From Candidatus Omnitrophota bacterium (lineage in GTDB: Bacteria; Omnitrophota; Gorgyraeia; Zapsychrales; JANLHA01), in contig JAKLFA010000002.1 in the NCBI GenBank assembly GCA_022711395.1, positions 259,864 to 323,863 on the forward strand: 64,000 bases of DNA. Reading direction: 5' to 3'. The stretch's first letter is position 1, and every line of letters begins with the position of its first letter. The notes beneath the pieces are model-generated. The model saw only the letters and a list, made by a program, of their open reading frames with translations. It did not search any database and was not told the origin of the DNA. Shown here one piece after another: positions 1 to 64,000 of this stretch. The translations under genes were made by a program, and so were the position numbers.

Positions 1-780
1 GTATCGGTAATCCGGATGAAATCTTGAAATATGCCAGGGCATCTCTGTATCAAGTTCGGCAATAAACCCGGCGATCGTGTGCAATTCTTCATCAGAATCG
101 TTTTCTCCGGGGATGATCAGAGTCGTGATCTCGGTCCATATGCCCATTTTTTTCATCCTGCGGATCGTCTCGAGGACCGGCTGAAGACTCGCCCTGCAGG
201 ATGTGCGATAGGTCAGCTCGTTAAAACTTTTCAAGTCAACATTGGCGGCATCCAAAAAGGGTCCGATAAGATCAAGAGCGGAAGCGCTCATATAGCCGTT
301 GGTGACAAAGATGTTCGAAAGTCCCGCCGCATGGGCCAATTTTGCGGTCTCAAAGGCATATTCAAAAAATACCGTCGGTTCAGTATACGTATAGGAAATA
401 CTGCCGCAGCCGCGGTCAAGGGCCAGTTCAACGACCAGCCTGGGAGCGAGTTCTTTTGTGATGGGCAGGGCCGTATAGGCGCCGGCGATCTGTGAGATCT
501 GCCAGTTCTGACAGAAGCCGCATTTAAAATTGCAGCCCATGGTCGCGATCGAAAAGGTTGAGGTGCCGGGCCGAAAGTGGTAGAGCGGTTTTTTTTCGAC
601 CGGGTCCACATGAGCGGCGACGCATTCCGCGAAGACCAGGCTGTAAAGCGTCCCGTCAATGTTCTGCCGCACGCCGCAGATCCCGTAGTTCGAAGGCTGT
701 ATCCTGCATTCATGGGCGCACACCTTACAATGGACCATCCCGCGATCAAGTTTTTCATACAGCATGGCTTCGATCTTCAT
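1..780 (-). CDS. Radical SAM enzyme of the AmmeMemoRadiSam system (PflA-like), 5' part only; the 3' end runs past the window start
   Basis: Reverse-strand translation from the ATG at 780 gives MKIEAMLYEKLDRGMVHCKVCAHECRIQPSNYGICGVRQNIDGTLYSLV...ATMGCNFKCGFCQNWQIS. It has the CxxxCxxC radical SAM motif and the typical N-terminal C-x2-C-x5-C of this PflA-like family. No stop is reached before position 1. The ORF track omits it because it is open-ended. Confidence 0.75.
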   Translation of the reverse strand, partial: MKIEAMLYEKLDRGMVHCKVCAHECRIQPSNYGICGVRQNIDGTLYSLVFAECVAAHVDPVEKKPLYHFRPGTSTFSIATMGCNFKCGFCQNWQISQIAGAYTALPITKELAPRLVVELALDRGCGSISYTYTEPTVFFEYAFETAKLAHAAGLSNIFVTNGYMSASALDLIGPFLDAANVDLKSFNELTYRTSCRASLQPVLETIRRMKKMGIWTEITTLIIPGENDSDEELHTIAGFIAELDTEMPWHISRFHPDYRY

Positions 781-809
781 GGGTCATCCTCGGACTAAAT
801 AAGAAGCGT

Positions 810-998
810 CTAGCCTTCCACGTTGATCGCGCTCACAGGGCAGTCCCCGGCCGCTTGTTTGCAAGTCTCTTCGGCGCCTGATGGCACAGGATTGCAGAAG
901 GCGACAGCCTTGTCGTCTTTCATTTTGAAGACTTCAGGGCATGTTTGGACGCAGAGCTCGCATCCGATGCATGTGTTTTGGTCAACAGAGGCGTTCAT
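810..998 (-). CDS. Small [4Fe-4S] ferredoxin
   Basis: 62 aa, CIGCELCVQTCP plus a distal CP motif. Typical of single-cluster ferredoxins. It lies directly upstream of the radical SAM gene on the same strand. Confidence 0.85.
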   Translation of the reverse strand: MNASVDQNTCIGCELCVQTCPEVFKMKDDKAVAFCNPVPSGAEETCKQAAGDCPVSAINVEG

Positions 999-1170
999 AC
1001 AAAATCCTTTCTTTAAGATTCTAATTATAATACATAAGGCCCTATTTTTTGTCGTTTTTTTAAAAGCAAAATTTCAAGCAGTGTTTTTCCATCAAAAACT
1101 GCTAGGCCATATTTTGGATAGGACGTATAATGAGTCGCCTGCCAACCGCATCAGGCATGAAACATAAATT

Positions 1171-2583
1171 ATGCAGAAACATATCATTTTAATTCGCCCG
1201 TCCTATTCCAAAGAGATCTATAAGGTCTATGGCAAACTTCCCCGCAACCGGGAAGTGCGTCCGCCCTTGGGATTATTGTATATCGCAGGGGCCTTGGAGC
1301 AGGCTGGGCATACGGTCCGGATCCTGGACGCGGAGCCGCCGCTGCTCACAACGGAGCAGGTCCTGGAGCATCTTCAAAGGATGAACACCGAACATCCGAT
1401 CGATCATGTGGGGATCACCGCAACGACCCCGGAATTCTTTGAACTCATGGCGATCGCCAGGGGGATCAAAGCGCGGCTTCCTCACATCAAGATCATTGCC
1501 GGGGGCGCGCATGTTTCCGCCCTGCCTGAGGAATCTTTAAAGCTCTGTCCGGAGATCGATTATCTTATTTGCAATGAGGGCGAAGAACTTATTGTGGACG
1601 CTGTTGAGCGATCTCCGAGTCATCGGGTCCTCCGCGGCCCGCTTCTCACGGACTTAGACCGGGTGAAGCCGGCCAGGCATCTTTTGGATTATGATCAGTA
1701 TAAATTTCCTGTTCCGGGACGGGGCATGCTGAAGATGGATGTGATCGAGAGCTCCCGCGGCTGCCCCGGCGGCTGCAGATTTTGCGCAAAGCGCAAGGTC
1801 CCCTACCGCTGCCGTGATCCGTTGAAGGTCGTTGATGAGATCGAGAGTTCTTATAAAAATTACGGGACCGAGTTTTTTCTTTTTTTCGATGACACCTTCA
1901 CGGTTAGCAAAAAGTTTGTGCTGTCTGTTTGTGATGAGATCATCAGCCGCGGTTTGAATAAAAAGATCACATTTTATGTCAACACCCGCGCCAACACGAT
2001 CGACCGGGAAATGCTTCTGTGGATGAAACAGGCCGGAATGACCGAGATCTCCATGGGCGTGGAGACCGGCCATGAACAGTTCCTGAAGGATTGTGAAAAA
2101 GGAACGACTCAGGAACAATACCGGACGGTTTACCGTTGGATGCGTGAACTGGGGCTTCAGACCCGGGGGTCTTTTATCGTGGGATTTCCGTGGGAGACGC
2201 GCGAGACGGTCCGGGAGACGATCGATTTCGCCCGCAGCCTTGATCTGATGCGGGCGTCTTGCAACATCATGACCCCTTATCCGGGGACGGAGATCTTCAA
2301 ACAGGCTCTGCGTAAAGACGGTATTGAATTCGTGACCGACCTTGACTGGGGTCGTTTTAAACGCTGGGCCGGCAGCTGTATCCGCACGCCGTCTCTTTCC
2401 GCCTCTGAGATCGAAGAATCACAACGGTTGTTTTTGACCCTGTTCTACACCCAGCCGAAGGTCCTTCTGTATCATTTTCTGCAGGTTCTGCGAGGGAATT
2501 TCGCGCTGTATTATTACCGGCCTGTGTTGTTCGCGATCAAGAACCGGATCGCGATGATTTTTCGCCGGGGACATCACGCCTAA
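1171..2583 (+). CDS. B12-binding (class B) radical SAM protein
   Basis: The N-terminal half resembles a cobalamin-binding domain. SRGCPGGCRFCAKR is a CxxxCxxC radical SAM cluster motif. About 470 aa, typical of B12-rSAM methyltransferase-like enzymes. Confidence 0.85.
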   Translation: MQKHIILIRPSYSKEIYKVYGKLPRNREVRPPLGLLYIAGALEQAGHTVRILDAEPPLLTTEQVLEHLQRMNTEHPIDHVGITATTPEFFELMAIARGIKARLPHIKIIAGGAHVSALPEESLKLCPEIDYLICNEGEELIVDAVERSPSHRVLRGPLLTDLDRVKPARHLLDYDQYKFPVPGRGMLKMDVIESSRGCPGGCRFCAKRKVPYRCRDPLKVVDEIESSYKNYGTEFFLFFDDTFTVSKKFVLSVCDEIISRGLNKKITFYVNTRANTIDREMLLWMKQAGMTEISMGVETGHEQFLKDCEKGTTQEQYRTVYRWMRELGLQTRGSFIVGFPWETRETVRETIDFARSLDLMRASCNIMTPYPGTEIFKQALRKDGIEFVTDLDWGRFKRWAGSCIRTPSLSASEIEESQRLFLTLFYTQPKVLLYHFLQVLRGNFALYYYRPVLFAIKNRIAMIFRRGHHA

Positions 2584-3493
2584 CGGGACCGGAATTCAGC
2601 GGATGTCTCTTAAGGGCCACAGCGTAGCCGCGGCGCATACTGAGCTCAGTAATGAAGTCAAACCATAAGAAGGCGATTTCTTTTAAGCGGTCCCCTTCAA
2701 ATCTCGGTGAGCAAAGCACTTTGAACGCCCACCACAAGAATTTCACAAAATAAATGGACGCGTAATGGAGCGGGTTCGCGCATGTCAGCGCAACGGACTG
2801 CTGAAAGACGCGTAATTCTTCAAGATGCCTTCTGCCGATCCCGTAACGGGTGTATTGACGGATCATGGCGCTGACGGAAGTCCGGTGATGATGCTGAACG
2901 ACATTATCAAGCTGGGTGATGATGCGGTAATGACCCTGTGTTCTGATCCGCTCTCCGAGTTCAAAATCCCCTCCGGATATCAGGTCGTCCCGAAAAGGCC
3001 CGACCGTTTTAAAAAGCTCGCTTCGATAAGCGGCATTGGCCGTGATCGGAAGCCATCCGAAAGGAAAAACGGACATTCCCTCCAGGCTTAAGACCTCACG
3101 TTTGATTTGATATTCCTCGGTCAATGTTTTTGCGGGCGCGGGGACGATCTTGCCGGCGACGGCCCCGGCTTGCGGATCCTGAAAGGCCTCATCAAAACGC
3201 TTGAGCCAGTCCGCTGGAACGACACAGTCGGCATCGGTAAAAACAAGGACCTCGCCCCTCGCCGCTCCGATCCCGGTGCTGCGGGCCAGGTAAGAGCTTT
3301 TGGACCGATGTTCCTGCAGGAGGCATATATTTTTAAATTGCCGGATGATCGAAAGGCTCCGGTCAGTTGAGCCGTTATCAACGCAAATGATCTCATATTG
3401 ATCGGACGGGTAATCCAGTTTTATAACAGACTCCAGGCAGGATTGCAGGGTCTTTTCAGCGTTCAAGATCGGGATGATGACGGAAAATTTCAT
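2537..3493 (-). CDS. Glycosyltransferase family 2
   Basis: N-terminus KFSVIIPILNAEKTLQSCLESV...DYEIICVDNGSTDRS is the canonical GT2 (GT-A fold, DxD) start. Confidence 0.85.
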   Translation of the reverse strand: MKFSVIIPILNAEKTLQSCLESVIKLDYPSDQYEIICVDNGSTDRSLSIIRQFKNICLLQEHRSKSSYLARSTGIGAARGEVLVFTDADCVVPADWLKRFDEAFQDPQAGAVAGKIVPAPAKTLTEEYQIKREVLSLEGMSVFPFGWLPITANAAYRSELFKTVGPFRDDLISGGDFELGERIRTQGHYRIITQLDNVVQHHHRTSVSAMIRQYTRYGIGRRHLEELRVFQQSVALTCANPLHYASIYFVKFLWWAFKVLCSPRFEGDRLKEIAFLWFDFITELSMRRGYAVALKRHPLNSGPVRRDVPGEKSSRSGS

Positions 3494-4422
3494 ATTCCAC
3501 AGAACTTTCGAAACTTTTTAAGCAGGGATTTTGTTTGAGCCTTGATCAATAGGCTGCGGAAATATTTTCCGCCTGACCGCAATTCGTATTCGATTTTATC
3601 GGAGCTTTTGAGTATGTATCGCTGAAAAAATTCTCTGTCGTTGCTACGGTAATGTTCCCAGACCATTTTAAAAAGCTCCTCTTCGTTCGCGCGGGAATCC
3701 GCTTGCAGGCAGTCCTTCCCTTTCCTCAGGCGCTGTTCTGTCAGGACCAGGGCCAGAAGAAGATATTGGGTCTGGCGGTGCAGATTTCTGGTCGTGAGCC
3801 TGTCCGGGCTTCGGCGCTGACGGTAAAGGAATTGATCAGCGACCGTGACCCGGCAATGTTCGGACATCCTCAGCCACAGGTCAAGGTCCTGCCCAAAAAT
3901 AAATTGAGGCCGGTAGCCGCCGGCTTTTTCATAGAGATCCTTTCGAAACATCGTGGCCCCATGAGAGAAGCTTTCTCCCATGAGGAAGCGCCTTCGCAGG
4001 GAGCCATGGTCCTGGGGGAGTTCCCATTTCCAGTAGGTCTTTCCATGGCTGGTCATGAATTCCACAAAACTTCCGGCCACCCCGATCTGAGGATCTTTCG
4101 CAAGGATGCCGTGCAGGACTTCAATTCGCATGGGATGTGAAAGATCGTCGGCATCGATCCGGACGATATACGGGCTTCGGCTGTGCGCGATCCCCTCGAT
4201 CAGTGAACGCGTCAGGCCTTCATTGTGCGAATGATGAAAAACGCGCATCCGTTCATCAGAAAAAGACGCGATCACACGGCCCGTGCGGTCCGTTGAAGCG
4301 TCATTCATGATAATGAACTCAAAATCGCGAAAGGTCTGGCCCAGGACCGACCGGATAGCCTGCCCGACGTATTTTTGGCAGTTATGGACGGACATGACGA
4401 CCGAAACGCAAGGGTCATTCAT
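3490..4422 (-). CDS. Glycosyltransferase family 2
   Basis: VSVVMSVHNCQKYVGQAIRSVLGQTF...FIIMNDASTDRT. 4 nt overlap with the downstream GT2. Confidence 0.85.
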   Translation of the reverse strand: MNDPCVSVVMSVHNCQKYVGQAIRSVLGQTFRDFEFIIMNDASTDRTGRVIASFSDERMRVFHHSHNEGLTRSLIEGIAHSRSPYIVRIDADDLSHPMRIEVLHGILAKDPQIGVAGSFVEFMTSHGKTYWKWELPQDHGSLRRRFLMGESFSHGATMFRKDLYEKAGGYRPQFIFGQDLDLWLRMSEHCRVTVADQFLYRQRRSPDRLTTRNLHRQTQYLLLALVLTEQRLRKGKDCLQADSRANEEELFKMVWEHYRSNDREFFQRYILKSSDKIEYELRSGGKYFRSLLIKAQTKSLLKKFRKFCGI

Positions 4423-5587
4423 GGGCCGCCCCCTTTTCCTTTAGAAGCTCCGGCGCATAACGCGAGATGATCGAGCCAGCACGCTTTAACCAGCTGTGTT
4501 CCTTAGCCATTTCGTAAGCGTTTTCCGTGACGGTCTTGTTCATCTCCGGCAGATCGATCGCCCGCTCAATGGCGGTTTTGAATGAGTTGAGGTCATCGGC
4601 CTTAAAAAGGAAAGCGGTCTTGTCCGGTTTTAGGAATTCACGGAATTGCTCGATGTCAGAGGCGATGATGGGACGTTTAGCCGCGCAATATTCAAAGATC
4701 TTGAGCGGCGTCCGGTTCGAGATCGGAGTTGATGAAAGGTTCGGCAAAAGAAAAAGGTCCGCCGCGGCCAGGTATTGGGCGATCTCGGCATGCGGAATAA
4801 ATCCCAGCACATGGACATTAGGCAATTCCTCAGCGGCGTATTTCCGATATTTGCGGACATCTTCATCGGCGCCCCCCATGAGAATAAATTGCACATCCGG
4901 AAGAAGCTGCGCGCATTCCATGATCAGATCGGCCCCTTTGAACGGGAACAGATGCCCGCTGTAAAGAGCAATGGTGTTAGGGACCGGAAGGCCCAGGCGC
5001 CGCCGCAGGATGGTCTTCTCCTCCTTCACATCGAAGAATTCCAAGTTCACGCCATTGGTCTCAACGAGCAGTTTTTCGGGTTGAACGCCCTCGTTGAAGT
5101 ATTGATCGCGGACCGTTTTGGAATTCAGAACGAAACCTAAGAATTTCGGGTGGTCCTTGAGCAGGGCCTGATCGCCAAAGCCTTCTTCAATGCCCGCGTG
5201 GCATTCCAGGATCGTGCGCATTCCAAGTCCGCAGGTCATCCGGGCGATCGCGGAGTGGCGGGTATAAACCACGGCTTGCCGATGAAGCCTGGCGTAGAGG
5301 ACCGAGAGTTTCATAAAAGCCGGGTAGCGGGTCTTCCAGCCGCCCTCTTCGCTCCAGCGTGCCGTTAACGGAAGCCTTACGATGGGGAACGGATGCCGGA
5401 TGCCGTAATAATCAAAAATATACTGGCTGGAATGCGTGATATCCTGGATACGGCCCCTGGTGAGCAGGCAAAAATTCTTTACGGTCTGTCCAAAAGCTTC
5501 AGCGGTCAGCATCATTTGGATCGAATGGGTCCATTTGCAGGGAATGTTGCCCTGGGAGATATAGATAAGTTTGTTGGAATTTGGCAT
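4415..5587 (-). CDS. Glycosyltransferase family 4 (GT-B, group 1)
   Basis: About 390 aa. The C-terminal half has the EX7E-like region typical of GT4 (..FLLPNLSSTPISNRTPLKIFEYCAAKRPIIASD..). Confidence 0.8.
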   Translation of the reverse strand: MPNSNKLIYISQGNIPCKWTHSIQMMLTAEAFGQTVKNFCLLTRGRIQDITHSSQYIFDYYGIRHPFPIVRLPLTARWSEEGGWKTRYPAFMKLSVLYARLHRQAVVYTRHSAIARMTCGLGMRTILECHAGIEEGFGDQALLKDHPKFLGFVLNSKTVRDQYFNEGVQPEKLLVETNGVNLEFFDVKEEKTILRRRLGLPVPNTIALYSGHLFPFKGADLIMECAQLLPDVQFILMGGADEDVRKYRKYAAEELPNVHVLGFIPHAEIAQYLAAADLFLLPNLSSTPISNRTPLKIFEYCAAKRPIIASDIEQFREFLKPDKTAFLFKADDLNSFKTAIERAIDLPEMNKTVTENAYEMAKEHSWLKRAGSIISRYAPELLKEKGAAHE

Positions 5588-5590
5588 AGT

Positions 5591-6241
5591 TTATTTTTTT
5601 AAAATTAAATAATATCCGGATGGCATACAGACGCCATCGGTATATGTTTTTAGATTATCCCCATACTCCAGATGAATGATATTTTCAAACTTCAGGAATA
5701 TAAAGATCAGGGACCGTAAAAAGAACGTCCAAAACCGCTGAGCAGAGCGGAACTCACATTGCAGCAAGACCCGTTGCAACAGGATCGCAATGGTCGAAAA
5801 TGCGTTTGATTCCTCCTGAATCGTGCAGGAGGAAAAGCGTTTTGTCAATAAGCGCAGCCCATATTTTGTGAAGCGGAAATAATCGTCGGGGGCATCATGG
5901 ATCGGGAAGGTGAAGCGCGTTGTGAGGATGAGGGTCCCTCCCGGCTGAAGAACACGGAAGATCTCATCAATGACCTTTTGTGGATCCTGGCAGTGTTCCA
6001 GGACTTCTGTGCAAAGGATCGTCGAAAATGAACAGGTCTTGAACGGAAGGGCTTGAGCGTCCGCTAAGACGGATATGCCCGGATATTTTTTAAGATTGAG
6101 GCGTATGCTGTTAGGGAAAAAGTTTCCATAATCTTCTGTTTTGGCGCCGATCTCGAGGACCAGATCGTTGGTTGAGTAGTCCTTGATAAACTCATTGATG
6201 CGTAGGCGGGAGATCTTGCTCGTTTTTATTTTATCGTTCAT
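5591..6241 (-). CDS. Class I SAM-dependent methyltransferase
   Basis: LEIGAKTEDYG (motif I-like) ... VLEHCQDPQKVIDEIFRVLQPGGTLIL (motif post-II/III). It sits between the GT and asnB genes in the glycan cluster. Confidence 0.75.
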   Translation of the reverse strand: MNDKIKTSKISRLRINEFIKDYSTNDLVLEIGAKTEDYGNFFPNSIRLNLKKYPGISVLADAQALPFKTCSFSTILCTEVLEHCQDPQKVIDEIFRVLQPGGTLILTTRFTFPIHDAPDDYFRFTKYGLRLLTKRFSSCTIQEESNAFSTIAILLQRVLLQCEFRSAQRFWTFFLRSLIFIFLKFENIIHLEYGDNLKTYTDGVCMPSGYYLILKK

Positions 6242-8043
6242 AGGTCACCCCAGTGACGAAGCCAATTTTCAAAGACGAAAAGGACCCATCGTTTTTGATC
6301 CTGCGCATCATGGGGATGCGCCAGGATCTTCTGGAGCGCGACAGGATCCAGGATCCCAAGGCGGACCGCCTCACCGTTTAAGATTTGATCGGCCGCATTT
6401 TTTAGATACGACCAGTGCGACATGGGAGCACCGAAACCCCGCTTGGGGCGGTTGATGAATTCTGGCTTAAATTGTCTCGAAAGAAACTGGCGGATCAGGG
6501 GCTTGCCGGTCGCGTCATGCGGAAAATCATTCGTTTTCAAAGAAAAAACAGCCTCGACCAGCCGGTGGTCTAAGAACGGCACGCGGACCTCCAGCGAGTT
6601 GGCCATACTGGCCAGGTCTGTCTTGACCAGCATGTCATTGGGTAAAAATGTGTGGAGGTCCACATATTGAAGGTTGCGGGCGTGTTGAAAGCGGTTCTGT
6701 GAGAACTTTGTAAGGATCCGGCTCCGGCCTTTGAGATAGTCTTTATGGATCGGCGGAGCGAGGAATTTCACGATCTCTTCGTTCGAGAAACCGTTTTTAA
6801 GAAGTGACGAATAGCTGTGTTCAAAATCGTGGAATGGATTGATCAGTCCAAGGCGACGGTAGAAAAAATTCAGCCGCGCCGCAAGGCTTTGAGATTTTGC
6901 CAGCCACTGATCATACCACCGATAGCCGCAAAAAACCTCATCCCCTCCCTCTCCGGAAAGGGCGACCTTCACATAACGCCGCGCCAGGCGGCTCAATCGG
7001 TATGTCGGGACGCAGGAATTGTCCGCAAGCGGTTGATCAAAGACCTGGTTCATACGCAGGATATCGTCGTGATCAAGGTCCGTGATGGTTTCTGAAAAAT
7101 TTTGGGTTTGAAGCGTGCGGGAAGTCTGGAGAGCGTGTTTGAGCTCGCTGAATTCTTCCGGTTGAAAATCAATGCAAAAGGTCTTGATCCCGGGCTGCCG
7201 GGCGGCGGCCAGCGAGCTGATGGCGGTTGAGTCCATCCCTCCGCTTAAGAAAATTCCGACTTCCACGTCCGAGGCTGACAGGCGGTCCGTTACCGATGAG
7301 TCTAAAAGTTGGTAGATTTCATCCAGGTTTGAGGGGGGCCGTCCGGTCAGGCGTTCTTGAAGGGAATAATAACGGGTGATCCTGAGCTTTTTATTTTTCA
7401 GGTCCATCGTCAGGCAATGCCCCGGTTCGAGCGCGCGGATGTCGGACCAGATCGTCCTGGGTGCCGGGATGTAGCGGTAGTGGAAATATTCCCCGATCGA
7501 AACATGGTCCAGGGAGCGTTTGAAAAACGGGAAACGCACAAGGCCTTTGATCTCTGAAGAGAATGCAAAGACGGCCGGTTCCTTGTAAAGGTAATAGAAT
7601 GGTTTGATCCCGAACCGGTCCCGCGCGGCGAAGACGCGCTCGTTGCGCTGGTCATAGATGGCAAAGGCGAACATCCCGATGAATCGATCAAGGCATTGTG
7701 GGCCAAATTCCTCGTAGGCGTGCAGGATCACTTCGGTGTCGGTCTGGGATCGAAAGCGGTGGCCGGATGCGATCAATTGCGTGCGCAAAGAACGATAGTT
7801 GTAGAGTTCTCCGTTATAGGTGATCCAAAGGCGTCCATCCTCATTGCACATTGGCTGCCGGCCGTTCTCGGAAAGGTCGATGATCGAAAGGCGCCGGTGA
7901 GCGAACGCGACGTGCCTGGTTTCAGAAAAGAACGATCCCGCGCCATCCGGACCGCGGTGCTGTATAGCGATGCTCATCCTTTCAAGATCATCATCTGATG
8001 CAGGTTTGCCGTCCAGTTGACAGATTCCAACAATGCCACACAT
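6238..8043 (-). CDS. asnB: Asparagine synthase (glutamine-hydrolysing) family amidotransferase
   Basis: The track ORF starts at 8070. I placed the start at MCGIVGI (codon 10 of the track ORF) because the Ntn-type glutaminase domain needs Cys right after Met. The C-terminal synthetase domain has the SGGMDS PP-loop. Confidence 0.9.
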   Translation of the reverse strand: MCGIVGICQLDGKPASDDDLERMSIAIQHRGPDGAGSFFSETRHVAFAHRRLSIIDLSENGRQPMCNEDGRLWITYNGELYNYRSLRTQLIASGHRFRSQTDTEVILHAYEEFGPQCLDRFIGMFAFAIYDQRNERVFAARDRFGIKPFYYLYKEPAVFAFSSEIKGLVRFPFFKRSLDHVSIGEYFHYRYIPAPRTIWSDIRALEPGHCLTMDLKNKKLRITRYYSLQERLTGRPPSNLDEIYQLLDSSVTDRLSASDVEVGIFLSGGMDSTAISSLAAARQPGIKTFCIDFQPEEFSELKHALQTSRTLQTQNFSETITDLDHDDILRMNQVFDQPLADNSCVPTYRLSRLARRYVKVALSGEGGDEVFCGYRWYDQWLAKSQSLAARLNFFYRRLGLINPFHDFEHSYSSLLKNGFSNEEIVKFLAPPIHKDYLKGRSRILTKFSQNRFQHARNLQYVDLHTFLPNDMLVKTDLASMANSLEVRVPFLDHRLVEAVFSLKTNDFPHDATGKPLIRQFLSRQFKPEFINRPKRGFGAPMSHWSYLKNAADQILNGEAVRLGILDPVALQKILAHPHDAQDQKRWVLFVFENWLRHWGDL

Positions 8044-8056
8044 ATCAACTTCCTTA

Positions 8057-9304
8057 TTATTTTTTTGCAAGCCGCCACTCGCTGGGGCAGGCTACGATAC
8101 CGCGCAAGGGAACCGTTCCAGCCACCTTGAATTGGGCATATTTCAGGCGGTAGTTCACCATGTTCTCCCCGGTAGAACTTTCATAAATTCCAAGGACGAC
8201 CTTGTAAATACCGGGCACAAGGGCGGGAGATTTAAACGTGACCGTAAGTTCATAATGGCCGGGCCCAACCGTGCCGAATTGGAGGTTCCGCTGGAGATTG
8301 GTATGCCATATGATATTATCTGTTGTCTGTGTCCCGATCGAAGCGCTGAAACGGGGTTCATTGACCGCGCGTTTAAAAAGGATTTCATACACGACCGTGA
8401 TGTCCTCCCTTTCTGTGATCTCATGGGCCGGCTCCCCTTTCTCATTGATGACGCGGATGTCAAGCACATCGACATCGTTTGAAAAGGTCTGTGTCAGATC
8501 GCAGCGCCCGCTTAAGCTTGCCGGATGATGGCATTCCCGCATCTGTGCCATTAAGAGCGAGTAATGCTGAAGGGCCGCGGAAGTCTCCCCGCAGAATTCC
8601 AAACGCCCCTCGTTTAACAGATAGGTTTTCTGACAAAGCATTTGGATGAGGTCAAGATTGTGTGAAACAAAAACGACCGTTGTCCCCTGGCTGTTCAGCT
8701 GGGATATCCTTTTTATGCATTGATTGCGGAAAACCTGGTCTCCGACAGAAAGGACCTCATCCACGAGCAGGATGTCCGGTTCACAATGCATGGCGATCGC
8801 AAGACCGAGGCGGATCGACATGCCCGTGGAGTAATATTTGACCGGCATGTCCAGAAAACGATTCAGGCCAGAGAAATCAACGATCTGATCGAAACGTTTT
8901 TCCATTTCGCCTTTTGAAAGGCCAAGGATGGCGCCATTGAGATAGATGTTTTCCCTGCCCGTCAGGATCGGATGGAAACCCGCTCCCGCGGAGATCAGAG
9001 CGCTGATTGCTCCCTCGGTCCGGACCTCTCCCGTATCAGGCCAGAAGATCCCGTCCAGCAGTTTAAGGAGGGTCGTCTTTCCGGAGCCGTTGGGACCGAT
9101 CACACCGGCCATTTCCCCTTTTTTGATCTGGAGTGAAATGTCCTGCAGCGACCAGAATTCATCCCTTCGTAAGGATTCGCAAAGGGACGGGCGTCCCATC
9201 ATATTCCGGGTAATATCCTGGAGGCTGTAGAGCATGGAACGGCGCAAGCTCGTGCAGTATTTTTTTGAAACATGATCAAGCTGGATGGCAAAATCATCAG
9301 GCAT
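8057..9304 (-). CDS. wzt: ABC transporter ATP-binding protein, Wzt/TagH/KpsT type, with an extra C-terminal domain of about 150 aa
   Basis: Walker A GVIGPNGSGKTTLLKLL, an ABC signature and Walker B are present. After the NBD comes an extension of about 150 aa with beta-rich character. This is the position where Wzt proteins carry the glycan-terminus-binding domain. Confidence 0.85.
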   Translation of the reverse strand: MPDDFAIQLDHVSKKYCTSLRRSMLYSLQDITRNMMGRPSLCESLRRDEFWSLQDISLQIKKGEMAGVIGPNGSGKTTLLKLLDGIFWPDTGEVRTEGAISALISAGAGFHPILTGRENIYLNGAILGLSKGEMEKRFDQIVDFSGLNRFLDMPVKYYSTGMSIRLGLAIAMHCEPDILLVDEVLSVGDQVFRNQCIKRISQLNSQGTTVVFVSHNLDLIQMLCQKTYLLNEGRLEFCGETSAALQHYSLLMAQMRECHHPASLSGRCDLTQTFSNDVDVLDIRVINEKGEPAHEITEREDITVVYEILFKRAVNEPRFSASIGTQTTDNIIWHTNLQRNLQFGTVGPGHYELTVTFKSPALVPGIYKVVLGIYESSTGENMVNYRLKYAQFKVAGTVPLRGIVACPSEWRLAKK

Positions 9305-9305
9305 A

Positions 9306-10181
9306 TCAGATCTTTTCGGCTATCCGGTTTTCAGAAAGATGAAAAAACCTCAACGTTTCAACAAACAGGACCAACGTCACTCCGATCGAGACGGCATACC
9401 CCAACCCGTTCGAGGTTCGCCCCGTGAGGATCAGCTCGCGCGGCAGTTCGATCAGATAATAAACAGGGTTGTAATGGCTGATTGCTGAAAGCCAGCCTCC
9501 CGTCGGTTTGACGTAAAGCACCGGGGTAAGGAACAGAAAAACGGTGATCAGAAAGCTCAAGCCCATCCCAATATCACGTATGATGCAGTTTAGAAGCGAC
9601 AAGACCAAGCCGATGGAGAGCGTTAAGAGACAGATCGGGATGATCATGAACGGAATTAATAGAATATATGGCGTCGGTGGGATCTTATAAAAAAGGAATA
9701 AGAGGACCAGGAGCGCAAACTGGATGCTGAATCCGATAGCGGCCTTTCCCAATGAGGCGATGACGACCGCCTTTCGTGAAATATTGATTTTCAGAACAAG
9801 TTCACGGGCGTTGATCAGGGATTCAGTGGCTGAGATGACCCCGGTCGAAAATAGTTGCCAGAACATAAGGCCTGTGACGGCAAAGAGCGCGTAAGGATGG
9901 CGAAGGTTTCCGATCAAAAACAGATTGGAGCTTTGCAGGCTGAGGATGAGGAAAATGCTCAAGAATGGAATGACGATCGTCCAATAGATCCCTAAAAGCG
10001 ATTGCCTGTAGGAGGACATATCCCGTTTAATGAGCTGATGAATGAGCCAGGCGTTTGATGCAAGTTCAATGAGGATATCCCGATAGGTTTTCCAGAAGCC
10101 CGTGTGGAGGGCGTTATCAGGTCGCAGGATTCTTTTGGTCGGTTGCCGGTCCATAAGACATTTCAGGCTTAGTAGAATCAC
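9306..10181 (-). CDS. wzm: ABC-2 type polysaccharide export permease
   Basis: Six predicted TM segments. Immediately upstream of, and co-directional with, the Wzt-like NBD gene. Confidence 0.8.
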   Translation of the reverse strand: MILLSLKCLMDRQPTKRILRPDNALHTGFWKTYRDILIELASNAWLIHQLIKRDMSSYRQSLLGIYWTIVIPFLSIFLILSLQSSNLFLIGNLRHPYALFAVTGLMFWQLFSTGVISATESLINARELVLKINISRKAVVIASLGKAAIGFSIQFALLVLLFLFYKIPPTPYILLIPFMIIPICLLTLSIGLVLSLLNCIIRDIGMGLSFLITVFLFLTPVLYVKPTGGWLSAISHYNPVYYLIELPRELILTGRTSNGLGYAVSIGVTLVLFVETLRFFHLSENRIAEKI

Positions 10182-10216
10182 CTTTCAGTAAAGTCACTGT
10201 TAGATAATGTGTTGCT

Positions 10217-10245
10217 AGTATATTACAACCCGCTGTGACATTCAA
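10217..10245 (-). promoter_or_regulatory. Candidate sigma70 promoter for the wzm-wzt-asnB-MT-GT operon
   Basis: On the minus strand: TTGAAT, a 17 nt spacer, then TATACT. It lies about 35-60 nt upstream of the wzm ATG at 10181. Confidence 0.3.
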
Positions 10246-10280
10246 GGAGGCCGAAAAAAAACTCTGCGGAGGCGTGATAA

Positions 10281-10320
10281 AAAAGGAGGCAGAACGGTTG
10301 CCTGCCTCCTTTTAGGGTTT
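10281..10320. terminator. Rho-independent terminator (perfect 8 bp GC-rich stem), terminating the minus-strand operon ending at 10366
   Basis: GGAGGCAG at 10285-10292 pairs with CTGCCTCC at 10302-10309. It is flanked by an A-run upstream and TTTTAGGGTTTTTT downstream, so there are U-tracts in both orientations. Confidence 0.6.
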
Positions 10321-10365
10321 TTTATGACCAATCCCGGGTTCGTGAAACCTCGCGCTGTGAAAAAA

Positions 10366-12129
10366 CTATTGAACGCGTTTGTTCAGAATTTCAAGAAGCG
10401 CTTTAGCCGCCTCTGAAGGTCCGGTGCGCTCATGGCCTGGAATTCCAAGGCGGGTCCGCATCTGCCCGACAAAGATCTTGGATTCGAAGAATTTTTTGAA
10501 ATATTTTTGAGCCAATTTTTCATGGAGGTCTTTATACTGAGGCGGCCCGAAGATGTTGGCAAAGTAGGAATGGACCAGACCCGTCGAAGTCGTGGTGCCT
10601 TTGCTCATGACGGTCCCTTCGCGGAATATGCGTAAGGCCAGTTCTCCGTCTTTCATCTGTTCGATCAAAGGGTGCTCCGTATCGATCTCTTCATAATTAT
10701 TCGCGTAGAGAATATAATCGATCTTGAACCCGGTGATGACGCGTTCAAATGTCGTGACCGGCAGGACAATGCGGGCATTGACCTTATTGGGGCTCATAAT
10801 GATCGCGCGGTCCATCTGCCCAAAGGCATAACCGGGCTGCAGGTCATCGAGGCGAAGGAACGCGCCGATCTCTGTTCCATAGCCGATCGCGTCCCCTTTT
10901 TTGTCGAATTGGATAGAGCCCATGTCATCAGCGATGATGATGATATCCTGAACATCGGCTTTCCCCAATTCCCGCAAGGCTTCCAGGGTCTCGGATTTTC
11001 CGGCCCCGGTGTCCCCGATCAGCAGGACCGTGGCCTTTTTGTTCTTCGGCAGCATGATCTGAACCAGCGCCCCGTGGAACGGAAGGATCCCGCGTTTCAT
11101 CATGATAATGTTATGCAGCGTGAGGACCATTTTTTTCAAATAACCGAAGTATCCGAATTCATCATCGTTCGGCGCGGCGGCGACCAGGAGATCCTCTTTC
11201 TTGTCCTCATAAAATATCGTGAGCGACTTTCCTAAGCCTTCAATACTGCTCCGCTTTACGCCAAAGAAATAGATCGCATCCGGTTTGCGCTTAAGGTCCT
11301 CATCTTGCGCCAGCTCGAACAGGTTACAAAGAGAAAATCCAAGTTCCGCGAATTTTTTGTGGAAATAAACAAAGATCAAAAGGTCTCCCACTTTGGCCGG
11401 GTAACAAAGCCAATCCTCCTTATCGATCTCGATGCTCTTGATCGGATTTTTTTCAACACGTTCAAAAGATCCGGTCCGCTTGTTCATCGGTGGGTTCAAG
11501 ATCAGCGGTGGATAAAGAAGCACCTGCTGGATGACGGGGATCGCGTTGATGTGCGCATAGTCTTTGGATGTGAACTGGATCTTGTTAGGAACCGCGATCG
11601 TTGAAATTTCTGCGCCCGCCCGCACCTGGCGGTAGATATTCGGATGGCTGCCCGTGATGTTTTCCTGGATATCCCGGTATGTCGCCCGGACGAGATGGGT
11701 CAAGTGTTCGACCGTATTATTAAAGATACGGTAAGGCCGTGTTTCAAAACCGAGCTCTTTGGAAGAACAGATGACAAAGCGGTCATAACTGCGCCAGTAG
11801 TTGTAGAGATAGTCGACGAATTCATTCAATAAGGCCTTATGCTTTAGAAATCCCGCGGCTTCAGGAACGACTTTCGGCACAAGATCAGAAGGCATTTTCG
11901 TCAAGAACAGAAAGGTCTTCAGTATCCCTCCCAGGTCGTCTGCCTGGATTTTGGGATTCGGAAAGATCTTCAATAAATAGGAATTATGCTCTTTGAGTTC
12001 CTGAACACAGATCTTGAGGATGTGCTTGAACAGCGAGCTGGTCAGCAGTTCTTCCCCCGTTTCGCAGAGGCGGTCTTTAATACGGATAATGACCTTACGG
12101 TCAAGGATTTCGAATTCTTCTCTTTTCAT
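10366..12129 (-). CDS. Large protein (587-609 aa) with a C-terminal HPr kinase C-domain-like P-loop domain; the N-terminal ~400 aa are unassigned
   Basis: The C-terminal segment ...HGALVQIMLPKNKKATVLLIGDTGAGKSETLEALRELGKADVQDIIIIADDMG... matches the HprK signature (HG-x-Lv...G-x-SG-x-GKSE-x-AL-x-L...ADD). The track ORF begins with TTG at 12195. The ATG at codon 23 (MKREEFEI) has a GAGGA Shine-Dalgarno 7 nt upstream. Confidence 0.6.
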   Translation of the reverse strand: MKREEFEILDRKVIIRIKDRLCETGEELLTSSLFKHILKICVQELKEHNSYLLKIFPNPKIQADDLGGILKTFLFLTKMPSDLVPKVVPEAAGFLKHKALLNEFVDYLYNYWRSYDRFVICSSKELGFETRPYRIFNNTVEHLTHLVRATYRDIQENITGSHPNIYRQVRAGAEISTIAVPNKIQFTSKDYAHINAIPVIQQVLLYPPLILNPPMNKRTGSFERVEKNPIKSIEIDKEDWLCYPAKVGDLLIFVYFHKKFAELGFSLCNLFELAQDEDLKRKPDAIYFFGVKRSSIEGLGKSLTIFYEDKKEDLLVAAAPNDDEFGYFGYLKKMVLTLHNIIMMKRGILPFHGALVQIMLPKNKKATVLLIGDTGAGKSETLEALRELGKADVQDIIIIADDMGSIQFDKKGDAIGYGTEIGAFLRLDDLQPGYAFGQMDRAIIMSPNKVNARIVLPVTTFERVITGFKIDYILYANNYEEIDTEHPLIEQMKDGELALRIFREGTVMSKGTTTSTGLVHSYFANIFGPPQYKDLHEKLAQKYFKKFFESKIFVGQMRTRLGIPGHERTGPSEAAKALLEILNKRVQ

Positions 12130-12208
12130 TGCGGTCCTCATTTTTAGCGGTTCAAAAGCGCACTGCATTTTAGGATGGAATCGGGGAATTTTCAAGAAAA
12201 AAGAGATG

Positions 12209-12613
12209 TTACATTTCCGTGATCAGGGCCCCTGTTGTCAGCACATAAGTATGGCTTCCTGTTGAGGCGGATAGTGGGGCGGCGGTGACGGAATAATCAT
12301 AATCAGAGAGGCTGTCAACGGAAAAAGTGTAGCCGGAATGTTCGCCGACAAAAAAGTCCTTGCTGATATACGGGGGAGCATCACCTACCAGGACATCCGT
12401 ATCAGCCGGGTAAACTGCGTGGATCACGGCATAATTTTCTAATGCGCTGCCGATAGCCTTAAGGCTGGCCTTGGCCATGGTTTCATTGGCCGTGAGCTTT
12501 GCGCGCAGAAGGTTGGGGATCGCGATGATAGCGAGCAACGCGATGATCGTCACAACGATCATGATTTCAACAAGCGTAAAACCAGGTTTTTTGTTTGGGA
12601 ATAAAGCCGGCAT
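12209..12613 (-). CDS. Prepilin-type N-terminal cleavage/methylation domain protein (pseudopilin/pilin-like)
   Basis: MPALFPNKKPG|FTLVEIMIVVTIIALLAIIAIPN is a class III signal peptide: G-FTLxE followed by a hydrophobic helix. Confidence 0.8.
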   Translation of the reverse strand: MPALFPNKKPGFTLVEIMIVVTIIALLAIIAIPNLLRAKLTANETMAKASLKAIGSALENYAVIHAVYPADTDVLVGDAPPYISKDFFVGEHSGYTFSVDSLSDYDYSVTAAPLSASTGSHTYVLTTGALITEM

Positions 12614-12633
12614 AGTTATTAATATATATCAGG

Positions 12634-13254
12634 TTATGGGGAGGTGTCCAGCAATCCTCGCTCTTTTAAGCGGTTCTCAAAAATTTGTGTCCAGAAGCCG
12701 TTCTTTTCATAAGCGACAAAATTCAGGTTTTGGGCTCCGGTCGGGAAAACGAAACTTTTTTGAGGCCTGTAGACGGTAAAAACATTTTGAATGCCGAATT
12801 TTCCGAGCAGATACCCCAAAAGAAAAACAACTTCCTGGGAAGCTTTGAGCTTTGCGGTCGCGGGCTTCCCTCCCTCCCGGGGATAGACAAAGTCATCCCC
12901 CGTCATGACCACGAAGGCGAAATCTGTCTTGGGGTGCTGCGCGATCAGCTCTCGTATCGATCGTGTGTCCAGCAAGGACGTCATCGGATAGATCACAAAG
13001 GGTTCGATCCCGTATTTTCGGATCGTGGAAAGGCAATCTTGATTGATCTCATCACGGTCGCCAAGGACCACAAAGATCCCGCGCTTGTTATCGGCGTGAA
13101 ATTTGTTAAAGGTGAAGTCGTCCTTGAAAGCGGATGGGCCATCCGCTCCGGGGACAGGATTTGAGGGCGCTTCCGGTTCGGGTTCCTGGGGCGGTTCCGG
13201 ACGTGGTTGCGGGGCCGGTTGTTGCTCTTCTAAAGGTTTTTGTTCATCGCTCAT
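12634..13254 (-). CDS. TIR-like domain protein (PF10137-like 'predicted nucleotide-binding protein containing TIR-like domain') with a Pro/Glu-rich N-terminal tail
   Basis: GIFVVLGDRDE...FAFVVMTGDDFVY...KASQEVVFLLGYLLGKFGIQNVFTVY parallels the PF10137 blocks fIVHGhde / fAvvLlTpDD / RaRQNVvfElGyf-gkLGr-rV. The N-terminus is PAPQPRPEPPQEPEPEAP low complexity. Start placed at the ATG at 13254 (AAGGAAAG Shine-Dalgarno). The track ORF begins with GTG at 13287. Confidence 0.6.
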   Translation of the reverse strand: MSDEQKPLEEQQPAPQPRPEPPQEPEPEAPSNPVPGADGPSAFKDDFTFNKFHADNKRGIFVVLGDRDEINQDCLSTIRKYGIEPFVIYPMTSLLDTRSIRELIAQHPKTDFAFVVMTGDDFVYPREGGKPATAKLKASQEVVFLLGYLLGKFGIQNVFTVYRPQKSFVFPTGAQNLNFVAYEKNGFWTQIFENRLKERGLLDTSP

Positions 13255-14539
13255 TGAGCTTTCCTTGGATTCCGCTGTAATCAGCACTTTGTAATGTAAC
13301 TGGTTTTATCATATTCTTCAATGATTTTTCTGACTGAGTTGCAACGGGGATAAAGTTATCGGTCAGCCCCTGCCATAGGCCGTCTTTTGTTTGTTCAAAG
13401 AGGACCGGCATGATTGTCCCGACGGCGGATCGGTAAAACTGTAAACGTTTCCGCCGGCTGAGATCACGGAGCTTCTGGCTGCGTTTTTTGATTTCCGGAA
13501 CATCAACCTTGCCCTCCAATGTCCGGCTTTTTGCGTGGGGACGGTCCGAATAACTGAAGACGTGGATATAGTGAAAAGGCAATTCTTTGAGTTGATGATA
13601 GGTTTCATCAAAATGGTCTTGCGTTTCACCTGGAAAGCCCACGATCACATCGGTTCCCAGGCAGACGGATGGGACTGCTTGGATAAGCTCCCGGAGAAAG
13701 GTTTGGACCTGAAGGACGGAGTATCGGCGTTTCATGGCCTTAAGTGTTCCATCATGAAGGGATTGAACCGGCAGGTGAAGATAACGGCAAAGTTTGGTCT
13801 TCGAGGCCATTAAGCCGATCAATCCGTTGGGGATCGCGAGGGGCTCGATCGAGGAGATCCTGATGCGTTTGATCTTCGGGATATCATCCAGGGCCTTGAT
13901 GAGATCCGGCAGGGACTTGGATCCGCGCTGATACGTTCCCAGGTTAATGCCGGTCAGGATGATCTCCTGGTGTCCTGCGCCGGCCAAGGCCTTTGCCTCT
14001 TGAATGATATCCGAAAATTCCCGGCTGCGGGCCCTTCCGCGTGCGAACGGGATTTCACAAAAGGCGCAGAAAAAATCACATCCATCCTGGATCTTTAGAT
14101 TGGCCCGTGTATGTTCCGGATCGATCCCAAAAATGTTTGAGGGGTTCGAAACAACCGCATCCCTTCCGATAGCGGGAGTTTCGATGTAGACGGATGACGA
14201 GGCCTTAAATTCTTTCAATATTCTGGCAAGGTCGAACTTGCGGGCGTTTCCGATGACCCAGCGGACGTTCGGCCATTGGGCCATGCTCGCCGCCTGGAGC
14301 TGGGCCTGACAGCCGATCAGCGCCACGTTGACATCGGGGTTCAGCTTTCGCAGCCGGGTAATGAAACGCCGCGTATCCGTGTCACTTTTATGAGTGACCG
14401 TACAGGTGTTGATGACCACGATATCAGCGGGTTCATCCACCGCGACGATCGTGTATTCGTCGGAATTGAACGTGTTGCGAATAACGGCGGTTTCGTATTG
14501 GTTCAGCCGGCAACCGATCGTGTGGAACGCGATCCTCAT
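13244..14539 (-). CDS. mtaB: MiaB-like threonylcarbamoyladenosine tRNA methylthiotransferase
   Basis: MRIAFHTIGCRLNQYETAVI... N-terminal MTTase domain, a central radical SAM core and a C-terminal TRAM-like region, 431 aa. It lacks the MiaB-specific extended N-terminus, hence MtaB-like. Confidence 0.8.
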   Translation of the reverse strand: MRIAFHTIGCRLNQYETAVIRNTFNSDEYTIVAVDEPADIVVINTCTVTHKSDTDTRRFITRLRKLNPDVNVALIGCQAQLQAASMAQWPNVRWVIGNARKFDLARILKEFKASSSVYIETPAIGRDAVVSNPSNIFGIDPEHTRANLKIQDGCDFFCAFCEIPFARGRARSREFSDIIQEAKALAGAGHQEIILTGINLGTYQRGSKSLPDLIKALDDIPKIKRIRISSIEPLAIPNGLIGLMASKTKLCRYLHLPVQSLHDGTLKAMKRRYSVLQVQTFLRELIQAVPSVCLGTDVIVGFPGETQDHFDETYHQLKELPFHYIHVFSYSDRPHAKSRTLEGKVDVPEIKKRSQKLRDLSRRKRLQFYRSAVGTIMPVLFEQTKDGLWQGLTDNFIPVATQSEKSLKNMIKPVTLQSADYSGIQGKLNER

Positions 14540-14655
14540 GAACTCTTCCCTTTTCTTCTTGACTAATCCAAAGTAAGATATTATATCTGTTTGTCGAATA
14601 TTTGCAAAAATTCAATGTTTTGCTAACAGGATCACTAAGCTAAAAAGGATCGCCA

Positions 14656-15633
14656 TTGCTAATCGGACATATGGAATTGGGAGATCATCCGCTGTTCTTG
14701 GCCCCGATGGAAGATGTGACGGATCAGCCATTTCGGGTGATCTGTAAGGAACTTGGCGCGGATGTTCTGGTCACGGAATTCACCAGTGTGGAAGCCTTGA
14801 TCCGCAATGTGAAAAAGGCCGCACACCGGATACGGGTTTTAGAAGAGGAACGCCCCGTTGGAGTGCAGATCTTTGGGTTTAATGAAGATTCGTTTTCTAA
14901 AGCGGTCGAGATTGTTGTTCAGCAAAAACCGGATTTTATTGATATTAATGCCGGCTGCTGCGCGCGAAAGCACGCGGCCCGGGGCGAAGGCGCCGGTTTG
15001 TTGCGGGACCTTCAAAATTTTGAAAGGATCGTAAAGCGGGTTGTTGCCTCCTCCCCTTTGCCCGTGACGGTCAAGACCCGCCTTGGCTGGGACCATGACT
15101 CGATCGTGATTTTAGAAGTCGCCAGGATGGTCGAGGCTGCTGGCGCGTCCGCCTTGACCGTTCATTGCCGGACCAAACAACAAATGTATAAGGGTGAGGC
15201 GGATTGGAGCTGGCTTGAGAAGATCAGAAAAACGATCTCGATCCCGTTGATCGGCAACGGCGATGTGATCGAGCCGGAACACGCTAAGATCCTGTTGGAT
15301 TGCGGCTGTGATGGGGTCATGATCGGCCGGGCCGCTTTGCGCAATCCCTGGGTCTTCAAGCAGGTCCGGTATTTTTTGAAGACCGGGCTAAAACTTTCTG
15401 CCATCTCGTTACAAGAGCGGGTCGCGATATGCAAAAAACACCTCCACTTTTATTCCCGCCATCAAGGGACCCGGGATCGGTTGTATGCCTTTCGAAAATT
15501 TTACACGGGGTATTTCAACGGCATTGCCGGTTGCGCGAAATTACGGGCCGCTTTGATGACGGCGGTCACGGCGACGGAGATCGAAAACGTTCTTGATGAT
15601 TTCTTGCGCCATTCCTCGGCGGATACAAATTAA
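14656..15633 (+). CDS. dusB: tRNA-dihydrouridine synthase
   Basis: LFLAPMEDVTDQPFRVICKELGADVLVTEF is the Dus FMN TIM-barrel start. The catalytic Cys region GAGLLRDL is present. Confidence 0.9.
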   Translation: MLIGHMELGDHPLFLAPMEDVTDQPFRVICKELGADVLVTEFTSVEALIRNVKKAAHRIRVLEEERPVGVQIFGFNEDSFSKAVEIVVQQKPDFIDINAGCCARKHAARGEGAGLLRDLQNFERIVKRVVASSPLPVTVKTRLGWDHDSIVILEVARMVEAAGASALTVHCRTKQQMYKGEADWSWLEKIRKTISIPLIGNGDVIEPEHAKILLDCGCDGVMIGRAALRNPWVFKQVRYFLKTGLKLSAISLQERVAICKKHLHFYSRHQGTRDRLYAFRKFYTGYFNGIAGCAKLRAALMTAVTATEIENVLDDFLRHSSADTN

Positions 15634-15650
15634 AAATCTGAGCGACGCGA

Positions 15651-17216
15651 CTACGGAGTATTTGTTCGTTTAAAAAGCAAGAGGAACGTGTTTTCTTTTT
15701 GAATGGTTTCTTCGAGGGTGTAATCGGAGCCTGTCAGAAAAGCGATCAAGAAGTCCTTGACCTCTTGTTGATAGTGAGATAACAGCAGCCACAACCGTCT
15801 TGGGCGGTGGGCGTAATCATCAGGAGCCTTACCCTCCCTTTGTTCGAGAGAAGGATCGCACATGGCATAAAACCGCTCGCTCGGTGTCTCAAGTAAGGCC
15901 AGGCACCGGCTTTTGTCAACGGTCTCCAGCCGATCATATGTCAGATAGATCCCTGCAATGGGGAGCGTGTCGTTTCTAAAGCGGGAATAATAGTTGAAAC
16001 CGTGCTTCGCGCTGTCATTCATCATTAAGCCGTCGCCAGCTTCGAAATGCCTGTATAAATACGGGATCATTTCACGGATATTCTGTGAGTTCGATCCGAT
16101 GGAACGATAGTTTTTTAAAGGAATGACAGAAGACGCGATCACAACTGCAAGCAGAATGAAGCCGGTGTTTTTTTTGATTCTGTTGCCGGGGTTTTTAAAT
16201 AACGAGACAAAACCATATGTCATAAGGATGATCAGGTATGGAGCTAGAAATGTCGTTGTTCGGTCGTGGATCGGGTAGAGATGGAGAATGGACAGAATGA
16301 AGACGCTTAAAAACGGAGCGGTGAAAATGAGCAGGGCATTGAGGTCTTTTCGGAAAAGCAGCCAGCTTCCCATGACGGCGAGGATGGCGGATGCCAGTGG
16401 GTTACTTCCAGAATGTGTTAAGATCGTTTTCCAGCAAAGAAAAGTCCATTCCAATATTCTATTGATATTGGCTGGCCATGGGAAGAAGCTGTTCGCCCAG
16501 CTTTCGAAAAGGCGCTGATCTCCCAGAAAAAATCTTAGTGATAAAAGAAAATAGCAGATAAAGCCAATGCCCCAGACAATCAACAAGCCTCCCCAGATTT
16601 TGGCGTCCTTCCATTTTTTTTGAAAGATGCCCTTGAGAAAAAGCAAGCCGGCCGACATAAACAGAACAAAGATCCCCGGAAATGAAAGAAGAATAACCAT
16701 AACGCCGATCAGCCCGAATAAGATGATCTCACGGAGAGGCCGTGCGCTCTGCGCGTGCTTAAAGAAAAGGAACGAAACAAGGATAACGGAAAACATATCA
16801 GAAGCATATGGTTTTAATTCCGATGAATGGGCCAGGATCGAAGTGCTTAAACTAAAAAGAAGCACGGCTGGAAAACGGTAAGCTGTTGGAAAAAGCTGCC
16901 GACTCCAGTGCCAAAAAAACAACAGGGCGGTAAGGCTGCACAGGAAAGGGAACAGTCTTAGCACATTTTCAAATGGTCCCTTTTGCTTCACGAACATCTT
17001 GATCGTTGCCATAAAACCGATCGGGTAGGCATGCATTTGATCATAAGTTGAGCTGTCTAAACGGGAAATTTTTCCCAAATCATAAGCGCAGATCTTGTGC
17101 GCGGTATTCGCTTCGTCTAACCAAAGTTCATGACCGGCCTGATAGATGGAGAATCGTAGAAAAAGACCAAGAGACAAGAGCAATGGAATGGAGATATTGT
17201 AGAATATGGATTTCAT
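15651..17216 (-). CDS. Integral membrane glycosyltransferase of the PMT/ArnT (GT39/GT83-like) family
   Basis: About 12 TM helices. ELWLDEANTAH lies in the first periplasmic loop, where PMT/ArnT enzymes carry the DE motif. There is a large C-terminal soluble domain. Confidence 0.55.
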   Translation of the reverse strand: MKSIFYNISIPLLLSLGLFLRFSIYQAGHELWLDEANTAHKICAYDLGKISRLDSSTYDQMHAYPIGFMATIKMFVKQKGPFENVLRLFPFLCSLTALLFFWHWSRQLFPTAYRFPAVLLFSLSTSILAHSSELKPYASDMFSVILVSFLFFKHAQSARPLREIILFGLIGVMVILLSFPGIFVLFMSAGLLFLKGIFQKKWKDAKIWGGLLIVWGIGFICYFLLSLRFFLGDQRLFESWANSFFPWPANINRILEWTFLCWKTILTHSGSNPLASAILAVMGSWLLFRKDLNALLIFTAPFLSVFILSILHLYPIHDRTTTFLAPYLIILMTYGFVSLFKNPGNRIKKNTGFILLAVVIASSVIPLKNYRSIGSNSQNIREMIPYLYRHFEAGDGLMMNDSAKHGFNYYSRFRNDTLPIAGIYLTYDRLETVDKSRCLALLETPSERFYAMCDPSLEQREGKAPDDYAHRPRRLWLLLSHYQQEVKDFLIAFLTGSDYTLEETIQKENTFLLLFKRTNTP

Positions 17217-17361
17217 AAAACATGTCCTAGTAACAAAATACTATACTAAAAATAAATCTATATTCCAGAATTATTCAAAAATAATAAGTGCTTGCATTTT
17301 TGAAATAACTTGTGATAAAATTACCAATCCTTTTACGAATTAAGCACTTAGTGAGGAACAT

Positions 17362-19086
17362 ATGCCGAAAAAATCCAAAAAAATCATGACCGGGGCTGAA
17401 GCTCTGATCAAATGCCTTGAAAATCAGGGTGTTGAATATATCTTTGGCTATCCAGGCGGCGCGGTAATCCCGATCTTTGACGCGCTGGTCAATTCCAAAA
17501 TAAAGCTCATTTTGGTGCGCCATGAGCAGGGCGCGACCCACATGGCGGATGGTTATGCCCGCGCCACCGGCAAGCCGGGCGTGGTCTGCGTAACATCCGG
17601 GCCTGCGGCCACTAACGCGATCACCGGTATTATGACCGCGATGATGGATTCGATCCCTATGATCGTCTTAACCGGACAAACGATCACTCCCCTTTTGGGT
17701 AAGGATGCGTTCCAGGAGACGGACACCTTCAGCGTGAGCATGCCTGTTGTTAAGCACAATTATCTTGTGAAAAAAGCTAATGAGATCCCCCGCATTGTGA
17801 AAGAAGCGTTCTATATCACTCAAACGGGCCGTCCGGGTCCGGTTTTGATCGATCTGCCCAAAGACACGACAGCGGGCGAATTTACCGCTTCGACACTGGA
17901 TCCTGAAATGGATATCCCCGGCTATAAGCTTCCAGCCAAGATCAAGTCGGTTGATATCAAGGCTTTTGCCAAACAATTTAAAAATAGCAAGAAGCCTCTT
18001 CTTCTCGTCGGGCATGGGGCTGTGATTTCGAAAGCCCATAAAGAGGTCTTGGCTTTTGCGGAAAAGATCAAGGCCCCGGTTGCCACAACGCTTTTGGGAA
18101 AAGGAGCGTTTCCGGAAAGCCATCCTCTCTCTTTGGGAATGATCGGCATGCATGGGACCGCATATTCCAACAAGGCCTTGATCGGTTGCGACCTGATCTG
18201 TTCGATCGGAAGCCGCTGGGATGATAGGGTGAACACGAACAACATGGAGTTCTGCCTGGGGGCCAAGAAGCTGCACATTGATATCGACCAGGGAGAGATC
18301 AATAAGATCGTCAAACCCGATTCCTATCTCATCGGGGATGCCAAGGAAATTTTAACAGAACTCTTGAAGCACGTGGATCCGCTTGAGACCGGAACATGGT
18401 TGAAGGAAATGGATTTCTATAAAAAAGAGTTTCCTCTTCATTACAGCAATGAGCATGGGCTGACCGCTCAGTATGTGATCGATCTGGCCTATCAGATCAC
18501 GAAAGGAAAATCGATCGTTGTGACGGATGTCGGGCAGCATCAGATGTGGGCCGCTCAATTTTATAGAACGGACTATCCGGACAGCTGGCTTTCTTCGGGT
18601 GGTGCCGGGACCATGGGGTATGGTTTTCCGGCCGCTTTGGGAGCTCAATTCGGCCGTCCCAAAGACCATGTGCTGGCTATCGTCGGGGATGGCGGTTTTC
18701 AGATGACGTTTTACGAGCTGGCAACAGCTTCGATCCATAAACTGCCGGTGAAGGTCCTGGTGATCGATAATAAGTATCTGGGTATGGTGCGCCAATGGCA
18801 GGAGCTTTTCTTTGACAATCGCCTTTCCGGTGTCGACCTCGAAGGAAACCCGGATTTTGTCAAACTTGGCGAGGCCTACGGTATCAAGGGATTTCATATC
18901 GACAATGTGGAAAAAGCCCAGGAAATCATGACCCAGGCCCTCAACTACAAGGGCCCGGCGATCATCCATGCGGAAGTGATCAAGGAAGACAATGTTTTTC
19001 CCATGATCCCGGCGGGAAAATCCGCTTATCACATGATCATTGAGCCTCCGACTGAAAAACTCGAACGCCCAAGCGGAAGCACTTAG
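17362..19086 (+). CDS. ilvB: Acetolactate synthase large subunit
   Basis: ThDP-enzyme blocks GYPGGAVIPIFDAL, GATNAITGIMTA and the ThDP-binding GDGGFQMT...N. 574 aa. Confidence 0.9.
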   Translation: MPKKSKKIMTGAEALIKCLENQGVEYIFGYPGGAVIPIFDALVNSKIKLILVRHEQGATHMADGYARATGKPGVVCVTSGPAATNAITGIMTAMMDSIPMIVLTGQTITPLLGKDAFQETDTFSVSMPVVKHNYLVKKANEIPRIVKEAFYITQTGRPGPVLIDLPKDTTAGEFTASTLDPEMDIPGYKLPAKIKSVDIKAFAKQFKNSKKPLLLVGHGAVISKAHKEVLAFAEKIKAPVATTLLGKGAFPESHPLSLGMIGMHGTAYSNKALIGCDLICSIGSRWDDRVNTNNMEFCLGAKKLHIDIDQGEINKIVKPDSYLIGDAKEILTELLKHVDPLETGTWLKEMDFYKKEFPLHYSNEHGLTAQYVIDLAYQITKGKSIVVTDVGQHQMWAAQFYRTDYPDSWLSSGGAGTMGYGFPAALGAQFGRPKDHVLAIVGDGGFQMTFYELATASIHKLPVKVLVIDNKYLGMVRQWQELFFDNRLSGVDLEGNPDFVKLGEAYGIKGFHIDNVEKAQEIMTQALNYKGPAIIHAEVIKEDNVFPMIPAGKSAYHMIIEPPTEKLERPSGST

Positions 19087-19100
19087 AAAAAGGAAAATCC

Positions 19101-19613
19101 ATGACTGCCATAAAATCCAAAGACGGTTTTACACATACCATCAGCATGCTTGTTGCCAATAAGCCTGGCGTCCTTGTCCGGATCGCCATGGCGTTTTCCC
19201 GGCGGGGATTTAACATCGATTCATTGGTCGTCTCCCCTTCGGCTAACGAAAAGTTCTCTCGCATGACCATTACCGCCCAGGGGGACCCTGAGACGCTGGA
19301 ACAGATCATCCGTCAGGCCAATAAGCTGGTGGATGTGATCCACGCCTGGGAGCACAATGATCAGGAGGCGATCCATTCAGAACTGGCTCTTTTTAAAGTG
19401 CGCAAAAAAGGCAATTCTAAATCCGTGATCAACGGGTTGATCAAGGCCTTTCAAGCCCGGATCATTGATGACTCGGAAGATTCCTTCATCATTGAGCAGG
19501 TCGGAGAAACCAAGGAGCTCGATAAACTTGAGGATATCCTTAAAAAGTACGGTGTCGTGGAAATGGTTCGGACCGGTAAAGTCGTCATGGTCAAAGGCCA
19601 TCAACCGACGTGA
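19101..19613 (+). CDS. ilvN: Acetolactate synthase small (regulatory, ACT) subunit
   Basis: ISMLVANKPGVLVRIAMAFSRRGFNIDSLVV is the ACT domain. It lies 15 nt after ilvB. Confidence 0.9.
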   Translation: MTAIKSKDGFTHTISMLVANKPGVLVRIAMAFSRRGFNIDSLVVSPSANEKFSRMTITAQGDPETLEQIIRQANKLVDVIHAWEHNDQEAIHSELALFKVRKKGNSKSVINGLIKAFQARIIDDSEDSFIIEQVGETKELDKLEDILKKYGVVEMVRTGKVVMVKGHQPT

Positions 19614-19633
19614 TCGGGTCGCATATTTCAGCG

Positions 19634-19670
19634 AATAAAAAAACCAATGGGATCTCCCATTGGTTTTTTT
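19634..19670. terminator. Bidirectional rho-independent terminator between ilvN (+) and sod (-)
   Basis: AAAAAAA CCAATGGGA tc TCCCATTGG TTTTTTT. The stem is at 19644-19663, with an A-tract on one side and a T-tract on the other. Confidence 0.75.
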
Positions 19671-19691
19671 ATTGGTGTTTTTTAGAAACGT

Positions 19692-20315
19692 TTATTTTTT
19701 AGCCGCGGCATATAACTTGGCGACCGCGTCCCAATTGATGACGCTCCAAAAGGCATCGATGTATTCCGGCCTTCTATTCTGATATTTCAGATAGTAGGCA
19801 TGCTCCCACACATCCAGATTCAATATTGGGGCTCCTTGAACCGCGGCATCCTCTGCGGTCGGGGAATCCTGGTTCGGCGTTTTTGTGACCGCAAGCGTTC
19901 CATCCTTTTTAACGATCAGCCAGGCCCAGCCACTGCCGAATTGTGTTAGTGCGGCGTTTGAGAACTCCTCTTTGAATTTTTCGAATGAACCGAAGGTCTT
20001 ATCAATGGCCTTGGCCAGGTCGCCTTCCGGTTTGGATTTGCCTTTTCCCAAAACAGACCAGAAAATCTCGTGGTTGACATGCCCCCCGCCGTTATTGCGA
20101 ACAGCGGCGCGCGCCTCCTGCGGGACAGAAGACAGGTTCGCGATCAGGTCTTCTGCAGACCGTTTGGCAAGGTCAGGATATTTTTCTACGGCGGCATTGA
20201 GTTTGCTGGTATAAGCAGCGTGATGTTTGTCATGATGGATCTCCATCGTCTTTGCGTCGATATAAGGCTCTAACGCGTTATAAGCGTATGGAAGATCTTT
20301 TGTTATATAAGGCAT
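19692..20315 (-). CDS. sodA: Fe/Mn superoxide dismutase
   Basis: [25 protein letters not shown]...[18 protein letters not shown]. Canonical Fe/Mn-SOD metal ligands and signature. Confidence 0.95.
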
Positions 20316-20388
20316 AGCACCCTCCTTTTTGTCATCAATAAGTCGTAATAAAAGGTCAAATCTTACAAAAACGGCAAAAATAAATCGA

Positions 20389-21330
20389 TTATTCCCCTTC
20401 TAAAAAACGCTCAGCCTCAAGGGCGGCCATGCATCCGCTTCCGGCAGCTGTAATGGCCTGACGATAGACCTTATCCTGGACATCGCCACAGGCAAAAACT
20501 CCCTTGATGTTCGTCTGAGTGGTTCCGGGTATTGTCTTGATGTAGCCGGTCTCATCACAAAGAAGCTGTCCGTTCAAAAAGGATGTATTGGGCAGATGGC
20601 CCACGGCGTAAAAGAGCCCTTTTACTTCCAGGGTCCGCAATTCGTTCGTTTTGACATGCTGGACCCTCACGCCGGTCAGGAATTTTTCCCCGATGGCTTC
20701 CACGGGAACGTGATCCCAAATGATCTCGATCTTAGGATTAGAAAACGCCCTTTTCTGCATGGATTTGGAAGCTCGCAGTTGATCTCTCCTGTGAACAAGG
20801 TAGACACGTGAGGCGAATTTTGTGAGGAATGTGGCTTCTTCCACTGCGGAGTCCCCGCCGCCGATCACGGCCAAGGCCTGGTTGCGGAACATCGGCAAAG
20901 CTCCGTCGCAAACCGCACAGGCGGAAATCCCTTTTTGCCAGTATTCAGACTCGCCTTTCAGGCTCATTCGCCTGGCGGTGGCTCCGGTGGCAATGATCAA
21001 GGCTTCGCATTCAAAAATTTCTTTACCGGTCTTGATCTTGAACGGACGCGATGATACGTCAACCGCATCCACGGTCTTTGTTTCAATGCGGGTGCCGTAG
21101 CGCAGGGATTGCTCCCTCATGCGCATCATAAGTTCAGGGCCGGAAACAGCCTGCGGAAAACCGGGAAAATTTTCGATCTCTGTTGTCGTGGTCAGTTGTC
21201 CGCCTGCCGCGATCCCGGCGGCCATGAAGCCCTCAAACATCAGGGGTTTAAGATTGGCCCGGGCGGTATAGATCGCAGCGGTATGGGCGGCTGGACCAGA
21301 ACCGATGATAATGATCTTTTCCATCTGCAT
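20389..21330 (-). CDS. trxB: Thioredoxin-disulfide reductase
   Basis: [15 protein letters not shown] motif, redox-active CAVCDG, and the NADPH motif [10 protein letters not shown]. Confidence 0.95.
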
Positions 21331-21501
21331 CCTTTCCGTTAAAATTCCTGCTCATTCTAGTATAAAATCACAGGCTAATCAAATACATATCTGGATTTGA
21401 AGCTTTTTTAAACCGAAGAAGCGGTTGTATTTAGATTATTCGCTTGATATGTAAATTAATCAGTGCTAAAGTATACATACTTATCTTAGGATTATAATTA
21501 A

Positions 21502-23322
21502 ATGAAAAAAGAAATTTTTGGACATACCTTTCACATCCCGGTCATGGGGACGGGTTTTACGATCGACAGCCCGCTCAAAGTCGCCAAATACGGCATTTCA
21601 TCGGTCATTTCTTTGGTCGACGATACGCTGATGGAACAGATGCGGAAATTTTATGCCGAAAAGTTCGGTGAGCCCTATATCCCGATCGAAAAAGGCGATC
21701 CTGACCGTCGCGCGCGAAGGGTCACGGAATATCTTAATTTGCTCGATAAGCTTGTCAAAAAGCAGTTTGAAGAGCTTCGGAATTCCGCCTTTGAGATCGA
21801 AAGTGAGATCCACAAATATTTTGAACTTTTACCAGATACTTCCCCGCTCAAAAAAGTCTATACCCATATGATGGCCCTCCCAGAGGGGACAAAAAAGACA
21901 GAGATGCAGAATGAGCTGCGAAAGAACATGCAGCCTGGAAGTATTGATGTCAATATTATGACCAAGCTCGATAAGCCTGCGCTTGATGAACATGGGCGTC
22001 CCGCATTCAATGAGTTTTCGGAAGCGCTCGCGAATTTACGAGGGTATGCGCAAAGCAGTCTAAAATCCGCCATCGTTTTTTCAGCCGGATTGAACCAGCG
22101 CTTATACAGTTACATTGAAAATTTCAAGGATTTTTATGCTGATGCTTCTGGGGACATCAAAAAACGCATTGTTCTGAAAGTCAGTGATTTCCGTTCCTCT
22201 TTGATCCAGGGAAAAATTTTTGCAAAAAAGGGTTTATGGGTCTCGGAATTTCGTGTTGAATCCGGCTTGAACTGCGGGGGCCATGCCTTCTCCTCCGGAG
22301 GATATTTGATGGGGCCTATTCTGGAAGAGTTCAAGACAAAGCGAACGGAGCTTTATTCACAGCTCAAGGATCTGTATGATGCTGCTCTTCAGGCCAAGAA
22401 CATCCCTGCGCCTAAAGTTGCGCCGACCGTGAGCGTGACCGCTCAGGGCGGGATCGGCACCTATGAAGAAGATTCTTTTCTGAGGCGCCATTATGATCTG
22501 GATTCGACGGGATGGGGCACTCCTTTTCTTTTGTGTCCGGAAGCGACCAATGTGGATGAGTCAACTCTTCAGAAGCTTGTTGATGCCGATGAGGATGACC
22601 TTTACATGAGCGATTCCTCTCCCCTGGGGATCCCGTTCAATAATTTGCGTAACAGTTCTTCCGAAGAGGACAAGCGAGGGCGCATCAGATCAGGAAAACC
22701 CGGAGCCCCTTGCGTCAAGGGAACACTCGCCATGAATGATGAGTTCGGGACCCTGCTCTGTCCCGCATCGATCACCTATCAGACAAAGAAGATCGATCAG
22801 TTGAAGAAACTCAATCTCCCGGATGAAGAATTCAAACGGCAGTACGCTCTTATCACCGCCAAGGCCTGTATCTGTCATCAACTCGGAAATGGCGTCCTCC
22901 AAAAGAATGGGATTATTCCGAATGATAGCCAGCCAGTTTCTGTTTGCCCGGGGCCAAATCTCGCATATTTTTCTAAGGTCGTGAGTTTAAAAGAAATGAT
23001 CGATCATATTTACGGACGGATTTCCGTGCTGAATGACAAACCGCGGCCCAATCTTTTTTTGAAAGAATTGGTTTTGAATATTGAGCACTTGGCGCATTAT
23101 GTGCAAGATATCGTGCCGCAGATGGATGCTAAACAGAAGAAATACGCGGAACAGTTCTGCCAAAACCTTTTTGACGGGATCGATTATTACCAAACGCTTT
23201 TTTCCGAAACTGTCGGATCCGCCAAGATCTTCGGCGATAGCGCCAAAGAATCACTGGACGATTTGCGCCAGCATCTGCAGTCTTTCATGTCCCAACATCA
23301 GCTGGTTCTCACCACAGCCTGA
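21502..23322 (+). CDS. Hypothetical 606 aa protein, possibly a divergent FMN-dependent TIM-barrel oxidoreductase-like (NMO/FabK/PfaD-like) fold with large insertions
   Basis: Weak motif-level resemblance only. IPVMGTGFTIDSPLKVAKYGISSVISL resembles the NMO PIIqapMagvs-peLaaAVS-AGGLG block. VTAQGGIGTYEE...DSTGWGTPFLLCPEA resembles ViAAGGI-dgrg...GAdGVQMGTRFLat-Es. I recognise no named family. Confidence 0.35.
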   Translation: MKKEIFGHTFHIPVMGTGFTIDSPLKVAKYGISSVISLVDDTLMEQMRKFYAEKFGEPYIPIEKGDPDRRARRVTEYLNLLDKLVKKQFEELRNSAFEIESEIHKYFELLPDTSPLKKVYTHMMALPEGTKKTEMQNELRKNMQPGSIDVNIMTKLDKPALDEHGRPAFNEFSEALANLRGYAQSSLKSAIVFSAGLNQRLYSYIENFKDFYADASGDIKKRIVLKVSDFRSSLIQGKIFAKKGLWVSEFRVESGLNCGGHAFSSGGYLMGPILEEFKTKRTELYSQLKDLYDAALQAKNIPAPKVAPTVSVTAQGGIGTYEEDSFLRRHYDLDSTGWGTPFLLCPEATNVDESTLQKLVDADEDDLYMSDSSPLGIPFNNLRNSSSEEDKRGRIRSGKPGAPCVKGTLAMNDEFGTLLCPASITYQTKKIDQLKKLNLPDEEFKRQYALITAKACICHQLGNGVLQKNGIIPNDSQPVSVCPGPNLAYFSKVVSLKEMIDHIYGRISVLNDKPRPNLFLKELVLNIEHLAHYVQDIVPQMDAKQKKYAEQFCQNLFDGIDYYQTLFSETVGSAKIFGDSAKESLDDLRQHLQSFMSQHQLVLTTA

Positions 23323-23337
23323 TATTCGATTTTTAAA

Positions 23338-24969
<1,632 letters not shown>

Positions 24970-24972
24970 TTA

Positions 24973-25000
24973 TTGACTAAAAGTTTTAAGGCATTATAGT
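24973..25000 (+). promoter_or_regulatory. Candidate sigma70 promoter for the MBL-fold hydrolase gene
   Basis: TTGACT, a 16 nt spacer, then TATAGT. A GGAG Shine-Dalgarno lies about 10 nt before the ATG at 25038. Confidence 0.3.
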
Positions 25001-25037
25001 ATAGCTTGTAAGGCAAAGCAAGGTTAAGAATGGAGCC

Positions 25038-25682
25038 GTGATGCAAAACATCTATCTGAAACAGATGGAGATCGGCCCGATGCAGAATTTCCAGTATTTC
25101 ATCGGTTGTCAAAGGACCCGTCAGATCGCTGTTGTTGACCCTGCCTGGGACATGGAACGCCTGCTCAGCGAAGCTGAAAATGATGAACTTGAGATCCGTC
25201 ATATCCTTTTGACCCACGGTCATCCTGATCATATGGAAGGCGCCGCAGAGCTTTCAAGGCGGCTGGAGATCCCTGTTTATATCTCCGAGAACGAAGCTCC
25301 TTTTTATATGCCTCATATCCAACGTTTGCGTCATATCATCGATGGGCAAAAGATCCCGATCGGAAAGGTCGAATTGCAGTGCATCGCTACGCCGGGTCAT
25401 ACGCCCGGATGCATGTGCTTTCGCATTGGGAATATTCTCCTTACGGGGGACACTCTATTCATTGATGGATGCGGACGATGCGACCTTCCAGGAGGAGATC
25501 CCCAGCGGATGTATGACACGCTTTATCATGTGATCAAAAGGCTGCCGGATGACCTCATCATTTACCCCGGGCACAGTTACGGACCATCCTCGTTCTGCAC
25601 TTTAGGCAAGCAGAAGCAGACAAACCCCTATCTGACCTGCAAGAGTAAAAAAGACTTCCTTGAACACCGGATGGGCTATTAA
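25038..25682 (+). CDS. MBL-fold metallo-hydrolase (glyoxalase II / hydroxyacylglutathione hydrolase-like)
   Basis: HILLTHGHPDHMEGA (the HxHxDH motif), downstream His/Asp ligands, about 214 aa. Confidence 0.85.
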   Translation: MMQNIYLKQMEIGPMQNFQYFIGCQRTRQIAVVDPAWDMERLLSEAENDELEIRHILLTHGHPDHMEGAAELSRRLEIPVYISENEAPFYMPHIQRLRHIIDGQKIPIGKVELQCIATPGHTPGCMCFRIGNILLTGDTLFIDGCGRCDLPGGDPQRMYDTLYHVIKRLPDDLIIYPGHSYGPSSFCTLGKQKQTNPYLTCKSKKDFLEHRMGY

Positions 25683-26545
25683 TGGTCCTTGAATCCTTTA
25701 AATAGCATTCTCTGGTAGATCCAACTGTAGAGTTTAAACGGGAGGATTTCCCGCAGGGTGATCTGAAGGCGGCTTTCGATCTCAGGAATGTAGCGCAAAG
25801 CAGGATCTTTTTTGCCGATGATCTGCTCGATCAATGCGGCAATGTCCTCCGGGTCGCGGTAATTATCCTTGAGGTGTTCATCGATCAATGCCTTAAGAAA
25901 ATGCGAACGTTTGAAATACGGGCTTCCTTCATTGTTAAAATTTTTCGCGAGCCGTTGATTTTCTCCAAAGATTTTTGTCTTGTAAGCGCCCGGTTCGATC
26001 AGCACAACCCGAATGCCGAAAGGCCTCAGCTCATAATACAGGCTTTCTGAAAAACCTTCGAGCGCCCATTTGCTGGCGTTATAAGCTCCGAATGCCGGCG
26101 CGCCATAGCGTCCGGAAATGCTTGAGATGTTGATGATCGTTCCTGAAGCCTTGGGCCTCATCAGCGGGATCACCGCGCGCGTGACGTTCTGAACGCCGAA
26201 AAAATTCGTTTCCATCAGGGAACGGATCTCTTCCTGTGTTAAGTCCTCGAAGTATCCGCCAATGGCATAGCCGGCATTGTTGATCACAACGTCAATGTGG
26301 CCGTGATCAGCCCCGATCTCTTTGACCACTTGCCCGATCGAAACAGGATCACAGACATCCAACGGAAGGATCTTGGCCTGTGCGTTGCGTTCCTTCAATT
26401 CATTAATAAGGGCGCCTTGTTTATTAAGGTCGCGCATCGTTGCGTATACGGCATGGCCTTTGGAAGCAAGACGGGCGGCGGCCAAAAGTCCAAAACCGCT
26501 GGAACAGCCTGTGATGAGGATGACTTTCGAATGTGATGAGTTCAT
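25679..26545 (-). CDS. SDR family NAD(P)-dependent oxidoreductase
   Basis: KVILITGCSSGFGLLAAARLASKGHAVYATMRD (TGxxxGxG), NNAG, and the YNASK catalytic tetrad. Start set at the MNSSHSK ATG (codon 35 of the track ORF) to avoid overlapping aroC. Confidence 0.85.
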   Translation of the reverse strand: MNSSHSKVILITGCSSGFGLLAAARLASKGHAVYATMRDLNKQGALINELKERNAQAKILPLDVCDPVSIGQVVKEIGADHGHIDVVINNAGYAIGGYFEDLTQEEIRSLMETNFFGVQNVTRAVIPLMRPKASGTIINISSISGRYGAPAFGAYNASKWALEGFSESLYYELRPFGIRVVLIEPGAYKTKIFGENQRLAKNFNNEGSPYFKRSHFLKALIDEHLKDNYRDPEDIAALIEQIIGKKDPALRYIPEIESRLQITLREILPFKLYSWIYQRMLFKGFKDH

Positions 26546-26556
26546 AAAAGAAAAGG

Positions 26557-27621
26557 TTATTGAATGCTTTTTTGGATCAGCCAGCAATCCAAGAGCGTCA
26601 CGTTGATCATGGCTTCGATGACCGGAACAATGCGCGGGCACAAGCATGGATCATGACGGCCTTTAACTTCAAGTTCCCGGTCTTTTCCTTCAGCCGTAAC
26701 GGTCGTTTGACGTTTGGAGATCGAGGACGGAGGCTTGACCGCGACCCTTAAAATGATGTCATTGCCGTTGGAAATACCGCCGAGTATGCCGCCTGCATGA
26801 TTTGTTGCGGTCGTGATGGTTCCATTCTTTTGCAAAAAGGCGTCATTGTTTTCAGATCCCCGCATTTGCGAAACGCCAAACCCTTCTCCAAATTCCAAGG
26901 CCTTGATCGTGGCGATGGAAAAAAGCGCTTGAGCCAAGCGCGCATTCAGCTTATCAAAGACCGGGTCTCCCAGGCCTGCAGGGCAGCCTTGCACAACGGC
27001 TTCCACGATCCCGCCGACGGAATCTCCGGCCGCCTTGGCCTCTTCGATCAGTTTGATCATTTTTTCGGCAGCGACAGGGTCACAGGTTCGCACAGGATTT
27101 TTTTCGATCGCATTGAGATCAATGGTCTGAGCCTGGACCGTTCCGACTGCTTTGGTGTAAGCGACGGTCCGGATCCCCAGGGAGTGAAGGATCTTTTTCG
27201 CGACAGCGCCGGCAGCCACACGGCAGGCGGTTTCACGTCCAGAAGAACGGCCGCCACCCCGGTAATCGCGGATCCCGTATTTTTCTGTGTAGGTAAAATC
27301 CGCGTGTCCTGGCCGAAAAATATCTTTGAGATGATTGTAATCCTTGGATTCTTGGTTGGTGTTGCGGATCAGGATCGCCAGCGGAGCTCCGGTTGTCTTA
27401 CCTTCAAACAGGCCGGATAAAATTTCAGCCTTATCTTCTTCCTTGCGCGGAGTCGTCACCGAACTTTGCCCGGGTTTACGCCGGTCAAGTTCTGCTTGAA
27501 TATCAGCTTCGGAGAGTTCGATGTTTGGAGGAACGCCGTCCAAGACAACACCGATCGCGGGTCCATGGCTTTCACCGAAAGTGGTCATGCGAAAAAGCTG
27601 TCCGAATGTGTTTCCTGCCAT
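26557..27621 (-). CDS. aroC: Chorismate synthase
   Basis: MAGNTFGQLFRMTTFGESHGPAIGVVLDGVPP is the canonical AroC N-terminus. Confidence 0.95.
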   Translation of the reverse strand: MAGNTFGQLFRMTTFGESHGPAIGVVLDGVPPNIELSEADIQAELDRRKPGQSSVTTPRKEEDKAEILSGLFEGKTTGAPLAILIRNTNQESKDYNHLKDIFRPGHADFTYTEKYGIRDYRGGGRSSGRETACRVAAGAVAKKILHSLGIRTVAYTKAVGTVQAQTIDLNAIEKNPVRTCDPVAAEKMIKLIEEAKAAGDSVGGIVEAVVQGCPAGLGDPVFDKLNARLAQALFSIATIKALEFGEGFGVSQMRGSENNDAFLQKNGTITTATNHAGGILGGISNGNDIILRVAVKPPSSISKRQTTVTAEGKDRELEVKGRHDPCLCPRIVPVIEAMINVTLLDCWLIQKSIQ

Positions 27622-27636
27622 TGTTTTAGTCCTTCA

Positions 27637-28251
27637 TTACGCCAGCCATGGCCTTGACGCAGCCAAAGACTGCTCATAGGAATCGATTTTATCTGAAAAT
27701 TGCAGTGTCCAGCCGATATGATCCAGTCCTTTGAGCAGGCAATCTTTCGCGAAGGCATGGATCTCAAAGGTGTATTCTTTTCCGCTCGGGCTGATCACTT
27801 TTTGCGCCGGCAGGTCCGCTGAAATCTGGCTTCCCGGCGACTTCAAAATTTCCTGAAAAAGTTCGTCAACGGATTTACTGTCTAATCGTACCAGAAGAAT
27901 TCCGTTCTTTAAACTGTTATTGTAAAAAATATCGGCAAAGCTCGGGGCGATGATTACCTTAAAGCCGTAATCTGACAGTGCCCACGGGGCATGCTCTCGG
28001 GAAGAACCGCAGCCGAAGTTGTCGCGCGCCAAAAGCACGGTTGCCTTACGGTAAACCGGCTGGTTTAAGACAAAATCCGGATTTTCCTTGGTCCCTTCAT
28101 AATCCGTGAACCGCAGTTCATGGAAGACGTGCTTGCCAAAACCGGTGCGCTCGGTCTTTTTCAGGAATTGTTTTGGTATGATCATGTCGGTATCGACATT
28201 GCTTCTGTCCAGCGGAGCGGCGATCCCTTTGTGAGTCAAAAATGGTTGCAT
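27637..28251 (-). CDS. leuD: 3-isopropylmalate dehydratase small subunit
   Basis: MQPFLTHKGIAAPLDRSNVDTDMIIPKQFLK. Start set at this ATG (codon 61 of the track ORF), 23 nt after the leuC stop. Confidence 0.85.
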   Translation of the reverse strand: MQPFLTHKGIAAPLDRSNVDTDMIIPKQFLKKTERTGFGKHVFHELRFTDYEGTKENPDFVLNQPVYRKATVLLARDNFGCGSSREHAPWALSDYGFKVIIAPSFADIFYNNSLKNGILLVRLDSKSVDELFQEILKSPGSQISADLPAQKVISPSGKEYTFEIHAFAKDCLLKGLDHIGWTLQFSDKIDSYEQSLAASRPWLA

Positions 28252-28273
28252 GAGTGTTCCTTTTTTCAGAGCA

Positions 28274-29674
28274 TTAAAGATATTTTCGTGCGTCGGCCAG
28301 TTTTCCTTCAATGGCAGCCGCCGCCGCCATGATCGGGCTGACCAGATGCGTCCGGCCGCCTGGGCCTTGCCGGCCTTCAAAGTTGCGGTTGCTGGTTGAA
28401 GCGCAGCGTTCCCCCTGGCTGAGCTGGTCATTGTTCATGGCCAGGCACATGGAACAGCCGGCGTAACGCCATTCAAACCCCGCCTTGATAAAAATTTTAT
28501 CCAACCCTTCTTTCTCAGCTTGCTTGCGCACCCGTCCAGAACCCGGGACGACCATGGCCCGGATGCCGGTTTTCACTTTACGCCCTTTTAAAATTTTTGC
28601 GGCTGCTCGCAGGTCTTCAATGCGGCCGTTGGTGCATGAACCAAGAAAGACCGTGTTGATCTCGATATCGGTCATTTTCATTCCGCCGGTCAACCCCATA
28701 TAGCGCAGGGCGTTTTTACAGGATGTCTGTTCTGTTTTGTCTGTGTAATCCTCCGGTTTAGGAACACAGCCGCCGATGGACGTTACCTGGCCTGGGCTGG
28801 TCCCCCAGGTGACCTGGGGATCAATGTCTTTCGCCTTGAATTCATAGACCTTATCGAATTGAGCTCCCTTATCAGAGGCCAGGGTTTTCCAATAACTCAC
28901 GGCCTTTTTCCACTGGTCCTTGTTGGGAGCGAATTCTTTCCCCTTTAAATATTTAAACGTAACTTCATCTGGCGCGATCATCCCGGCACGGGCTCCAGCT
29001 TCAATGCTCATGTTGCAGACCGTCATCCGGCCTTCCATGGAAAGGCTTCGGATCGCGGATCCGCCATATTCCACGACATAGCCGGTGGCGCCCGCTGTTC
29101 CGATCTGCCCGATGATATACAGGATGATGTCCTTGGCGGTCACACCCTTTTTCAGCCTCCCGTCAACCTTGATCAGCATGGCCTTAGATTTGTTCTGCTG
29201 CAGGGTTTGTGTCGCCAAAACATGTTCCACTTCCGAAGTGCCGATCCCGAAGGCCAAAGCGCCGAATGCACCGTGGGTGGCGGTATGTGAATCCCCGCAG
29301 ACGATCGTCATCCCCGGCTGGGTGATGCCGTGCTCGGGCCCGATGATATGAACGATCCCCTGGTTTTCACTTTGAAAATCATAAAGTTCAACATCAAACT
29401 CTTTGCAGTTTCTGGCCAGGGCCTCCATCTGGATCTTGGACATTCCAGTCACGGCTTTGGGATCTTTTGTGTCCGTCGGAACATTGTGGTCCATGGTCGC
29501 GGTCGTTTTTTTAGGGCAACGGATTTTGCGTTTGCTCAATCTTAAACCCTCAAAGGCCTGCGGGCTTGTAACCTCATGTACCAAATGGCGGTCAATATAA
29601 ATTAAGGCTGTATCATTCTGGCTCTCTCTGACCAGATGGGCATCCCAGATTTTGTCATACAATGTCTTAGCCAT
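28274..29674 (-). CDS. leuC: 3-isopropylmalate dehydratase large subunit
   Basis: [15 protein letters not shown]..., with aconitase-family Fe-S ligands CGDSHT and the GSCTNGR-like block. Confidence 0.9.
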
Positions 29675-29697
29675 GTCACGCGATCCCTTTCCAACAT

Positions 29698-32391
29698 TTA
29701 GGAGATTAAGAGTTTACGTAAAACTGTGTGCAGTATACCACCGTTTTTAAAATAGTCAATTTCAACCGGCGTATCTAAACGGCAAATAACGCTGAAATTT
29801 AACGTTTTTCCGTCATTTTTAGTCGCAGAAACACGGATTTCTTTACGCGGGACAATGGTCTCATCAATATTAAAGAAGTCAAAGACCTCGGTGCCGTCCA
29901 GCCCAAGGGTTTCAGCGGTTTCCCCGCTTTTGAACTGCAGCGGAAGAATGCCCATCCCCGCAAGGTTCGAGCGGTGGATGCGCTCAAAACTTTCCGCGAT
30001 GACTGCCCTGACACCCAAAAGCGCAACGCCCTTCGCGGCCCAGTCACGGCTGGAACCGGTCCCGTATTCCTTCCCGGCCAGAACGATCAAGGGCGTTTGG
30101 GAAGTTTTATACGCTTGCGCTGCGTCATAAATGCTCATCTGCTCATTGGTCGGAAAATAGATGGTCCAGGACCCTTCTGTTCCGGGCGCGATCTGATTGC
30201 GCAACCGGATATTGGCGAACGTCCCCCGCGTCATCACTTTATCGTTCCCCCGGCGTGAGCCGTAGGAATTGAAATCTTTCGGTTCGATGCCCTGTGCGAT
30301 CAGGAACTTTCCCGCGGGACTTCCGGCAGCGATCGAACCGGCCGGTGAGATATGGTCCGTGGTGATCGAATCCCCAACTTTGACCAGGACGCGTGCTTGT
30401 TGGATCGGCTGGATCTTGCCGCAGGAGGCTTTTATTCTGTCAAAAAAAGGCGGATGCTGGATATAGGAACTGCGTTCATCCCAAGGGAACAATGGATCAT
30501 GCTTTGCCGTGACCGCATTCCATTCCGCGCTTCCTCTATCGATCTGCTTATAACGCTTGCGGAACGCTTCTTCCGTGACATGGTCGTTAATGACATCTTC
30601 GATCTCCACGGGGGTTGGCCAAAGGTCAGAAAAAAAGACAGGCTTTCCTTTGGGAGTATAACCGATCGGGTCATTTTCAAGGTCAATGTCCATTCTTCCC
30701 GCAAGCGCGTAAATGACCACCAGGGGTGGCGACGCCAGATAATTGGCTTTTGTCAGCGGATGGACACGGCCCTCGAAGTTGCGGTTCCCGCTCAAGACAC
30801 TGGCAACGACCAACTGGTTCTTTTGCACCGCATCGGTCACCTCCTCGTTGAGAGGGCCGCTGTTGCCGATACAGGTCGCGCAACCGTAGCCGACAATATG
30901 GAAACCGAGCTGCTCTAAAGGTCCCAGGAGTTTTGAGTTTTCCAGATATTCTGAAACCACTTGCGAGCCGGGCGCCAAACTGGTCTTAACATAGGATGGA
31001 ACCTTTAAGCCGTAATGGGCGGCCTTTTTCGCGATCAGCCCCGCGCAGACCATGACCGACGGGTTTGAAGTATTCGTGCATGAGGTGATCGAAGCAATGA
31101 CGACACTTCCATGCGAAAGCTTTTCACCGGACGGAAGAACGGCTTCTTTTTTAAGATCTTCATCAGCCAAACCGAATCCGGTTTTTCCAAGAGGGGCGGT
31201 CAGGGATCGTTGGAACGAGTCCTTGATTTCTTTTAGACTAACCCGGTCCTGCGGACGTTTTGGGCCGGCCAGGCTTGGTTCCACTTTGGAAAGATCCAGC
31301 TCGAGCATGTCTGAAAATTCCGCAGCCTCTGAGACGCCTTCCTCATAGAACATTCCCTGATGGCGCATATACTGCTGGATCAGGTCGATCTGCTTGGGGT
31401 CGCGTCCTGTCATGGCATAATATTCCAGCGTGACACGGTCGATCGGAAATATCCCGGTCGTTGCGCCATACTCAGGGGCCATGTTAGAAATCGTGGCGCG
31501 GTCCGGGAGGCTCAAATGCTGGATCCCGCTGCCAAAGAATTCGACGAATTTTCCAACCACTCCTTTTTTCCGCAAAAGTTCAACGATCGTTAAAACAAGG
31601 TCAGTCGCGGTGACGCCTTCTCTCAGACGTCCTGTCAGGTGGAAACCGATGACGTCCGGCAAAAGCATGCTGATCGGTTCTCCCAGCATGACGGCTTCCG
31701 CCTCGATTCCGCCTACACCCCAACCGAGAATGCCGAGTCCGTTGATCATGGTGGTGTGGCTGTCTGTTCCGATGAGGCTGTCAGGAAAAACAAGGGTCTC
31801 GCCGTTGCGGTCGGTTTTAAGAACGCCATCCGCCAGATATTCCAGATTGACCTGATGGATGATCCCGACGCCCGGCGGCACAACAGAAAAATTTTTAAAG
31901 GCGTTTTGGCCCCATTTCAGGAATTCATAACGCTCGCGGTTTCTGGAGAACTCTTTTTCCATATTGATCCCCAAAGCGTCCGCGCAGGCATAGACATCCA
32001 CTTGGACGGAGTGGTCGATCACCAGGTCACAGCGGACCTGCGGATTGATCTTGAGGATATCGCCACCTAAGGCCTTCATCGCGGAACGCATCGCGGCCAA
32101 ATCGACGACACAGGGAACTCCGGTAAAATCCTGAAGGATCACGCGCCCTGGTTTAAACGCGATCTCCACCGGCTCTGTCTGCTTCGGGTTCCATTCCGAA
32201 ATACGTTTAATGTCATCCATCGTGACGGAAAACCCATCGCAGTTGCGCAAGGCGCTTTCCAAAAGGACCTTGATCGAGAACGGCAGGCGTTTGGGGTCTT
32301 TCATCCCCCACTGGGTGATATCCGCGATTTTATAATAGGAAAAGGCTCCATATTGTGTCTGCAAAGCGGTTCTGCGAATGCTTGGTTTCAT
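29698..32391 (-). CDS. acnA: Aconitate hydratase A (aconitase)
   Basis: About 898 aa from the [20 protein letters not shown] (GGGAG Shine-Dalgarno upstream). The track ORF extends to 32565. Aconitase-family motifs and the SCTNTSN cluster ligands are present. Confidence 0.9.
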
Positions 32392-32455
32392 GAATACTCC
32401 CGAATTTGATTTAAAATTTACGGTATTATATAGAATCTTTAATGGAGCGTCAACT

Positions 32456-34099
32456 TCAACTCTGGGAATTGCTGACGTGAAGGCTTTTGGGTACCGTGAA
32501 ATGGAATTCCGCGCCATGCCCGGGTTCAGATTCGACCCAGATACGTCCACCATGGCTGTCGACAACGGCTTTGACGATACTTAAACCAGCGCCGGTCCCT
32601 TCGTATTGGGTTGAGGTGTGCAGGCGCTTGAACATTTCAAAAATTTCATCATGATATTCTTCCGGAATGCCGATGCCGTTGTCCTTCACCCAAAATTCCC
32701 AGACCTCGTCCTGTTCCTGGCAGCCGACCCGCACAACTGGATTGCGGCTGTGGACCTTGGAGGAGAACTTGATCGCGTTGTTGATCAAATTCAAAAATGC
32801 CTCGCCCATTTTAATGCGGTCGCATACGATCGCAGGAAGGTCGTTCTCGATCTTGAAATCCACGTGGTTTTCTTCGATGCTGTATTCAAGCCGTTCCCGG
32901 ATCCCGTTGACCAGGTCGTGTATATCCACTTCTTCATAGGGGTTGCGGACCCTGGAGATACGGCTAAGTGTCAGGAGGTCCGCGATCAAATCCTGCATGC
33001 GGTCAGCGCTGCGCATTGCGCCATCCAGACACCGCCGTCCCCGCTCGTCGAATTTGTCATAGTAGACGTTCTTTAAATATTCAGTGTAGCCAATGATCCC
33101 TAAAAGAGGCGAGCGCAGATCATGGCTGACGGTATGGACAAAACTGTCCAATTCCTTGTTGACCTTCTCCAGGTCCCTTTTTTGTTCCTCGGTGATCCGC
33201 AGTGTTTCAGCAAGCTGGTTGCGTTTTTGGTTAAGCTGATTGGTGAAGTCTAAAAGTTTGTCGGTCATGACGTTAAAAGCCCGGCTAACCTCTCCGATCT
33301 CATCCTCGGTGAGGCGCTTGAGCTTGACAAGAAAATTCCCGTCCCCGACCGCACGGGCGGCCTGATCGAGCTTTTTTAGAGGAACGACGATACTTTGGAT
33401 GATCGCGTAAGCGATGATCAAGCTGATGAACAGACTGATCGAAAAGCTTAACCATAAAAAACGGCGGGCGATCGTCTCTTCCTGTTTGGCGCTTCTTAAC
33501 GAGTTGCGGGAGAAGTCCTCGATATCACCGATAAAGACTTTCAATTCTTCTCCGAGCCGCGAGGACCCCTTTTCGATCTTGCGGATGTCATCGAAGGAAA
33601 GCTCGAATTTTTCTTCCGTGACGGAATTCAGGATGTCTAAGAGCAGTTGATCATAAAGGATGTGCCTTTGCTCGATCTCAAGCAGGATCCGCTTGGCGAT
33701 CTCCAGGTCTTTGCGTTTTGACTCAAAAGGCGCGGTCGCGATCCCTTCTTCGATGGTCGTTTTGGCCGCGCTGATATGGCGGGCGGATTCAGCAGAGAAC
33801 TTTTCGAAACCGGAGCGGATCACGTTCGTGTGGTCTAAGAGATAGACCCGGCGTGAAGGCGTAATGCTTTCGAAGGAGAGCTCTTCAGCGATGCGCAAAA
33901 GGCGCTCAAAAAGCACGGCCTTTTCAAGCTGGCGCTCTGTGACAACGGTCATGGTCTCGGTCAGGAAAATATCCCGCTCGACAACGGTCCTCAGCTCATG
34001 GTTGATCTTCGACAGCTGCGAAAGCCCTATGAACGTGTTTCCCGCTAAAATCAAAAGAAGAAATAGAATGAAAAGTGAAATTTTATTTGATATTCTCAT
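32456..34099 (-). CDS. Sensor histidine kinase (TM-sensor-TM-HAMP-HisKA-HATPase)
   Basis: Two TM segments flank a periplasmic region. HAMP is followed by the H-box HDLRSPL, then N/G1/G2 boxes (NLINNAIKFS.., GTGAGLSIV). Confidence 0.85.
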   Translation of the reverse strand: MRISNKISLFILFLLLILAGNTFIGLSQLSKINHELRTVVERDIFLTETMTVVTERQLEKAVLFERLLRIAEELSFESITPSRRVYLLDHTNVIRSGFEKFSAESARHISAAKTTIEEGIATAPFESKRKDLEIAKRILLEIEQRHILYDQLLLDILNSVTEEKFELSFDDIRKIEKGSSRLGEELKVFIGDIEDFSRNSLRSAKQEETIARRFLWLSFSISLFISLIIAYAIIQSIVVPLKKLDQAARAVGDGNFLVKLKRLTEDEIGEVSRAFNVMTDKLLDFTNQLNQKRNQLAETLRITEEQKRDLEKVNKELDSFVHTVSHDLRSPLLGIIGYTEYLKNVYYDKFDERGRRCLDGAMRSADRMQDLIADLLTLSRISRVRNPYEEVDIHDLVNGIRERLEYSIEENHVDFKIENDLPAIVCDRIKMGEAFLNLINNAIKFSSKVHSRNPVVRVGCQEQDEVWEFWVKDNGIGIPEEYHDEIFEMFKRLHTSTQYEGTGAGLSIVKAVVDSHGGRIWVESEPGHGAEFHFTVPKSLHVSNSQS

Positions 34100-34226
34100 T
34101 TGCTCAACTCCAAAGGCAGTATAGCATTTGCTTTTATTTTGGTGAATAAGTTTCTAAAGTTTAACATTCACTTGAAAATACAAACGTCCGCCGCTAAGAT
34201 AATAGCGCGGTCAAACAAAGGAACGT

Positions 34227-35690
34227 ATGAACATCGTGCTGTTAAATCCATCTTATGGTGAGAATTTTGTCCGGGTCGCGCGCTGGGCCGCGAAATCTCG
34301 AGGCCGTGTTCAGCGTCATCCGGAATATCTTTTGACCGCCGCGCAGATCCTGATCAACAACGGGGATTCCGTAAGTTTCATAGAAGCGGCCGCGCGCAAC
34401 TTTTCCATGGAAGAGACCATCGCGGCCTGCCAAAAAGGGTCTCCGGAGCTGCTGGTCATTCACGCCACCACCCCGTCGATCTATTCGGATATCGATCTTG
34501 CCCGCCAGCTTAAGGAGCGCACCGGCTGCCGAATCGCGTTTGTCGGCCAGCACGTGACGGCGGAGCCTGACAACACATTTTTGATCGCCCGCGGCGCTGT
34601 GGATTATATTTGCCGCCGGGAATATGATTACACACTTCTTGATCTTGCCAATCAGAGGATCCCCGAGGAAATCCCCGGATTGAGCTGGGTCGCTCCGGAT
34701 GGAAACATTCGGCATAATCCGGACCGTCCCCCGTTGGATGTCTGTGAACTTCCGTTTCCGGCATGGCAATTGGTCAAGCCCGAATGGTATCCGGACGCCG
34801 GGAAAAAATTCCCTTTTTTGACGCTCATGACCGGACGCGGATGCAACAACGCATGTTCTTTCTGCCGTGATCCGCAATTAATGTATGGCCATTGCCTGCG
34901 CAGCCGTCGGCCTGAGCAGGTCGTGGATGAGATGGAATATGATCTTAAAATCCATCCGCAGATCCGCGAGATCATGTTCGAGACCGACACCTTTGCCGCG
35001 GATCCCGTTCAAGCCACCGCGGTGTGCGAGGAAATACTCCGCCGGGGATTAAACAGGCGGATTTCCTGGTCCTGCAATACGCGCGTGAACACAGATCTCA
35101 CCCTCCTTCCGCTCATGAAGAAGGCGGGATGCCGGATGCTCATGACAGGATTTGAGTTCGGTTATGATGAAGCCTTCAAGGCGGTTAGAAAAGGGCGCGT
35201 CAGCATTGAAATGGCCCGTGCCTTCGCCGAGCGCGCGCATGAGCTTGGATTTATTGTCCACGGATGTTTCATGATCGGTGCCCCCGGTGAAACCCGTGAA
35301 ACGGCCCGGCAGACCATTGATTTTGCTAAATCCTTACCGCTTGATACCATTCAGATCACCGGGATCGCCGTTTATCCGGGGACAGCCATGTATGAATGGG
35401 CGAAAAAAGAAGGTTTTATACTCGCCCGAGACTGGCGGGAATGGCTTACGCCGGAGGGTGAACAGCGAACGATCGTCAGCTACCCTCAGCTTTCGGCCGC
35501 TGAGATCGATGAACTGATCGATATGGGATTAAAGGAATTCTACCTTCGCCCGGTGCAGATGTGGCGCATGCTCATCTCGATCCGCAGCTTCGGGGATTTT
35601 TTGCGGAAACTTTACGGGTTGAAAGCTTTTCTCAATTACTTCTGGGAAAAATTCACCAAAAAAAATAGACCGGCCGTGAAATCCTTATAG
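34227..35690 (+). CDS. B12-binding (class B) radical SAM protein, paralog of 1171..2583
   Basis: Same architecture as the first paralog. GRGCNNACSFCRDP cluster motif and a shared ..GAPGETRETARQTIDFAKSL.. block. Confidence 0.85.
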   Translation: MNIVLLNPSYGENFVRVARWAAKSRGRVQRHPEYLLTAAQILINNGDSVSFIEAAARNFSMEETIAACQKGSPELLVIHATTPSIYSDIDLARQLKERTGCRIAFVGQHVTAEPDNTFLIARGAVDYICRREYDYTLLDLANQRIPEEIPGLSWVAPDGNIRHNPDRPPLDVCELPFPAWQLVKPEWYPDAGKKFPFLTLMTGRGCNNACSFCRDPQLMYGHCLRSRRPEQVVDEMEYDLKIHPQIREIMFETDTFAADPVQATAVCEEILRRGLNRRISWSCNTRVNTDLTLLPLMKKAGCRMLMTGFEFGYDEAFKAVRKGRVSIEMARAFAERAHELGFIVHGCFMIGAPGETRETARQTIDFAKSLPLDTIQITGIAVYPGTAMYEWAKKEGFILARDWREWLTPEGEQRTIVSYPQLSAAEIDELIDMGLKEFYLRPVQMWRMLISIRSFGDFLRKLYGLKAFLNYFWEKFTKKNRPAVKSL

Positions 35691-37019
35691 ATTTTGCGCA
35701 ATGTAGGCAGCGGTATCGAATTTGCGCCGGCATCCGTTATCATTCATATAGCGGATCTTTCCAAAGACAGCCCTCTCTCCCCATGCCCGGTCATGGACAC
35801 CGCCGATCGCCCAGGCGATTCCCGCATATCCGTTGGGGTCACGGCCATCTAGCTCATAACGGTCATTGAGATCGATCGCGATCGATAACGCCGTTTCCGG
35901 TGATGAGCTCCACTCCAGGATTTTTTTCGCCCAATACATGCGCATGTATCCGTGCATCTTCCCGCTCTTGAGCATTTCGGTCTGGCAGGCGTTCCATAAC
36001 GGATCATGTGTTTGGGCCTGTTCGAATTGGTCCGGGGAATAAACGAACTCACGTCTATCCCTTCTGTGCTCTTCCAGCGTCTTTTTCGCCCATGCCGGAA
36101 AGCCTTCAACGTGGTCATAGTTGGGATTGTAAAAACAAAAATTATCTGAAAGTTCCCGTCGGACGATCAATTCCTCTAAAAACGCGTCTTTTGAAGCCTG
36201 CCTGGCATCTGAGGCCTGAGCTTCAAACGCAACGCGCTGCGCGGAGATCTGTCCAAAGTGCAGATACGGAGAAAGTCCCGACTGTCCGTCAAGGCAGGGG
36301 TCATTGCGCGAATCATGATAGGCGGGCAGGCGCTTTGAAAGAAAAGCGTTCAGGATTTTCAGCGCGGACGATTCACCGGGTGGAAAATTTTTAATTGGCG
36401 TGACTGAACGGTCAATGGTCAGTGAATTTTCCGCCTTCTTCCAGTCCACAGGTTTGCCAGCTTTGCCGAAGGGGTGTTTTTTGATCCGGGGAAATTTTTC
36501 CAGGAATTGATCAAGTTTTCTGTGGATCTTAGGGCGTATCGTGTAGGCCCCGAATTCAAGTTTTTCAGAAGCCTCCCAGCACGGCACGATATTATGAGCA
36601 TCAACGCAATGAGTGAAAATTTTGACTGAATTTAAAACAGTTTTCAAGCGCTGCTGTTTAAACCGCAACGGATCGAAATCCGTGATGAGAAATCCGGCCT
36701 TTCTTTTACAAAGGAAATCCCGGAGCCCCGCAGTTCCTCCCAGGATCAACTGAAAGCTGATATTTTTAGCCTGAAGGCTCAGCTCAAGTTCTTTTAATCC
36801 TTCGAGCATAAAATAATATTGGCGCCAGGTCGCCCCCAGGAACGATGGCTCAAGGACAAAGACGACCTCAAGAGGCTGGCGCAGCGCAAGCGCCTTGTCC
36901 TGCGCATACAAAAGGGCCCAGTTGTCGTTAAGCCGCTGATCTCGGCTCATCCAGTAAACAACCGGGCCCTCGCTAGGCGGAATATCATGGAATGATTTTA
37001 TGCGCTTTGCATTCACCAT
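35685..37019 (-). CDS. phr: Deoxyribodipyrimidine photolyase, class II CPD type
   Basis: PVVYWMSRDQRLNDNWALLYAQ at the N-terminus. The C-terminal FAD-binding region ..GYMRMYWAK..WSS.. is typical of class II photolyases. 444 aa. Confidence 0.85.
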   Translation of the reverse strand: MVNAKRIKSFHDIPPSEGPVVYWMSRDQRLNDNWALLYAQDKALALRQPLEVVFVLEPSFLGATWRQYYFMLEGLKELELSLQAKNISFQLILGGTAGLRDFLCKRKAGFLITDFDPLRFKQQRLKTVLNSVKIFTHCVDAHNIVPCWEASEKLEFGAYTIRPKIHRKLDQFLEKFPRIKKHPFGKAGKPVDWKKAENSLTIDRSVTPIKNFPPGESSALKILNAFLSKRLPAYHDSRNDPCLDGQSGLSPYLHFGQISAQRVAFEAQASDARQASKDAFLEELIVRRELSDNFCFYNPNYDHVEGFPAWAKKTLEEHRRDRREFVYSPDQFEQAQTHDPLWNACQTEMLKSGKMHGYMRMYWAKKILEWSSSPETALSIAIDLNDRYELDGRDPNGYAGIAWAIGGVHDRAWGERAVFGKIRYMNDNGCRRKFDTAAYIAQNL

Positions 37020-37020
37020 A

Positions 37021-38466
37021 TCAGCGGTAGGACACCCTTACACGATAAGTGAGAACGGCCTCGCCGTCTTTGGCCACCGGCACTTCAAAGCTGACCCCAT
37101 GGGCGCTTTCTTTATTGTAGGTGTGCGATGATTTCATGATCCGCCATTCGCCATGAACGGGTTCCAGGACCGTCACCACAATGTCCTCTTCTTTGTGATT
37201 GCGGATCTTGATCTCCCATTCGGATTCGGTCACATAACTGCCCAAGTTCTGATAGTCCATTTGCTTGCGTTCAGCGACGATATCAAAGGCCTTTCCGACT
37301 TTTAATCGAAGCAGCTCATCCTTGGGCGTATGGTCGATGCGGTCTTCTCCAATGAACTGCAGGCTTCCTTTTGAATCCGCTTTATAAAGCCGGATCACCC
37401 CGGCAGGCAACGGCATCCCCAGGGAATTTTCTTTGGAATTCTTAAATTCTATAAAGACCTCGACCGGGACTTTGATATTATTCTGCCCCATGTAGCTGTT
37501 ATAAAAGTAGTTCTGATTTCCTTGGACGATGAATTTTTTGGTCAGAGGGATACCGGATTTATTTAAAAGGCTGACCTGTTTGGTCTGGTTATTCTTAAGC
37601 GTTGTCCGGCGCTGAAGATCGTAAATATGGTATTCGAAAAACGATTGTTCCACAAATTGTTCTGCGGATTTGGCCATCATCGCGCTGCCGGACATTTCCA
37701 TGTCATAAAGCACGCGCCCTTCATCCCGCGCGCGATTGACCTCTCCGGCGACAAGCTTAAGCTGCGCATTGGTGTATTCCGTGCCGCTTTTATTATCGAC
37801 CGTGACCCACCCATTTAATGCGCCATTTTTATCGGCATCATCCACGGTCAAGACATAATCCGCTTTCCAAGTCATGTTGCTGGTCAAATATGAAACTTTG
37901 AGTTGATGCGCGCTTGTTGAATCATTGGCAAAAAGCCATGTCAACGTCGGTTTGGCGATCAGGTTCTCAGGGATCTTAGGCAGGATCTGATAACCCGGAT
38001 GGCCAAGATAAATTTCGTCACCGACTTTATAGATCTGGCCGTTGTTGTTGCTTAAAAGCGTGGCCGTGACTTTGGTCTCGGTCCCCTGATAGGGGTTGCG
38101 GTCCAGCAACGTGATCTCTTTACCCACGTATTTATCCAGGAGCTTGCTGGCGTTCATCAGATCGTATTCATAATTTTGTTCAAGGACCGCGAAGGAGTCC
38201 GGCATATTGACGGATTCCACATGGACGGTAACCGGGTCGATATATTGGGCGACGTCCATAAAGCGGAGCTCCCCGGCCTCTGTTGTCGCGAGCTTCAATT
38301 CCCGTGTATCTTTGATCAAAGCGATGTTGGAATTGTAAACCGTGACTTCGACATTTTTTTGATCCTCCAGCGTTGAAACCTGGGCCTCTTGAGAGAACGC
38401 GGAGCCCGTGAAACCTGTGACAGCGACAATACCCAGCATGAACATAAAAACCCGTTTGAAATTCAT
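37021..38466 (-). CDS. Secreted hypothetical protein of about 480 aa (possibly the DUF4139/DUF4140 MuiA-like family)
   Basis: Signal peptide MNFKRVFMFMLGIVAVTGFTGSAFSQEA from the ATG at codon 21 of the track ORF. Beta-rich. I recall the family only from general memory. Confidence 0.45.
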   Translation of the reverse strand: MNFKRVFMFMLGIVAVTGFTGSAFSQEAQVSTLEDQKNVEVTVYNSNIALIKDTRELKLATTEAGELRFMDVAQYIDPVTVHVESVNMPDSFAVLEQNYEYDLMNASKLLDKYVGKEITLLDRNPYQGTETKVTATLLSNNNGQIYKVGDEIYLGHPGYQILPKIPENLIAKPTLTWLFANDSTSAHQLKVSYLTSNMTWKADYVLTVDDADKNGALNGWVTVDNKSGTEYTNAQLKLVAGEVNRARDEGRVLYDMEMSGSAMMAKSAEQFVEQSFFEYHIYDLQRRTTLKNNQTKQVSLLNKSGIPLTKKFIVQGNQNYFYNSYMGQNNIKVPVEVFIEFKNSKENSLGMPLPAGVIRLYKADSKGSLQFIGEDRIDHTPKDELLRLKVGKAFDIVAERKQMDYQNLGSYVTESEWEIKIRNHKEEDIVVTVLEPVHGEWRIMKSSHTYNKESAHGVSFEVPVAKDGEAVLTYRVRVSYR

Positions 38467-38530
38467 ACCCTCCCCCTTTCGAATCACAAATATACTAATG
38501 ATATCACGAGCCTTGATTTTGCACACAAAG

Positions 38531-38570
38531 AAATCGGCTTTTCAGAAGACTGAAAAGCCGATTTACATTT
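38531..38570. terminator. Stem-loop terminator (13 bp perfect inverted repeat) after the anti-sigma/VWA gene
   Basis: ATCGGCTTTTCAG at 38533-38545, loop AAGAC, CTGAAAAGCCGAT at 38551-38563. Minus orientation is followed by TTCTTTGTG, plus orientation by TTACATTTAT. Confidence 0.5.
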
Positions 38571-38593
38571 ATCCGCACATAGGAACGATATCC

Positions 38594-40744
38594 CTATTCA
38601 GCATTTTTAAACCCATAGCCGGTCGAATATGTTTCCGGGACCAGAGTCTGTCCCTTTTGGACCAGATCAATGAACTCCGCACGATATCCCCATTCATCCT
38701 TTCCCTGGGCAGAGCGCGCACGCTTGAGCGCAGCCTCGAACGTGGCATTGCCTTTATGCTTTGAATTTTTTAAAAGCATACCGAATTCCGCCACTGCCGA
38801 AGCGAACTGAAAATCTTCGCTTGGGTTTTCGCTGATCTGAGACGCCGTCACAGTTTGAGAAATAAGTTTGCTGACGTCCTCATCCGGATTTTTATAACGG
38901 AATTTGACCGTCATCACTTCATCTGAATGCCCGGTGTCAGGTTTGGCCTGCGGAACCTGGTATTTAAGCGCATCCACGCTTCCGCCGATATCTTCGCTGC
39001 TGGAAGCTGGGACGATCTCATAAAAGGCCGTGACCGTATGCCCTGCTCCGAGCTCTCCAGCGTCCTTTGTGTCATCATTAAAGTCTTCTTTCGCGAGCAT
39101 GCGGTTCTCATAACCGATCAGCCGGTAGGCCTTGACCTGGGCCGGGTTGAACTCGATCTGGAGCTTCACGTCCTTGGCGATGGTGAATAACGTTGAGCCG
39201 AGTTCACGGACCAGAACTTTTTTAGCTTCACGTTCGGTATCGATGTAGTAATAATTACCGTTGCCTTTATCGGCGAGTTTTTCCATCCGGGAATCTTTGT
39301 AATTTCCCATGCCGAATCCCAGCACGGTCAGGAATATCCCCTGCTTGCGTTTTTCTTCGATCATCTTGACCAGCTCGCTGTCATTGCTGACCCCGATATT
39401 GAAGTCCCCATCAGTGGCCAGGATCACGCGGTTATTGCCGCCTTTGATGTAATTTTTGGCAGCCAGCTCATAGGCCGTGAGGATCCCCTGCGCCCCGGCC
39501 GTGCTTCCGCCGGCTGAAAGCTGATCGATCGCTGAGATGATCTGCTGCTTGTTCCCGCCAGAAACAGAATCCAAAAGAACACCGGCATTTCCGGCATACG
39601 TGACGATCGAGACTTTTTCTTCGGAGCGCAGTTGCTGGACCATCAGTTTAAAACCGGTCTTTAAAAGAGGCAGCTTGTTCGCATCCTGCATGGAGCCGGA
39701 CACATCGATCAGAAAGACAAGATTGCTTTCCGGAAGGGTCTGGGCCGTTAAAGATTTACCCTGCAATCCGATTTTGGCCAGCAGATGATCCGTGTTCCAG
39801 GGGGCTTTGGCCACTTCAATATTGATGGAGAACGGATCTTCACCCGTCGGCTGCGGATAGTTATAGGTGAAATAATTGACCATTTCCTCAATACGGACAG
39901 CCCCAGCCGGCACCGTTTGCTGATTGTTCAAAAGCCGGCGTATATTGGCATAGGACGCCGTATCCACATCGATCGAAAATGTCGAAAGCGGATTTTCCGT
40001 GACTTTCAGGAATTCATTTTCCGTCTGGTTATCATACTGTTCAGTGTTAAACTCGCTTTCCACCGGGATTGGAATGGATGGTTCTTCGTAATAGATCGAG
40101 ACCGCCTCTGAATCCTTCAGCACTGAATTGAGTGAACCAATTCTATGAGTAGCGGTTGTCTGACCCGGGGCCTGGGCGACTACCGATCTGTCAAAAGCGC
40201 GCATACGCTCGTTTGCCGGAATGGCTTTGCCGCTTACGGCATAATAATCATCCGTTGCCTCATCCCTCGTCACTTCATATTCAGATTTCAAATAATACGG
40301 CGCGTATTGAAGTTTTGCTTCAATCGATTCCTTCTTGGCGATCCGGCCTTTGTCATGATAGGAAAATTGCTCGCCGATATCATCAGTCGCCTGGCGCAGG
40401 CGCCCTTGTATTCCTCTCGCGGTGTAATTTTTTAGGACCAGCGGGGCTGAGATCATCACAAAAGCAGCCACCGCCACAGTCGCGGAAATTGGGATAAATT
40501 TTTTACGTTCCATGGCCCGACCCTCCTTCTTGAGGACTTCTCGTTGGATTTTAAGTTCAAGGTCGGAAGAGAGGTTTTCATTCTGCCACGTATGGAGATC
40601 GGAAGAGATCTGTTTTAACTCTGTATAATACTGACGGGCTTCTTCGGAAGAATCCAAGGCCGCTTCAACCAGGCGCGTTTCTTCCAAGGATGTTTCACCG
40701 TCGATATAAGCTGAGATCAAAGGTTTCAAATCTTCAAAATTCAT
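38594..40744 (-). CDS. Anti-sigma factor fused to an extracytoplasmic von Willebrand factor A domain (YfbK-like VWA plus C-terminal domain)
   Basis: The N-terminus LISAYIDGETSLEETRLVEAAL is the zf-HC2/RskA-type anti-sigma motif. One TM at about residues 85-105. The MIDAS motif DVSGSM sits in the VWA domain, followed by a C-terminal region resembling YfbK DUF3520. ATGA overlap with the ECF sigma gene. Confidence 0.8.
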   Translation of the reverse strand: MNFEDLKPLISAYIDGETSLEETRLVEAALDSSEEARQYYTELKQISSDLHTWQNENLSSDLELKIQREVLKKEGRAMERKKFIPISATVAVAAFVMISAPLVLKNYTARGIQGRLRQATDDIGEQFSYHDKGRIAKKESIEAKLQYAPYYLKSEYEVTRDEATDDYYAVSGKAIPANERMRAFDRSVVAQAPGQTTATHRIGSLNSVLKDSEAVSIYYEEPSIPIPVESEFNTEQYDNQTENEFLKVTENPLSTFSIDVDTASYANIRRLLNNQQTVPAGAVRIEEMVNYFTYNYPQPTGEDPFSINIEVAKAPWNTDHLLAKIGLQGKSLTAQTLPESNLVFLIDVSGSMQDANKLPLLKTGFKLMVQQLRSEEKVSIVTYAGNAGVLLDSVSGGNKQQIISAIDQLSAGGSTAGAQGILTAYELAAKNYIKGGNNRVILATDGDFNIGVSNDSELVKMIEEKRKQGIFLTVLGFGMGNYKDSRMEKLADKGNGNYYYIDTEREAKKVLVRELGSTLFTIAKDVKLQIEFNPAQVKAYRLIGYENRMLAKEDFNDDTKDAGELGAGHTVTAFYEIVPASSSEDIGGSVDALKYQVPQAKPDTGHSDEVMTVKFRYKNPDEDVSKLISQTVTASQISENPSEDFQFASAVAEFGMLLKNSKHKGNATFEAALKRARSAQGKDEWGYRAEFIDLVQKGQTLVPETYSTGYGFKNAE

Positions 40745-41340
40745 AGGGATCCCTCCTTCCCAAAGAGCTCGGGATCAGATTTGCGCAAATGGTTCGATAA
40801 AAATTCCCGCCCGCGAAAGATCAGAACTTTCACATTATCCAGGCTGCATCCCAGGACTTGCGCGATGTCTTTATAGCTCAGGTCCTGATATTCCCTTAAT
40901 ACCAGGGCTTCTCTCAAATTCACCGGCATGAGTTCCAGGGCTTTCTGAATCGCTTTGATTTTTTCTTTAGAGATCGCCTGATCCGAAACCGAAGGCCCTT
41001 CATCAGGGAGCTGCCACTGTTCTTCTTCGCCTTGGTCCTGATCCCGTTTGCGCCAAAGAGAGAGTGTGTGTCGTTGTTTTCTAAGGCTGGTCAAACAGGC
41101 ATTGCGGGTCACCGTGTAGGCCCAAGTGGAGAACTTGGCCCCTGCTTCGATCGTGTATTTTTGTGTCGCAATCGCCATAAAAACCTCACTGAGTGCGTCT
41201 TCGGCATCCGCACGGTTTCCAAGGATGCGCCGCGCGAAGTTAAACAGCGGCAATTTGTAGCGGTTAAAAAGTTCCGTAAAAGCGCCTTTTTCACCGCCGT
41301 AATACTCCCTGACAAGCTGTTCATCTGAGAACTGGTTCAT
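40741..41340 (-). CDS. ECF-type RNA polymerase sigma factor (sigma-70 family regions 2 and 4)
   Basis: FTELFNRYKLPLFNFARRILGNRADAEDALSEVFMAIA is region 2. The C-terminal region 4 HTH is LSYKDIAQVLGCSLDNVKVLIFRG. Confidence 0.9.
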   Translation of the reverse strand: MNQFSDEQLVREYYGGEKGAFTELFNRYKLPLFNFARRILGNRADAEDALSEVFMAIATQKYTIEAGAKFSTWAYTVTRNACLTSLRKQRHTLSLWRKRDQDQGEEEQWQLPDEGPSVSDQAISKEKIKAIQKALELMPVNLREALVLREYQDLSYKDIAQVLGCSLDNVKVLIFRGREFLSNHLRKSDPELFGKEGSL

Positions 41341-41436
41341 GCATGAGCCTTTTTAACTTCCCGGGTGGTACTTCTCAACCTCTCTTCCACCCATTTAAAC
41401 GCACGGCTGGCTGTTTTGTTACACGATTTTTAAAGA

Positions 41437-41577
41437 TCAATAAGCAAATTTTTTGACCGGTTCCGGCTCATCTTCAATGCCGCGAGAGCTCATATATGTG
41501 AAAAAAGCGGCCAGAAAGAGGATACATACCGTGGCGATCACGGCAACACGGATCAAAAATGGGGTCATATCTTTCAT
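41437..41577 (-). CDS. Candidate small single-TM membrane protein (46 aa), absent from the ORF track
   Basis: MKDMTPFLIRVAVIATVCILFLAAFFTYMSSRGIEDEPEPVKKFAY: a hydrophobic helix followed by an acidic tail. It is co-oriented between the xth and ECF sigma genes. Confidence 0.3.
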   Translation of the reverse strand: MKDMTPFLIRVAVIATVCILFLAAFFTYMSSRGIEDEPEPVKKFAY

Positions 41578-41592
41578 AAGATCTCCATTGTT

Positions 41593-41859
41593 TTATATTT
41601 TTGATGCTTTTTTATCAGTATCTGCCTTTCTGAACAGATCTTTGAGTTCGTCATCCATTTTTCGGGCATCCTCTTTAGTCGACATCAATTGAAGCATGGT
41701 CCGAAAATAACTGGCGCACAGAAAAGCGAACGTCAAAGACAGGGCCACGATCCAGAGATCGATTTTTTGAAAGCCGTTCTTAAAAACAAAAACGCTGACC
41801 AGGCATACCTGGATCAGGCAAAGACCATCGACCAGGCGCAAAAATGTGATTGTTTTCAT
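41593..41859 (-). CDS. Candidate small two-TM membrane protein (88 aa)
   Basis: Two hydrophobic helices and a charged C-terminal helix. 15 nt downstream of the xth stop on the same strand. Confidence 0.4.
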   Translation of the reverse strand: MKTITFLRLVDGLCLIQVCLVSVFVFKNGFQKIDLWIVALSLTFAFLCASYFRTMLQLMSTKEDARKMDDELKDLFRKADTDKKASKI

Positions 41860-41873
41860 AAAGTTCTCACACG

Positions 41874-42641
41874 TTACAGAGCGATCTCGATCCCGACCGG
41901 GCAGTGATCAGAACCCAGCATGTCCTTCAGAATAAAGGCCGTCTTTAATTTTGACTCAAGATCGTTTGAAATAAAAAAGTAATCGATCCTCCAGCCCACA
42001 TCCCGCTCGCGGGCTTTTGTTTTATAATCCCACCAGCTGTAATGGCCGGGCTCGTTGGGATGGCGAGAGCGAAACGTGTCGATATAGCCTTTGGAAATAA
42101 GTGTTGATATCCAGGCCCGCTCCTCTGGAAGGAAGCCGGTGTTTTTTTCATTCTCTTTCGGCCTGGCCAGATCAATCGGTTCATGCGCGGTATTGACGTC
42201 CCCGCAAATGATCAGGCGCTTGCCTTTCTTGCGTAGACGCTCAATATGTTTTAGAAAGGCATCATAAAATCCCATTTTATACGGCACCCGGACGTTGCCG
42301 CTGCTGCCGTTGGGAAAATAAACATTGAACAGTGTGTAGTCCTTAAATTCCAACTGCAGCATCCGGCCTTCACAATCGAATTCTTTGAAGCCCAGATCGC
42401 GGTTGACGCTCAGTGGTTCGGTTTGAGTAAAGACGGCGACTCCGCTGTAACCTTTCCGCTCAGCGGAGTTCCAGAACGAATGATATCCTTCCGGCTTGAG
42501 AAATTTTTCAGTCAACTGTTCTGGCTGGGCTTTGGTTTCCTGAACGCAGACGATCTCGGCAGGACCGGACTGAAGCCAGTTAAAAAAACCTTTACCTTCA
42601 GCGGCGCGTATTCCGTTGATGTTCCAGCTGAGCAATTTCAT
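41874..42641 (-). CDS. xth: Exodeoxyribonuclease III (AP endonuclease)
   Basis: MKLLSWNINGIRAA..., the EEP-fold catalytic residues and a C-terminal SDHCPV motif. Start set at the MKLLSWN ATG (codon 10 of the track ORF). Confidence 0.9.
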   Translation of the reverse strand: MKLLSWNINGIRAAEGKGFFNWLQSGPAEIVCVQETKAQPEQLTEKFLKPEGYHSFWNSAERKGYSGVAVFTQTEPLSVNRDLGFKEFDCEGRMLQLEFKDYTLFNVYFPNGSSGNVRVPYKMGFYDAFLKHIERLRKKGKRLIICGDVNTAHEPIDLARPKENEKNTGFLPEERAWISTLISKGYIDTFRSRHPNEPGHYSWWDYKTKARERDVGWRIDYFFISNDLESKLKTAFILKDMLGSDHCPVGIEIAL

Positions 42642-42736
42642 AGGAATAAAAACTTTCGTTTTGATCACACGGGTTTTGACAGAGAAATTCTAACGGAGAG
42701 TTGCGACTCTTGCAAGAAGAAAACGTTCAAGCCGCG

Positions 42737-44239
42737 TTAAGATTTTATCCATCCCACGATCGTATACCAATAAGTATTCCCGCCGATCATGCCCGGCGGC
42801 AAATGGTTGATGACTTCAGGGACCTGATAGATCGCAGGAACGTTGGTCCCCATGTTGAAATAATTCGAAACAAAGGTCCCCAGGATATCCGTCTGTTTTG
42901 AACAGGTGATCTGGTTTTCGGCATAAAATAGCCCCATGGCGTCCATTTGCGCTGTTGTGCCGAGCGTAATGTTGTTAGGCGTCATGAAACCGATGTTGTT
43001 ATTTGGAAAAGAATTATTGCCTGCTGTCAAAAGGTTGACATCTACTTGAACATTTCCGGTCGATAAAATAGAACCCTTTCCGGTGTAATTGATCGTCTTT
43101 CCCTTATCAACCAGGTTCACGGAGTTGCCGCCATCCACATACACAATGCCTGAGATCGTAAGATTGCCTGCCCCATCCATACTGATGCTGCCGTTGGCGT
43201 TGGAATAACTAAAAACGGATGTTGAGGTCACATTATTAAGTTGATTGGTCAGGACCAGCGCGTTATTCTTCAGATATTCCTGATAGGATGAGTATCCCAT
43301 ATATGGGTCCGAAAGACTGGGGAAGCGAACCGCTTCACCCAGATCATAGGCATTGGTCGTTCCATTATCCGAGTGGACGCTGGCAGCCCCCTGATTGCCG
43401 CCAAATCCATCATTAGTGAAAACCCCATCAGCTGTTTCTTTATACGCGTTTCCTGCGATATTAATTTCTCCGACTGTGGAACTTCCGCTTAAGCCGATAA
43501 TGCCGCGCTTGACGTGCAGTTTGGCATTGAGGGTCTCAACCGTTTCTCCACCTATTACGGTCGTTGGCAAGGCGGGAACTTTTGCCCGCAGGGCTGCTGC
43601 CAGGGTGCGGTAATTATTACCGACAAATTCCGCGGTCCCTCCGAGGTCAATGGCCAAGTCCCCGGGATTTAACCCTGACCCGAGGATCAGGACCGAACCG
43701 CGGATATCAACGTTGCCGTTGACCATGGCGCCCGCGGCGCCTCTCCCCGCGAAGATCGCATAGTTCCAGGGAGAAACACTGTACATTTTTGTATAGACTG
43801 TGATCGTTTGTGAAACCCCGCCGATCGTACCCGTTGAGCGGACCCAGATGTCACCAGATGACCCGGAAACATTCTTCAGCGCGACATTATAGGTCCCGCC
43901 GTTTAAGGATGTGTCCGTGTAGGGAATCGCGTAAAAATTGACCGTGTCAGGTCCAATAACATAACCATGGATATTTCCGTCGACCCAGCTGTTGATCGTC
44001 CCTCCAGAAATAAAATCCTGTCTCAGGTCGGAAAGGCCCCGCTCGATGCCGGCCTCCGCCAGATGGAACGCGACAGCGGTCAAACGTTGCCGTTCAGCGG
44101 TTTTGGATTCGCTGGCTGAAAGAACGGCAAAAGAAGCTCCGATCCCCAAAAGAACAAGGATCATGAAATAGGCGATCAGCAAGGCGCTTCCTCGCCGACT
44201 GGAAACTAAACGGAAATGGAAATCGTTATGGTTTTTCAT
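42737..44239 (-). CDS. PilX-like pilus/pseudopilus-associated protein with a Gly/Asn/Thr-rich C-terminal region (500 aa)
   Basis: The N-terminus RRGSALLIAYFMILVLLGIGASFAVLS resembles the PilX N-terminal hydrophobic segment. The remainder is G/N/T/S-rich beta-type sequence. It follows two pseudopilin genes in the same operon. Confidence 0.5.
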   Translation of the reverse strand: MKNHNDFHFRLVSSRRGSALLIAYFMILVLLGIGASFAVLSASESKTAERQRLTAVAFHLAEAGIERGLSDLRQDFISGGTINSWVDGNIHGYVIGPDTVNFYAIPYTDTSLNGGTYNVALKNVSGSSGDIWVRSTGTIGGVSQTITVYTKMYSVSPWNYAIFAGRGAAGAMVNGNVDIRGSVLILGSGLNPGDLAIDLGGTAEFVGNNYRTLAAALRAKVPALPTTVIGGETVETLNAKLHVKRGIIGLSGSSTVGEINIAGNAYKETADGVFTNDGFGGNQGAASVHSDNGTTNAYDLGEAVRFPSLSDPYMGYSSYQEYLKNNALVLTNQLNNVTSTSVFSYSNANGSISMDGAGNLTISGIVYVDGGNSVNLVDKGKTINYTGKGSILSTGNVQVDVNLLTAGNNSFPNNNIGFMTPNNITLGTTAQMDAMGLFYAENQITCSKQTDILGTFVSNYFNMGTNVPAIYQVPEVINHLPPGMIGGNTYWYTIVGWIKS

Positions 44240-44241
44240 GG

Positions 44242-44787
44242 CTAATTCCTCAGTTCGATCTCAAAGCTTAACTGGTAGTTCGCCGACCGGCCGCGTTCCG
44301 TGGTATCAGCACCCTGGATCGTGATCTCCAGAATATCCGGAGAGGTCGGCTGCCGTCTGAAGGTCAGGCCCGAGATCTTGTTGGCCAGCACTTTTGAATT
44401 GCCACCCTGTGTTCGAATAATTTGGCTTGAACCCGTTCCTCCGCGGGCATATTGGATCGCATCGTTCTCCCAGACCAGCACCCCGGAGGTGATCGACGCC
44501 CCCTTTTTAAAAGAGATCGATGAGTAAAGCGTTCCATCAGCCGGCACATTAAAGATCGCGCCCGAACCTGCCTGCCGGAGGTCGCTGACCATCCAGTCAG
44601 AGGCCTTACGCAGTTCCTGATGAAGCTGGATCACCACACGGTTGGTGTCCCAGTGCCCCTGTGATGTCAACGCCAGGGTGTAGGCCCCCCCTGTAATCAA
44701 GACAAAGATCGCCAATGCGACCATGATTTCAGCGAACGTAAATCCCTGTTGTGTCCTCATCAAGATTTTTTTCTGATTTCGCAACAT
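44242..44787 (-). CDS. Prepilin-type N-terminal cleavage/methylation domain protein (minor pseudopilin)
   Basis: MRTQQGFTFAEIMVALAIFVLITGGAY class III signal. Confidence 0.75.
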   Translation of the reverse strand: MLRNQKKILMRTQQGFTFAEIMVALAIFVLITGGAYTLALTSQGHWDTNRVVIQLHQELRKASDWMVSDLRQAGSGAIFNVPADGTLYSSISFKKGASITSGVLVWENDAIQYARGGTGSSQIIRTQGGNSKVLANKISGLTFRRQPTSPDILEITIQGADTTERGRSANYQLSFEIELRN

Positions 44788-44814
44788 TGCAGAGCCTTTT
44801 TTATCGCAGATTTA

Positions 44815-45273
44815 TTACCTTCGAGTGAATTTTGTTATCAGCGTTATCGGCGAATCCAATTTTGAATTAGAATTGTTATCCTCTCCCGAGTCTAGCGTCC
44901 CATCAAGGTCAGCATCCTCGCCGATGATCCGTCCATATTTGTCCTGCCAGAAGACCAGGACTTCAATGCCCAAAAGCTCAGGGTCTGAGCTGTCGATACG
45001 GACAAGCCCAATGCCATCCAGGCCGGTTGTTGTGAACGTGTTCCCTGGCGTTCCTCCGGAGGCGTAATCAACCGGTATTGAGCTGTAGGCGTGCGTCCGG
45101 ATCTCTTCGATCTTGCTTTGGGCCAGGCTCACCGCGATGGATTTGTTTCCGGCCAACTCCGCTTCCAACGCGGTGTAAATGAAAAGCTGCCCCATGCCAA
45201 TGATCAAAAAGGCCATGATCACAACAACGATCAAAATTTCCGCTAATGTAAACCCGTTTTGTTTAGCTCGCAT
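44815..45273 (-). CDS. Prepilin-type N-terminal cleavage/methylation domain protein (minor pseudopilin)
   Basis: MRAKQNG|FTLAEILIVVVIMAFLIIG. The track ORF starts at a TTG at 45288. The ATG at 45273 has an AAGGGA Shine-Dalgarno. Confidence 0.75.
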   Translation of the reverse strand: MRAKQNGFTLAEILIVVVIMAFLIIGMGQLFIYTALEAELAGNKSIAVSLAQSKIEEIRTHAYSSIPVDYASGGTPGNTFTTTGLDGIGLVRIDSSDPELLGIEVLVFWQDKYGRIIGEDADLDGTLDSGEDNNSNSKLDSPITLITKFTRR

Positions 45274-45293
45274 CACGGTCCCTTTCAAAAAAC

Positions 45294-45320
45294 AGGCCTA
45301 TCCTTTTGAAAGATAGGCCT
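45294..45320 (-). promoter_or_regulatory. Leader hairpin with U-tract immediately 5' of the pseudopilin Shine-Dalgarno; part of a GATAGGCC repeat/palindrome array
   Basis: Minus-strand RNA: AGGCCUAUC uuucaaaag GAUAGGCCU GUUUUUUGAAAGGGACCGUG AUG. The 5' arm is part of the perfect 12 nt palindrome GATAGGCCTATC. A further GGATAGCC copy lies about 40 nt upstream. Confidence 0.4.
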
Positions 45321-45477
45321 ATCGGTCTGTCTTGTATCCGGTAGCCAGGCTATCCTTGCAAAAGGATCCTATAGCTTTGCGCCCCCACCTTACGATGGGT
45401 TTGCCTTTGTCACTACAGTCCATTCCAATATAAGTATAAAAGATATGCATGTTAAATCGCAATTTTTATTTCAAAGG

Positions 45478-46185
45478 CTACAAACGGTTCCGTTCAAGCA
45501 AATTTCCATAGGCATCAAAGGTCAGGACCTCGGTCAGCCGGCCATCAATATTGTAAGACTTCTTATAGCGGTTGGTGCTACGGTTGGTAAGGTTCCACTC
45601 ATACTTCAGGACCCCATCCCGAGCGTAAACCTTGCCCACTCCGACTTCCGCATCACCGGGCTTAAAGATCGCATCGGTATAATCGACTTCCATGCGCAGG
45701 CGTCCGTCATAAAAGTATTCTTTCAGTGTGCGCAGGATGTCCCGGTAATAGGCGATCTCTTTGGAGACTTTCCCGTTGTCAAAATATTCGAGGTATTTGC
45801 CGTGGCGTTTATTTCCTTGATAAGAGACCGTCCCTTTGACATGGGTGTTAATGTCCTCAAATGGCACGGTGGCATCCGGCAGAGCTCCGGTCAGGTCAAA
45901 CATTTTTTTATCATGGACGCTGATCTTATACCGAGCAATCTCAGTCTGGTCGGCATAGACCACGCACTCCCGGTATTCACGGTTCATGTCCAGCCATTCG
46001 CGCTGTGATAACATTTCCGTGGGAACCGATGGCCGGCGGTTGACCGGTTTCGGGATGGATGTTTCTTCAGCCAGAGTCGGCAGCGGTTCTTTCTTAGTTT
46101 TGATTTGGGACATAATAAAAAGGTTCAGAACGACCAGGACGATCAGGAAGCCAAGGACTAAAATCACGAGAATGTTTTTTTTCAT
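45478..46185 (-). CDS. Secreted or membrane-anchored MORN-variant repeat protein (YwqK-like)
   Basis: N-terminal TM/signal, then repeats of the G-x-YxEYFDNGKV...YYRDG type (MORN_2 pattern). Confidence 0.5.
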   Translation of the reverse strand: MKKNILVILVLGFLIVLVVLNLFIMSQIKTKKEPLPTLAEETSIPKPVNRRPSVPTEMLSQREWLDMNREYRECVVYADQTEIARYKISVHDKKMFDLTGALPDATVPFEDINTHVKGTVSYQGNKRHGKYLEYFDNGKVSKEIAYYRDILRTLKEYFYDGRLRMEVDYTDAIFKPGDAEVGVGKVYARDGVLKYEWNLTNRSTNRYKKSYNIDGRLTEVLTFDAYGNLLERNRL

Positions 46186-46296
46186 CAGCGGGATCCTTCA
46201 GGGCGTCTCTTACACGCGCTTAGTGTTTATTATACTAGGATATTACTTTGATTCGAGTATTAAAAGAATATTCTTTTGACAAATGAAGGGAAAATG

Positions 46297-46872
46297 TTAT
46301 TTTACGATCCCGGCAAACCCCATAAAGGCCAGGGATAAAAGCCCGGCGGTGATCAGGGCGATCGGAGCGCCGCGCAGTGCTTCGGGGATGTCCGAAAACT
46401 CAAGCTGCTCACGGATGCCGGCGAAAATAATAAGCGCCAGGGTAAAGCCAAGAGCGTTGGCGATCGCAAAGACAATGCTTTCCATCAAATTGAACTTATT
46501 TTGAATGACCAGGATCGCGACCCCCAGGATGGTGCAATTGGTGGTGATCAAAGGTAAATAAACACCCAAAGCCTGATACAGAGGCGGGCTGACCTTTTTC
46601 ATGATGATCTCGACCATCTGGACAAGCGCTGCAATGACAAGGATATAGGTGACCGTCTGCATAAACCCTATGCCCAGCGGAGCCAGAACATAGACATTCA
46701 CCAAATATGTGACCAGGGTCGCGAGGGTCATAACAAAGATCACCCCGCCTCCCATTCCGCAAGCTGTTGAAAAACGGGTCGAAACCCCCAAAAAGGGACA
46801 GATACCCAAAAACCTGGTCAAGACAATATTGTTGACAAAGACCGCGGATATGATGATCAGGATATATTCCAT
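46297..46872 (-). CDS. rnfA: Rnf complex subunit A
   Basis: [31 protein letters not shown] is the RnfA/NqrE signature start. Confidence 0.85.
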
Positions 46873-46874
46873 GA

Positions 46875-47465
46875 TTATTTCTCCTGCCTTTTAATGATCA
46901 TGTTTACGACAGCGATTAAATAGCCAATGACCAAAAAACCTCCCGGCGCCAAGATAAAGACCAGGGCTCCGTCCCCCGGAAAAAGTTTAAATCCTAAAAG
47001 CGACCCATTTCCCAAGCCCTCACGGATCATGCCTACGACCGCCAGGGTCAGGGTAAACCCCAGTCCCATTCCCAGTCCGTCAATGATCGATGAGAAGACC
47101 GTATTTTTTGACGCAAAAGCTTCCGCGCGGCCTAAAATAATACAATTTACGACGATCAAAGGAAGAAAGATCCCCAACTGTGCGTGCAAAGCCGGAGCAA
47201 AGCCGGCCATGAGCAGCTCTACCATGGTCACGAATGCGGCAATGACCACAATATAGGAAGGGATCCGGACCTGGTCAGGTATGAAATCCTTAACGATCGA
47301 AATGACAATATTGGACATGACCAGGACGAATGTCGCGGCCAGCCCCATCCCCAGGCCGTTGACCACGGAGGTGCTGACACCGATCGTCGGACAAAACCCC
47401 AATAACAAAACAAGGACGGGGTTTTGACGGATAAATCCTTTTGTGAAATTTTGCCACTGGTTCAC
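46875..47465 (-). CDS. rnfE: Rnf complex subunit E
   Basis: [27 protein letters not shown] is the RnfE/NqrD-type motif. Confidence 0.85.
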
Positions 47466-48040
47466 GGTTTTTCTTCCTTTATATAGGTTTGATAGGCCCG
47501 GTTGAGCGCGTCACAAAAGGCCCTTGAGGAGATCGTCGCGGCCGTGATCGCGTCCACATCCCCGCCGTCCTTTTTGACCATGACTTTAAATTGCGCCGGG
47601 TCTTTTCCTTTGAACTGGGCCGTAAAACCGGATTTCTTCGCTTCCATCTTATCGCCGAGGCCGGGTGTTTCCTTGTGTTCCACTACGACAATATCCTGAA
47701 TGCTCCCGTTCGGTAATAGTCCCACCATCAATTTTACGCGCCCGCCAAACCCTTTATCCGTAAACGTCTCTACCGCCGTCCCGACAAGCGTTCCATCTTT
47801 CCGGACCGGATAAAAGATCAGCTCTCCCCCCTCGGATTTTATAACACGCCGTTCTTCCATCGGGTTATTATTAAAAGCCGGCACGACTTGTTCGATGGCC
47901 TTGGCTTTTTTGGCACGGGTTGCTTCTTCGATGGGATCTTTGGTCAGTTCATACACCCATCCCAGTCCGGCGGAGGAAAGAAAGGACACCACGAACAACG
48001 TTAGGACCATGTTAAAAAATGTTGACGGTGTTTTTGACAT
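47462..48040 (-). CDS. rnfG: Rnf complex subunit G (FMN-binding)
   Basis: N-terminal TM anchor. DAITAATISSRA is the FMN attachment motif of RnfG/NqrC. Confidence 0.85.
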   Translation of the reverse strand: MSKTPSTFFNMVLTLFVVSFLSSAGLGWVYELTKDPIEEATRAKKAKAIEQVVPAFNNNPMEERRVIKSEGGELIFYPVRKDGTLVGTAVETFTDKGFGGRVKLMVGLLPNGSIQDIVVVEHKETPGLGDKMEAKKSGFTAQFKGKDPAQFKVMVKKDGGDVDAITAATISSRAFCDALNRAYQTYIKEEKP

Positions 48041-48044
48041 CGTT

Positions 48045-49037
48045 CTATTCTCCGAACCGGTGCGGTTTACAATAGCGGTTGATCAGCGGAACAAAGGCGT
48101 TCATGACCAGGATCGCAAAAGACACCCCTTCAGGATATGCCCCAAAAACACGAATGATAACGGTCAGGGCGCCGATGAGACACCCGTAGATCAACATGCC
48201 TTTATGGGTCATAGGTGAGGAGACATAATCCGTGGCCATATAGATCGCCCCGAGCATCACTCCCCCGCTTAGGATGTGGAACAGCGGATGAACATATTTC
48301 AATGGATCGATAAGCCATAAGATCCCGCTGAAAACAAAAACAGTCCCGATCATGGAAACCGGGATATGCCAGGAGATGATCTTTTTCCAAAGTAAAAATA
48401 GCCCGCCTAACAAAAGTGCCGCGGCGGAAATTTCCCCCAACGAGCCGCCGATCTGCCCCAGGAACAATTGCCCGTAATCCGGAAGTTTCGCCGAGATCTG
48501 CTCGATGGTCTGGCCGTTCAAAAGGCCTTCCTTAAGCGTCATGAGCGGTGTGGCGGCGGTCTTGCCGTCCACGTGGGACAAGCAGCGGTAAGCAAACGCT
48601 TTGGGCCAGGTCGTCATGGCGACCGGAAAGGAGATCAGTAAAAAAACCCGGCCCACAAGCGCCGGATTAAAGATATTATTTCCCAATCCTCCAAATGACA
48701 TTTTCGCGACGGCGATCGCCACAAAACTTCCGATCAAGACCATCCACCAGGGCAAATTGGCCGGAAGATTGAACGCCAGAAGCATTCCGGTCAAAGCGGC
48801 GGAACCGTCCAAGGCCCGGACAGGGACCTTCATCAGATATTTCTGGATCACAAATTCCAACGCGATACAGGAGGAAACAGCTAAAAATGTCAGGTAGAGC
48901 GCTCCCAATCCAAAGACATAAACGGAAACGGCCAATGCCGGAACAAGCGCGATGATCACGGCATACATACTCTTTTCAATCGAGAGCCCGCTAAAGACAT
49001 GCGGCGATAACGAAACGATCAACGGTTTCTGGTTCAT
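48045..49037 (-). CDS. rnfD: Rnf complex subunit D
   Basis: Polytopic NqrB/RnfD family. Start set at the MNQKPLIV ATG, which forms an ATGA overlap with the rnfC stop. The track ORF extends to 49142. Confidence 0.85.
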   Translation of the reverse strand: MNQKPLIVSLSPHVFSGLSIEKSMYAVIIALVPALAVSVYVFGLGALYLTFLAVSSCIALEFVIQKYLMKVPVRALDGSAALTGMLLAFNLPANLPWWMVLIGSFVAIAVAKMSFGGLGNNIFNPALVGRVFLLISFPVAMTTWPKAFAYRCLSHVDGKTAATPLMTLKEGLLNGQTIEQISAKLPDYGQLFLGQIGGSLGEISAAALLLGGLFLLWKKIISWHIPVSMIGTVFVFSGILWLIDPLKYVHPLFHILSGGVMLGAIYMATDYVSSPMTHKGMLIYGCLIGALTVIIRVFGAYPEGVSFAILVMNAFVPLINRYCKPHRFGE

Positions 49038-50386
49038 TTTTGCTGCCTTGCTTTCATGCGTTGGAGAACACTGGCCTTGCCGTAACGGATATAATCCAAT
49101 AAGGGCCTGTTGGACGGACAGGTGAAACTGCAGCAGCCGCATTCACAGCAGTTGGTGATCTTTTCCAGTTCCGCCTCATCCAGACGCCCCTGCTCAACCA
49201 ACGTCATTAATAAATACGGTTCCATCCCCAGTGGGCAGACCGAAACACATTTCGCGCAACGGATGCACACCTGTTTTTGTTTGCGTTTGGCTTCATTCTC
49301 GGGAATGATGACGATCCCGCCCGCCCCCTTCGTGATGGGAATGGAAATATCCGGAATGGCCTTGCCCATCATCACGCTGCCGCGGATCACTTTGGCCGTG
49401 TCTTCCGGTAAACCTCCCGCCGCGTCAATAAGTGCGCGGATCGGAGTCCCGATGCGGACCCGGAAATTAGAAGGGTCTTTTACGGAATCTCCGGTAACGG
49501 TCACAACGCGATCGATCAGAGGTTTGTTTTTTTGAACGGCCTCATAGATCGAAAAACAGGTGGCGACATTAAAGACCACACAACCCACATCAATCGGCAA
49601 TCCGCGCGGGGGCGGAGGAATTTCACGGTTGGTCAATGCCTTAACCAGTTGACGCTCACCGCCCTGCGGGTACCAGACCTTAAGTGCGACGATCTCGATC
49701 TCGGGATACGGATTCGAGAATTTTTTGAGTTGTTCGATCGCGTCCGGTGTGTTAGCCTCAACGCCGACCAGAGCTTTTTTAAGCCCCAGGGCTTTTAACG
49801 CGATCCGGATGCCAACAATGATCTCTTCGGCCTTTTCCAGCATCAATCGGTGGTCGGAGGTCAAATACGGCTCGCATTCCACTCCGTTTATGATCAGAAA
49901 CTCGGCGCTCTTTCCAGGAGGGATCGATAGCTTGATATCCGCCGGAAAGGTCGCCCCTCCCAGGCCCACGATGCCGGCTGCCGTGACCTTGGCACGGATC
50001 TCATCCGGTGTCGCGGTGATGTCCATATTTAGTTCAGGGCTGCGGTCGATCCCGTCAAGCCATTCATCCCCCGAAACTTCGATCTCAAAAGAAGGTTTTT
50101 TCCACCCTTCCGGATCAGGAAGCTCGACCATTTTTTTAACCGTTCCGGACACCGATGAATGCACGTTGGCAGAAATAAATCCCTGGCGCTGGGCGATGAG
50201 CTGCCCAACGAGCACTTTATCGCCGGGCTGAACAACCGGAACGGCCGGCGCGCCGATATGCTGGGAGCAGGGAATATAAACGGTTGCAGGAAGCGGCAGA
50301 TCAACGATCTGCTTATGGTCCGAAAATTTTTTATCTTCCGGATGGATGCCTCCCTGCGGGAATGTTTTTACTTTTTTACCGAACAT
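49034..50386 (-). CDS. rnfC: Rnf complex subunit C (NADH-binding, 2x[4Fe-4S])
   Basis: GxGGAxFP NADH-binding region plus CIRCAKCVSVCP and CCECGCCSFTCP cluster motifs. Confidence 0.9.
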   Translation of the reverse strand: MFGKKVKTFPQGGIHPEDKKFSDHKQIVDLPLPATVYIPCSQHIGAPAVPVVQPGDKVLVGQLIAQRQGFISANVHSSVSGTVKKMVELPDPEGWKKPSFEIEVSGDEWLDGIDRSPELNMDITATPDEIRAKVTAAGIVGLGGATFPADIKLSIPPGKSAEFLIINGVECEPYLTSDHRLMLEKAEEIIVGIRIALKALGLKKALVGVEANTPDAIEQLKKFSNPYPEIEIVALKVWYPQGGERQLVKALTNREIPPPPRGLPIDVGCVVFNVATCFSIYEAVQKNKPLIDRVVTVTGDSVKDPSNFRVRIGTPIRALIDAAGGLPEDTAKVIRGSVMMGKAIPDISIPITKGAGGIVIIPENEAKRKQKQVCIRCAKCVSVCPLGMEPYLLMTLVEQGRLDEAELEKITNCCECGCCSFTCPSNRPLLDYIRYGKASVLQRMKARQQK

Positions 50387-50398
50387 AATCGCTCACCT

Positions 50399-51256
50399 TT
50401 AAGCCGCGGTCCCCGCGGATTCTTCAGCTGGCTTACGGGGTGGAAAATTTGTTTCATGGATGGCCTTCGTGGGGCACACTGGAACGCATTTTCGACAAAG
50501 CCGGCATTTATTAAAATCGATATACGCCAAATTATTCTCCATCGTGATCGCGTCAAAAGGACATTCCTTCACGCACTTGCCGCAGCCGATGCAGGCGACC
50601 TTGCAGGCCTTTATCGCGACAGCCCCCTTGTCTTTATTGATGCAGGACACGAACACCCGGCGGCCTTTGGGCCCTTTTTTGCGAAGCTCAATAATGAATT
50701 TAGGACAGGCCGTCACGCATTTACCGCAGGCCGTGCATTTTTCCTCGACAACGACCGGAAGCCCGGTGGCTTCATCCATATGGATCGCGTCAAACGCGCA
50801 AACGCGCACGCAATCCGCAAGCCCTAAGCAGCCATATGAACAGGCCGTATCACCACTGTAGGTTGATGCGGCGATCGCGCATGTTCCCACCCCATCATAG
50901 ACGGATGTTCTCGGACGAACACCGAATGATCCGCTGCAGCGGACAACTGCGATCATCGGGTCTTTTTCGGCGACCGTTTTTCCAAGGATCTTCGCCACCT
51001 CGGCCATGCAGGCGTTCCCGCCAGGGCTGCAATACAACCCTTCTAAGGTCTCAGCCTTCACGCAGGCCTCCGCGAACGCGTGGCAGCCCGGAAAACCGCA
51101 GCCGCCGCAGTTTACGCCCGGCAGGACTTTTTCCACGTTCTCGACCCGTGGGTCTTCGACGATCTTGAATTTTTGGGCCACAAGATACAAAATGACCGCG
51201 GAGATCACACCGATGACCGACAAAACCAGGATTGTATAAATTAAGGTCAGGCTCAT
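50399..51256 (-). CDS. rnfB: Rnf complex subunit B (poly-ferredoxin)
   Basis: N-terminal TM, the CGGCGFPGC motif, then several CxxCxxCxxxCP ferredoxin motifs. Confidence 0.85.
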   Translation of the reverse strand: MSLTLIYTILVLSVIGVISAVILYLVAQKFKIVEDPRVENVEKVLPGVNCGGCGFPGCHAFAEACVKAETLEGLYCSPGGNACMAEVAKILGKTVAEKDPMIAVVRCSGSFGVRPRTSVYDGVGTCAIAASTYSGDTACSYGCLGLADCVRVCAFDAIHMDEATGLPVVVEEKCTACGKCVTACPKFIIELRKKGPKGRRVFVSCINKDKGAVAIKACKVACIGCGKCVKECPFDAITMENNLAYIDFNKCRLCRKCVPVCPTKAIHETNFPPRKPAEESAGTAA

Positions 51257-51675
51257 AGCTCTTGTTTTAAGGTAAATGTAAATTCCCGTTTTAAACGATC
51301 CCGAAACAGGTATAGAACAAAATAATAACCGATCAGGACAACGCCGGCTGCCAGTCCGGCCAAAAGTTCATTTTTCCATATTTCATGGGCAATGACCAAA
51401 GCGCTCACTAAACACACAAACGGCAGTAAATACGCCCAGACAACCGCTTTATAACTCTGGGACTGACGGCTTACGACGGTCACAACATTTCCGACCTGAT
51501 GCGGCCGGCCGTCATGAACGATTTCAATATAGCGGTATCCATCCTCTGCCATGATACAGTTTTCCCGCGCTTGGCAGCTTCCACAGGCCGGAATGACTTC
51601 GACCTGAACTTTGAGAAACCCATCGTTTATTTCAACGATGGTTCCTTGATGTTCAATGAAAGTAGTGTTGGACAT
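51253..51675 (-). CDS. RseC/MucC-family (SoxR-reducing system) protein, first gene of the rnf operon
   Basis: MSNTTFIEHQGTIVEINDGFLKVQVEVIPACGSCQARENC followed by two TM helices. This is the typical RseC layout. Confidence 0.7.
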   Translation of the reverse strand: MSNTTFIEHQGTIVEINDGFLKVQVEVIPACGSCQARENCIMAEDGYRYIEIVHDGRPHQVGNVVTVVSRQSQSYKAVVWAYLLPFVCLVSALVIAHEIWKNELLAGLAAGVVLIGYYFVLYLFRDRLKREFTFTLKQEL

Positions 51676-51826
51676 AAGGTCCCCTGGTAATTGGGGAATG
51701 AATTTTAGTCAATATATCCCTTCCGGATAGGTTTGTCAATACACAAATCGAATATTTCCTTGACTTTAGAACCGATTTTGATATTTTGAAACGGAAGCGT
51801 ATGATGATCATGAACAATCGGAGAGA

Positions 51827-52963
51827 ATGATGATTTTAGGCGCCCTCAAAGAGCAATCCAGCCGTGAAAAGCGCATCCCCCTTTTGCCGGCATCCGTTAA
51901 AAAAATGATCGATCAGGGGATGACGGTTTGTGTTGAAGAAGGTCTGGGAGAATCGTTGTTTATCAACGATCAGGCGTTTCGCGACAGCGGCGCGCAGATC
52001 AAGAGCCGTTCGGAAATCTTGGCTTCAGCGGATATTTTGGTCAGGATCAGTAAACCATCCATAGATGATATCAAGACTCTCAAAAGTGGCACGGTCCATC
52101 TCAGTTATCTGGATCCGTTCAATGATCCGGAAACCTTGAAACAGATGGCTTCCCATGGATTGAGCGCCATCTCGCTTGAAATGATCCCGCGCACAACGCT
52201 GGCACAGAAAATGGACGTTTTAAGTTCACAGGCCTCATTGGCAGGTTATTACGCCGTGGTGTTGGCAGCCAGCCGGATCTCCAAGGCATTTCCGATGATG
52301 ATGACGCCTGCTGGCACCATCCCGCCGGCCCGGGTTTTTGTGGTCGGAGCTGGTGTCGCGGGCTTGCAGGCGATCGCGACCGCTAAGCGTCTTGGCGCTC
52401 GAGTCGAAGCCTTTGACACACGCCCTGCCGTTGAGGAGCAGGTCAGGTCGTTAGGAGCCCGTTTTCTTAAAATTGATCTGGGGGAAACCGGCGAAGCCCA
52501 GGGAGGATACGCCAAACAATTGACTGAAGCGCAGCTCGATAAACAACGCCAGGAAATGGCAAAGGTCTGCGCCCAATCCGATATCGTGATCACTACCGCG
52601 CAGGTGTTCGGAAGGAAAGCTCCGAGGATCATTACCAAAAACATGATCATGGGAATGCGCCCAGGAAGCGTTATTGTGGACATGGCCGTTGAGACCGGCG
52701 GCAATGTGGAGGGTTCTCTTGTTGATCAGGACGTTGAGCTTAATGGGGTCCTTATTCTTGGGTTAAGCAATCTCCCGGGAAAGGTCGCCGCGGATGCCAG
52801 CAGCATGTTCTCAAACAACATTACAAGTTTGATCCTGCACTATTGGGACAAGGCATCAAAGAGCCTGAAGTTCTCCCAGGAAGATGAGATCTTAAAAGGC
52901 TGCCTGCTGGCTTCTCAAGGCAAGATCCTGAACGAAAAATTCCAACATCTACAAAAGGCGTAA
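51827..52963 (+). CDS. pntAA: NAD(P) transhydrogenase subunit alpha, part 1 (dI, NAD(H)-binding)
   Basis: Alanine dehydrogenase/PNT N- and C-domains. GAGVAGLQAIATAKRLGA Rossmann motif. Confidence 0.9.
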   Translation: MMILGALKEQSSREKRIPLLPASVKKMIDQGMTVCVEEGLGESLFINDQAFRDSGAQIKSRSEILASADILVRISKPSIDDIKTLKSGTVHLSYLDPFNDPETLKQMASHGLSAISLEMIPRTTLAQKMDVLSSQASLAGYYAVVLAASRISKAFPMMMTPAGTIPPARVFVVGAGVAGLQAIATAKRLGARVEAFDTRPAVEEQVRSLGARFLKIDLGETGEAQGGYAKQLTEAQLDKQRQEMAKVCAQSDIVITTAQVFGRKAPRIITKNMIMGMRPGSVIVDMAVETGGNVEGSLVDQDVELNGVLILGLSNLPGKVAADASSMFSNNITSLILHYWDKASKSLKFSQEDEILKGCLLASQGKILNEKFQHLQKA

Positions 52964-52966
52964 ATC

Positions 52967-53275
52967 ATGGACCCGATGACGATGATGTTCCTTTTTTTTA
53001 TTCTGGCCTTGTCGATTTTCTTGGGGTTTGAATTGATCTCAAAAGTTCCGGCAACATTGCACACTCCGCTCATGTCCGGCTCCAACGCGATCTCCGGGAT
53101 CACGATCGTAGGGGCGTTGATCGCCGCCGGGACATCGAAAACGGCGCTCGCGACCGTTTTAGGGGTCATTGCGGTCGCCACCGCTATGATCAATGTCGTC
53201 GGTGGCTATCTTGTTACCGACCGGATGCTTGCCATGTTCAAGAAAAAAGATCAAACCCAAGGAGCAAAACAGTGA
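52967..53275 (+). CDS. pntAB: NAD(P) transhydrogenase subunit alpha, part 2 (membrane)
   Basis: 102 aa with 3-4 TM helices, between pntAA and pntB. Confidence 0.8.
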   Translation: MDPMTMMFLFFILALSIFLGFELISKVPATLHTPLMSGSNAISGITIVGALIAAGTSKTALATVLGVIAVATAMINVVGGYLVTDRMLAMFKKKDQTQGAKQ

Positions 53276-54645
53276 ATTCCATATTCTGGATCAACTTCAG
53301 TTATATTATTGCGGCGGTCCTTTTTGCCTTAGGCCTGAAAATGATGGGCGCTCCCGCTTCCGCCCGAAAAGGTAACGCCCTTTCCGCTATCGCCATGTTG
53401 ATCGCCGTGATCGCGACCCTGCTCACCCAGGGGTTGTCTTATCATTGGATCATCCTCGGGGTCGTGATCGGAAGCGTCCTGGGAACGATGGCAGCCCGTA
53501 TGGTCGCGATGACCGCCATGCCGGAAATGGTCGCTCTTTTAAACGGATCCGGCGGCCTGGCCAGCCTCCTGGTGGGATGGATCGCTTATGATATGGAACC
53601 CGGGGCTCCTTTATTCACGACGATCTCTGTTTATCTTTCCGTGCTGATCGGTGGCGTGACATTTACAGGAAGTGTTGTGGCATGGGGAAAATTGAGCGAA
53701 AAGATCAGCAGCAAACCGTTCCTGTATAAAGGCCAAAAGATCGTCAATTCCCTGATCGTGGCGGCGATCCTGCTTTTAGGCCTTCTTTACTGCCTGGATC
53801 CAGTGGCCCAATACAGTGCGTTTCTTATGATTATCCTGCTGTCATTGATCTTAGGGGTCCTGGCCGTTATCCCGATCGGTGGGGCTGATATGCCTGTCGT
53901 TATTTCACTTTTAAACAGTTATTCAGGCCTGGCTGCCTGCGCGGCCGGGTTTGTCATTCAAAATAATATCTTGATCGTAGCAGGGGCCCTCGTTGGAGCC
54001 TCGGGGATCATTTTAACACAGATCATGTGCAAGGCCATGAACCGCTCACTGGCCAATGTCCTTTTCAGCGGTTTTGGTTCCGTCACACAGCAGCAGTCAT
54101 CCGCCGGGGCTCAGGGAGAAGTCCGTTCTCTATCGGTCGAAGACGCGTTCTATCTTTTGGAGGCGGCCCAATCCGTCGTGTTCGTCCCCGGTTACGGGTT
54201 GGCTGTCGCCCAGGCTCAGCATGTGGTTCAGGAACTGGCACAGATCCTTGAGCGCAATGGCGCGGAGGTCCGTTTCGCGATCCACCCGGTCGCCGGCCGC
54301 ATGCCCGGGCACATGAATGTCCTTTTAGCGGAAGCGAATGTCCCCTATGACCAGCTTTTTGAAATGGATGCGATCAACCCGCTCATGGAATCCATTGATG
54401 TGGCGGTGGTTATCGGAGCGAATGACGTTGTCAATCCCGCCGCCCGCAACACCAAGGACTCCCCAATCTACGGTATGCCGATCATCAATGTTGATAAGGC
54501 AAAGACCGTGATCGTGCTCAAACGTTCCATGGCAACAGGTTTCGCGGGGATCCAGAATGAATTGTTCTTTTATGAAAATACCCGGATGCTTTTTGGTGAC
54601 GCCAAAGCTACGATCCAAACCCTGATCGCGGAATTCAAAAATTAA
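53272..54645 (+). CDS. pntB: NAD(P) transhydrogenase subunit beta
   Basis: N-terminal polytopic membrane domain plus the C-terminal dIII NADP(H)-binding domain (..GYGLAVAQAQH..., ..VIGANDVVNPAA..). Confidence 0.9.
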   Translation: MNSIFWINFSYIIAAVLFALGLKMMGAPASARKGNALSAIAMLIAVIATLLTQGLSYHWIILGVVIGSVLGTMAARMVAMTAMPEMVALLNGSGGLASLLVGWIAYDMEPGAPLFTTISVYLSVLIGGVTFTGSVVAWGKLSEKISSKPFLYKGQKIVNSLIVAAILLLGLLYCLDPVAQYSAFLMIILLSLILGVLAVIPIGGADMPVVISLLNSYSGLAACAAGFVIQNNILIVAGALVGASGIILTQIMCKAMNRSLANVLFSGFGSVTQQQSSAGAQGEVRSLSVEDAFYLLEAAQSVVFVPGYGLAVAQAQHVVQELAQILERNGAEVRFAIHPVAGRMPGHMNVLLAEANVPYDQLFEMDAINPLMESIDVAVVIGANDVVNPAARNTKDSPIYGMPIINVDKAKTVIVLKRSMATGFAGIQNELFFYENTRMLFGDAKATIQTLIAEFKN

Positions 54646-54663
54646 ATGATTTTGTAAAATGAA

Positions 54664-54703
54664 AACGCCCCGGCTTTTTGAAAACCGGGGCGTTCGTGTT
54701 TTT
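54664..54703. terminator. Bidirectional rho-independent terminator between pntB (+) and the pilZ operon (-)
   Basis: AACGCCCCGG at 54664-54673 pairs with CCGGGGCGTT at 54685-54694, followed by CGTGTTTTT. The reverse orientation also ends in a U-rich tract. Confidence 0.7.
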
Positions 54704-54713
54704 AAAATGAGCT

Positions 54714-55046
54714 CTAAAGATGCTTCTTCAATTGGACACCGACCAAATACCGTCCTTTTGTCATATCTTCGACCCGGACGATTCTGCCATGGGCGCGGAC
54801 CACATCCAGAACCCCAGACATCACGACCCGCAATTCCAAAATATCCCCGACCAAGAACGGGCGCGATGCAATGAACGCCAGACCATCCACGCTCATATCA
54901 TAGGTATTGGAATTATACCAGGTCGTCTTATCTTCCTCGGCCATTTTTGAACGCTTCACGCGGTATTGAACGCTCAGGATGCGTTCCACGCGAGGATATT
55001 TTCTTCGCTCCGAAACCTGGGTCTTGGCGGTCATCATGGTCATCAT
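54714..55046 (-). CDS. PilZ domain protein (c-di-GMP binding), stand-alone
   Basis: RRKYPR (RxxxR) and DMSVDG (DxSxxG), the canonical PilZ c-di-GMP-binding motifs. The start codon overlaps the fumC stop (ATGA). Confidence 0.8.
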
Positions 55047-56452
55047 CCTTGCGGCTTGATCATTTGATCGGGTTTAACGATTTTATCGAATTCTTCAGCT
55101 TTAAGAAGGCCTAATTTGACAGCAGCTTCTTTTAGGGAAAGATTCTTTTCATACGCTTCTTTGGCGATCTTAGCTGATTTGTCATACCCAATATGGTTGT
55201 TCAGCGCCGTTACCAGCATCAGGGACTGCTCTCGGTAATGATCGATCACCGTTTTATTCGCCTCGATCCCGTTCACGCAGCGCTCGGTAAAGCTGGAACA
55301 CCCATCAGCCAGCAGGCGGATCGACTGCAGAACATTATAGATGATCACAGGCTTACAGACATTCAGTTCGAAGTTGCCGCTTGCGCCGGCGACCGCGACC
55401 GTCGTGTCGTTCCCGATCACTTGGGCGCAGATCATGATCAAAGCTTCACATTGGGTGGGATTGACCTTGCCCGGCATGATCGAACTTCCGGGTTCATTGG
55501 AAGGGATGCGGATCTCGCCGATCCCGCAACGCGGCCCGGAAGCGAGCCAGCGGATATCATTGGCGATCTTCATCAAAGAACAGGCCAATGTTTTTAAACA
55601 GCCGCTCAGTTCGACGAGTGCGTCATGCGCGGCGATGGCCTCAAATTTATTTTCCGCGCTAACGAATGGATGACCGGTGATGGCTGCGATCTTGGCGGCC
55701 GCTGTTTCGGCGAACTCAGGATGGGTATTGAGGCCTGTCCCGACCGCGGTCCCTCCGATCGCCAGCTCATAAAGGCGCGGTAAAACACTTTCAACGCGTT
55801 TTAAACCATTCTTCAGCTGTTGAACATAGCCGGAAAATTCCTGTCCCAGCGTGATCGGGGTAGCGTCCATCAAGTGTGTCCGCCCAGTCTTGATGATCCC
55901 TTCAAACTGGCGGCTCTTCTTTTCGAAGATCCCGCAGAGCTTGGTTAAAGACGGGATCAGGGATTTCTGGATCATTTCAACGGACGCGATGTGCATCGCG
56001 GTAGGGAACACATCATTGGACGACTGCCCTTTATTGACATGATCATTGGGGTGAATGGGGCTTTTGCTGCCGATCTGACCGCCAGAAAGTTCGATCGCAC
56101 GGTTGGCGATGACCTCATTGACGTTCATATTCGTCTGTGTCCCGCTTCCGGTTTGCCAGACTCCGAGGGGAAAATGGTCATCCAACTCACCCTTGATGAC
56201 CTCCTCCGCCGCTTTGAGGATGAAATTTGCCTTCTCCGTTTCAAGGGTTTTCAAGCCCTGATTGGCCATGGCCGCGGCCTTTTTGACAATACCTAAAGCT
56301 CGTATCACTTCCTTAGGCATGATCTCGCGGCCGATCTTGAAATTCGCCAAGGCCCGCGCGGTCTGCGCTCCATAATACTTATCCTTTGGGACCTGAACAG
56401 GTCCCAAACTGTCTGCTTCCATACGAAAATCATCAGCCCGAGACATTTTCAA
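55043..56452 (-). CDS. fumC: Class II fumarate hydratase
   Basis: [11 protein letters not shown] signature and [27 protein letters not shown]. The FumC-type FELNV...LQSxRLLADG block favours fumarase over aspartase. Confidence 0.8.
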
Positions 56453-56471
56453 CAGCTCCTTTTACGATATG

Positions 56472-57938
56472 TTAAAGGCTGCGCACAAATTCTGTGATCA
56501 AACGCACGCCTGCGCCGGTGGCCCCATAATCAAAATACATCCGGTTGATCCCCTTTTCGCAAAACGCTGAACCCGCGATGTCCAAATGGGCCCATGGCGT
56601 TTTTTCATCGATGAATTGCTGTAAAAAGTACGCACCGGTGATCGTTCCGGCCCCTTTGCGGTTGCTGGTGTTGCGCAGGTCAGCGATCGGAGAATCCATG
56701 ATCCCCTTGAGTTCAGGATAGAGCGGCAGCTGCCAGACGCGGTCATCCGTTTTCTGCGCGGCATCTATAAGTTGCTTGGCTAAAGATGGATCGTTTGAAA
56801 GCAGTCCTGAATAATCATATCCCAGCGCGACCACACAAGCGCCGGTCAGGGTGGCCAGGTCAACGATCCGCTTGGGTTTATAATTTTTGTCCACATACGC
56901 CAACGCGTCCGCGAGCACCAGGCGGCCTTCCGCGTCCGTGTTGTCGATCTCAACGCTTTTGCCGGCGTAGCCTGTGATCACGTCTCCCGGCTTATACGCT
57001 TTCGACCCGATCGCGTTCTCCGCGACAGCGCAGACAAAAAGAAGATTCTTTTTCAGCTTCAAAGCGATCACATTCTGAAGTGTTCCGATCACGGCCGCTG
57101 CTCCTGCCATATCGGTGCGCATGGTCTCAATGTGTCCGGTCGTCTTTAAATTCAATCCGCCCGTATCAAAGGTCAGCCCTTTTCCGACGATCGCCGCATC
57201 AATGGTCTTATTTTTTGAACCGTGATAATGGATAAGGATCAGGCGCGGCTCATTGGCGCTGCCTTGATTGACCGCTAAATGCAAATTCAGGCCCTGAGCT
57301 TTGAGCTCTTTTGGACCCAGGATCTCAAGCGTGATCTCGGGTTGCTCCTTTACCACGGTCTTAACGGTCTTTTCAATATAGGTCGATGTCACGAGGTCCG
57401 CGTTGTCATTGACCAGGTCACGGGCCAAATTGACACCCTCTGAAATACGGATCGCGTCGTGATAGGCTTTTTTTTCAGAAGCCACGATCGTGTAATGTTT
57501 TTCAAGAGCGGCAAGGTTGTCCGAATTGGCAGGCTTTTTATACTTTTTCCAGGCGTAGCCTCCGATCATCACTCCTTCGATCATGGCAATGACCGTTTCA
57601 TCATCCTGACGTCCCTGCCCCATGATCAGTTCAACGCTTTTCGCGTGTCTGAGATAAGATGAAATCACGGCTTTGCGGACCGCGCTTCGGATGGCGGTCG
57701 ATGTCAATTCAGCCTCTTTGCCAAGCCCGACAAGAAGGATGATCTGTCGGCCCGAGGAAAGCGGAAAAAGCTCGCATCCTTTGCCACTGAACTGCTTGGA
57801 AGAACTAAAGGCGGTCAATTCGCTTTCCAGTGACGCCCAATGAAAGTCCTTGAAATTTTTAGCCTTCATTAATTCTTCGGTTAAAAAGATCACGGATGCC
57901 TCGGCATCAAAACCGGGGCGGCTGCGAAACTGTATCAT
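56472..57938 (-). CDS. pepA: Leucyl aminopeptidase (M17)
   Basis: NTDAEGRLVLADAL M17 signature plus the VGKGLTFDTGG metal ligand region. Confidence 0.9.
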   Translation of the reverse strand: MIQFRSRPGFDAEASVIFLTEELMKAKNFKDFHWASLESELTAFSSSKQFSGKGCELFPLSSGRQIILLVGLGKEAELTSTAIRSAVRKAVISSYLRHAKSVELIMGQGRQDDETVIAMIEGVMIGGYAWKKYKKPANSDNLAALEKHYTIVASEKKAYHDAIRISEGVNLARDLVNDNADLVTSTYIEKTVKTVVKEQPEITLEILGPKELKAQGLNLHLAVNQGSANEPRLILIHYHGSKNKTIDAAIVGKGLTFDTGGLNLKTTGHIETMRTDMAGAAAVIGTLQNVIALKLKKNLLFVCAVAENAIGSKAYKPGDVITGYAGKSVEIDNTDAEGRLVLADALAYVDKNYKPKRIVDLATLTGACVVALGYDYSGLLSNDPSLAKQLIDAAQKTDDRVWQLPLYPELKGIMDSPIADLRNTSNRKGAGTITGAYFLQQFIDEKTPWAHLDIAGSAFCEKGINRMYFDYGATGAGVRLITEFVRSL

Positions 57939-57968
57939 ATCTCCTCCTAGATCGTAGCGATCTGATCT

Positions 57969-59258
57969 TTATTTGCGTTGGTCGATCGGGACATAATGGC
58001 GCACCATCTCCCCCGTGTAGATCTGGCGGGGGCGTCCGATCTTATCCTTGTTTTCTTTTAACTCGATCCAATGGGCGATCCAGCCCGGCAAACGGCCAAT
58101 GGCGAACATGACCGTGAACATATCCGTCGGGATCCCAATCGCTTTGTAAATGATCCCGCTGTAAAAATCCACATTAGGATAAAGTTTTCGTTCTTGAAAA
58201 TAGGAATCCTTAAGGACCTTCTCCTCAAGCTTGACTGCGATCTCAAGAAGCGGGTCGTGGATCCCTAAAGCGTTAAGAAGATCATCCGCCTTCTTTTTGA
58301 TGAATTTGGCCCGAGGGTCGTAATTTTTGTAAACACGGTGGCCAAAACCCATCAAACGGAAAGGATTTGCGGGATCCTTGGCTTTTTCAATATATTTATC
58401 CGTGTTTCCTCCGTCCGCATGGATCTGCTCCAGCATTTCAAGCACTTTTTGATTCGCTCCTCCATGAAGAGGTCCCCACAAGGCACATATTCCGGCGGAG
58501 ACTGAGGCGAACAGGTTGCTCCAGGAACTCCCCACCATACGGACGGTTGATGTGCTGCAATTCTGCTCATGGTCAGCATGAAGGATCAGCAATGTCTTTA
58601 AGGCTGAAACGACCGCCGGGTCCGGGCTATACTCCTGGGTCGGTGTTGAGAACATCATGTGCAGAAAGTTATTCACATATTCCAGGTCTGCCCGCGCGTA
58701 CATGAAAGGCTCACCGATAGTCTTTTTATAAGTACAGGCCGCGATCGTGCGGATCTTGGCCAGAAGTTCGATCGCGGTGATCTTGATCTCTTCCTGTGTT
58801 GGATTGGGCTTTACCAGTTCAGGGTAATACGCGGAAAGGGCGCAGACCATCGCCGACAGCATAGCCATCGGATGGCCTGTCGACGGATATCCCAGAAAAA
58901 AACTTTTCATTCCCTCATGAAGGTTCGCGTGTTTTGTGAAAAGCCGGGAATATTCGCTTAATTGCGGCTTGGTTGGAAGCTGTCCATTGATCAGAAGATA
59001 CGCCGTTTCCACAAAGGTGGATTTGTCCGCGATCTCTTCGATCGGATAACCCCGGTATCTCAAAATTCCCTGGTCCCCATCCAGATAGGTTATGGAACTC
59101 CGGCAGGACGCGGTATTGGCAAAGCCTTGGTCATAGGACCAGCATCCTGTTTTTTCCTTCAATCCGGAAATATCGATGGATCGATTGCCGTCTGTGCCCT
59201 GAACAATGGGAAATTCATGGGTCTGTCCATCAACGGTGATTTTTGCGTAATCCGGCAT
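57969..59258 (-). CDS. gltA: Citrate synthase
   Basis: MPDYAKITVDGQTHEFPIV..., the GYGHRVYK active-site block and the catalytic His/Asp. 429 aa. Confidence 0.95.
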   Translation of the reverse strand: MPDYAKITVDGQTHEFPIVQGTDGNRSIDISGLKEKTGCWSYDQGFANTASCRSSITYLDGDQGILRYRGYPIEEIADKSTFVETAYLLINGQLPTKPQLSEYSRLFTKHANLHEGMKSFFLGYPSTGHPMAMLSAMVCALSAYYPELVKPNPTQEEIKITAIELLAKIRTIAACTYKKTIGEPFMYARADLEYVNNFLHMMFSTPTQEYSPDPAVVSALKTLLILHADHEQNCSTSTVRMVGSSWSNLFASVSAGICALWGPLHGGANQKVLEMLEQIHADGGNTDKYIEKAKDPANPFRLMGFGHRVYKNYDPRAKFIKKKADDLLNALGIHDPLLEIAVKLEEKVLKDSYFQERKLYPNVDFYSGIIYKAIGIPTDMFTVMFAIGRLPGWIAHWIELKENKDKIGRPRQIYTGEMVRHYVPIDQRK

Positions 59259-59354
59259 TTTGACTCCCTTCTTATATTAGAATGAGGATTTATTATATTA
59301 TAGGAGTTTTACAAATGCAATAAATTAGGCGAAAATAGCGGGTGTTTGAGCTTT

Positions 59355-59741
59355 TTATGGCAGGTATTTTTTCACAGTCTTCAAAAGATAATCCGGATCA
59401 AAGGGCTTTAAAATATAGTTATCACATCCCTTATCAAAGGCTTCCAAAAAACGCCTTTCGTAGGCTGTGATCATCACGACCGGGACTCCCTGACCCAATG
59501 GGATCCCGGAAGTCCGTTCGCTGTCACGGATCCGCCCCAGGATCTCAATACCGCTGATCTCAGGAAGTCCGATATCCAAAAGGATCAGGTCAAAGAACTT
59601 CTTCTCAGCGAGAGCTTCATTATAGACTCGCACGGCCTGGTTTCCCGACGAAGCGATCTGAAGCTCCGCGGCATCCTTCAGGATCTCTTTCAAAAGATCA
59701 CAATTCTGCTGGCTGTCCTCAACGATCAGGATCCTTCCCAT
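59355..59741 (-). CDS. Single-domain response regulator (REC)
   Basis: GRILIVEDSQQN...DLILLDIGLP...K: the D-D-K receiver residues. Confidence 0.85.
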   Translation of the reverse strand: MGRILIVEDSQQNCDLLKEILKDAAELQIASSGNQAVRVYNEALAEKKFFDLILLDIGLPEISGIEILGRIRDSERTSGIPLGQGVPVVMITAYERRFLEAFDKGCDNYILKPFDPDYLLKTVKKYLP

Positions 59742-59750
59742 ATACGGTCC

Positions 59751-60080
59751 TCAGAACTGTTGATAGTTTTCCTTCAAAGTTTCGAACTGCTGTTGCAATG
59801 TTTCCACAAAGGATTCCGCCTTGGCAGGGTCATAGGCTCCCCCCCGGGTCAGGTCATTCAATTGCCTTGCTGTTTCAGAGATCGGCAAAACCCTCAAATT
59901 GGCAAAATCCCCTTTGATCTTATGGGACAACGCCTGCAGACGTTCTACTGAATTGGCTTGTAAGGCCTCCATGAGTCCAGAGAGGTCTGTTGTCGTCTGC
60001 TCAATAGCCCGTCCCAGGATCTTCAAATAGATCCCCTGCGGGATCTTCAGTTCCTGGCATGCCATCTCAATATTGATCAT
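59751..60080 (-). CDS. Hpt (histidine phosphotransfer) domain protein
   Basis: LQALSHKIKGDFANLR is an HK(I)KG-type Hpt phospho-His motif within a roughly 110 aa helical protein. Confidence 0.65.
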   Translation of the reverse strand: MINIEMACQELKIPQGIYLKILGRAIEQTTTDLSGLMEALQANSVERLQALSHKIKGDFANLRVLPISETARQLNDLTRGGAYDPAKAESFVETLQQQFETLKENYQQF

Positions 60081-60092
60081 TTTTATCCCCCG

Positions 60093-60674
60093 TCAACGTT
60101 TAGGAACAACACCCATGGTCATGTCGATGATCAAACGGCGGACGCCGTCAATTTCACAGGTCATTTCGTAGTAATAATATTCTTTGGGGCAAAAATCGAT
60201 CCCCACGACCGCGCTGTTGCGATAGTTGATAAAATGGCTCATCTCAAGGTCCGTATAACCCGCCGACTTGATCTCGGATTTGAAACGGCCGGAGACAATA
60301 TTACAAAGCGTCCCGATGGAGTCCAGGAGGGCCTGCTCATTATCCTCATCCACCGGAGGATATTGGAGCATTTTCATGAGCTTGACCAAGTAGGCCTTCT
60401 CAACATAGGTGATCAACGCGCCCAGCGTCTTTTTCTTTTCCATCTCCGCCTGATTAGCGTAAAAATTAACGGCCGAAACATAGGTGATCTCATTATTGAA
60501 TTTATCGATTCCATCCGCACGGATCTTTCCGTCGAATTCAATGATCTGCTTATGGACAAGTTCCGGCGGGCTGGAAAATTCAACATCCCCGCGTTCTTTA
60601 AAAAGAGCGATCACGCCTTTTCTTAACAGCTCAGCATGATGAGACAGATCTTTATTTTGCGCGCCGAACAGCAT
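60093..60674 (-). CDS. CheX/CheC-like phosphatase-fold protein
   Basis: DSIGTLCNIVSGRF matches the E/D-x2-N-x3-G CheX/CheC motif. It is the only non-relay protein inside the phosphorelay cluster. The ATG at codon 12 of the track ORF avoids overlap with the upstream REC gene. Confidence 0.45.
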   Translation of the reverse strand: MLFGAQNKDLSHHAELLRKGVIALFKERGDVEFSSPPELVHKQIIEFDGKIRADGIDKFNNEITYVSAVNFYANQAEMEKKKTLGALITYVEKAYLVKLMKMLQYPPVDEDNEQALLDSIGTLCNIVSGRFKSEIKSAGYTDLEMSHFINYRNSAVVGIDFCPKEYYYYEMTCEIDGVRRLIIDMTMGVVPKR

Positions 60675-60684
60675 CGACGCCTCC

Positions 60685-61104
60685 TTATTTTTTCGAAATT
60701 TCCACAAACGGATAGATCACATCCAAAAGCGTCTCCGGGGTGTAAGGCTTTACGACATACCCGACCAGGTTGGGGTTGACCGTGCGGGCCTTCTTTTTGT
60801 TCTCATCCGTGCCGGAGGCCGTGACCATAATGATCGGGGTTTTTGAGACCTGTGGGACCTTGACCACCGCCTCCATGAATTCCATTCCCGACATCTGCGG
60901 CATCTGCCAATCCAGAAGAATGAGCCCGATCTCTTTATAACGGGTCCCCAACAACTGGACCGCGTCTTCCCCGGTCTTCGCCTGCAAAAAGTCATTACTG
61001 ACACCGGCGCTCTTGAGGACTTCGATCAAGAGCTCCCGTTCCAGATCGGAATCGTCGACCACCAGAATTTTTCTTTTTAATTGATCGCTCATACACGTCT
61101 CCAC
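60685..61104 (-). CDS. Single-domain response regulator (REC)
   Basis: KILVVDDSDLERELL...LILLDWQMP...K: the receiver signature. Confidence 0.85.
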   Translation of the reverse strand: METCMSDQLKRKILVVDDSDLERELLIEVLKSAGVSNDFLQAKTGEDAVQLLGTRYKEIGLILLDWQMPQMSGMEFMEAVVKVPQVSKTPIIMVTASGTDENKKKARTVNPNLVGYVVKPYTPETLLDVIYPFVEISKK

Positions 61105-63374
61105 TATTTTAAGAATTTATGGATCTTGTCTTTTAATTGGTCCACATCAAACGGTTTAGGCAGATAATCGGACATCCCGACCGCTAAGCATTTTTCACGT
61201 TCTTCCTGCACCTCGGCAGCGGTCAGGGCAATGATCGGAAGATCGAGTTTAAGATCCTGACGGATGACTTGTGAGGTTTCCAGTCCGCCTAAGACAGGCA
61301 TTTGCAGGTCCATGAAACAGATCTGAAACGTCTTTTGTTTTAAGAGGTCCAACGCCTCCTGTCCGTTAGAAGCGTAATCACAGATACACCCCAGCGTGTC
61401 AAAATGAACCCGCAGCAGTTCCTGGTTCGGTATGCTGTCTTCCACGACGAGAATACGCACTCCTTTAAAAAACGCATCATCATATCCGGGGCCAGCGTCT
61501 TCCGGGCTGGTTTTCATCCGGCGGCCTGTCGCCTGCCTTAACGTCGGAGCGAATTCATCGAGGAAAAGCGGCGTTGCAAGCAGGCCATTAAATCCTGCTG
61601 AACGGAATTTTACGTCATCAGATAATTTTACGTCCGAGGAAACCGCGATCAATTTGATGTTTTTGGTTGATGTCTGAGAACGGAGTTTATTGAACAGTTC
61701 ATAACCGGTCTCAGGATGCGGCAGCATGTCGATAAACACGATATCCGGCATGGATGAAGAAACATTGAGATATTCGGTCGCCTGTTTCGGGTTCTGGCAG
61801 ATCGCGACCAGTTGCACGCCTGTTTCGACGCACAACCGCTGCATGGCCCGGATCGTCATTTCCTGGGACGAAACGGTGACCACGCGAAGCCCGTTCAGGT
61901 CCGTCACAGGATCGGCCTGTGTCCGTTCCGCTGCGGTCTTGAAGGCCAGATCGAAATAAAAGTTGCTCCCTTTTCCCAGCTGGGATTCCACCCAGATCTT
62001 TCCACCCATGGCGACGACAAAGGCGCGGCATAGCGCTAAACCAAGCCCCGATCCGCCATAGAGGCGAGTGGTTGAAACATCCGCCTGAGTGAAGGTTTCA
62101 AAGACCTGTTCCTTTCGGTCATCCGGGATCCCGATCCCGGTGTCGCTGACGCGAAATCTTAAAGTATAAAGGTCGTTCTTGCGCTGCTCATAGCGGATAA
62201 AGATGCCGATCTCCCCTTTGTCGGTGAATTTGATCGCGTTATCCAGCAGGTTCATAAAAACCTGCTTGAGCCGCGTTGGATCGCCGACCAGATCTGTGGG
62301 CACATTGGGATCCATCTCCAAAAAGAGATTGATCGGCTTGCGGTCAAGGCGCGTGCGGATGATCTGGAAAACTTCCTGTGCGATGCTTTTTAAATTGAAC
62401 GGGATCGATTCTAACTTTAATTTTCCGGCCTCGACCTTGGAAAAATCCAAAATATTATTAACGATCTCCAAAAGCATTTTTCCGCTTAAGATGATCGTAT
62501 TAAGATGGTCCCTCTGCTTGCTGCCTTCCGGAAGTTTGCTTTTGATCAGATCCGTAAATCCCAGGATCGCGTTGATCAAGGTCCGGATTTCATGAGACAT
62601 ATTAGCAAGGTATTCGCTTTTGGCGCGGGCCTCATCCTGGGCCTTTTTCGTCAATTTGAGGGCCAATTCCCGCTCACGGATCAGTTCATGCTGACGTTCC
62701 TGGATCTTGGACTGGGCGTCTTTGAGCTTCTCCTCAAGCATTTCAAATTCGGACATCAGATGGGAAACCGTGGATGTCTCAAGAAAGAACGCCCCTTTCC
62801 CACCGGACTCATCAAATTTCTGTTTGATGATCATGTAGGTCGGTGTCTCGGGATCAAGCGTGAGCGGCTGAGCAACGCGTTCCACAGGCCGCGGCTTTGA
62901 AGTGGGAACGGGCCCTGGCAGATGCCCGTCACATACCCTGCGGATCTGATGGATCAATTCCTCGATATCAAAATAATCACTGACCAGCTTACCCTCATGT
63001 TCGATCTGCTCATCCAGAAGTTCCAATAGGTGCTGGATGCCTTTAACGGAGTCTGCTATCAGTCCCGCGATCGGGTCTTCAAAGAACCGTTCGCCTTTGC
63101 GGACAAAATTGATCAGTGTTTCCGCGTGTTTGGAAAGAAGACAAATATCCTGCAAATTGAGGAATTCGGCCAATCCGGAGATCGTATGGAACGTCTTGAA
63201 AATATTTTCAAGCGCTTCCTTGTCAGAATGAACGGTCTCGAGGACCAAAAGAGCGTTTCGGGCGGAGATCAAATGGCGCTGAGCTTCGCGGGAGAAATCG
63301 GTCAGCATTTCAGGCCCGTCCGAAAGATCCAATTGAGGAACTTGCGATTTGAATTCGATTTTGAGATGATCCAT
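61104..63374 (-). CDS. Hybrid sensor histidine kinase (Hpt-coiled coil-HisKA-HATPase-REC-REC), cytoplasmic
   Basis: N-terminal Hpt-like helices, the H-box MSHEIRTLINAILGF, N/G boxes (NLLDNAIKFT, GGSGLGLAL), then two receiver domains (..VLVVEDSIPNQ.. and a C-terminal one). No TM segments. Confidence 0.85.
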   Translation of the reverse strand: MDHLKIEFKSQVPQLDLSDGPEMLTDFSREAQRHLISARNALLVLETVHSDKEALENIFKTFHTISGLAEFLNLQDICLLSKHAETLINFVRKGERFFEDPIAGLIADSVKGIQHLLELLDEQIEHEGKLVSDYFDIEELIHQIRRVCDGHLPGPVPTSKPRPVERVAQPLTLDPETPTYMIIKQKFDESGGKGAFFLETSTVSHLMSEFEMLEEKLKDAQSKIQERQHELIRERELALKLTKKAQDEARAKSEYLANMSHEIRTLINAILGFTDLIKSKLPEGSKQRDHLNTIILSGKMLLEIVNNILDFSKVEAGKLKLESIPFNLKSIAQEVFQIIRTRLDRKPINLFLEMDPNVPTDLVGDPTRLKQVFMNLLDNAIKFTDKGEIGIFIRYEQRKNDLYTLRFRVSDTGIGIPDDRKEQVFETFTQADVSTTRLYGGSGLGLALCRAFVVAMGGKIWVESQLGKGSNFYFDLAFKTAAERTQADPVTDLNGLRVVTVSSQEMTIRAMQRLCVETGVQLVAICQNPKQATEYLNVSSSMPDIVFIDMLPHPETGYELFNKLRSQTSTKNIKLIAVSSDVKLSDDVKFRSAGFNGLLATPLFLDEFAPTLRQATGRRMKTSPEDAGPGYDDAFFKGVRILVVEDSIPNQELLRVHFDTLGCICDYASNGQEALDLLKQKTFQICFMDLQMPVLGGLETSQVIRQDLKLDLPIIALTAAEVQEEREKCLAVGMSDYLPKPFDVDQLKDKIHKFLK

Positions 63375-63452
63375 AAAATTCGATTAATAAGTATTAATAT
63401 CTGAAATTAATATAGCATGAAATAGGACAAAAAAAAGCCCGAAGAGGATTTT

Positions 63453-64000
63453 TTATTGGCTGGACTCGTTCCGGCAATCCTGCGTGATCTGGATAAATTC
63501 GGGAAGGATCAGCTCAAAGCGGTCCACCAGCTCAGGTTTGAACTTCTTACCTTTCTGGCTGATGATCTCCTGCGCGGCTTGCTGAGGCGTCCACGGACGC
63601 TTGTAAGGACGTTCTGAGATCAAGGCGTCAAAGACATCCGAAACACTGCAGATCTGTCCAACCAAGGGGATCTCATCTCCTTTAAGCCCTTTTGGATAAC
63701 CGGTCCCGTCCCAATTCTCATGATGTGACAAGGCGATCGTCTGGGCCATTTTCATGACCGGGGAACTGGCCCCGGTTAAAAGCTGAGCCCCGATCGTCGT
63801 GTGCGTTTTCATGATCTCAAATTCCTGAACGGTCAGTTTGGCGGGCTTTAAAAGGATACTGTCCGGGATCCCGATCTTTCCGATATCATGCAGAGGGCTG
63901 GCGGTCAGAACCAGCTCAACGTCCTGATCGCTGAACCCCATCGCCCGGGCCAGCCGTGCGCAATAGTGGCTCATGCGGATAATATGCGCCCCGGTCTCAT
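63453..64000 (-). CDS. HD-GYP domain phosphodiesterase, C-terminal part only; the 5' part lies beyond the window end
   Basis: ...HDIGKIGIPDSIL... and HHENWDGTGYPKGL. The reading frame stays open to position 64000. Confidence 0.8.
   Translation of the reverse strand, partial: ETGAHIIRMSHYCARLARAMGFSDQDVELVLTASPLHDIGKIGIPDSILLKPAKLTVQEFEIMKTHTTIGAQLLTGASSPVMKMAQTIALSHHENWDGTGYPKGLKGDEIPLVGQICSVSDVFDALISERPYKRPWTPQQAAQEIISQKGKKFKPELVDRFELILPEFIQITQDCRNESSQ

What the first reader, a model, noticed from the sequence alone, without database searches (positions are those of the whole stretch)
21502..23322. 606 aa orphan protein with distant NMO/FabK-like FMN TIM-barrel motifs beside sod and trxB
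This large ORF shows clean coding character. I could match it only at motif level to FMN-dependent NMO/enoyl-reductase-type TIM barrels (..IPVMGTGFTIDSPLKVAKYGIS.. and ..AQGGIGTYEE...GWGTPFLLCPEA..). The intervening sequences are long and unrecognised, and there is a Cys-containing C-terminal region (CICHQLGNG, VCPGP).

It is divergently transcribed from trxB-sod through a 170 nt AT-rich shared promoter region. That arrangement hints at co-regulation with oxidative-stress defence.
Basis: inference. Interest (0 to 1): 0.55.

Follow-up and report, generated by a model that had tools for sequence, protein, structure and literature searches.

The report
Uncharacterised FabK/FabX-like flavoenzyme family
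This gene encodes a member of a very widespread, highly conserved but unnamed enzyme family that is a distant, enlarged relative of the flavin enzymes bacteria use to reduce or desaturate fatty-acid chains; it probably also carries an iron-sulfur cluster, and its substrate is still unknown.

Summary
It is not an orphan. At least 8000 protein clusters and at least 600 species carry a homologue of about 600 aa. These span Omnitrophota, Bacteroidota (including cultured Pedobacter, Runella and Pontibacter), Ignavibacteria, Desulfobacterota, Acidobacteriota and others, at about 50% identity between phyla. No Pfam, NCBIfam or PDB-sequence match exists.

The NMO/FabK guess holds. A confident AlphaFold model (pTM 0.86) matches H. 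pylori FabX best (Foldseek E 7e-9), then a PKS enoyl reductase, nitronate monooxygenase and the FAS enoyl-reductase domain. A profile-profile alignment to NMO/FabK gives E 1.8e-6 with the FMN motifs and the catalytic His in register.

After the barrel, five near-invariant Cys sit where FabX holds its [4Fe-4S] cluster. Recurrent natural fusions to an NADPH diflavin reductase and to a PlsC-type acyltransferase, plus ferredoxin-reducing KorAB as a neighbour in two phyla, suggest a ferredoxin/flavodoxin-fed FMN/Fe-S reductase, probably acting on lipid.

The oxidative-stress link is weak. sod is never a neighbour elsewhere, and trxB is nearby only in Omnitrophota. In Bacteroidota the gene instead sits in low-oxygen clusters (cbb3 oxidase, hemN, Crp/Fnr-type regulator). 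The substrate is unresolved.

The parts
21502..23322 (+). Complete ORF, 606 aa plus TGA stop. It belongs to an unnamed family of about 600-aa proteins.
   Evidence: ORF. (100% match to P0001 from an Omnitrophota MAG; at least 8000 homologous clusters). (no Pfam, NCBIfam or PDB-sequence hit).
21331..21501 (.). 171-nt AT-rich divergent intergenic region shared with trxB, holding back-to-back sigma-70-like promoter candidates.
   Evidence: 70.8% AT against 49.8% for the window. (+ strand site 21444-21472; - strand site 21382-21354). These are consensus matches only and are not shown to function.
21502..21621 (+). Residues 1-40: barrel strands beta1-beta2 with the conserved HxFHIPVMGTGF motif. Its position corresponds to the NMO/FabK 'P-I-x-Q-G-G-M' FMN-site motif.
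   Evidence: strands at 11-12 and 33-37. (G16 44/46, M15 38/46). The equivalence to the FabK motif is by position only; hhalign on this short piece was not significant.
21622..21936 (+). Residues 41-145: a helical insertion of about 100 aa between beta2 and beta3. FabK, NMO and FabX lack it.
   Evidence: helices 41-54, 69-93, 102-108, 115-125, 130-142; pLDDT above 90. (the alignment to FabK only starts at residue 144).
21937..22536 (+). Residues 146-345: barrel strands beta3-beta8, the part homologous to NMO/FabK. DVNIMTK aligns to GVNIML, VFSAGLN to TTGAGNP, and IVLKVSD to IVIPVVPS.
   Evidence: hhalign probability 89.8%, E 1.8e-6, 186 columns. (Foldseek hits to FabX, DfnA ER, NMO and FAS ER). 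(N151 and M153 46/46).
22258..22284 (+). Residues 253-261, ESGLNCGGH: the counterpart of the NMO/FabK 'E-A-G-G-H' active-site motif. H261 aligns with the catalytic His (FabK His144). C258 next to it is specific to this family.
   Evidence: register. (E253, S254, G260 and H261 46/46; N257, C258 and G259 45/46). PMC8626469 for the role of the His in FabK and FabX.
22432..22542 (+). Residues 311-347: SVTAQGGIGT (beta7) and TGWGTPFLLCPE (beta8), the counterparts of the FMN-phosphate motifs 'AAGGI' and 'GT-R-F' of NMO/FabK.
   Evidence: the same register from two hhalign runs. (member P0203 hits Pfam NMO over this stretch, E 1.4e-4). (Q315, G316, G317 at 44-45/46; G337 46/46).
22537..23052 (+). Residues 346-517: post-barrel subdomain of helices plus a beta-hairpin, carrying five near-invariant Cys: C404 (22711-22713), C420 (22759-22761), C456 (22867-22869), C458 (22873-22875) and C482 (22945-22947). 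It is the proposed Fe-S binding site.
   Evidence: C404, C420 and C458 46/46; C456 and C482 45/46. (FabX holds its [4Fe-4S] in a post-barrel subdomain). (the subdomain on its own ranks FabX, PfaD and MlnA ER first, but not significantly, E 0.07). Metal binding itself is inferred, not shown.
23053..23319 (+). Residues 518-606: C-terminal three-helix bundle that is poorly conserved in sequence. In the natural fusions the diflavin reductase or the acyltransferase is attached after this bundle.
   Evidence: helices 518-540, 543-570, 575-598. (low conservation). (the fusion partners start at about residue 640-680).

Best explanation
**What it is.** The gene encodes an oxidoreductase of the NMO/FabK/FabX superfamily.

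**Proposed working parts.**
- An FMN sits in a (beta/alpha)8 barrel. It is held by the conserved VNIM, QGG(I/V)G and G-W-G-T/S motifs.
- Next to it is an invariant His (H261) with an adjacent invariant Cys (C258). This pair is the likely acid/base pair.
- Behind the barrel is a subdomain with five near-invariant Cys. It most likely binds an iron-sulfur cluster that relays single electrons to or from the FMN, as in FabX.

**Proposed mechanism.** The cluster is fed by a low-potential carrier: ferredoxin or flavodoxin in most organisms, and a fused NADPH diflavin reductase in some Omnitrophota. Electrons therefore flow donor -> Fe-S -> FMN -> substrate. The reaction is reduction of an activated C=C bond, most probably in an enoyl-thioester or another lipid intermediate. 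The enzyme is oxygen-independent and probably oxygen-sensitive.

**Shown:** fold, homology, motif conservation, Cys conservation, the fusions and the neighbourhoods.

**Inferred:** FMN and Fe-S binding, the direction of electron flow, and the substrate class.
For: - **Fold:** the AF2 model has pTM 0.86 and mean pLDDT 82. The top Foldseek PDB hits are FabX (E 7e-9, TM 0.67 normalised to FabX), DfnA enoyl reductase (5e-6), 2-nitropropane dioxygenase (2e-4) and the yeast FAS ER domain (6e-4).
- **Sequence:** hhalign of a 46-sequence family profile against a 13-sequence NMO/FabK profile gives probability 89.8%, E 1.8e-6, over 186 columns. The catalytic His and both FMN-phosphate motifs are in register. 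One member hits Pfam NMO directly.
- **Conservation:** H261, N151, K226, D229, E249, R251 and E253 are 46/46 across phyla. C404, C420 and C458 are 46/46. C258, C456 and C482 are 45/46.
- **Fe-S precedent:** FabX carries a [4Fe-4S] cluster in a post-barrel subdomain, 13.4 A from the FMN (PMC8626469).
- **Electron supply, fusion:** a fusion to Flavodoxin_1 + FAD_binding_1 + NAD_binding_1 recurs in two clusters and more than 15 contigs.
- **Electron supply, neighbours:** KorAB (2-oxoacid:ferredoxin oxidoreductase) lies next to the gene in Omnitrophota. It also lies directly upstream on the same strand in two Cytophagaceae loci.
- **Lipid link:** a fusion to a PlsC-type acyltransferase was found in two independent samples. 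In addition, most characterised branches of the superfamily act on acyl- or enoyl-ACP (one search hit list; PMC8626469).
- **Oxygen link:** 20 of 80 loci place the gene among ccoNO, fixGHI-type genes, hemN, Usp and receiver-Crp/Fnr regulators. A hemerythrin gene follows it in a Desulfobacterales MAG.
Against: - No cofactor has been observed, and I could not read coordinates from the model. So neither clustering of the five Cys in space nor their distance to the FMN site has been checked.
- The Cys spacing (C-x15-C-x35-C-x-C-x23-C) is unlike FabX (C-x3-C-x3-C-x11-C).
- The subdomain on its own matches FabX only at E 0.07.
- The lipid link rests on one rare fusion, and that fusion has an atypical NHRDIVLD motif (HX5D rather than HX4D).
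- No fab, pls or acp gene recurs next to the gene in 80 loci.
- The many invariant charged residues in the barrel (K226, D229, R231, E249, R251, E253) would also suit a polar, non-lipid substrate.
- Feeding ferredoxin-level electrons into an ordinary enoyl reduction would be thermodynamically wasteful.
Confidence: 0.45

Rival explanations
1. It is a functional analogue of FabX/UfaA. It would be an oxygen-independent acyl-ACP dehydrogenase/isomerase, or an acyl-lipid desaturase, that introduces the double bond of unsaturated fatty acids. Electrons would leave the substrate through FMN and the Fe-S cluster to an external acceptor.
For: - FabX is the best structural match, both for the whole protein and for the C-terminal subdomain.
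- A Neisseria FabX homologue is reported as essential for anaerobic unsaturated fatty-acid synthesis, with an unknown electron acceptor (PMC11300592).
- The gene sits in low-oxygen gene clusters in 20 of 80 loci.
- The family is abundant in anaerobic phyla.
Against: - The recurrent fusion to an NADPH-dependent diflavin reductase supplies electrons. Oxidising an acyl chain with NADP+ as acceptor is strongly uphill (established redox potentials).
- Identity to FabX is only about 17%, and FabX's Cys motif is not kept.
- Canonical FabX homologues at about 40% identity already exist in Bacteroidales.
Confidence: 0.2
2. It is a redox or nitrosative stress enzyme acting on a small polar substrate such as a nitronate, quinone or peroxide-derived compound. 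It would be co-regulated with trxB and sod.
For: - The superfamily includes nitronate monooxygenases.
- The gene is divergent from trxB-sod in this window across a shared 171-nt region.
- trxB is nearby in 10 Omnitrophota loci.
- Many invariant charged residues line the barrel.
- Usp and hemerythrin genes are neighbours in some loci.
Against: - sod is a neighbour in none of the 80 related loci, and trxB in none outside Omnitrophota.
- In most Omnitrophota loci bioB, and sometimes korAB, lies between trxB and the gene.
- Nitronate monooxygenase chemistry needs O2, yet the family is richest in anaerobes.
- About 50% identity across phyla and the absence from plasmids point to a core function rather than an accessory detoxification role.
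Confidence: 0.15
3. The conserved Cys bind structural zinc or form disulfides rather than an Fe-S cluster. The protein would be an ordinary NAD(P)H-dependent FabK-type flavoenzyme, or a pure electron-transfer or regulatory protein serving neighbouring Fe-S and radical-SAM enzymes (BioB, ThiC, HemN).
For: - The Cys spacing is not a canonical Fe-S motif.
- The subdomain fold match is not significant.
- Neighbours are often radical-SAM or Fe-S enzymes that need one-electron donors: BioB in 11 loci, ThiC in 10, HemN in 7 and NadA in 1.
Against: - Five Cys are invariant over at least 7 phyla, including a C-P motif and Cys positioned at helix N-termini.
- The fusion partner is a diflavin reductase, a class that normally delivers single electrons to metal centres (established for CysJ/CysI, P450-BM3 and NOS).
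- A strictly invariant catalytic His and barrel residues argue for substrate chemistry rather than simple electron transfer.
Confidence: 0.1

Closest known systems
FabX (H. pylori HP0773; PDB 7E1Q, 9LT5) and its homologue in Neisseria gonorrhoeae (NGO1024, UfaA): FMN + [4Fe-4S] acyl-ACP dehydrogenase/isomerase
   Same: - It is the best structural match (Foldseek E 7e-9).
- Both have an NMO-type FMN barrel with a catalytic His in a GGH motif.
- Both have a post-barrel subdomain of helices plus two short strands that carries conserved Cys.
   Different: - Identity is only about 17%, and the protein is 606 aa against 363 aa.
- It has an extra helical insertion of about 100 aa (residues 41-145) and a C-terminal three-helix bundle.
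- The Cys pattern is C-x15-C-x35-C-x-C-x23-C, against C300-x3-C-x3-C-x11-C320 in FabX.
- It has an extra invariant active-site Cys258 and a set of invariant charged barrel residues.
- The natural fusions imply electron input rather than output.
FabK (enoyl-ACP reductase II; PDB 2Z6I) and Pfam NMO (PF03060)
   Same: A profile-profile alignment at E 1.8e-6 covers beta3-beta8 and the first post-barrel hairpin. The VNI(M/L), (E/N)xGGH, GGI and G(T/S)xF motifs are in register.
   Different: - It fails the Pfam gathering score (no hit for the window protein; the best member reaches 21.8 bits against the 28-bit cutoff).
- FabK's post-barrel region aligns only as far as family residue 390; the Cys-rich segment beyond it has no FabK counterpart. 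In FabX the equivalent [4Fe-4S] subdomain replaces FabK's NAD(P)H-binding motif (PMC8626469). Whether this family binds NAD(P)H was not tested.
- It is twice the size.
Trans-acting enoyl reductases of PUFA and trans-AT PKS systems (PfaD, DfnA-ER, MlnA-ER) and the fungal FAS ER domain
   Same: They share the same superfamily fold. Their post-barrel subdomains rank just after FabX when the C-terminal subdomain is searched alone. All act on enoyl-thioesters.
   Different: - Those enzymes use NADPH directly and have no Fe-S cluster.
- No PKS or PUFA synthase genes lie near this family.
- The subdomain matches are not significant (E 0.4-0.9).
Nitronate monooxygenase / 2-nitropropane dioxygenase (PA1024, PDB 2GJL)
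   Same: Same barrel and FMN motifs (Foldseek E 2e-4). Two RefSeq homologues are already labelled 'nitronate monooxygenase family protein'.
   Different: NMO needs O2 and has no Cys-rich subdomain, insertion or electron-donor fusions. This family is most abundant in anaerobic lineages.
2,4-dienoyl-CoA reductase FadH, enoate reductases and dihydropyrimidine dehydrogenase, compared for working principle only (from established knowledge; no homology tested)
   Same: The electron path proposed here is the same: NAD(P)H -> flavin -> [4Fe-4S] -> FMN in a TIM barrel -> C=C bond. In dihydropyrimidine dehydrogenase and related enzymes an active-site Cys acts as the proton donor.
   Different: Those barrels are of the OYE or DHODH type, not the NMO type. 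Foldseek places OYE-type OPR3 only at E 0.1 or worse. Here the NADPH module is of the CysJ/CPR type and is fused only in a minority of members.

Membership tests
NMO/FabK superfamily (Pfam PF03060 NMO; FMN-dependent TIM barrels) | A (beta/alpha)8 barrel whose closest solved structures belong to this superfamily | tested here: met
   (pTM 0.86). In one search all 8 hits with E <= 1e-3 are superfamily members (FabX x5, DfnA ER, 2GJL, yeast FAS), and all have probability 1.0.
NMO/FabK superfamily (Pfam PF03060 NMO; FMN-dependent TIM barrels) | Significant sequence or profile similarity to the family model | tested here: inconclusive
   The Pfam gathering score is not reached: there is no hit for the window protein, and only 1 of 46 members hits, at 21.8 bits against a cutoff of 28. 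Profile-profile hhalign does detect homology (probability 89.8%, E 1.8e-6, 186 columns). The result is homology at superfamily level, not membership of the curated Pfam family.
NMO/FabK superfamily (Pfam PF03060 NMO; FMN-dependent TIM barrels) | FMN-binding motifs: Asn of 'VN(I/L)' on beta3, 'GG(I/V)' on beta7, 'G-(T/S)-x-F' on beta8 | tested here: met
   (alignment register). (N151 46/46; G316 45/46; G317 44/46; G337 46/46; position 340 is T or S in 44/46; F342 41/46). FMN binding itself was not measured.
NMO/FabK superfamily (Pfam PF03060 NMO; FMN-dependent TIM barrels) | Catalytic His in the 'A-G-G-H' loop after beta6 | tested here: met
   H261 aligns with FabK His144 and is 46/46 invariant.
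FabX (FMN/[4Fe-4S] acyl-ACP dehydrogenase/isomerase) | Four-Cys [4Fe-4S] motif C300-x3-C304-x3-C308-x11-C320 in a C-terminal subdomain | tested here: not met
   A Cys-rich post-barrel subdomain exists, but its spacing is C404-x15-C420-x35-C456-x-C458-x23-C482. The subdomain-only fold match to FabX has E 0.07.
FabX (FMN/[4Fe-4S] acyl-ACP dehydrogenase/isomerase) | Orthologue-level similarity and size (about 360 aa; reported homologues share 36-40% identity) | tested here: not met
   14-17% identity across the Foldseek alignments to the five FabX entries. The protein is 606 aa with two extra modules. Reported homologue identities are from PMC11300592.
FabX (FMN/[4Fe-4S] acyl-ACP dehydrogenase/isomerase) | Bound [4Fe-4S] cluster within electron-transfer distance of the FMN | not testable with these tools
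   Model coordinates are not exposed, and no ligand-aware prediction or experiment is available.
FabX (FMN/[4Fe-4S] acyl-ACP dehydrogenase/isomerase) | Decanoyl-ACP dehydrogenase/isomerase activity and ACP docking | not testable with these tools
   This needs biochemistry or genetic complementation.
FabK (enoyl-ACP reductase II) | Direct NAD(P)H-dependent enoyl-ACP reduction and location among fab genes | tested here: inconclusive
   No fab, acp or pls gene recurs beside the gene in 80 loci. A minority of members carry a fused NADPH diflavin reductase instead. Activity was not tested.

The most novel reading that the evidence does not exclude
This family would be a previously unrecognised, widely distributed class of ferredoxin/flavodoxin-driven FMN/Fe-S enzymes that performs an oxygen-independent step in membrane-lipid acyl-chain metabolism. 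Examples would be a new type of enoyl reductase or an anaerobic desaturation or saturation step. It would fill a pathway gap shared by Omnitrophota, Bacteroidota, Ignavibacteria, Desulfobacterota and Acidobacteriota, and would be switched on at low oxygen in aerobic Bacteroidota.
Probability: 0.2. Interest if true: 0.8.

Novelty: new variant of a known kind. Interest (0 to 1): 0.55.

Why it matters
A protein of about 600 aa that keeps roughly 50% identity between distant phyla is almost certainly doing something central. It is found in at least 600 species, yet it has no Pfam or NCBIfam model and no literature.

Placing it in the FabK/FabX superfamily, with a probable Fe-S relay and identified electron-donor partners, turns a 'hypothetical protein' into a testable enzyme. 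The naturally self-sufficient NADPH-reductase fusion offers a ready assay system. Cultured, genetically tractable hosts such as Pedobacter, Runella and Pontibacter allow knock-outs.

If the substrate is a lipid intermediate, it would add a new enzyme class to bacterial fatty-acid metabolism. That pathway is of interest both for membrane adaptation to anoxia and as an antibiotic target.

Tried and rejected
**Direct searches that found nothing**
- Pfam, NCBIfam and PDB-sequence searches with the single protein and with family profiles gave only noise: apolipoprotein and uL29 helices at E of 0.004 or weaker.
- hhalign of the family profile against a single FabK sequence was weak (E 0.035) but in the right register. 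It became significant only after I built a 13-sequence NMO profile from plasmid-borne genes.
- hhalign of the N-terminal beta1-beta2 piece alone was not significant and was mis-registered.

**Structure of the C-terminal subdomain**
- Predicted separately and searched on its own, it ranked FabX first, but not significantly.

**Gene context**
- Across 80 genome loci and 7 further contig look-ups, no conserved operon partner appeared, and no fab, pls or acp neighbours.
- The oxidative-stress idea was tested by looking for sod and trxB near homologues and rejected as a general feature.
- I considered heme (protoporphyrinogen oxidation), queuosine/pterin (QueD neighbour) and radical-SAM-reductase roles. 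None accounts for both the acyltransferase fusion and the reductase fusion, so they are kept only as minor possibilities.

**Other databases and literature**
- There was no match on plasmids.
- Seven literature searches found no paper on the family.
- The Neisseria UfaA paper is not held.
Full report
**Observation.** The ORF at 21502-23322 (+) is real. It encodes 606 aa and ends in TGA.

The upstream minus-strand genes are thioredoxin reductase (20389-21330) and Fe/Mn superoxide dismutase (19692-20315). The downstream gene is thiC, and the wider neighbourhood is housekeeping: ilvBN, aroC, leuCD and aconitase. The 171-nt spacer to trxB is 70.8% A+T against 49.8% for the window. It contains back-to-back sigma-70-like sites.

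**Not an orphan.** Direct searches of Pfam, NCBIfam and PDB sequences return only noise. A search of the large protein collection, however, gives at least 8000 homologous 90%-identity clusters. An identical protein comes from a Candidatus Omnitrophota MAG. The best 120 hits are all about 600-650 aa, and none has a precomputed Pfam domain.

An exhaustive search of 50%-identity representatives finds 954 clusters at E <= 1e-3. A scan of one genome per species finds at least 600 species. These span Omnitrophota, Bacteroidota (cultured Pedobacter, Runella, Pontibacter, Adhaeribacter, Aquirufa, Fontibacter and Parapedobacter), Ignavibacteria/Melioribacter, Desulfobacterota, Acidobacteriota, Sumerlaeota and Zixibacteria. 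Identity to the window protein is 48-57% across these phyla.

Database names are 'hypothetical protein', with two RefSeq exceptions labelled 'nitronate monooxygenase family protein'. The family is absent from 72,556 plasmids. No paper on it was found.

**Fold and homology.** An AlphaFold2 model built from a 34-sequence alignment is confident, with pTM 0.86 and mean pLDDT 82. Foldseek against the PDB gives eight hits at E <= 1e-3, all from one superfamily:
- H. pylori FabX, five entries, best E 7.1e-9 (TM 0.67 normalised to FabX)
- the DfnA trans-AT PKS enoyl reductase, E 4.6e-6
- 2-nitropropane dioxygenase 2GJL, E 2.4e-4
- yeast fatty-acid synthase, E 6e-4

OYE-type barrels follow only at E 0.1 or worse.

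For a sequence-level test I used the S. pneumoniae FabK sequence. I first validated it against PDB 2Z6I (684 bits, full length). I then collected twelve diverse NMO-family genes from annotated plasmids. hhalign of the 46-sequence cross-phylum family profile against this 13-sequence NMO/FabK profile gives probability 89.8% and E 1.8e-6 over 186 columns, residues 144-390 against FabK 61-240. The register is chemically sensible:

| This family | FabK |
|---|---|
| DVNIMTK | GVNIML |
| VFSAGLN | TTGAGNP |
| IVLKVSD | IVIPVVPS |
| ESGLNCGGH(261) | EGMEAGGH(144), the catalytic His |
| VTAQGGIGT | VIAAGGIADG |
| TGWGTPFLLCPE | VQVGTRFVVAKE |

One divergent member (P0203) hits Pfam NMO directly over the last two motifs, at E 1.4e-4, which is below the gathering score. 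The family is a remote branch of the NMO/FabK superfamily, but it is not a member of the curated Pfam family.

**Anatomy.** The barrel is interrupted between beta2 and beta3 by a helical insertion of about 100 aa (residues 41-145). After it come a post-barrel subdomain (346-517) and a three-helix bundle (518-598).

Across 46 sequences from all the phyla, the following are invariant: N151, M153, K226, D229, S232, Q236, E249, R251, E253, S254, G260, H261, F263, C404, C420 and C458. C258, C456 and C482 are conserved in 45/46. The two other Cys of the window protein (C345, C553) are not conserved.

FabX is the closest structure. It differs from FabK precisely in having a post-barrel subdomain of six helices and two strands that binds a [4Fe-4S] cluster through C300/C304/C308/C320, 13.4 A from the FMN (PMC8626469). 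The subdomain here has a comparable make-up: helices plus a two-stranded hairpin. It carries five invariant Cys, one of them in a C-P-G-P motif.

The Cys spacing differs from FabX, however. When the subdomain was modelled on its own (pTM 0.71), it ranked FabX, PfaD and MlnA-ER first, but without significance (E 0.07-0.9). Fe-S binding is therefore an inference.

**Fusions and neighbours.**
- Two clusters of Omnitrophota proteins of about 1167 aa carry the family domain followed by Flavodoxin_1, FAD_binding_1 and NAD_binding_1. This is a CysJ/CPR-type NADPH diflavin reductase. They were seen on more than 15 contigs from independent assemblies.
- A 981-aa protein from two independent samples fuses the domain to a PlsC-type acyltransferase (PF01553, 34.7 bits; NHRDIVLD motif).
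- An 812-aa form has an N-terminal TetR domain.

In 80 genome loci the gene is usually monocistronic, and no partner is universal. Two patterns recur.
1. **In Omnitrophota** the order is trxB-(korB-korA)-bioB, then the gene (divergent), then thiC (convergent). bioB occurs in 11 loci, trxB in 10, thiC in 10 and korAB in 5.
2. **In Sphingobacteriia, Cytophagia and relatives** 20 of 80 loci place the gene among ccoNO, a FixI-type ATPase, FixH, DsbD_2, hemN, Usp, D-lactate dehydrogenase, a PAS histidine kinase and a receiver-cNMP-Crp regulator. This is the make-up of a FixK/Fnr-type low-oxygen regulon; that reading rests on established knowledge of such regulons and is an inference here.

KorAB also lies directly upstream on the same strand in two Cytophagaceae loci. 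Other tight neighbours are a QueD/PTPS-like gene in Cytophagales (6-13 bp), a hemerythrin in a Desulfobacterales MAG, NadA, and chorismate synthase.

**The oxidative-stress idea.** sod is not within 6 kb of the gene in any of the 80 loci. trxB is nearby only in Omnitrophota, usually with bioB in between. The adjacency in this window is therefore best explained as lineage synteny that has lost bioB and korAB. It is not good evidence of co-regulation. A shared divergent promoter region is real, but it is not evidence of shared function.

**Most likely mechanism.** I propose an FMN/Fe-S oxidoreductase in which electrons enter from ferredoxin or flavodoxin, or from the fused NADPH diflavin reductase. 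They would pass through the Cys-ligated cluster to the FMN and reduce an activated C=C bond, with H261 and C258 as the acid/base pair.
- The direction is inferred from the NADPH-reductase fusion and from the ferredoxin-reducing KorAB neighbour.
- The substrate class, enoyl-thioester or lipid, is inferred from three things: the superfamily's dominant chemistry (FabK, FabX, PfaD, PKS and FAS enoyl reductases), the rank of FabX in the fold search, and the acyltransferase fusion.

Against this, there is no fab or pls neighbourhood, the lipid fusion is rare, and the many invariant charged barrel residues could fit a polar substrate. I put 0.45 on this reading. The rivals are a FabX-like anaerobic dehydrogenase/isomerase (0.2), a small-molecule redox-stress enzyme (0.15), and a zinc-binding or pure electron-carrier protein (0.1).

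**Classification and novelty.** The protein passes the fold, FMN-motif and catalytic-His tests for the NMO/FabK superfamily. It fails the Pfam threshold, and it fails FabX's defining Cys motif, size and identity. It is best described as a new architectural variant within a known superfamily: insertion + barrel + Cys-rich subdomain + helical bundle, with an external or fused electron donor.

The individual gene is ordinary for its phylum. The family is what deserves attention. It is large, strongly conserved and unnamed, and it now has a concrete, testable hypothesis and a natural self-sufficient fusion to test it with.

Noticed in passing
L019:5992-9498, L083:3042-6545, L099:6011-9517: These loci hold natural fusion proteins of about 1167 aa. 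The family domain is followed by Flavodoxin_1 + FAD_binding_1 + NAD_binding_1, a CysJ/CPR-like module. The fusion recurs in independent Omnitrophota assemblies. JGI labels one member 'NADPH-dependent sulfite reductase flavoprotein alpha-component'.
   Followed up: partly
L081:7107-10052 and L082:4198-7143: A 981-aa fusion of the family domain to a PlsC-type acyltransferase (PF01553) was found in two independent samples. Its His motif reads NHRDIVLD, which is HX5D rather than the canonical HX4D.
   Followed up: partly
L100:2221-4659 and L101:121-2559: An 812-aa form carries an N-terminal TetR DNA-binding domain fused to the family domain. It was seen on at least 2 contigs. It could be a genuine regulator-enzyme fusion or a missed stop codon or frameshift.
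   Followed up: no
L062 and L063 (Cytophagaceae; korB of L062 at 4642-5688, with korA further upstream of it): KorA-KorB (2-oxoacid:ferredoxin oxidoreductase) lies directly upstream of the family gene on the same strand. The same pair is a neighbour in five Omnitrophota loci. That makes it a cross-phylum association with a ferredoxin-reducing enzyme.
   Followed up: partly
L027, L031, L033, L069 (Cytophagales), immediately downstream of the family gene: A 136-164-aa 6-pyruvoyl-tetrahydropterin synthase/QueD-like gene with a CxxxHGH motif follows the family gene after only 6-13 bp. This suggests co-transcription. A pterin or queuosine link was not explored.
   Followed up: no
L071:2872-3288: In a Desulfobacterales MAG a hemerythrin-domain protein follows the family gene after 27 bp. 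This is compatible with oxygen sensing or oxygen protection.
   Followed up: no
window 12209-13254 (-): A TIR-domain protein (CAP12-PCTIR_TIR, about 12634-13254) sits next to a small type-IV-pilin-like N_methyl protein (about 12209-12613). It may be a defence-related gene among housekeeping genes. The coordinates are derived from L096 by an offset of +11501.
   Followed up: no
window 15651-17216 (-): A 521-aa multi-pass membrane protein with no Pfam hit on record lies between dus and ilvB.
   Followed up: no
window 25679-26647 (-) and 27637-28431 (-): The longest ORFs for the SDR gene (322 aa) and leuD (264 aa) extend upstream of the public gene calls (288 aa and 224 aa) and overlap their neighbours. 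The true starts are probably internal.
   Followed up: no
window 14644-15630 (+): The tRNA-dihydrouridine synthase (Dus), another FMN TIM barrel, scored better against my small 13-sequence NMO HMM (E 5.5e-6) than the target ORF did (E 1.1e-3). Plain HMM hits between FMN barrels can therefore cross family lines. The hhalign register and the fold ranking were needed to assign the target.
   Followed up: yes

Follow-up and report, generated by a model that had tools for sequence, protein, structure and literature searches.

Introduction

Among described systems, the one closest to the locus reported here is ECF289, a group that the ECF classification 2.0 defines by an anti-sigma factor in which a von Willebrand domain is joined to DUF3520, now called YfbK_C (Casas-Pastor et al., 2021; PMC7826278). 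Our literature search returned no experimental study of ECF289. Further points of reference are RpoE-RseA, with its overlapping and translationally coupled sigma/anti-sigma genes and its AAC/CGT-type autoregulatory promoter; Escherichia coli YfbK and other bacterial YfbK-like proteins, with their vWF_A, VWA and YfbK_C architecture; and the light-related systems RpoE-ChrR (ECF11), CarQ-CarR and LitS-LitR, in which the photolyase is part of the ECF regulon; the locus studied here resembles them in that an ECF sigma gene lies close to a photolyase gene. ECF regulons of Rhodobacter, Vibrio and Pseudomonas include photolyase genes, according to reports such as PMC5241685 and PMC5507510.

Here we analyzed a window of 64 kb, the whole stretch of DNA under study, within a 516-kb contig of Candidatus Omnitrophota. 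The original prediction had described four co-directional genes in it, for an ECF sigma factor, a membrane anti-sigma factor with a VWA domain and MIDAS motif, a class II photolyase and a secreted DUF4139-like protein, and had read them together as a light/UV-damage regulon. All four ORFs lie where they had been placed, on the minus strand, and their identities were borne out by Pfam, TIGRFAM and PDB matches (Table 1). Our analyses suggest that the block probably consists of two independent, neighboring transcription units, namely an ECF289-type module and a DUF4139-photolyase (phr) pair.

Table 1. Features of the locus, with the evidence on which each assignment is based; the -10-like element is a candidate promoter.
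Feature	Position in window	Strand	Evidence
Exodeoxyribonuclease III, xth (outside the module)	41874-42668	-	TIGR00633, 308 bits
Small membrane ORF, 88 aa (outside the module)	41593-41859	-	Upstream context
Small membrane ORF, 46 aa (outside the module)	41437-41577	-	Upstream context
Predicted autoregulatory ECF promoter, TGTAAC-N16-CGTTTAA	41395-41423	-	Motif conservation
ECF (group IV) sigma factor, 199 aa	40741-41340	-	Pfam and TIGRFAM
Single-pass anti-sigma factor, 716 aa	38594-40744	-	Pfam, hydropathy, MIDAS residues
Intrinsic terminator	38520-38564	-	Fold energy, terminator scan, conservation
Conserved block AATCAAGGCTCGTGATATCAT with extended -10-like TGATATCAT	38498-38518	-	Conservation
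Secreted DUF4139 protein, 481 aa	37021-38466	-	PF13598, signal peptide
Class II CPD photolyase, 444 aa	35685-37019	-	TIGR00591, PDB match

A Probable ECF289-Type Module

The sigma factor matched Sigma70_r2 (63.3 bits) and r4_2 (58.8 bits) in Pfam, with region 3 absent, and the TIGR02937 sigma70-ECF model at 106.8 bits (cut-off 42.9). The presence of regions 2 and 4 only, together with the superfamily-model match, places it among the ECF (group IV) sigma factors, and the accompanying cognate anti-sigma factor and conserved promoter with AAC at -35 and CGT at -10 agree with this placement. Sigma orthologues (40-90% identity) lie directly 5' of a VWA anti-sigma gene in every related locus. Immediately upstream of the sigma gene are xth and two small membrane ORFs, which the original prediction does not mention; loci L082, L083, L090 and L092 share this arrangement of xth, small ORFs, sigma and anti-sigma genes. 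The sigma stop and anti-sigma start overlap as ATGA, just as the original prediction had noted.

The anti-sigma factor matched zf-HC2 (24.4 bits, residues 5-34; cut-off 22.2), vWF_A (138.1 bits), VWA (68.1 bits) and YfbK_C (250.9 bits). Its N-terminal anti-sigma domain (residues 1 to ~75) is followed by a single hydrophobic segment at the hydropathy peak (residues 83-105, the predicted TM helix), a linker, vWF_A (232-323), VWA/MIDAS (341-508) and YfbK_C (517-700). The MIDAS motif reads DVSGS...GGST...TDGD, and its residues D347, S349, S351, T415 and D445 are invariant among 22 homologues. The zf-HC2 match exceeds the cut-off at the level of the fold despite missing zinc ligands: the position of HxxxCxxC in a zinc-binding anti-sigma (ZAS) domain is taken by AxxxSxxA in this protein and in its close relatives P0001-P0003, and HxxxCxxC is kept by homologues at roughly 53-59% identity.

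The defining feature of ECF289, a +1 anti-sigma factor with DUF3520/YfbK_C and VWA, is thus present, and, as judged from this anti-sigma architecture, the module is probably of ECF289 type. Since ECF289 is already so defined in the classification cited above (PMC7826278), the original description of an unusual sensor module was overstated; this VWA architecture is catalogued, and its full-length homologues in Omnitrophota number in the hundreds. A protein search returned at least 8000 homologues; among the best 120, query coverage is nearly always 97% or more, with 73 of the 120 carrying a zf-HC2 annotation and the taxon-labeled ones belonging almost entirely to Omnitrophota. As in RpoE-RseA, the overlapping genes would be translationally coupled, the promoter is of the autoregulatory AAC/CGT type, and the anti-sigma factor has an anti-sigma domain at its N terminus, a single TM helix and a sensor part outside the cytoplasm. 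It differs from RseA in having a VWA/MIDAS/YfbK_C part of ~600 residues instead of a short periplasmic domain, and no RseB-like or site-1 protease gene is linked at this locus.

YfbK-like proteins across many phyla are 55-64% identical to the C-terminal 470 residues of the anti-sigma factor, but at most of the 80 YfbK loci compared, tblastn detected neither the N-terminal anti-sigma domain nor a sigma gene immediately 5' on the same strand. In Bacteroidota, the ECF sigma gene at many YfbK loci points away from the yfbK-like gene instead, and none of the 80 loci, which serve as a negative control, has a photolyase or DUF4139 neighbor. A profile search of genome contigs with the anti-sigma alignment recovered the VWA/YfbK_C part only, mostly from Bacteroidota, and no Omnitrophota orthologues.

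The Promoter of the Sigma Gene

The motif TGTAAC-N16-CGTTTAA ends 59 nt before the sigma ATG, within a conserved block that with its flanks spans 41391-41429. It occurs 5' of the sigma gene, once per locus and with identical 16-nt spacing, in the window and in eight distinct related loci (L082, L083, L084, L085, L087, L088, L090 and L092) whose anti-sigma proteins are 48-90% identical to that of the window; in L087 the -10 element is CGAATAA. A position matrix restricted to the -35 and -10 blocks and built from non-redundant sites scored the L092 promoter, which lay outside its training set, at 33.4 bits, an independent validation of the motif. Scanning of the 64 kb showed that the sigma promoter is the sole exact match to TGTAAC-N16-CGT and the sole matrix match at or above 14 bits. 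These data suggest that the sigma factor uses its own promoter, in a positive autoregulatory loop.

The original prediction had called for a search for ECF-type elements upstream of 41340, 38466 and 37019, and the first of these positions yielded the motif described above; neither the exact nor the matrix search found a TGTAAC-type promoter before the DUF4139 or photolyase genes at the other two, and within the 64-kb window no ECF regulon sites beyond autoregulation were seen. The TGTAAC-type promoter was likewise not found 5' of DUF4139 in L082, L083, L092 and L174, nor at L094-L100, unlinked loci whose DUF4139 is more closely related (54-58% identical), nor 5' of the co-directional sigma genes at Verrucomicrobiota, Acidobacteriota and Fibrobacteria VWA loci; it was seen in the Omnitrophota loci only.

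The first unit would therefore comprise the sigma gene and the coupled anti-sigma gene, transcribed from the sigma promoter. The cytoplasmic N-terminal domain of the anti-sigma factor would hold the sigma factor, and the extracytoplasmic vWF_A/VWA(MIDAS)/YfbK_C part may bind an envelope ligand through a metal-dependent contact, whereupon regulated proteolysis or a conformational change would release the sigma factor.

The Boundary between the Anti-Sigma and DUF4139 Genes

The hairpin that the original prediction had reported after the anti-sigma gene proved to be real. Positions 38531-38564 form a 15-bp stem with a 4-nt loop, followed by the tail UUUCUUUGUGUG, with a folding energy of -30.8 kcal/mol (z -8.3) that none of 200 shuffled sequences equaled, and the structure was also matched in a terminator scan. 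The stem is kept in four genomes (the window, L174, L082 and L083) with a variable loop; in L083 two base pairs are altered on both sides (A-U to G-C, compensatory) and the tail consists of seven T's. A stable stem-loop with a U-rich tail after the stop codon identifies a Rho-independent terminator at which transcription of the first unit would end.

Downstream of it, the block AATCAAGGCTCGTGATATCAT with its extended -10-like element is conserved in the same four genomes, and in L083, where ~200 nt are inserted between the terminator and this block, the block still adjoins DUF4139. We regard TGATATCAT as a candidate housekeeping (sigma-70-type) promoter of DUF4139-phr, a call that combines conservation with resemblance to a consensus that may not be that of Omnitrophota; a standard sigma-70 consensus scan flagged no promoter 5' of DUF4139.

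DUF4139 translation likely starts at ATG 38466 behind AAGGGGGAGGG; an alternative GTG start, giving 501 aa, falls inside the terminator tail. The protein matched PF13598 at 39.2 bits (cut-off 31.8; residues 209-500 in the numbering of the 501-aa form) and begins with a Sec-type signal peptide, MNFKRVFMFMLGIVAVTGFTGSAFS|QE. At least 8000 homologues were found, the best 120 of which are 55-85% identical and, where taxon-labeled, mostly from Omnitrophota. An AlphaFold2 model (pLDDT 81.5) is all-beta, with beta-sandwich domains; a sequence search against PDB found nothing, and the best PDB fold matches were luminal domains of subunits of the oligosaccharyltransferase complex (E 2e-6), which were rejected as a functional lead on account of a TM-score of about 0.15. 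A literature search on DUF4139 yielded essentially nothing, and an Rfam scan of 35000-43000 gave no matches.

The second unit would accordingly be a bicistronic DUF4139-photolyase operon with its own sigma-70-type extended -10 promoter and a 1-nt spacer, the photolyase ATG following the DUF4139 stop as TGAtATG.

Distribution of the Photolyase

The photolyase matched TIGR00591 at 612.1 bits (cut-off 550) and, over residues 2-441, the class II structures 2xry and 8oet from Methanosarcina mazei at 510-513 bits. The full-length match to the class II model and to solved enzymes identifies it as a class II CPD photolyase; no sequence-level difference from 2xry was detected, and the corresponding activity is predicted.

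Linkage of the photolyase to the module is restricted to a tight clade consisting of the window, L082, L174 and L175. Two readings of this clade were rejected: a recent insertion unique to the window genome, as L174 (82% identical) and L175 (76%) also carry DUF4139-phr-rSAM, and a decaying pseudogene in L082, as its two photolyase fragments share a single stop-free frame, with a 100-N scaffold gap between them. In L083 the photolyase has been removed by a clean internal deletion that leaves the first three and last 24 codons, with sigma, anti-sigma and DUF4139 intact. It is missing from L092 and from every other sigma/anti-sigma(VWA) locus examined, and among 41 DUF4139 loci with 1.4 kb or more of downstream sequence, none has a photolyase nearby. 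The photolyase may thus be a passenger gained behind DUF4139 in a narrow clade.

These observations bear on the original proposal of a single light/UV or photo-oxidative stress regulon with all four genes under ECF control, as in RpoE-ChrR, CarQ and LitS. The genes are indeed co-directional and adjacent, DUF4139 and phr are tightly coupled, photolyases are known from the ECF regulons of other bacteria noted in the Introduction, and a further DNA-repair gene, xth, lies just upstream; xth synteny, however, is found without phr in L090 and L092, and the phr linkage itself is seen in four near-identical genomes only. Unlike the anti-sigma factors of the light-related systems, the anti-sigma factor here is a VWA protein of the membrane, for which Pfam shows no match to a ChrR-type cupin or a light-sensing domain, so that neither a ChrR/CarR-type anti-sigma factor nor an associated photoreceptor was recognized; no ECF promoter was found before the photolyase or DUF4139 genes. 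The sigma-only promoter, the conserved terminator between the two units, the extended -10 element next to DUF4139 and the clade-restricted photolyase render a single light/UV regulon highly improbable, and because our computations lend it no support we give the original claim little weight.

DUF4139 and ECF Sigma Factors in Other Lineages

A different link between the two units is suggested by DUF4139 elsewhere. Approximately 28 DUF4139 loci had enough upstream sequence for comparison, and at eight of them a same-strand ECF sigma gene lies upstream; a ninth locus, L124, has an anti-sigma gene only. The zf-HC2 anti-sigma factors at these loci are without a VWA domain. The motif GGAAC-N18-GTCTA occurs 46-150 nt 5' of DUF4139 in 22 of 77 loci (29 by a looser pattern), compared with a chance expectation, roughly estimated, of ~0.5 loci for the strict pattern, and over all loci it was found 31 times on the DUF4139 strand vs. 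6 times on the opposite strand. This motif also matches, with the same spacing, the promoter 5' of the adjacent sigma gene. DUF4139 homologues with an RpoE-like promoter, often behind a different ECF/anti-sigma pair, therefore indicate that an ECF-DUF4139 link exists elsewhere, and since DUF4139 is a predicted ECF target there, its adjacency to the module here may not be accidental. This adjacency persists in L092, where the DUF4139 protein is 62% identical.

As in other phyla, DUF4139 could then act as a periplasmic partner of the ECF module or be one of its functional outputs, reached by partial read-through or from an unrecognised ECF promoter, with the photolyase riding along. ECF-dependent read-through into DUF4139-phr may occur, as terminators can leak. 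The terminator before DUF4139 is nonetheless strong and conserved, and 5' of DUF4139 both the TGTAAC-type and the GGAAC-type motif are missing, at L094-L100 as well as in the clade of the window. Moreover, the sigma factors beside DUF4139 in other lineages are only 27-32% identical to that of the window and use a different promoter. Five of seven distinct lineages with the sigma/anti-sigma(VWA) pair have no DUF4139 neighbor, and what lies beyond the anti-sigma gene differs among them; that gene is followed by a convergent DUF748 gene in L084, by a gene for a 352-aa protein of unknown function in L085, by a Y1 transposase gene in L087, by an FGGY kinase gene in L088 and by a convergent radical SAM gene in L090. 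Taken together, these results make a DUF4139 partnership with this module unlikely. We consider still less probable, and quite doubtful, a broader version in which DUF4139 proteins are a widespread, so far unrecognised class of periplasmic ECF-regulon members or co-sensors, one of which was captured in this Omnitrophota clade behind an ECF289-like module, so that an envelope signal sensed by the VWA/MIDAS domain co-induces DUF4139 and the photolyase by partial read-through; if true, DNA photorepair would respond to an extracytoplasmic cue and not to light.

Implications

With two independent units as the likely organization, this locus serves as a worked example that close spacing beside a regulator does not imply co-regulation. 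Across other lineages, the in silico data suggest that the DUF4139 family is a recurrent target of RpoE-like ECF sigma factors, which points to a role in envelope stress. For the Omnitrophota themselves, the TGTAAC-N16-CGTTTAA motif could define the regulon of the VWA/YfbK_C-type ECF module in complete genomes.

Sigma and Anti-sigma Genes

The original prediction read four minus-strand genes, encoding an ECF sigma factor, an anti-sigma factor with a von Willebrand (VWA) domain, a DUF4139 protein and a class II CPD photolyase (phr), as one light/UV regulon, and the coordinates and identities that it gave for these ORFs were reproduced in full. The window belongs to a metagenome contig of 516 kb (JGI 3300010429, Ga0116241_10000030).

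Features of the sigma/anti-sigma and DUF4139-photolyase region (window coordinates)
Feature	Position	Strand	Description
Promoter TGTAAC-N16-CGTTTAA	41395-41423	-	Upstream of sigma gene; conserved across related loci
ECF sigma	40741-41340	-	Regions 2 and 4 only; TIGR02937, 106.8 bits (cut-off 42.9)
Anti-sigma, 716 aa	38594-40744	-	zf-HC2-type, hydrophobic segment, vWF_A, VWA, YfbK_C
Hairpin, 15-bp stem	38531-38564	-	dG -30.8 kcal/mol, z -8.3
Conserved block ending TCGTGATATCAT	38498-38518	-	Kept in all four genomes, downstream of terminator
DUF4139 protein	37021-38466	-	ATG at 38466 behind strong Shine-Dalgarno; signal peptide
Class II CPD photolyase	35685-37019	-	TIGR00591, 612 bits (cut-off 550)

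The anti-sigma ATG sits on the sigma stop (ATGA overlap), and in all distinct genomic contexts examined an ECF sigma gene runs into the anti-sigma start. Almost all of the best protein matches with a taxon label came from Candidatus Omnitrophota. The anti-sigma begins with a zf-HC2-type anti-sigma domain, followed by a single hydrophobic segment (residues 83-105), C-terminal to which lie the vWF_A, VWA and YfbK_C domains, and its sequence retains an intact MIDAS motif (DVSGS...GGST...TDGD). One detail differs from the original prediction: in the window protein and its close homologues P0001-P0003, the zinc ligands HxxxCxxC are replaced by AxxxSxxA (residues 27-35; about 40640-40666). The zinc motif is kept in more distant homologues (roughly 53-59% identity), and this lineage seems to have lost the site.

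The description of this anti-sigma as an unusual sensor module has to be withdrawn, since the type is already catalogued and a protein search returned at least 8000 homologues. ECF classification 2.0 defines its group ECF289 by an anti-sigma that joins DUF3520 (now called YfbK_C) to a von Willebrand domain (PMC7826278). Among the best 120 of the homologues, nearly all matched with at least 97% query coverage and 47-90% identity, and 73 had a precomputed zf-HC2 match.

A Conserved Promoter of the Sigma Gene

The motif upstream of the window sigma gene recurs with identical 16-nt spacing upstream of sigma in seven related loci (L082, L083, L084, L085, L087, L088, and L090), the -10 element in L087 being CGAATAA, while spacer and flanks are otherwise unrelated among these loci. 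In the 10 loci having the exact pattern, it occurs once per locus and always 5' of the sigma gene. A matrix built from the -35 and -10 blocks only of six non-redundant sites recovered the site of L092, a related locus outside the training set, at 33.4 bits; the 64-kb window contained a single exact match and a single matrix hit of at least 14 bits. With an earlier full-length matrix, top scores in shuffled windows were about 5-13 vs 46.5 for the real site. From this conserved promoter, autoregulation of the sigma gene is predicted.

The matrix scan found no such site upstream of DUF4139 or photolyase in the window, L082, L083, L092, or L174, a further clade member. The search for an ECF promoter that the original prediction had proposed was thus positive upstream of the sigma gene and negative before DUF4139 and phr; its observation of the gene block was accurate, and its proposal that an ECF sigma controls a light/UV response through these genes is now very improbable. 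The scan was also negative at L094-L100, unlinked loci whose DUF4139 is, among the metagenome loci, nearest to that of the window (54-58% identical). A site 5' of one unlinked DUF4139 gene (L100:300-404), GCAAC-N15-CGCTTAAT, resembles the VWA-type ECF promoter of L088; its spacing differs from that promoter, it has one mismatch per element, it overlaps a perfect TATAAT, and it scores under the matrix threshold.

The Region Between Anti-sigma and DUF4139

The hairpin begins 29 nt past the anti-sigma stop, and UUUCUUUGUGUG comes after it. Across the four aligned genomes its stem is kept and its loop and 5' spacer are variable; the L083 stem has G-C in place of A-U at two base pairs at its foot, with both sides altered, and the L083 tail reads TTTTTTT. 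Because of the conserved stem, these compensatory changes and the L083 tail, we read the hairpin as a putative intrinsic terminator of the sigma/anti-sigma transcript.

The conserved block at 38498-38518 contains an extended -10-like TGnTATCAT. In L083 the block still adjoins DUF4139 despite a foreign insert of about 200 nt between it and the terminator. Such behavior is what would be expected of DUF4139's own candidate promoter, as judged from conservation; a generic sigma-70 scan did not flag a promoter at this position. The insert itself (L083:3845-4040) carries long inverted-repeat arms that are nearly perfect (ATCCGCTACGCA...TGCGTAGCGGAT) and could be a small mobile element or a repeat element. 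In L092, the spacer between anti-sigma and DUF4139 (L092:7911-8000) has four tandem GTAAC-containing heptamer-like units (cagtaacaagtaacaggtaacgagtaac) that make up a single hairpin arm. The ECF promoter likewise has GTAAC as its -35 core, but no correctly spaced -10 element lies downstream of these units.

DUF4139 and Photolyase

Position 38466 is most likely the real DUF4139 start, and the photolyase ATG follows 1 nt after the DUF4139 stop. The photolyase aligns at 510 bits with the class II photolyase of Methanosarcina mazei (2xry). In an AlphaFold2 model (pLDDT 81.5), the DUF4139 protein consists of successive beta-sandwich domains; its weak fold similarity, solely to luminal domains of oligosaccharyltransferase-complex subunits, gives no functional lead. 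Convergent to the photolyase, with 3' ends overlapping by 6 nt, is a B12-binding radical SAM gene (34227-35690, plus strand) that is syntenic in every clade member; it scores highest with HpnJ, at 348 bits, under the equivalog cut-off of 577.6.

Synteny Across Related Loci

The conserved unit is the sigma/anti-sigma pair, and downstream genes vary by lineage. The gene after the anti-sigma is a convergent DUF748 gene in L084, an unknown 352-aa protein in L085, a Y1 transposase in L087, an FGGY kinase in L088 and a convergent radical SAM gene in L090, where the order is xth (exodeoxyribonuclease III), small ORFs, sigma, anti-sigma, radical SAM and aconitase, without DUF4139 and phr. Only in L092 (DUF4139 62% identical) and the tight clade of the window, L082, L083, and L174 is the pair followed by DUF4139; L175 has DUF4139 and phr and stops short of the anti-sigma gene.

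The photolyase lies 3' of DUF4139 in the window, L082, L174, and L175. L083 preserves a relic (L083:5505-5620), the photolyase start ATGGTGAAT and last 24 codons around a clean internal deletion of about 1.2 kb, with sigma (86% identical), anti-sigma and DUF4139 (85%) intact. No photolyase was found next to 80 YfbK-type loci, nor in 41 DUF4139 loci with at least 1.4 kb of downstream sequence. Because of this narrow distribution and the L083 deletion, the photolyase is taken as a clade-specific addition behind DUF4139, losable independently of the ECF module. Decay or loss of the gene in L082 was ruled out: a 100-N scaffold gap (L082:12619-12720) inside an open in-frame gene explains the absent gene call, which could pass for gene loss.

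Directly upstream of the sigma promoter lie xth and two small membrane ORFs of 88 and 46 aa (41437-42668, minus strand), in an order kept in L082, L083, L090, and L092; a second DNA-repair gene hence flanks the module with or without photolyase. Between the Rnf cluster and xth (42737-45300, minus strand; L001:4561-8008) are N_methyl (type IV pilin-like prepilin) genes and a 500-aa protein without Pfam match.

DUF4139 and ECF Sigma Factors in Other Lineages

We surveyed 80 metagenomic DUF4139 loci (46-58% identical), about 28 of which had enough upstream sequence to tell whether a sigma gene was present. Eight of these informative loci had a same-strand upstream ECF sigma, and a ninth, L124, an anti-sigma only; the zf-HC2 anti-sigmas at these loci are 307-396 aa long and have no VWA domain. 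GGAAC-N18-GTCTA occurred 46-150 nt 5' of DUF4139 in 22 (strict) or 29 (loose) of 77 testable loci, against a chance expectation of about 0.5 for the strict form by our own rough estimate, and across all loci 31 copies lay on the DUF4139 strand vs 6 on the opposite one. The loci with the motif include L101, L105, L113, L124, L131, L144, L160, L172, and about 20 more among L094-L173, and genes with this RpoE-like promoter are often behind an ECF sigma and a zf-HC2 anti-sigma. The neighboring sigma gene is also preceded by the motif with equal spacing. In other lineages, DUF4139 is thus predicted to belong to the regulon of an RpoE-like ECF sigma, a link for which a literature search found no published precedent.

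Given this prediction, the adjacency of sigma and DUF4139 in the window is possibly not accidental, and DUF4139 might be ECF-dependent there too with phr as a passenger. We consider this unlikely, as the loci closest to the window DUF4139 carry neither the TGTAAC-type nor the GGAAC-N18-GTCTA motif, and the sigma factors beside DUF4139 elsewhere are only 27-32% identical to the window sigma and have a different promoter.

Proposed Organization and Significance

The organization that we favor, and hold to be probable, is an autoregulated ECF module followed by a separate DUF4139-photolyase operon, which would be transcribed from its own promoter. Direct evidence for the ECF module is confined to its parts list, promoter and terminator; from family knowledge, the cytoplasmic domain of the anti-sigma would hold the sigma, the extracytoplasmic VWA/MIDAS/YfbK_C part would sense an envelope ligand, probably by metal-dependent contact, and the sigma would then be freed by regulated proteolysis or conformational change.

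The VWA/YfbK_C ECF module is of a known kind and uncharacterised; a literature search found no experimental studies on the ECF289-type group. The window module is a putative new representative of this already catalogued ECF type within Omnitrophota. Two results are worth keeping: the promoter motif TGTAAC-N16-CGTTTAA and the predicted association of DUF4139 with ECF sigma factors in other lineages.
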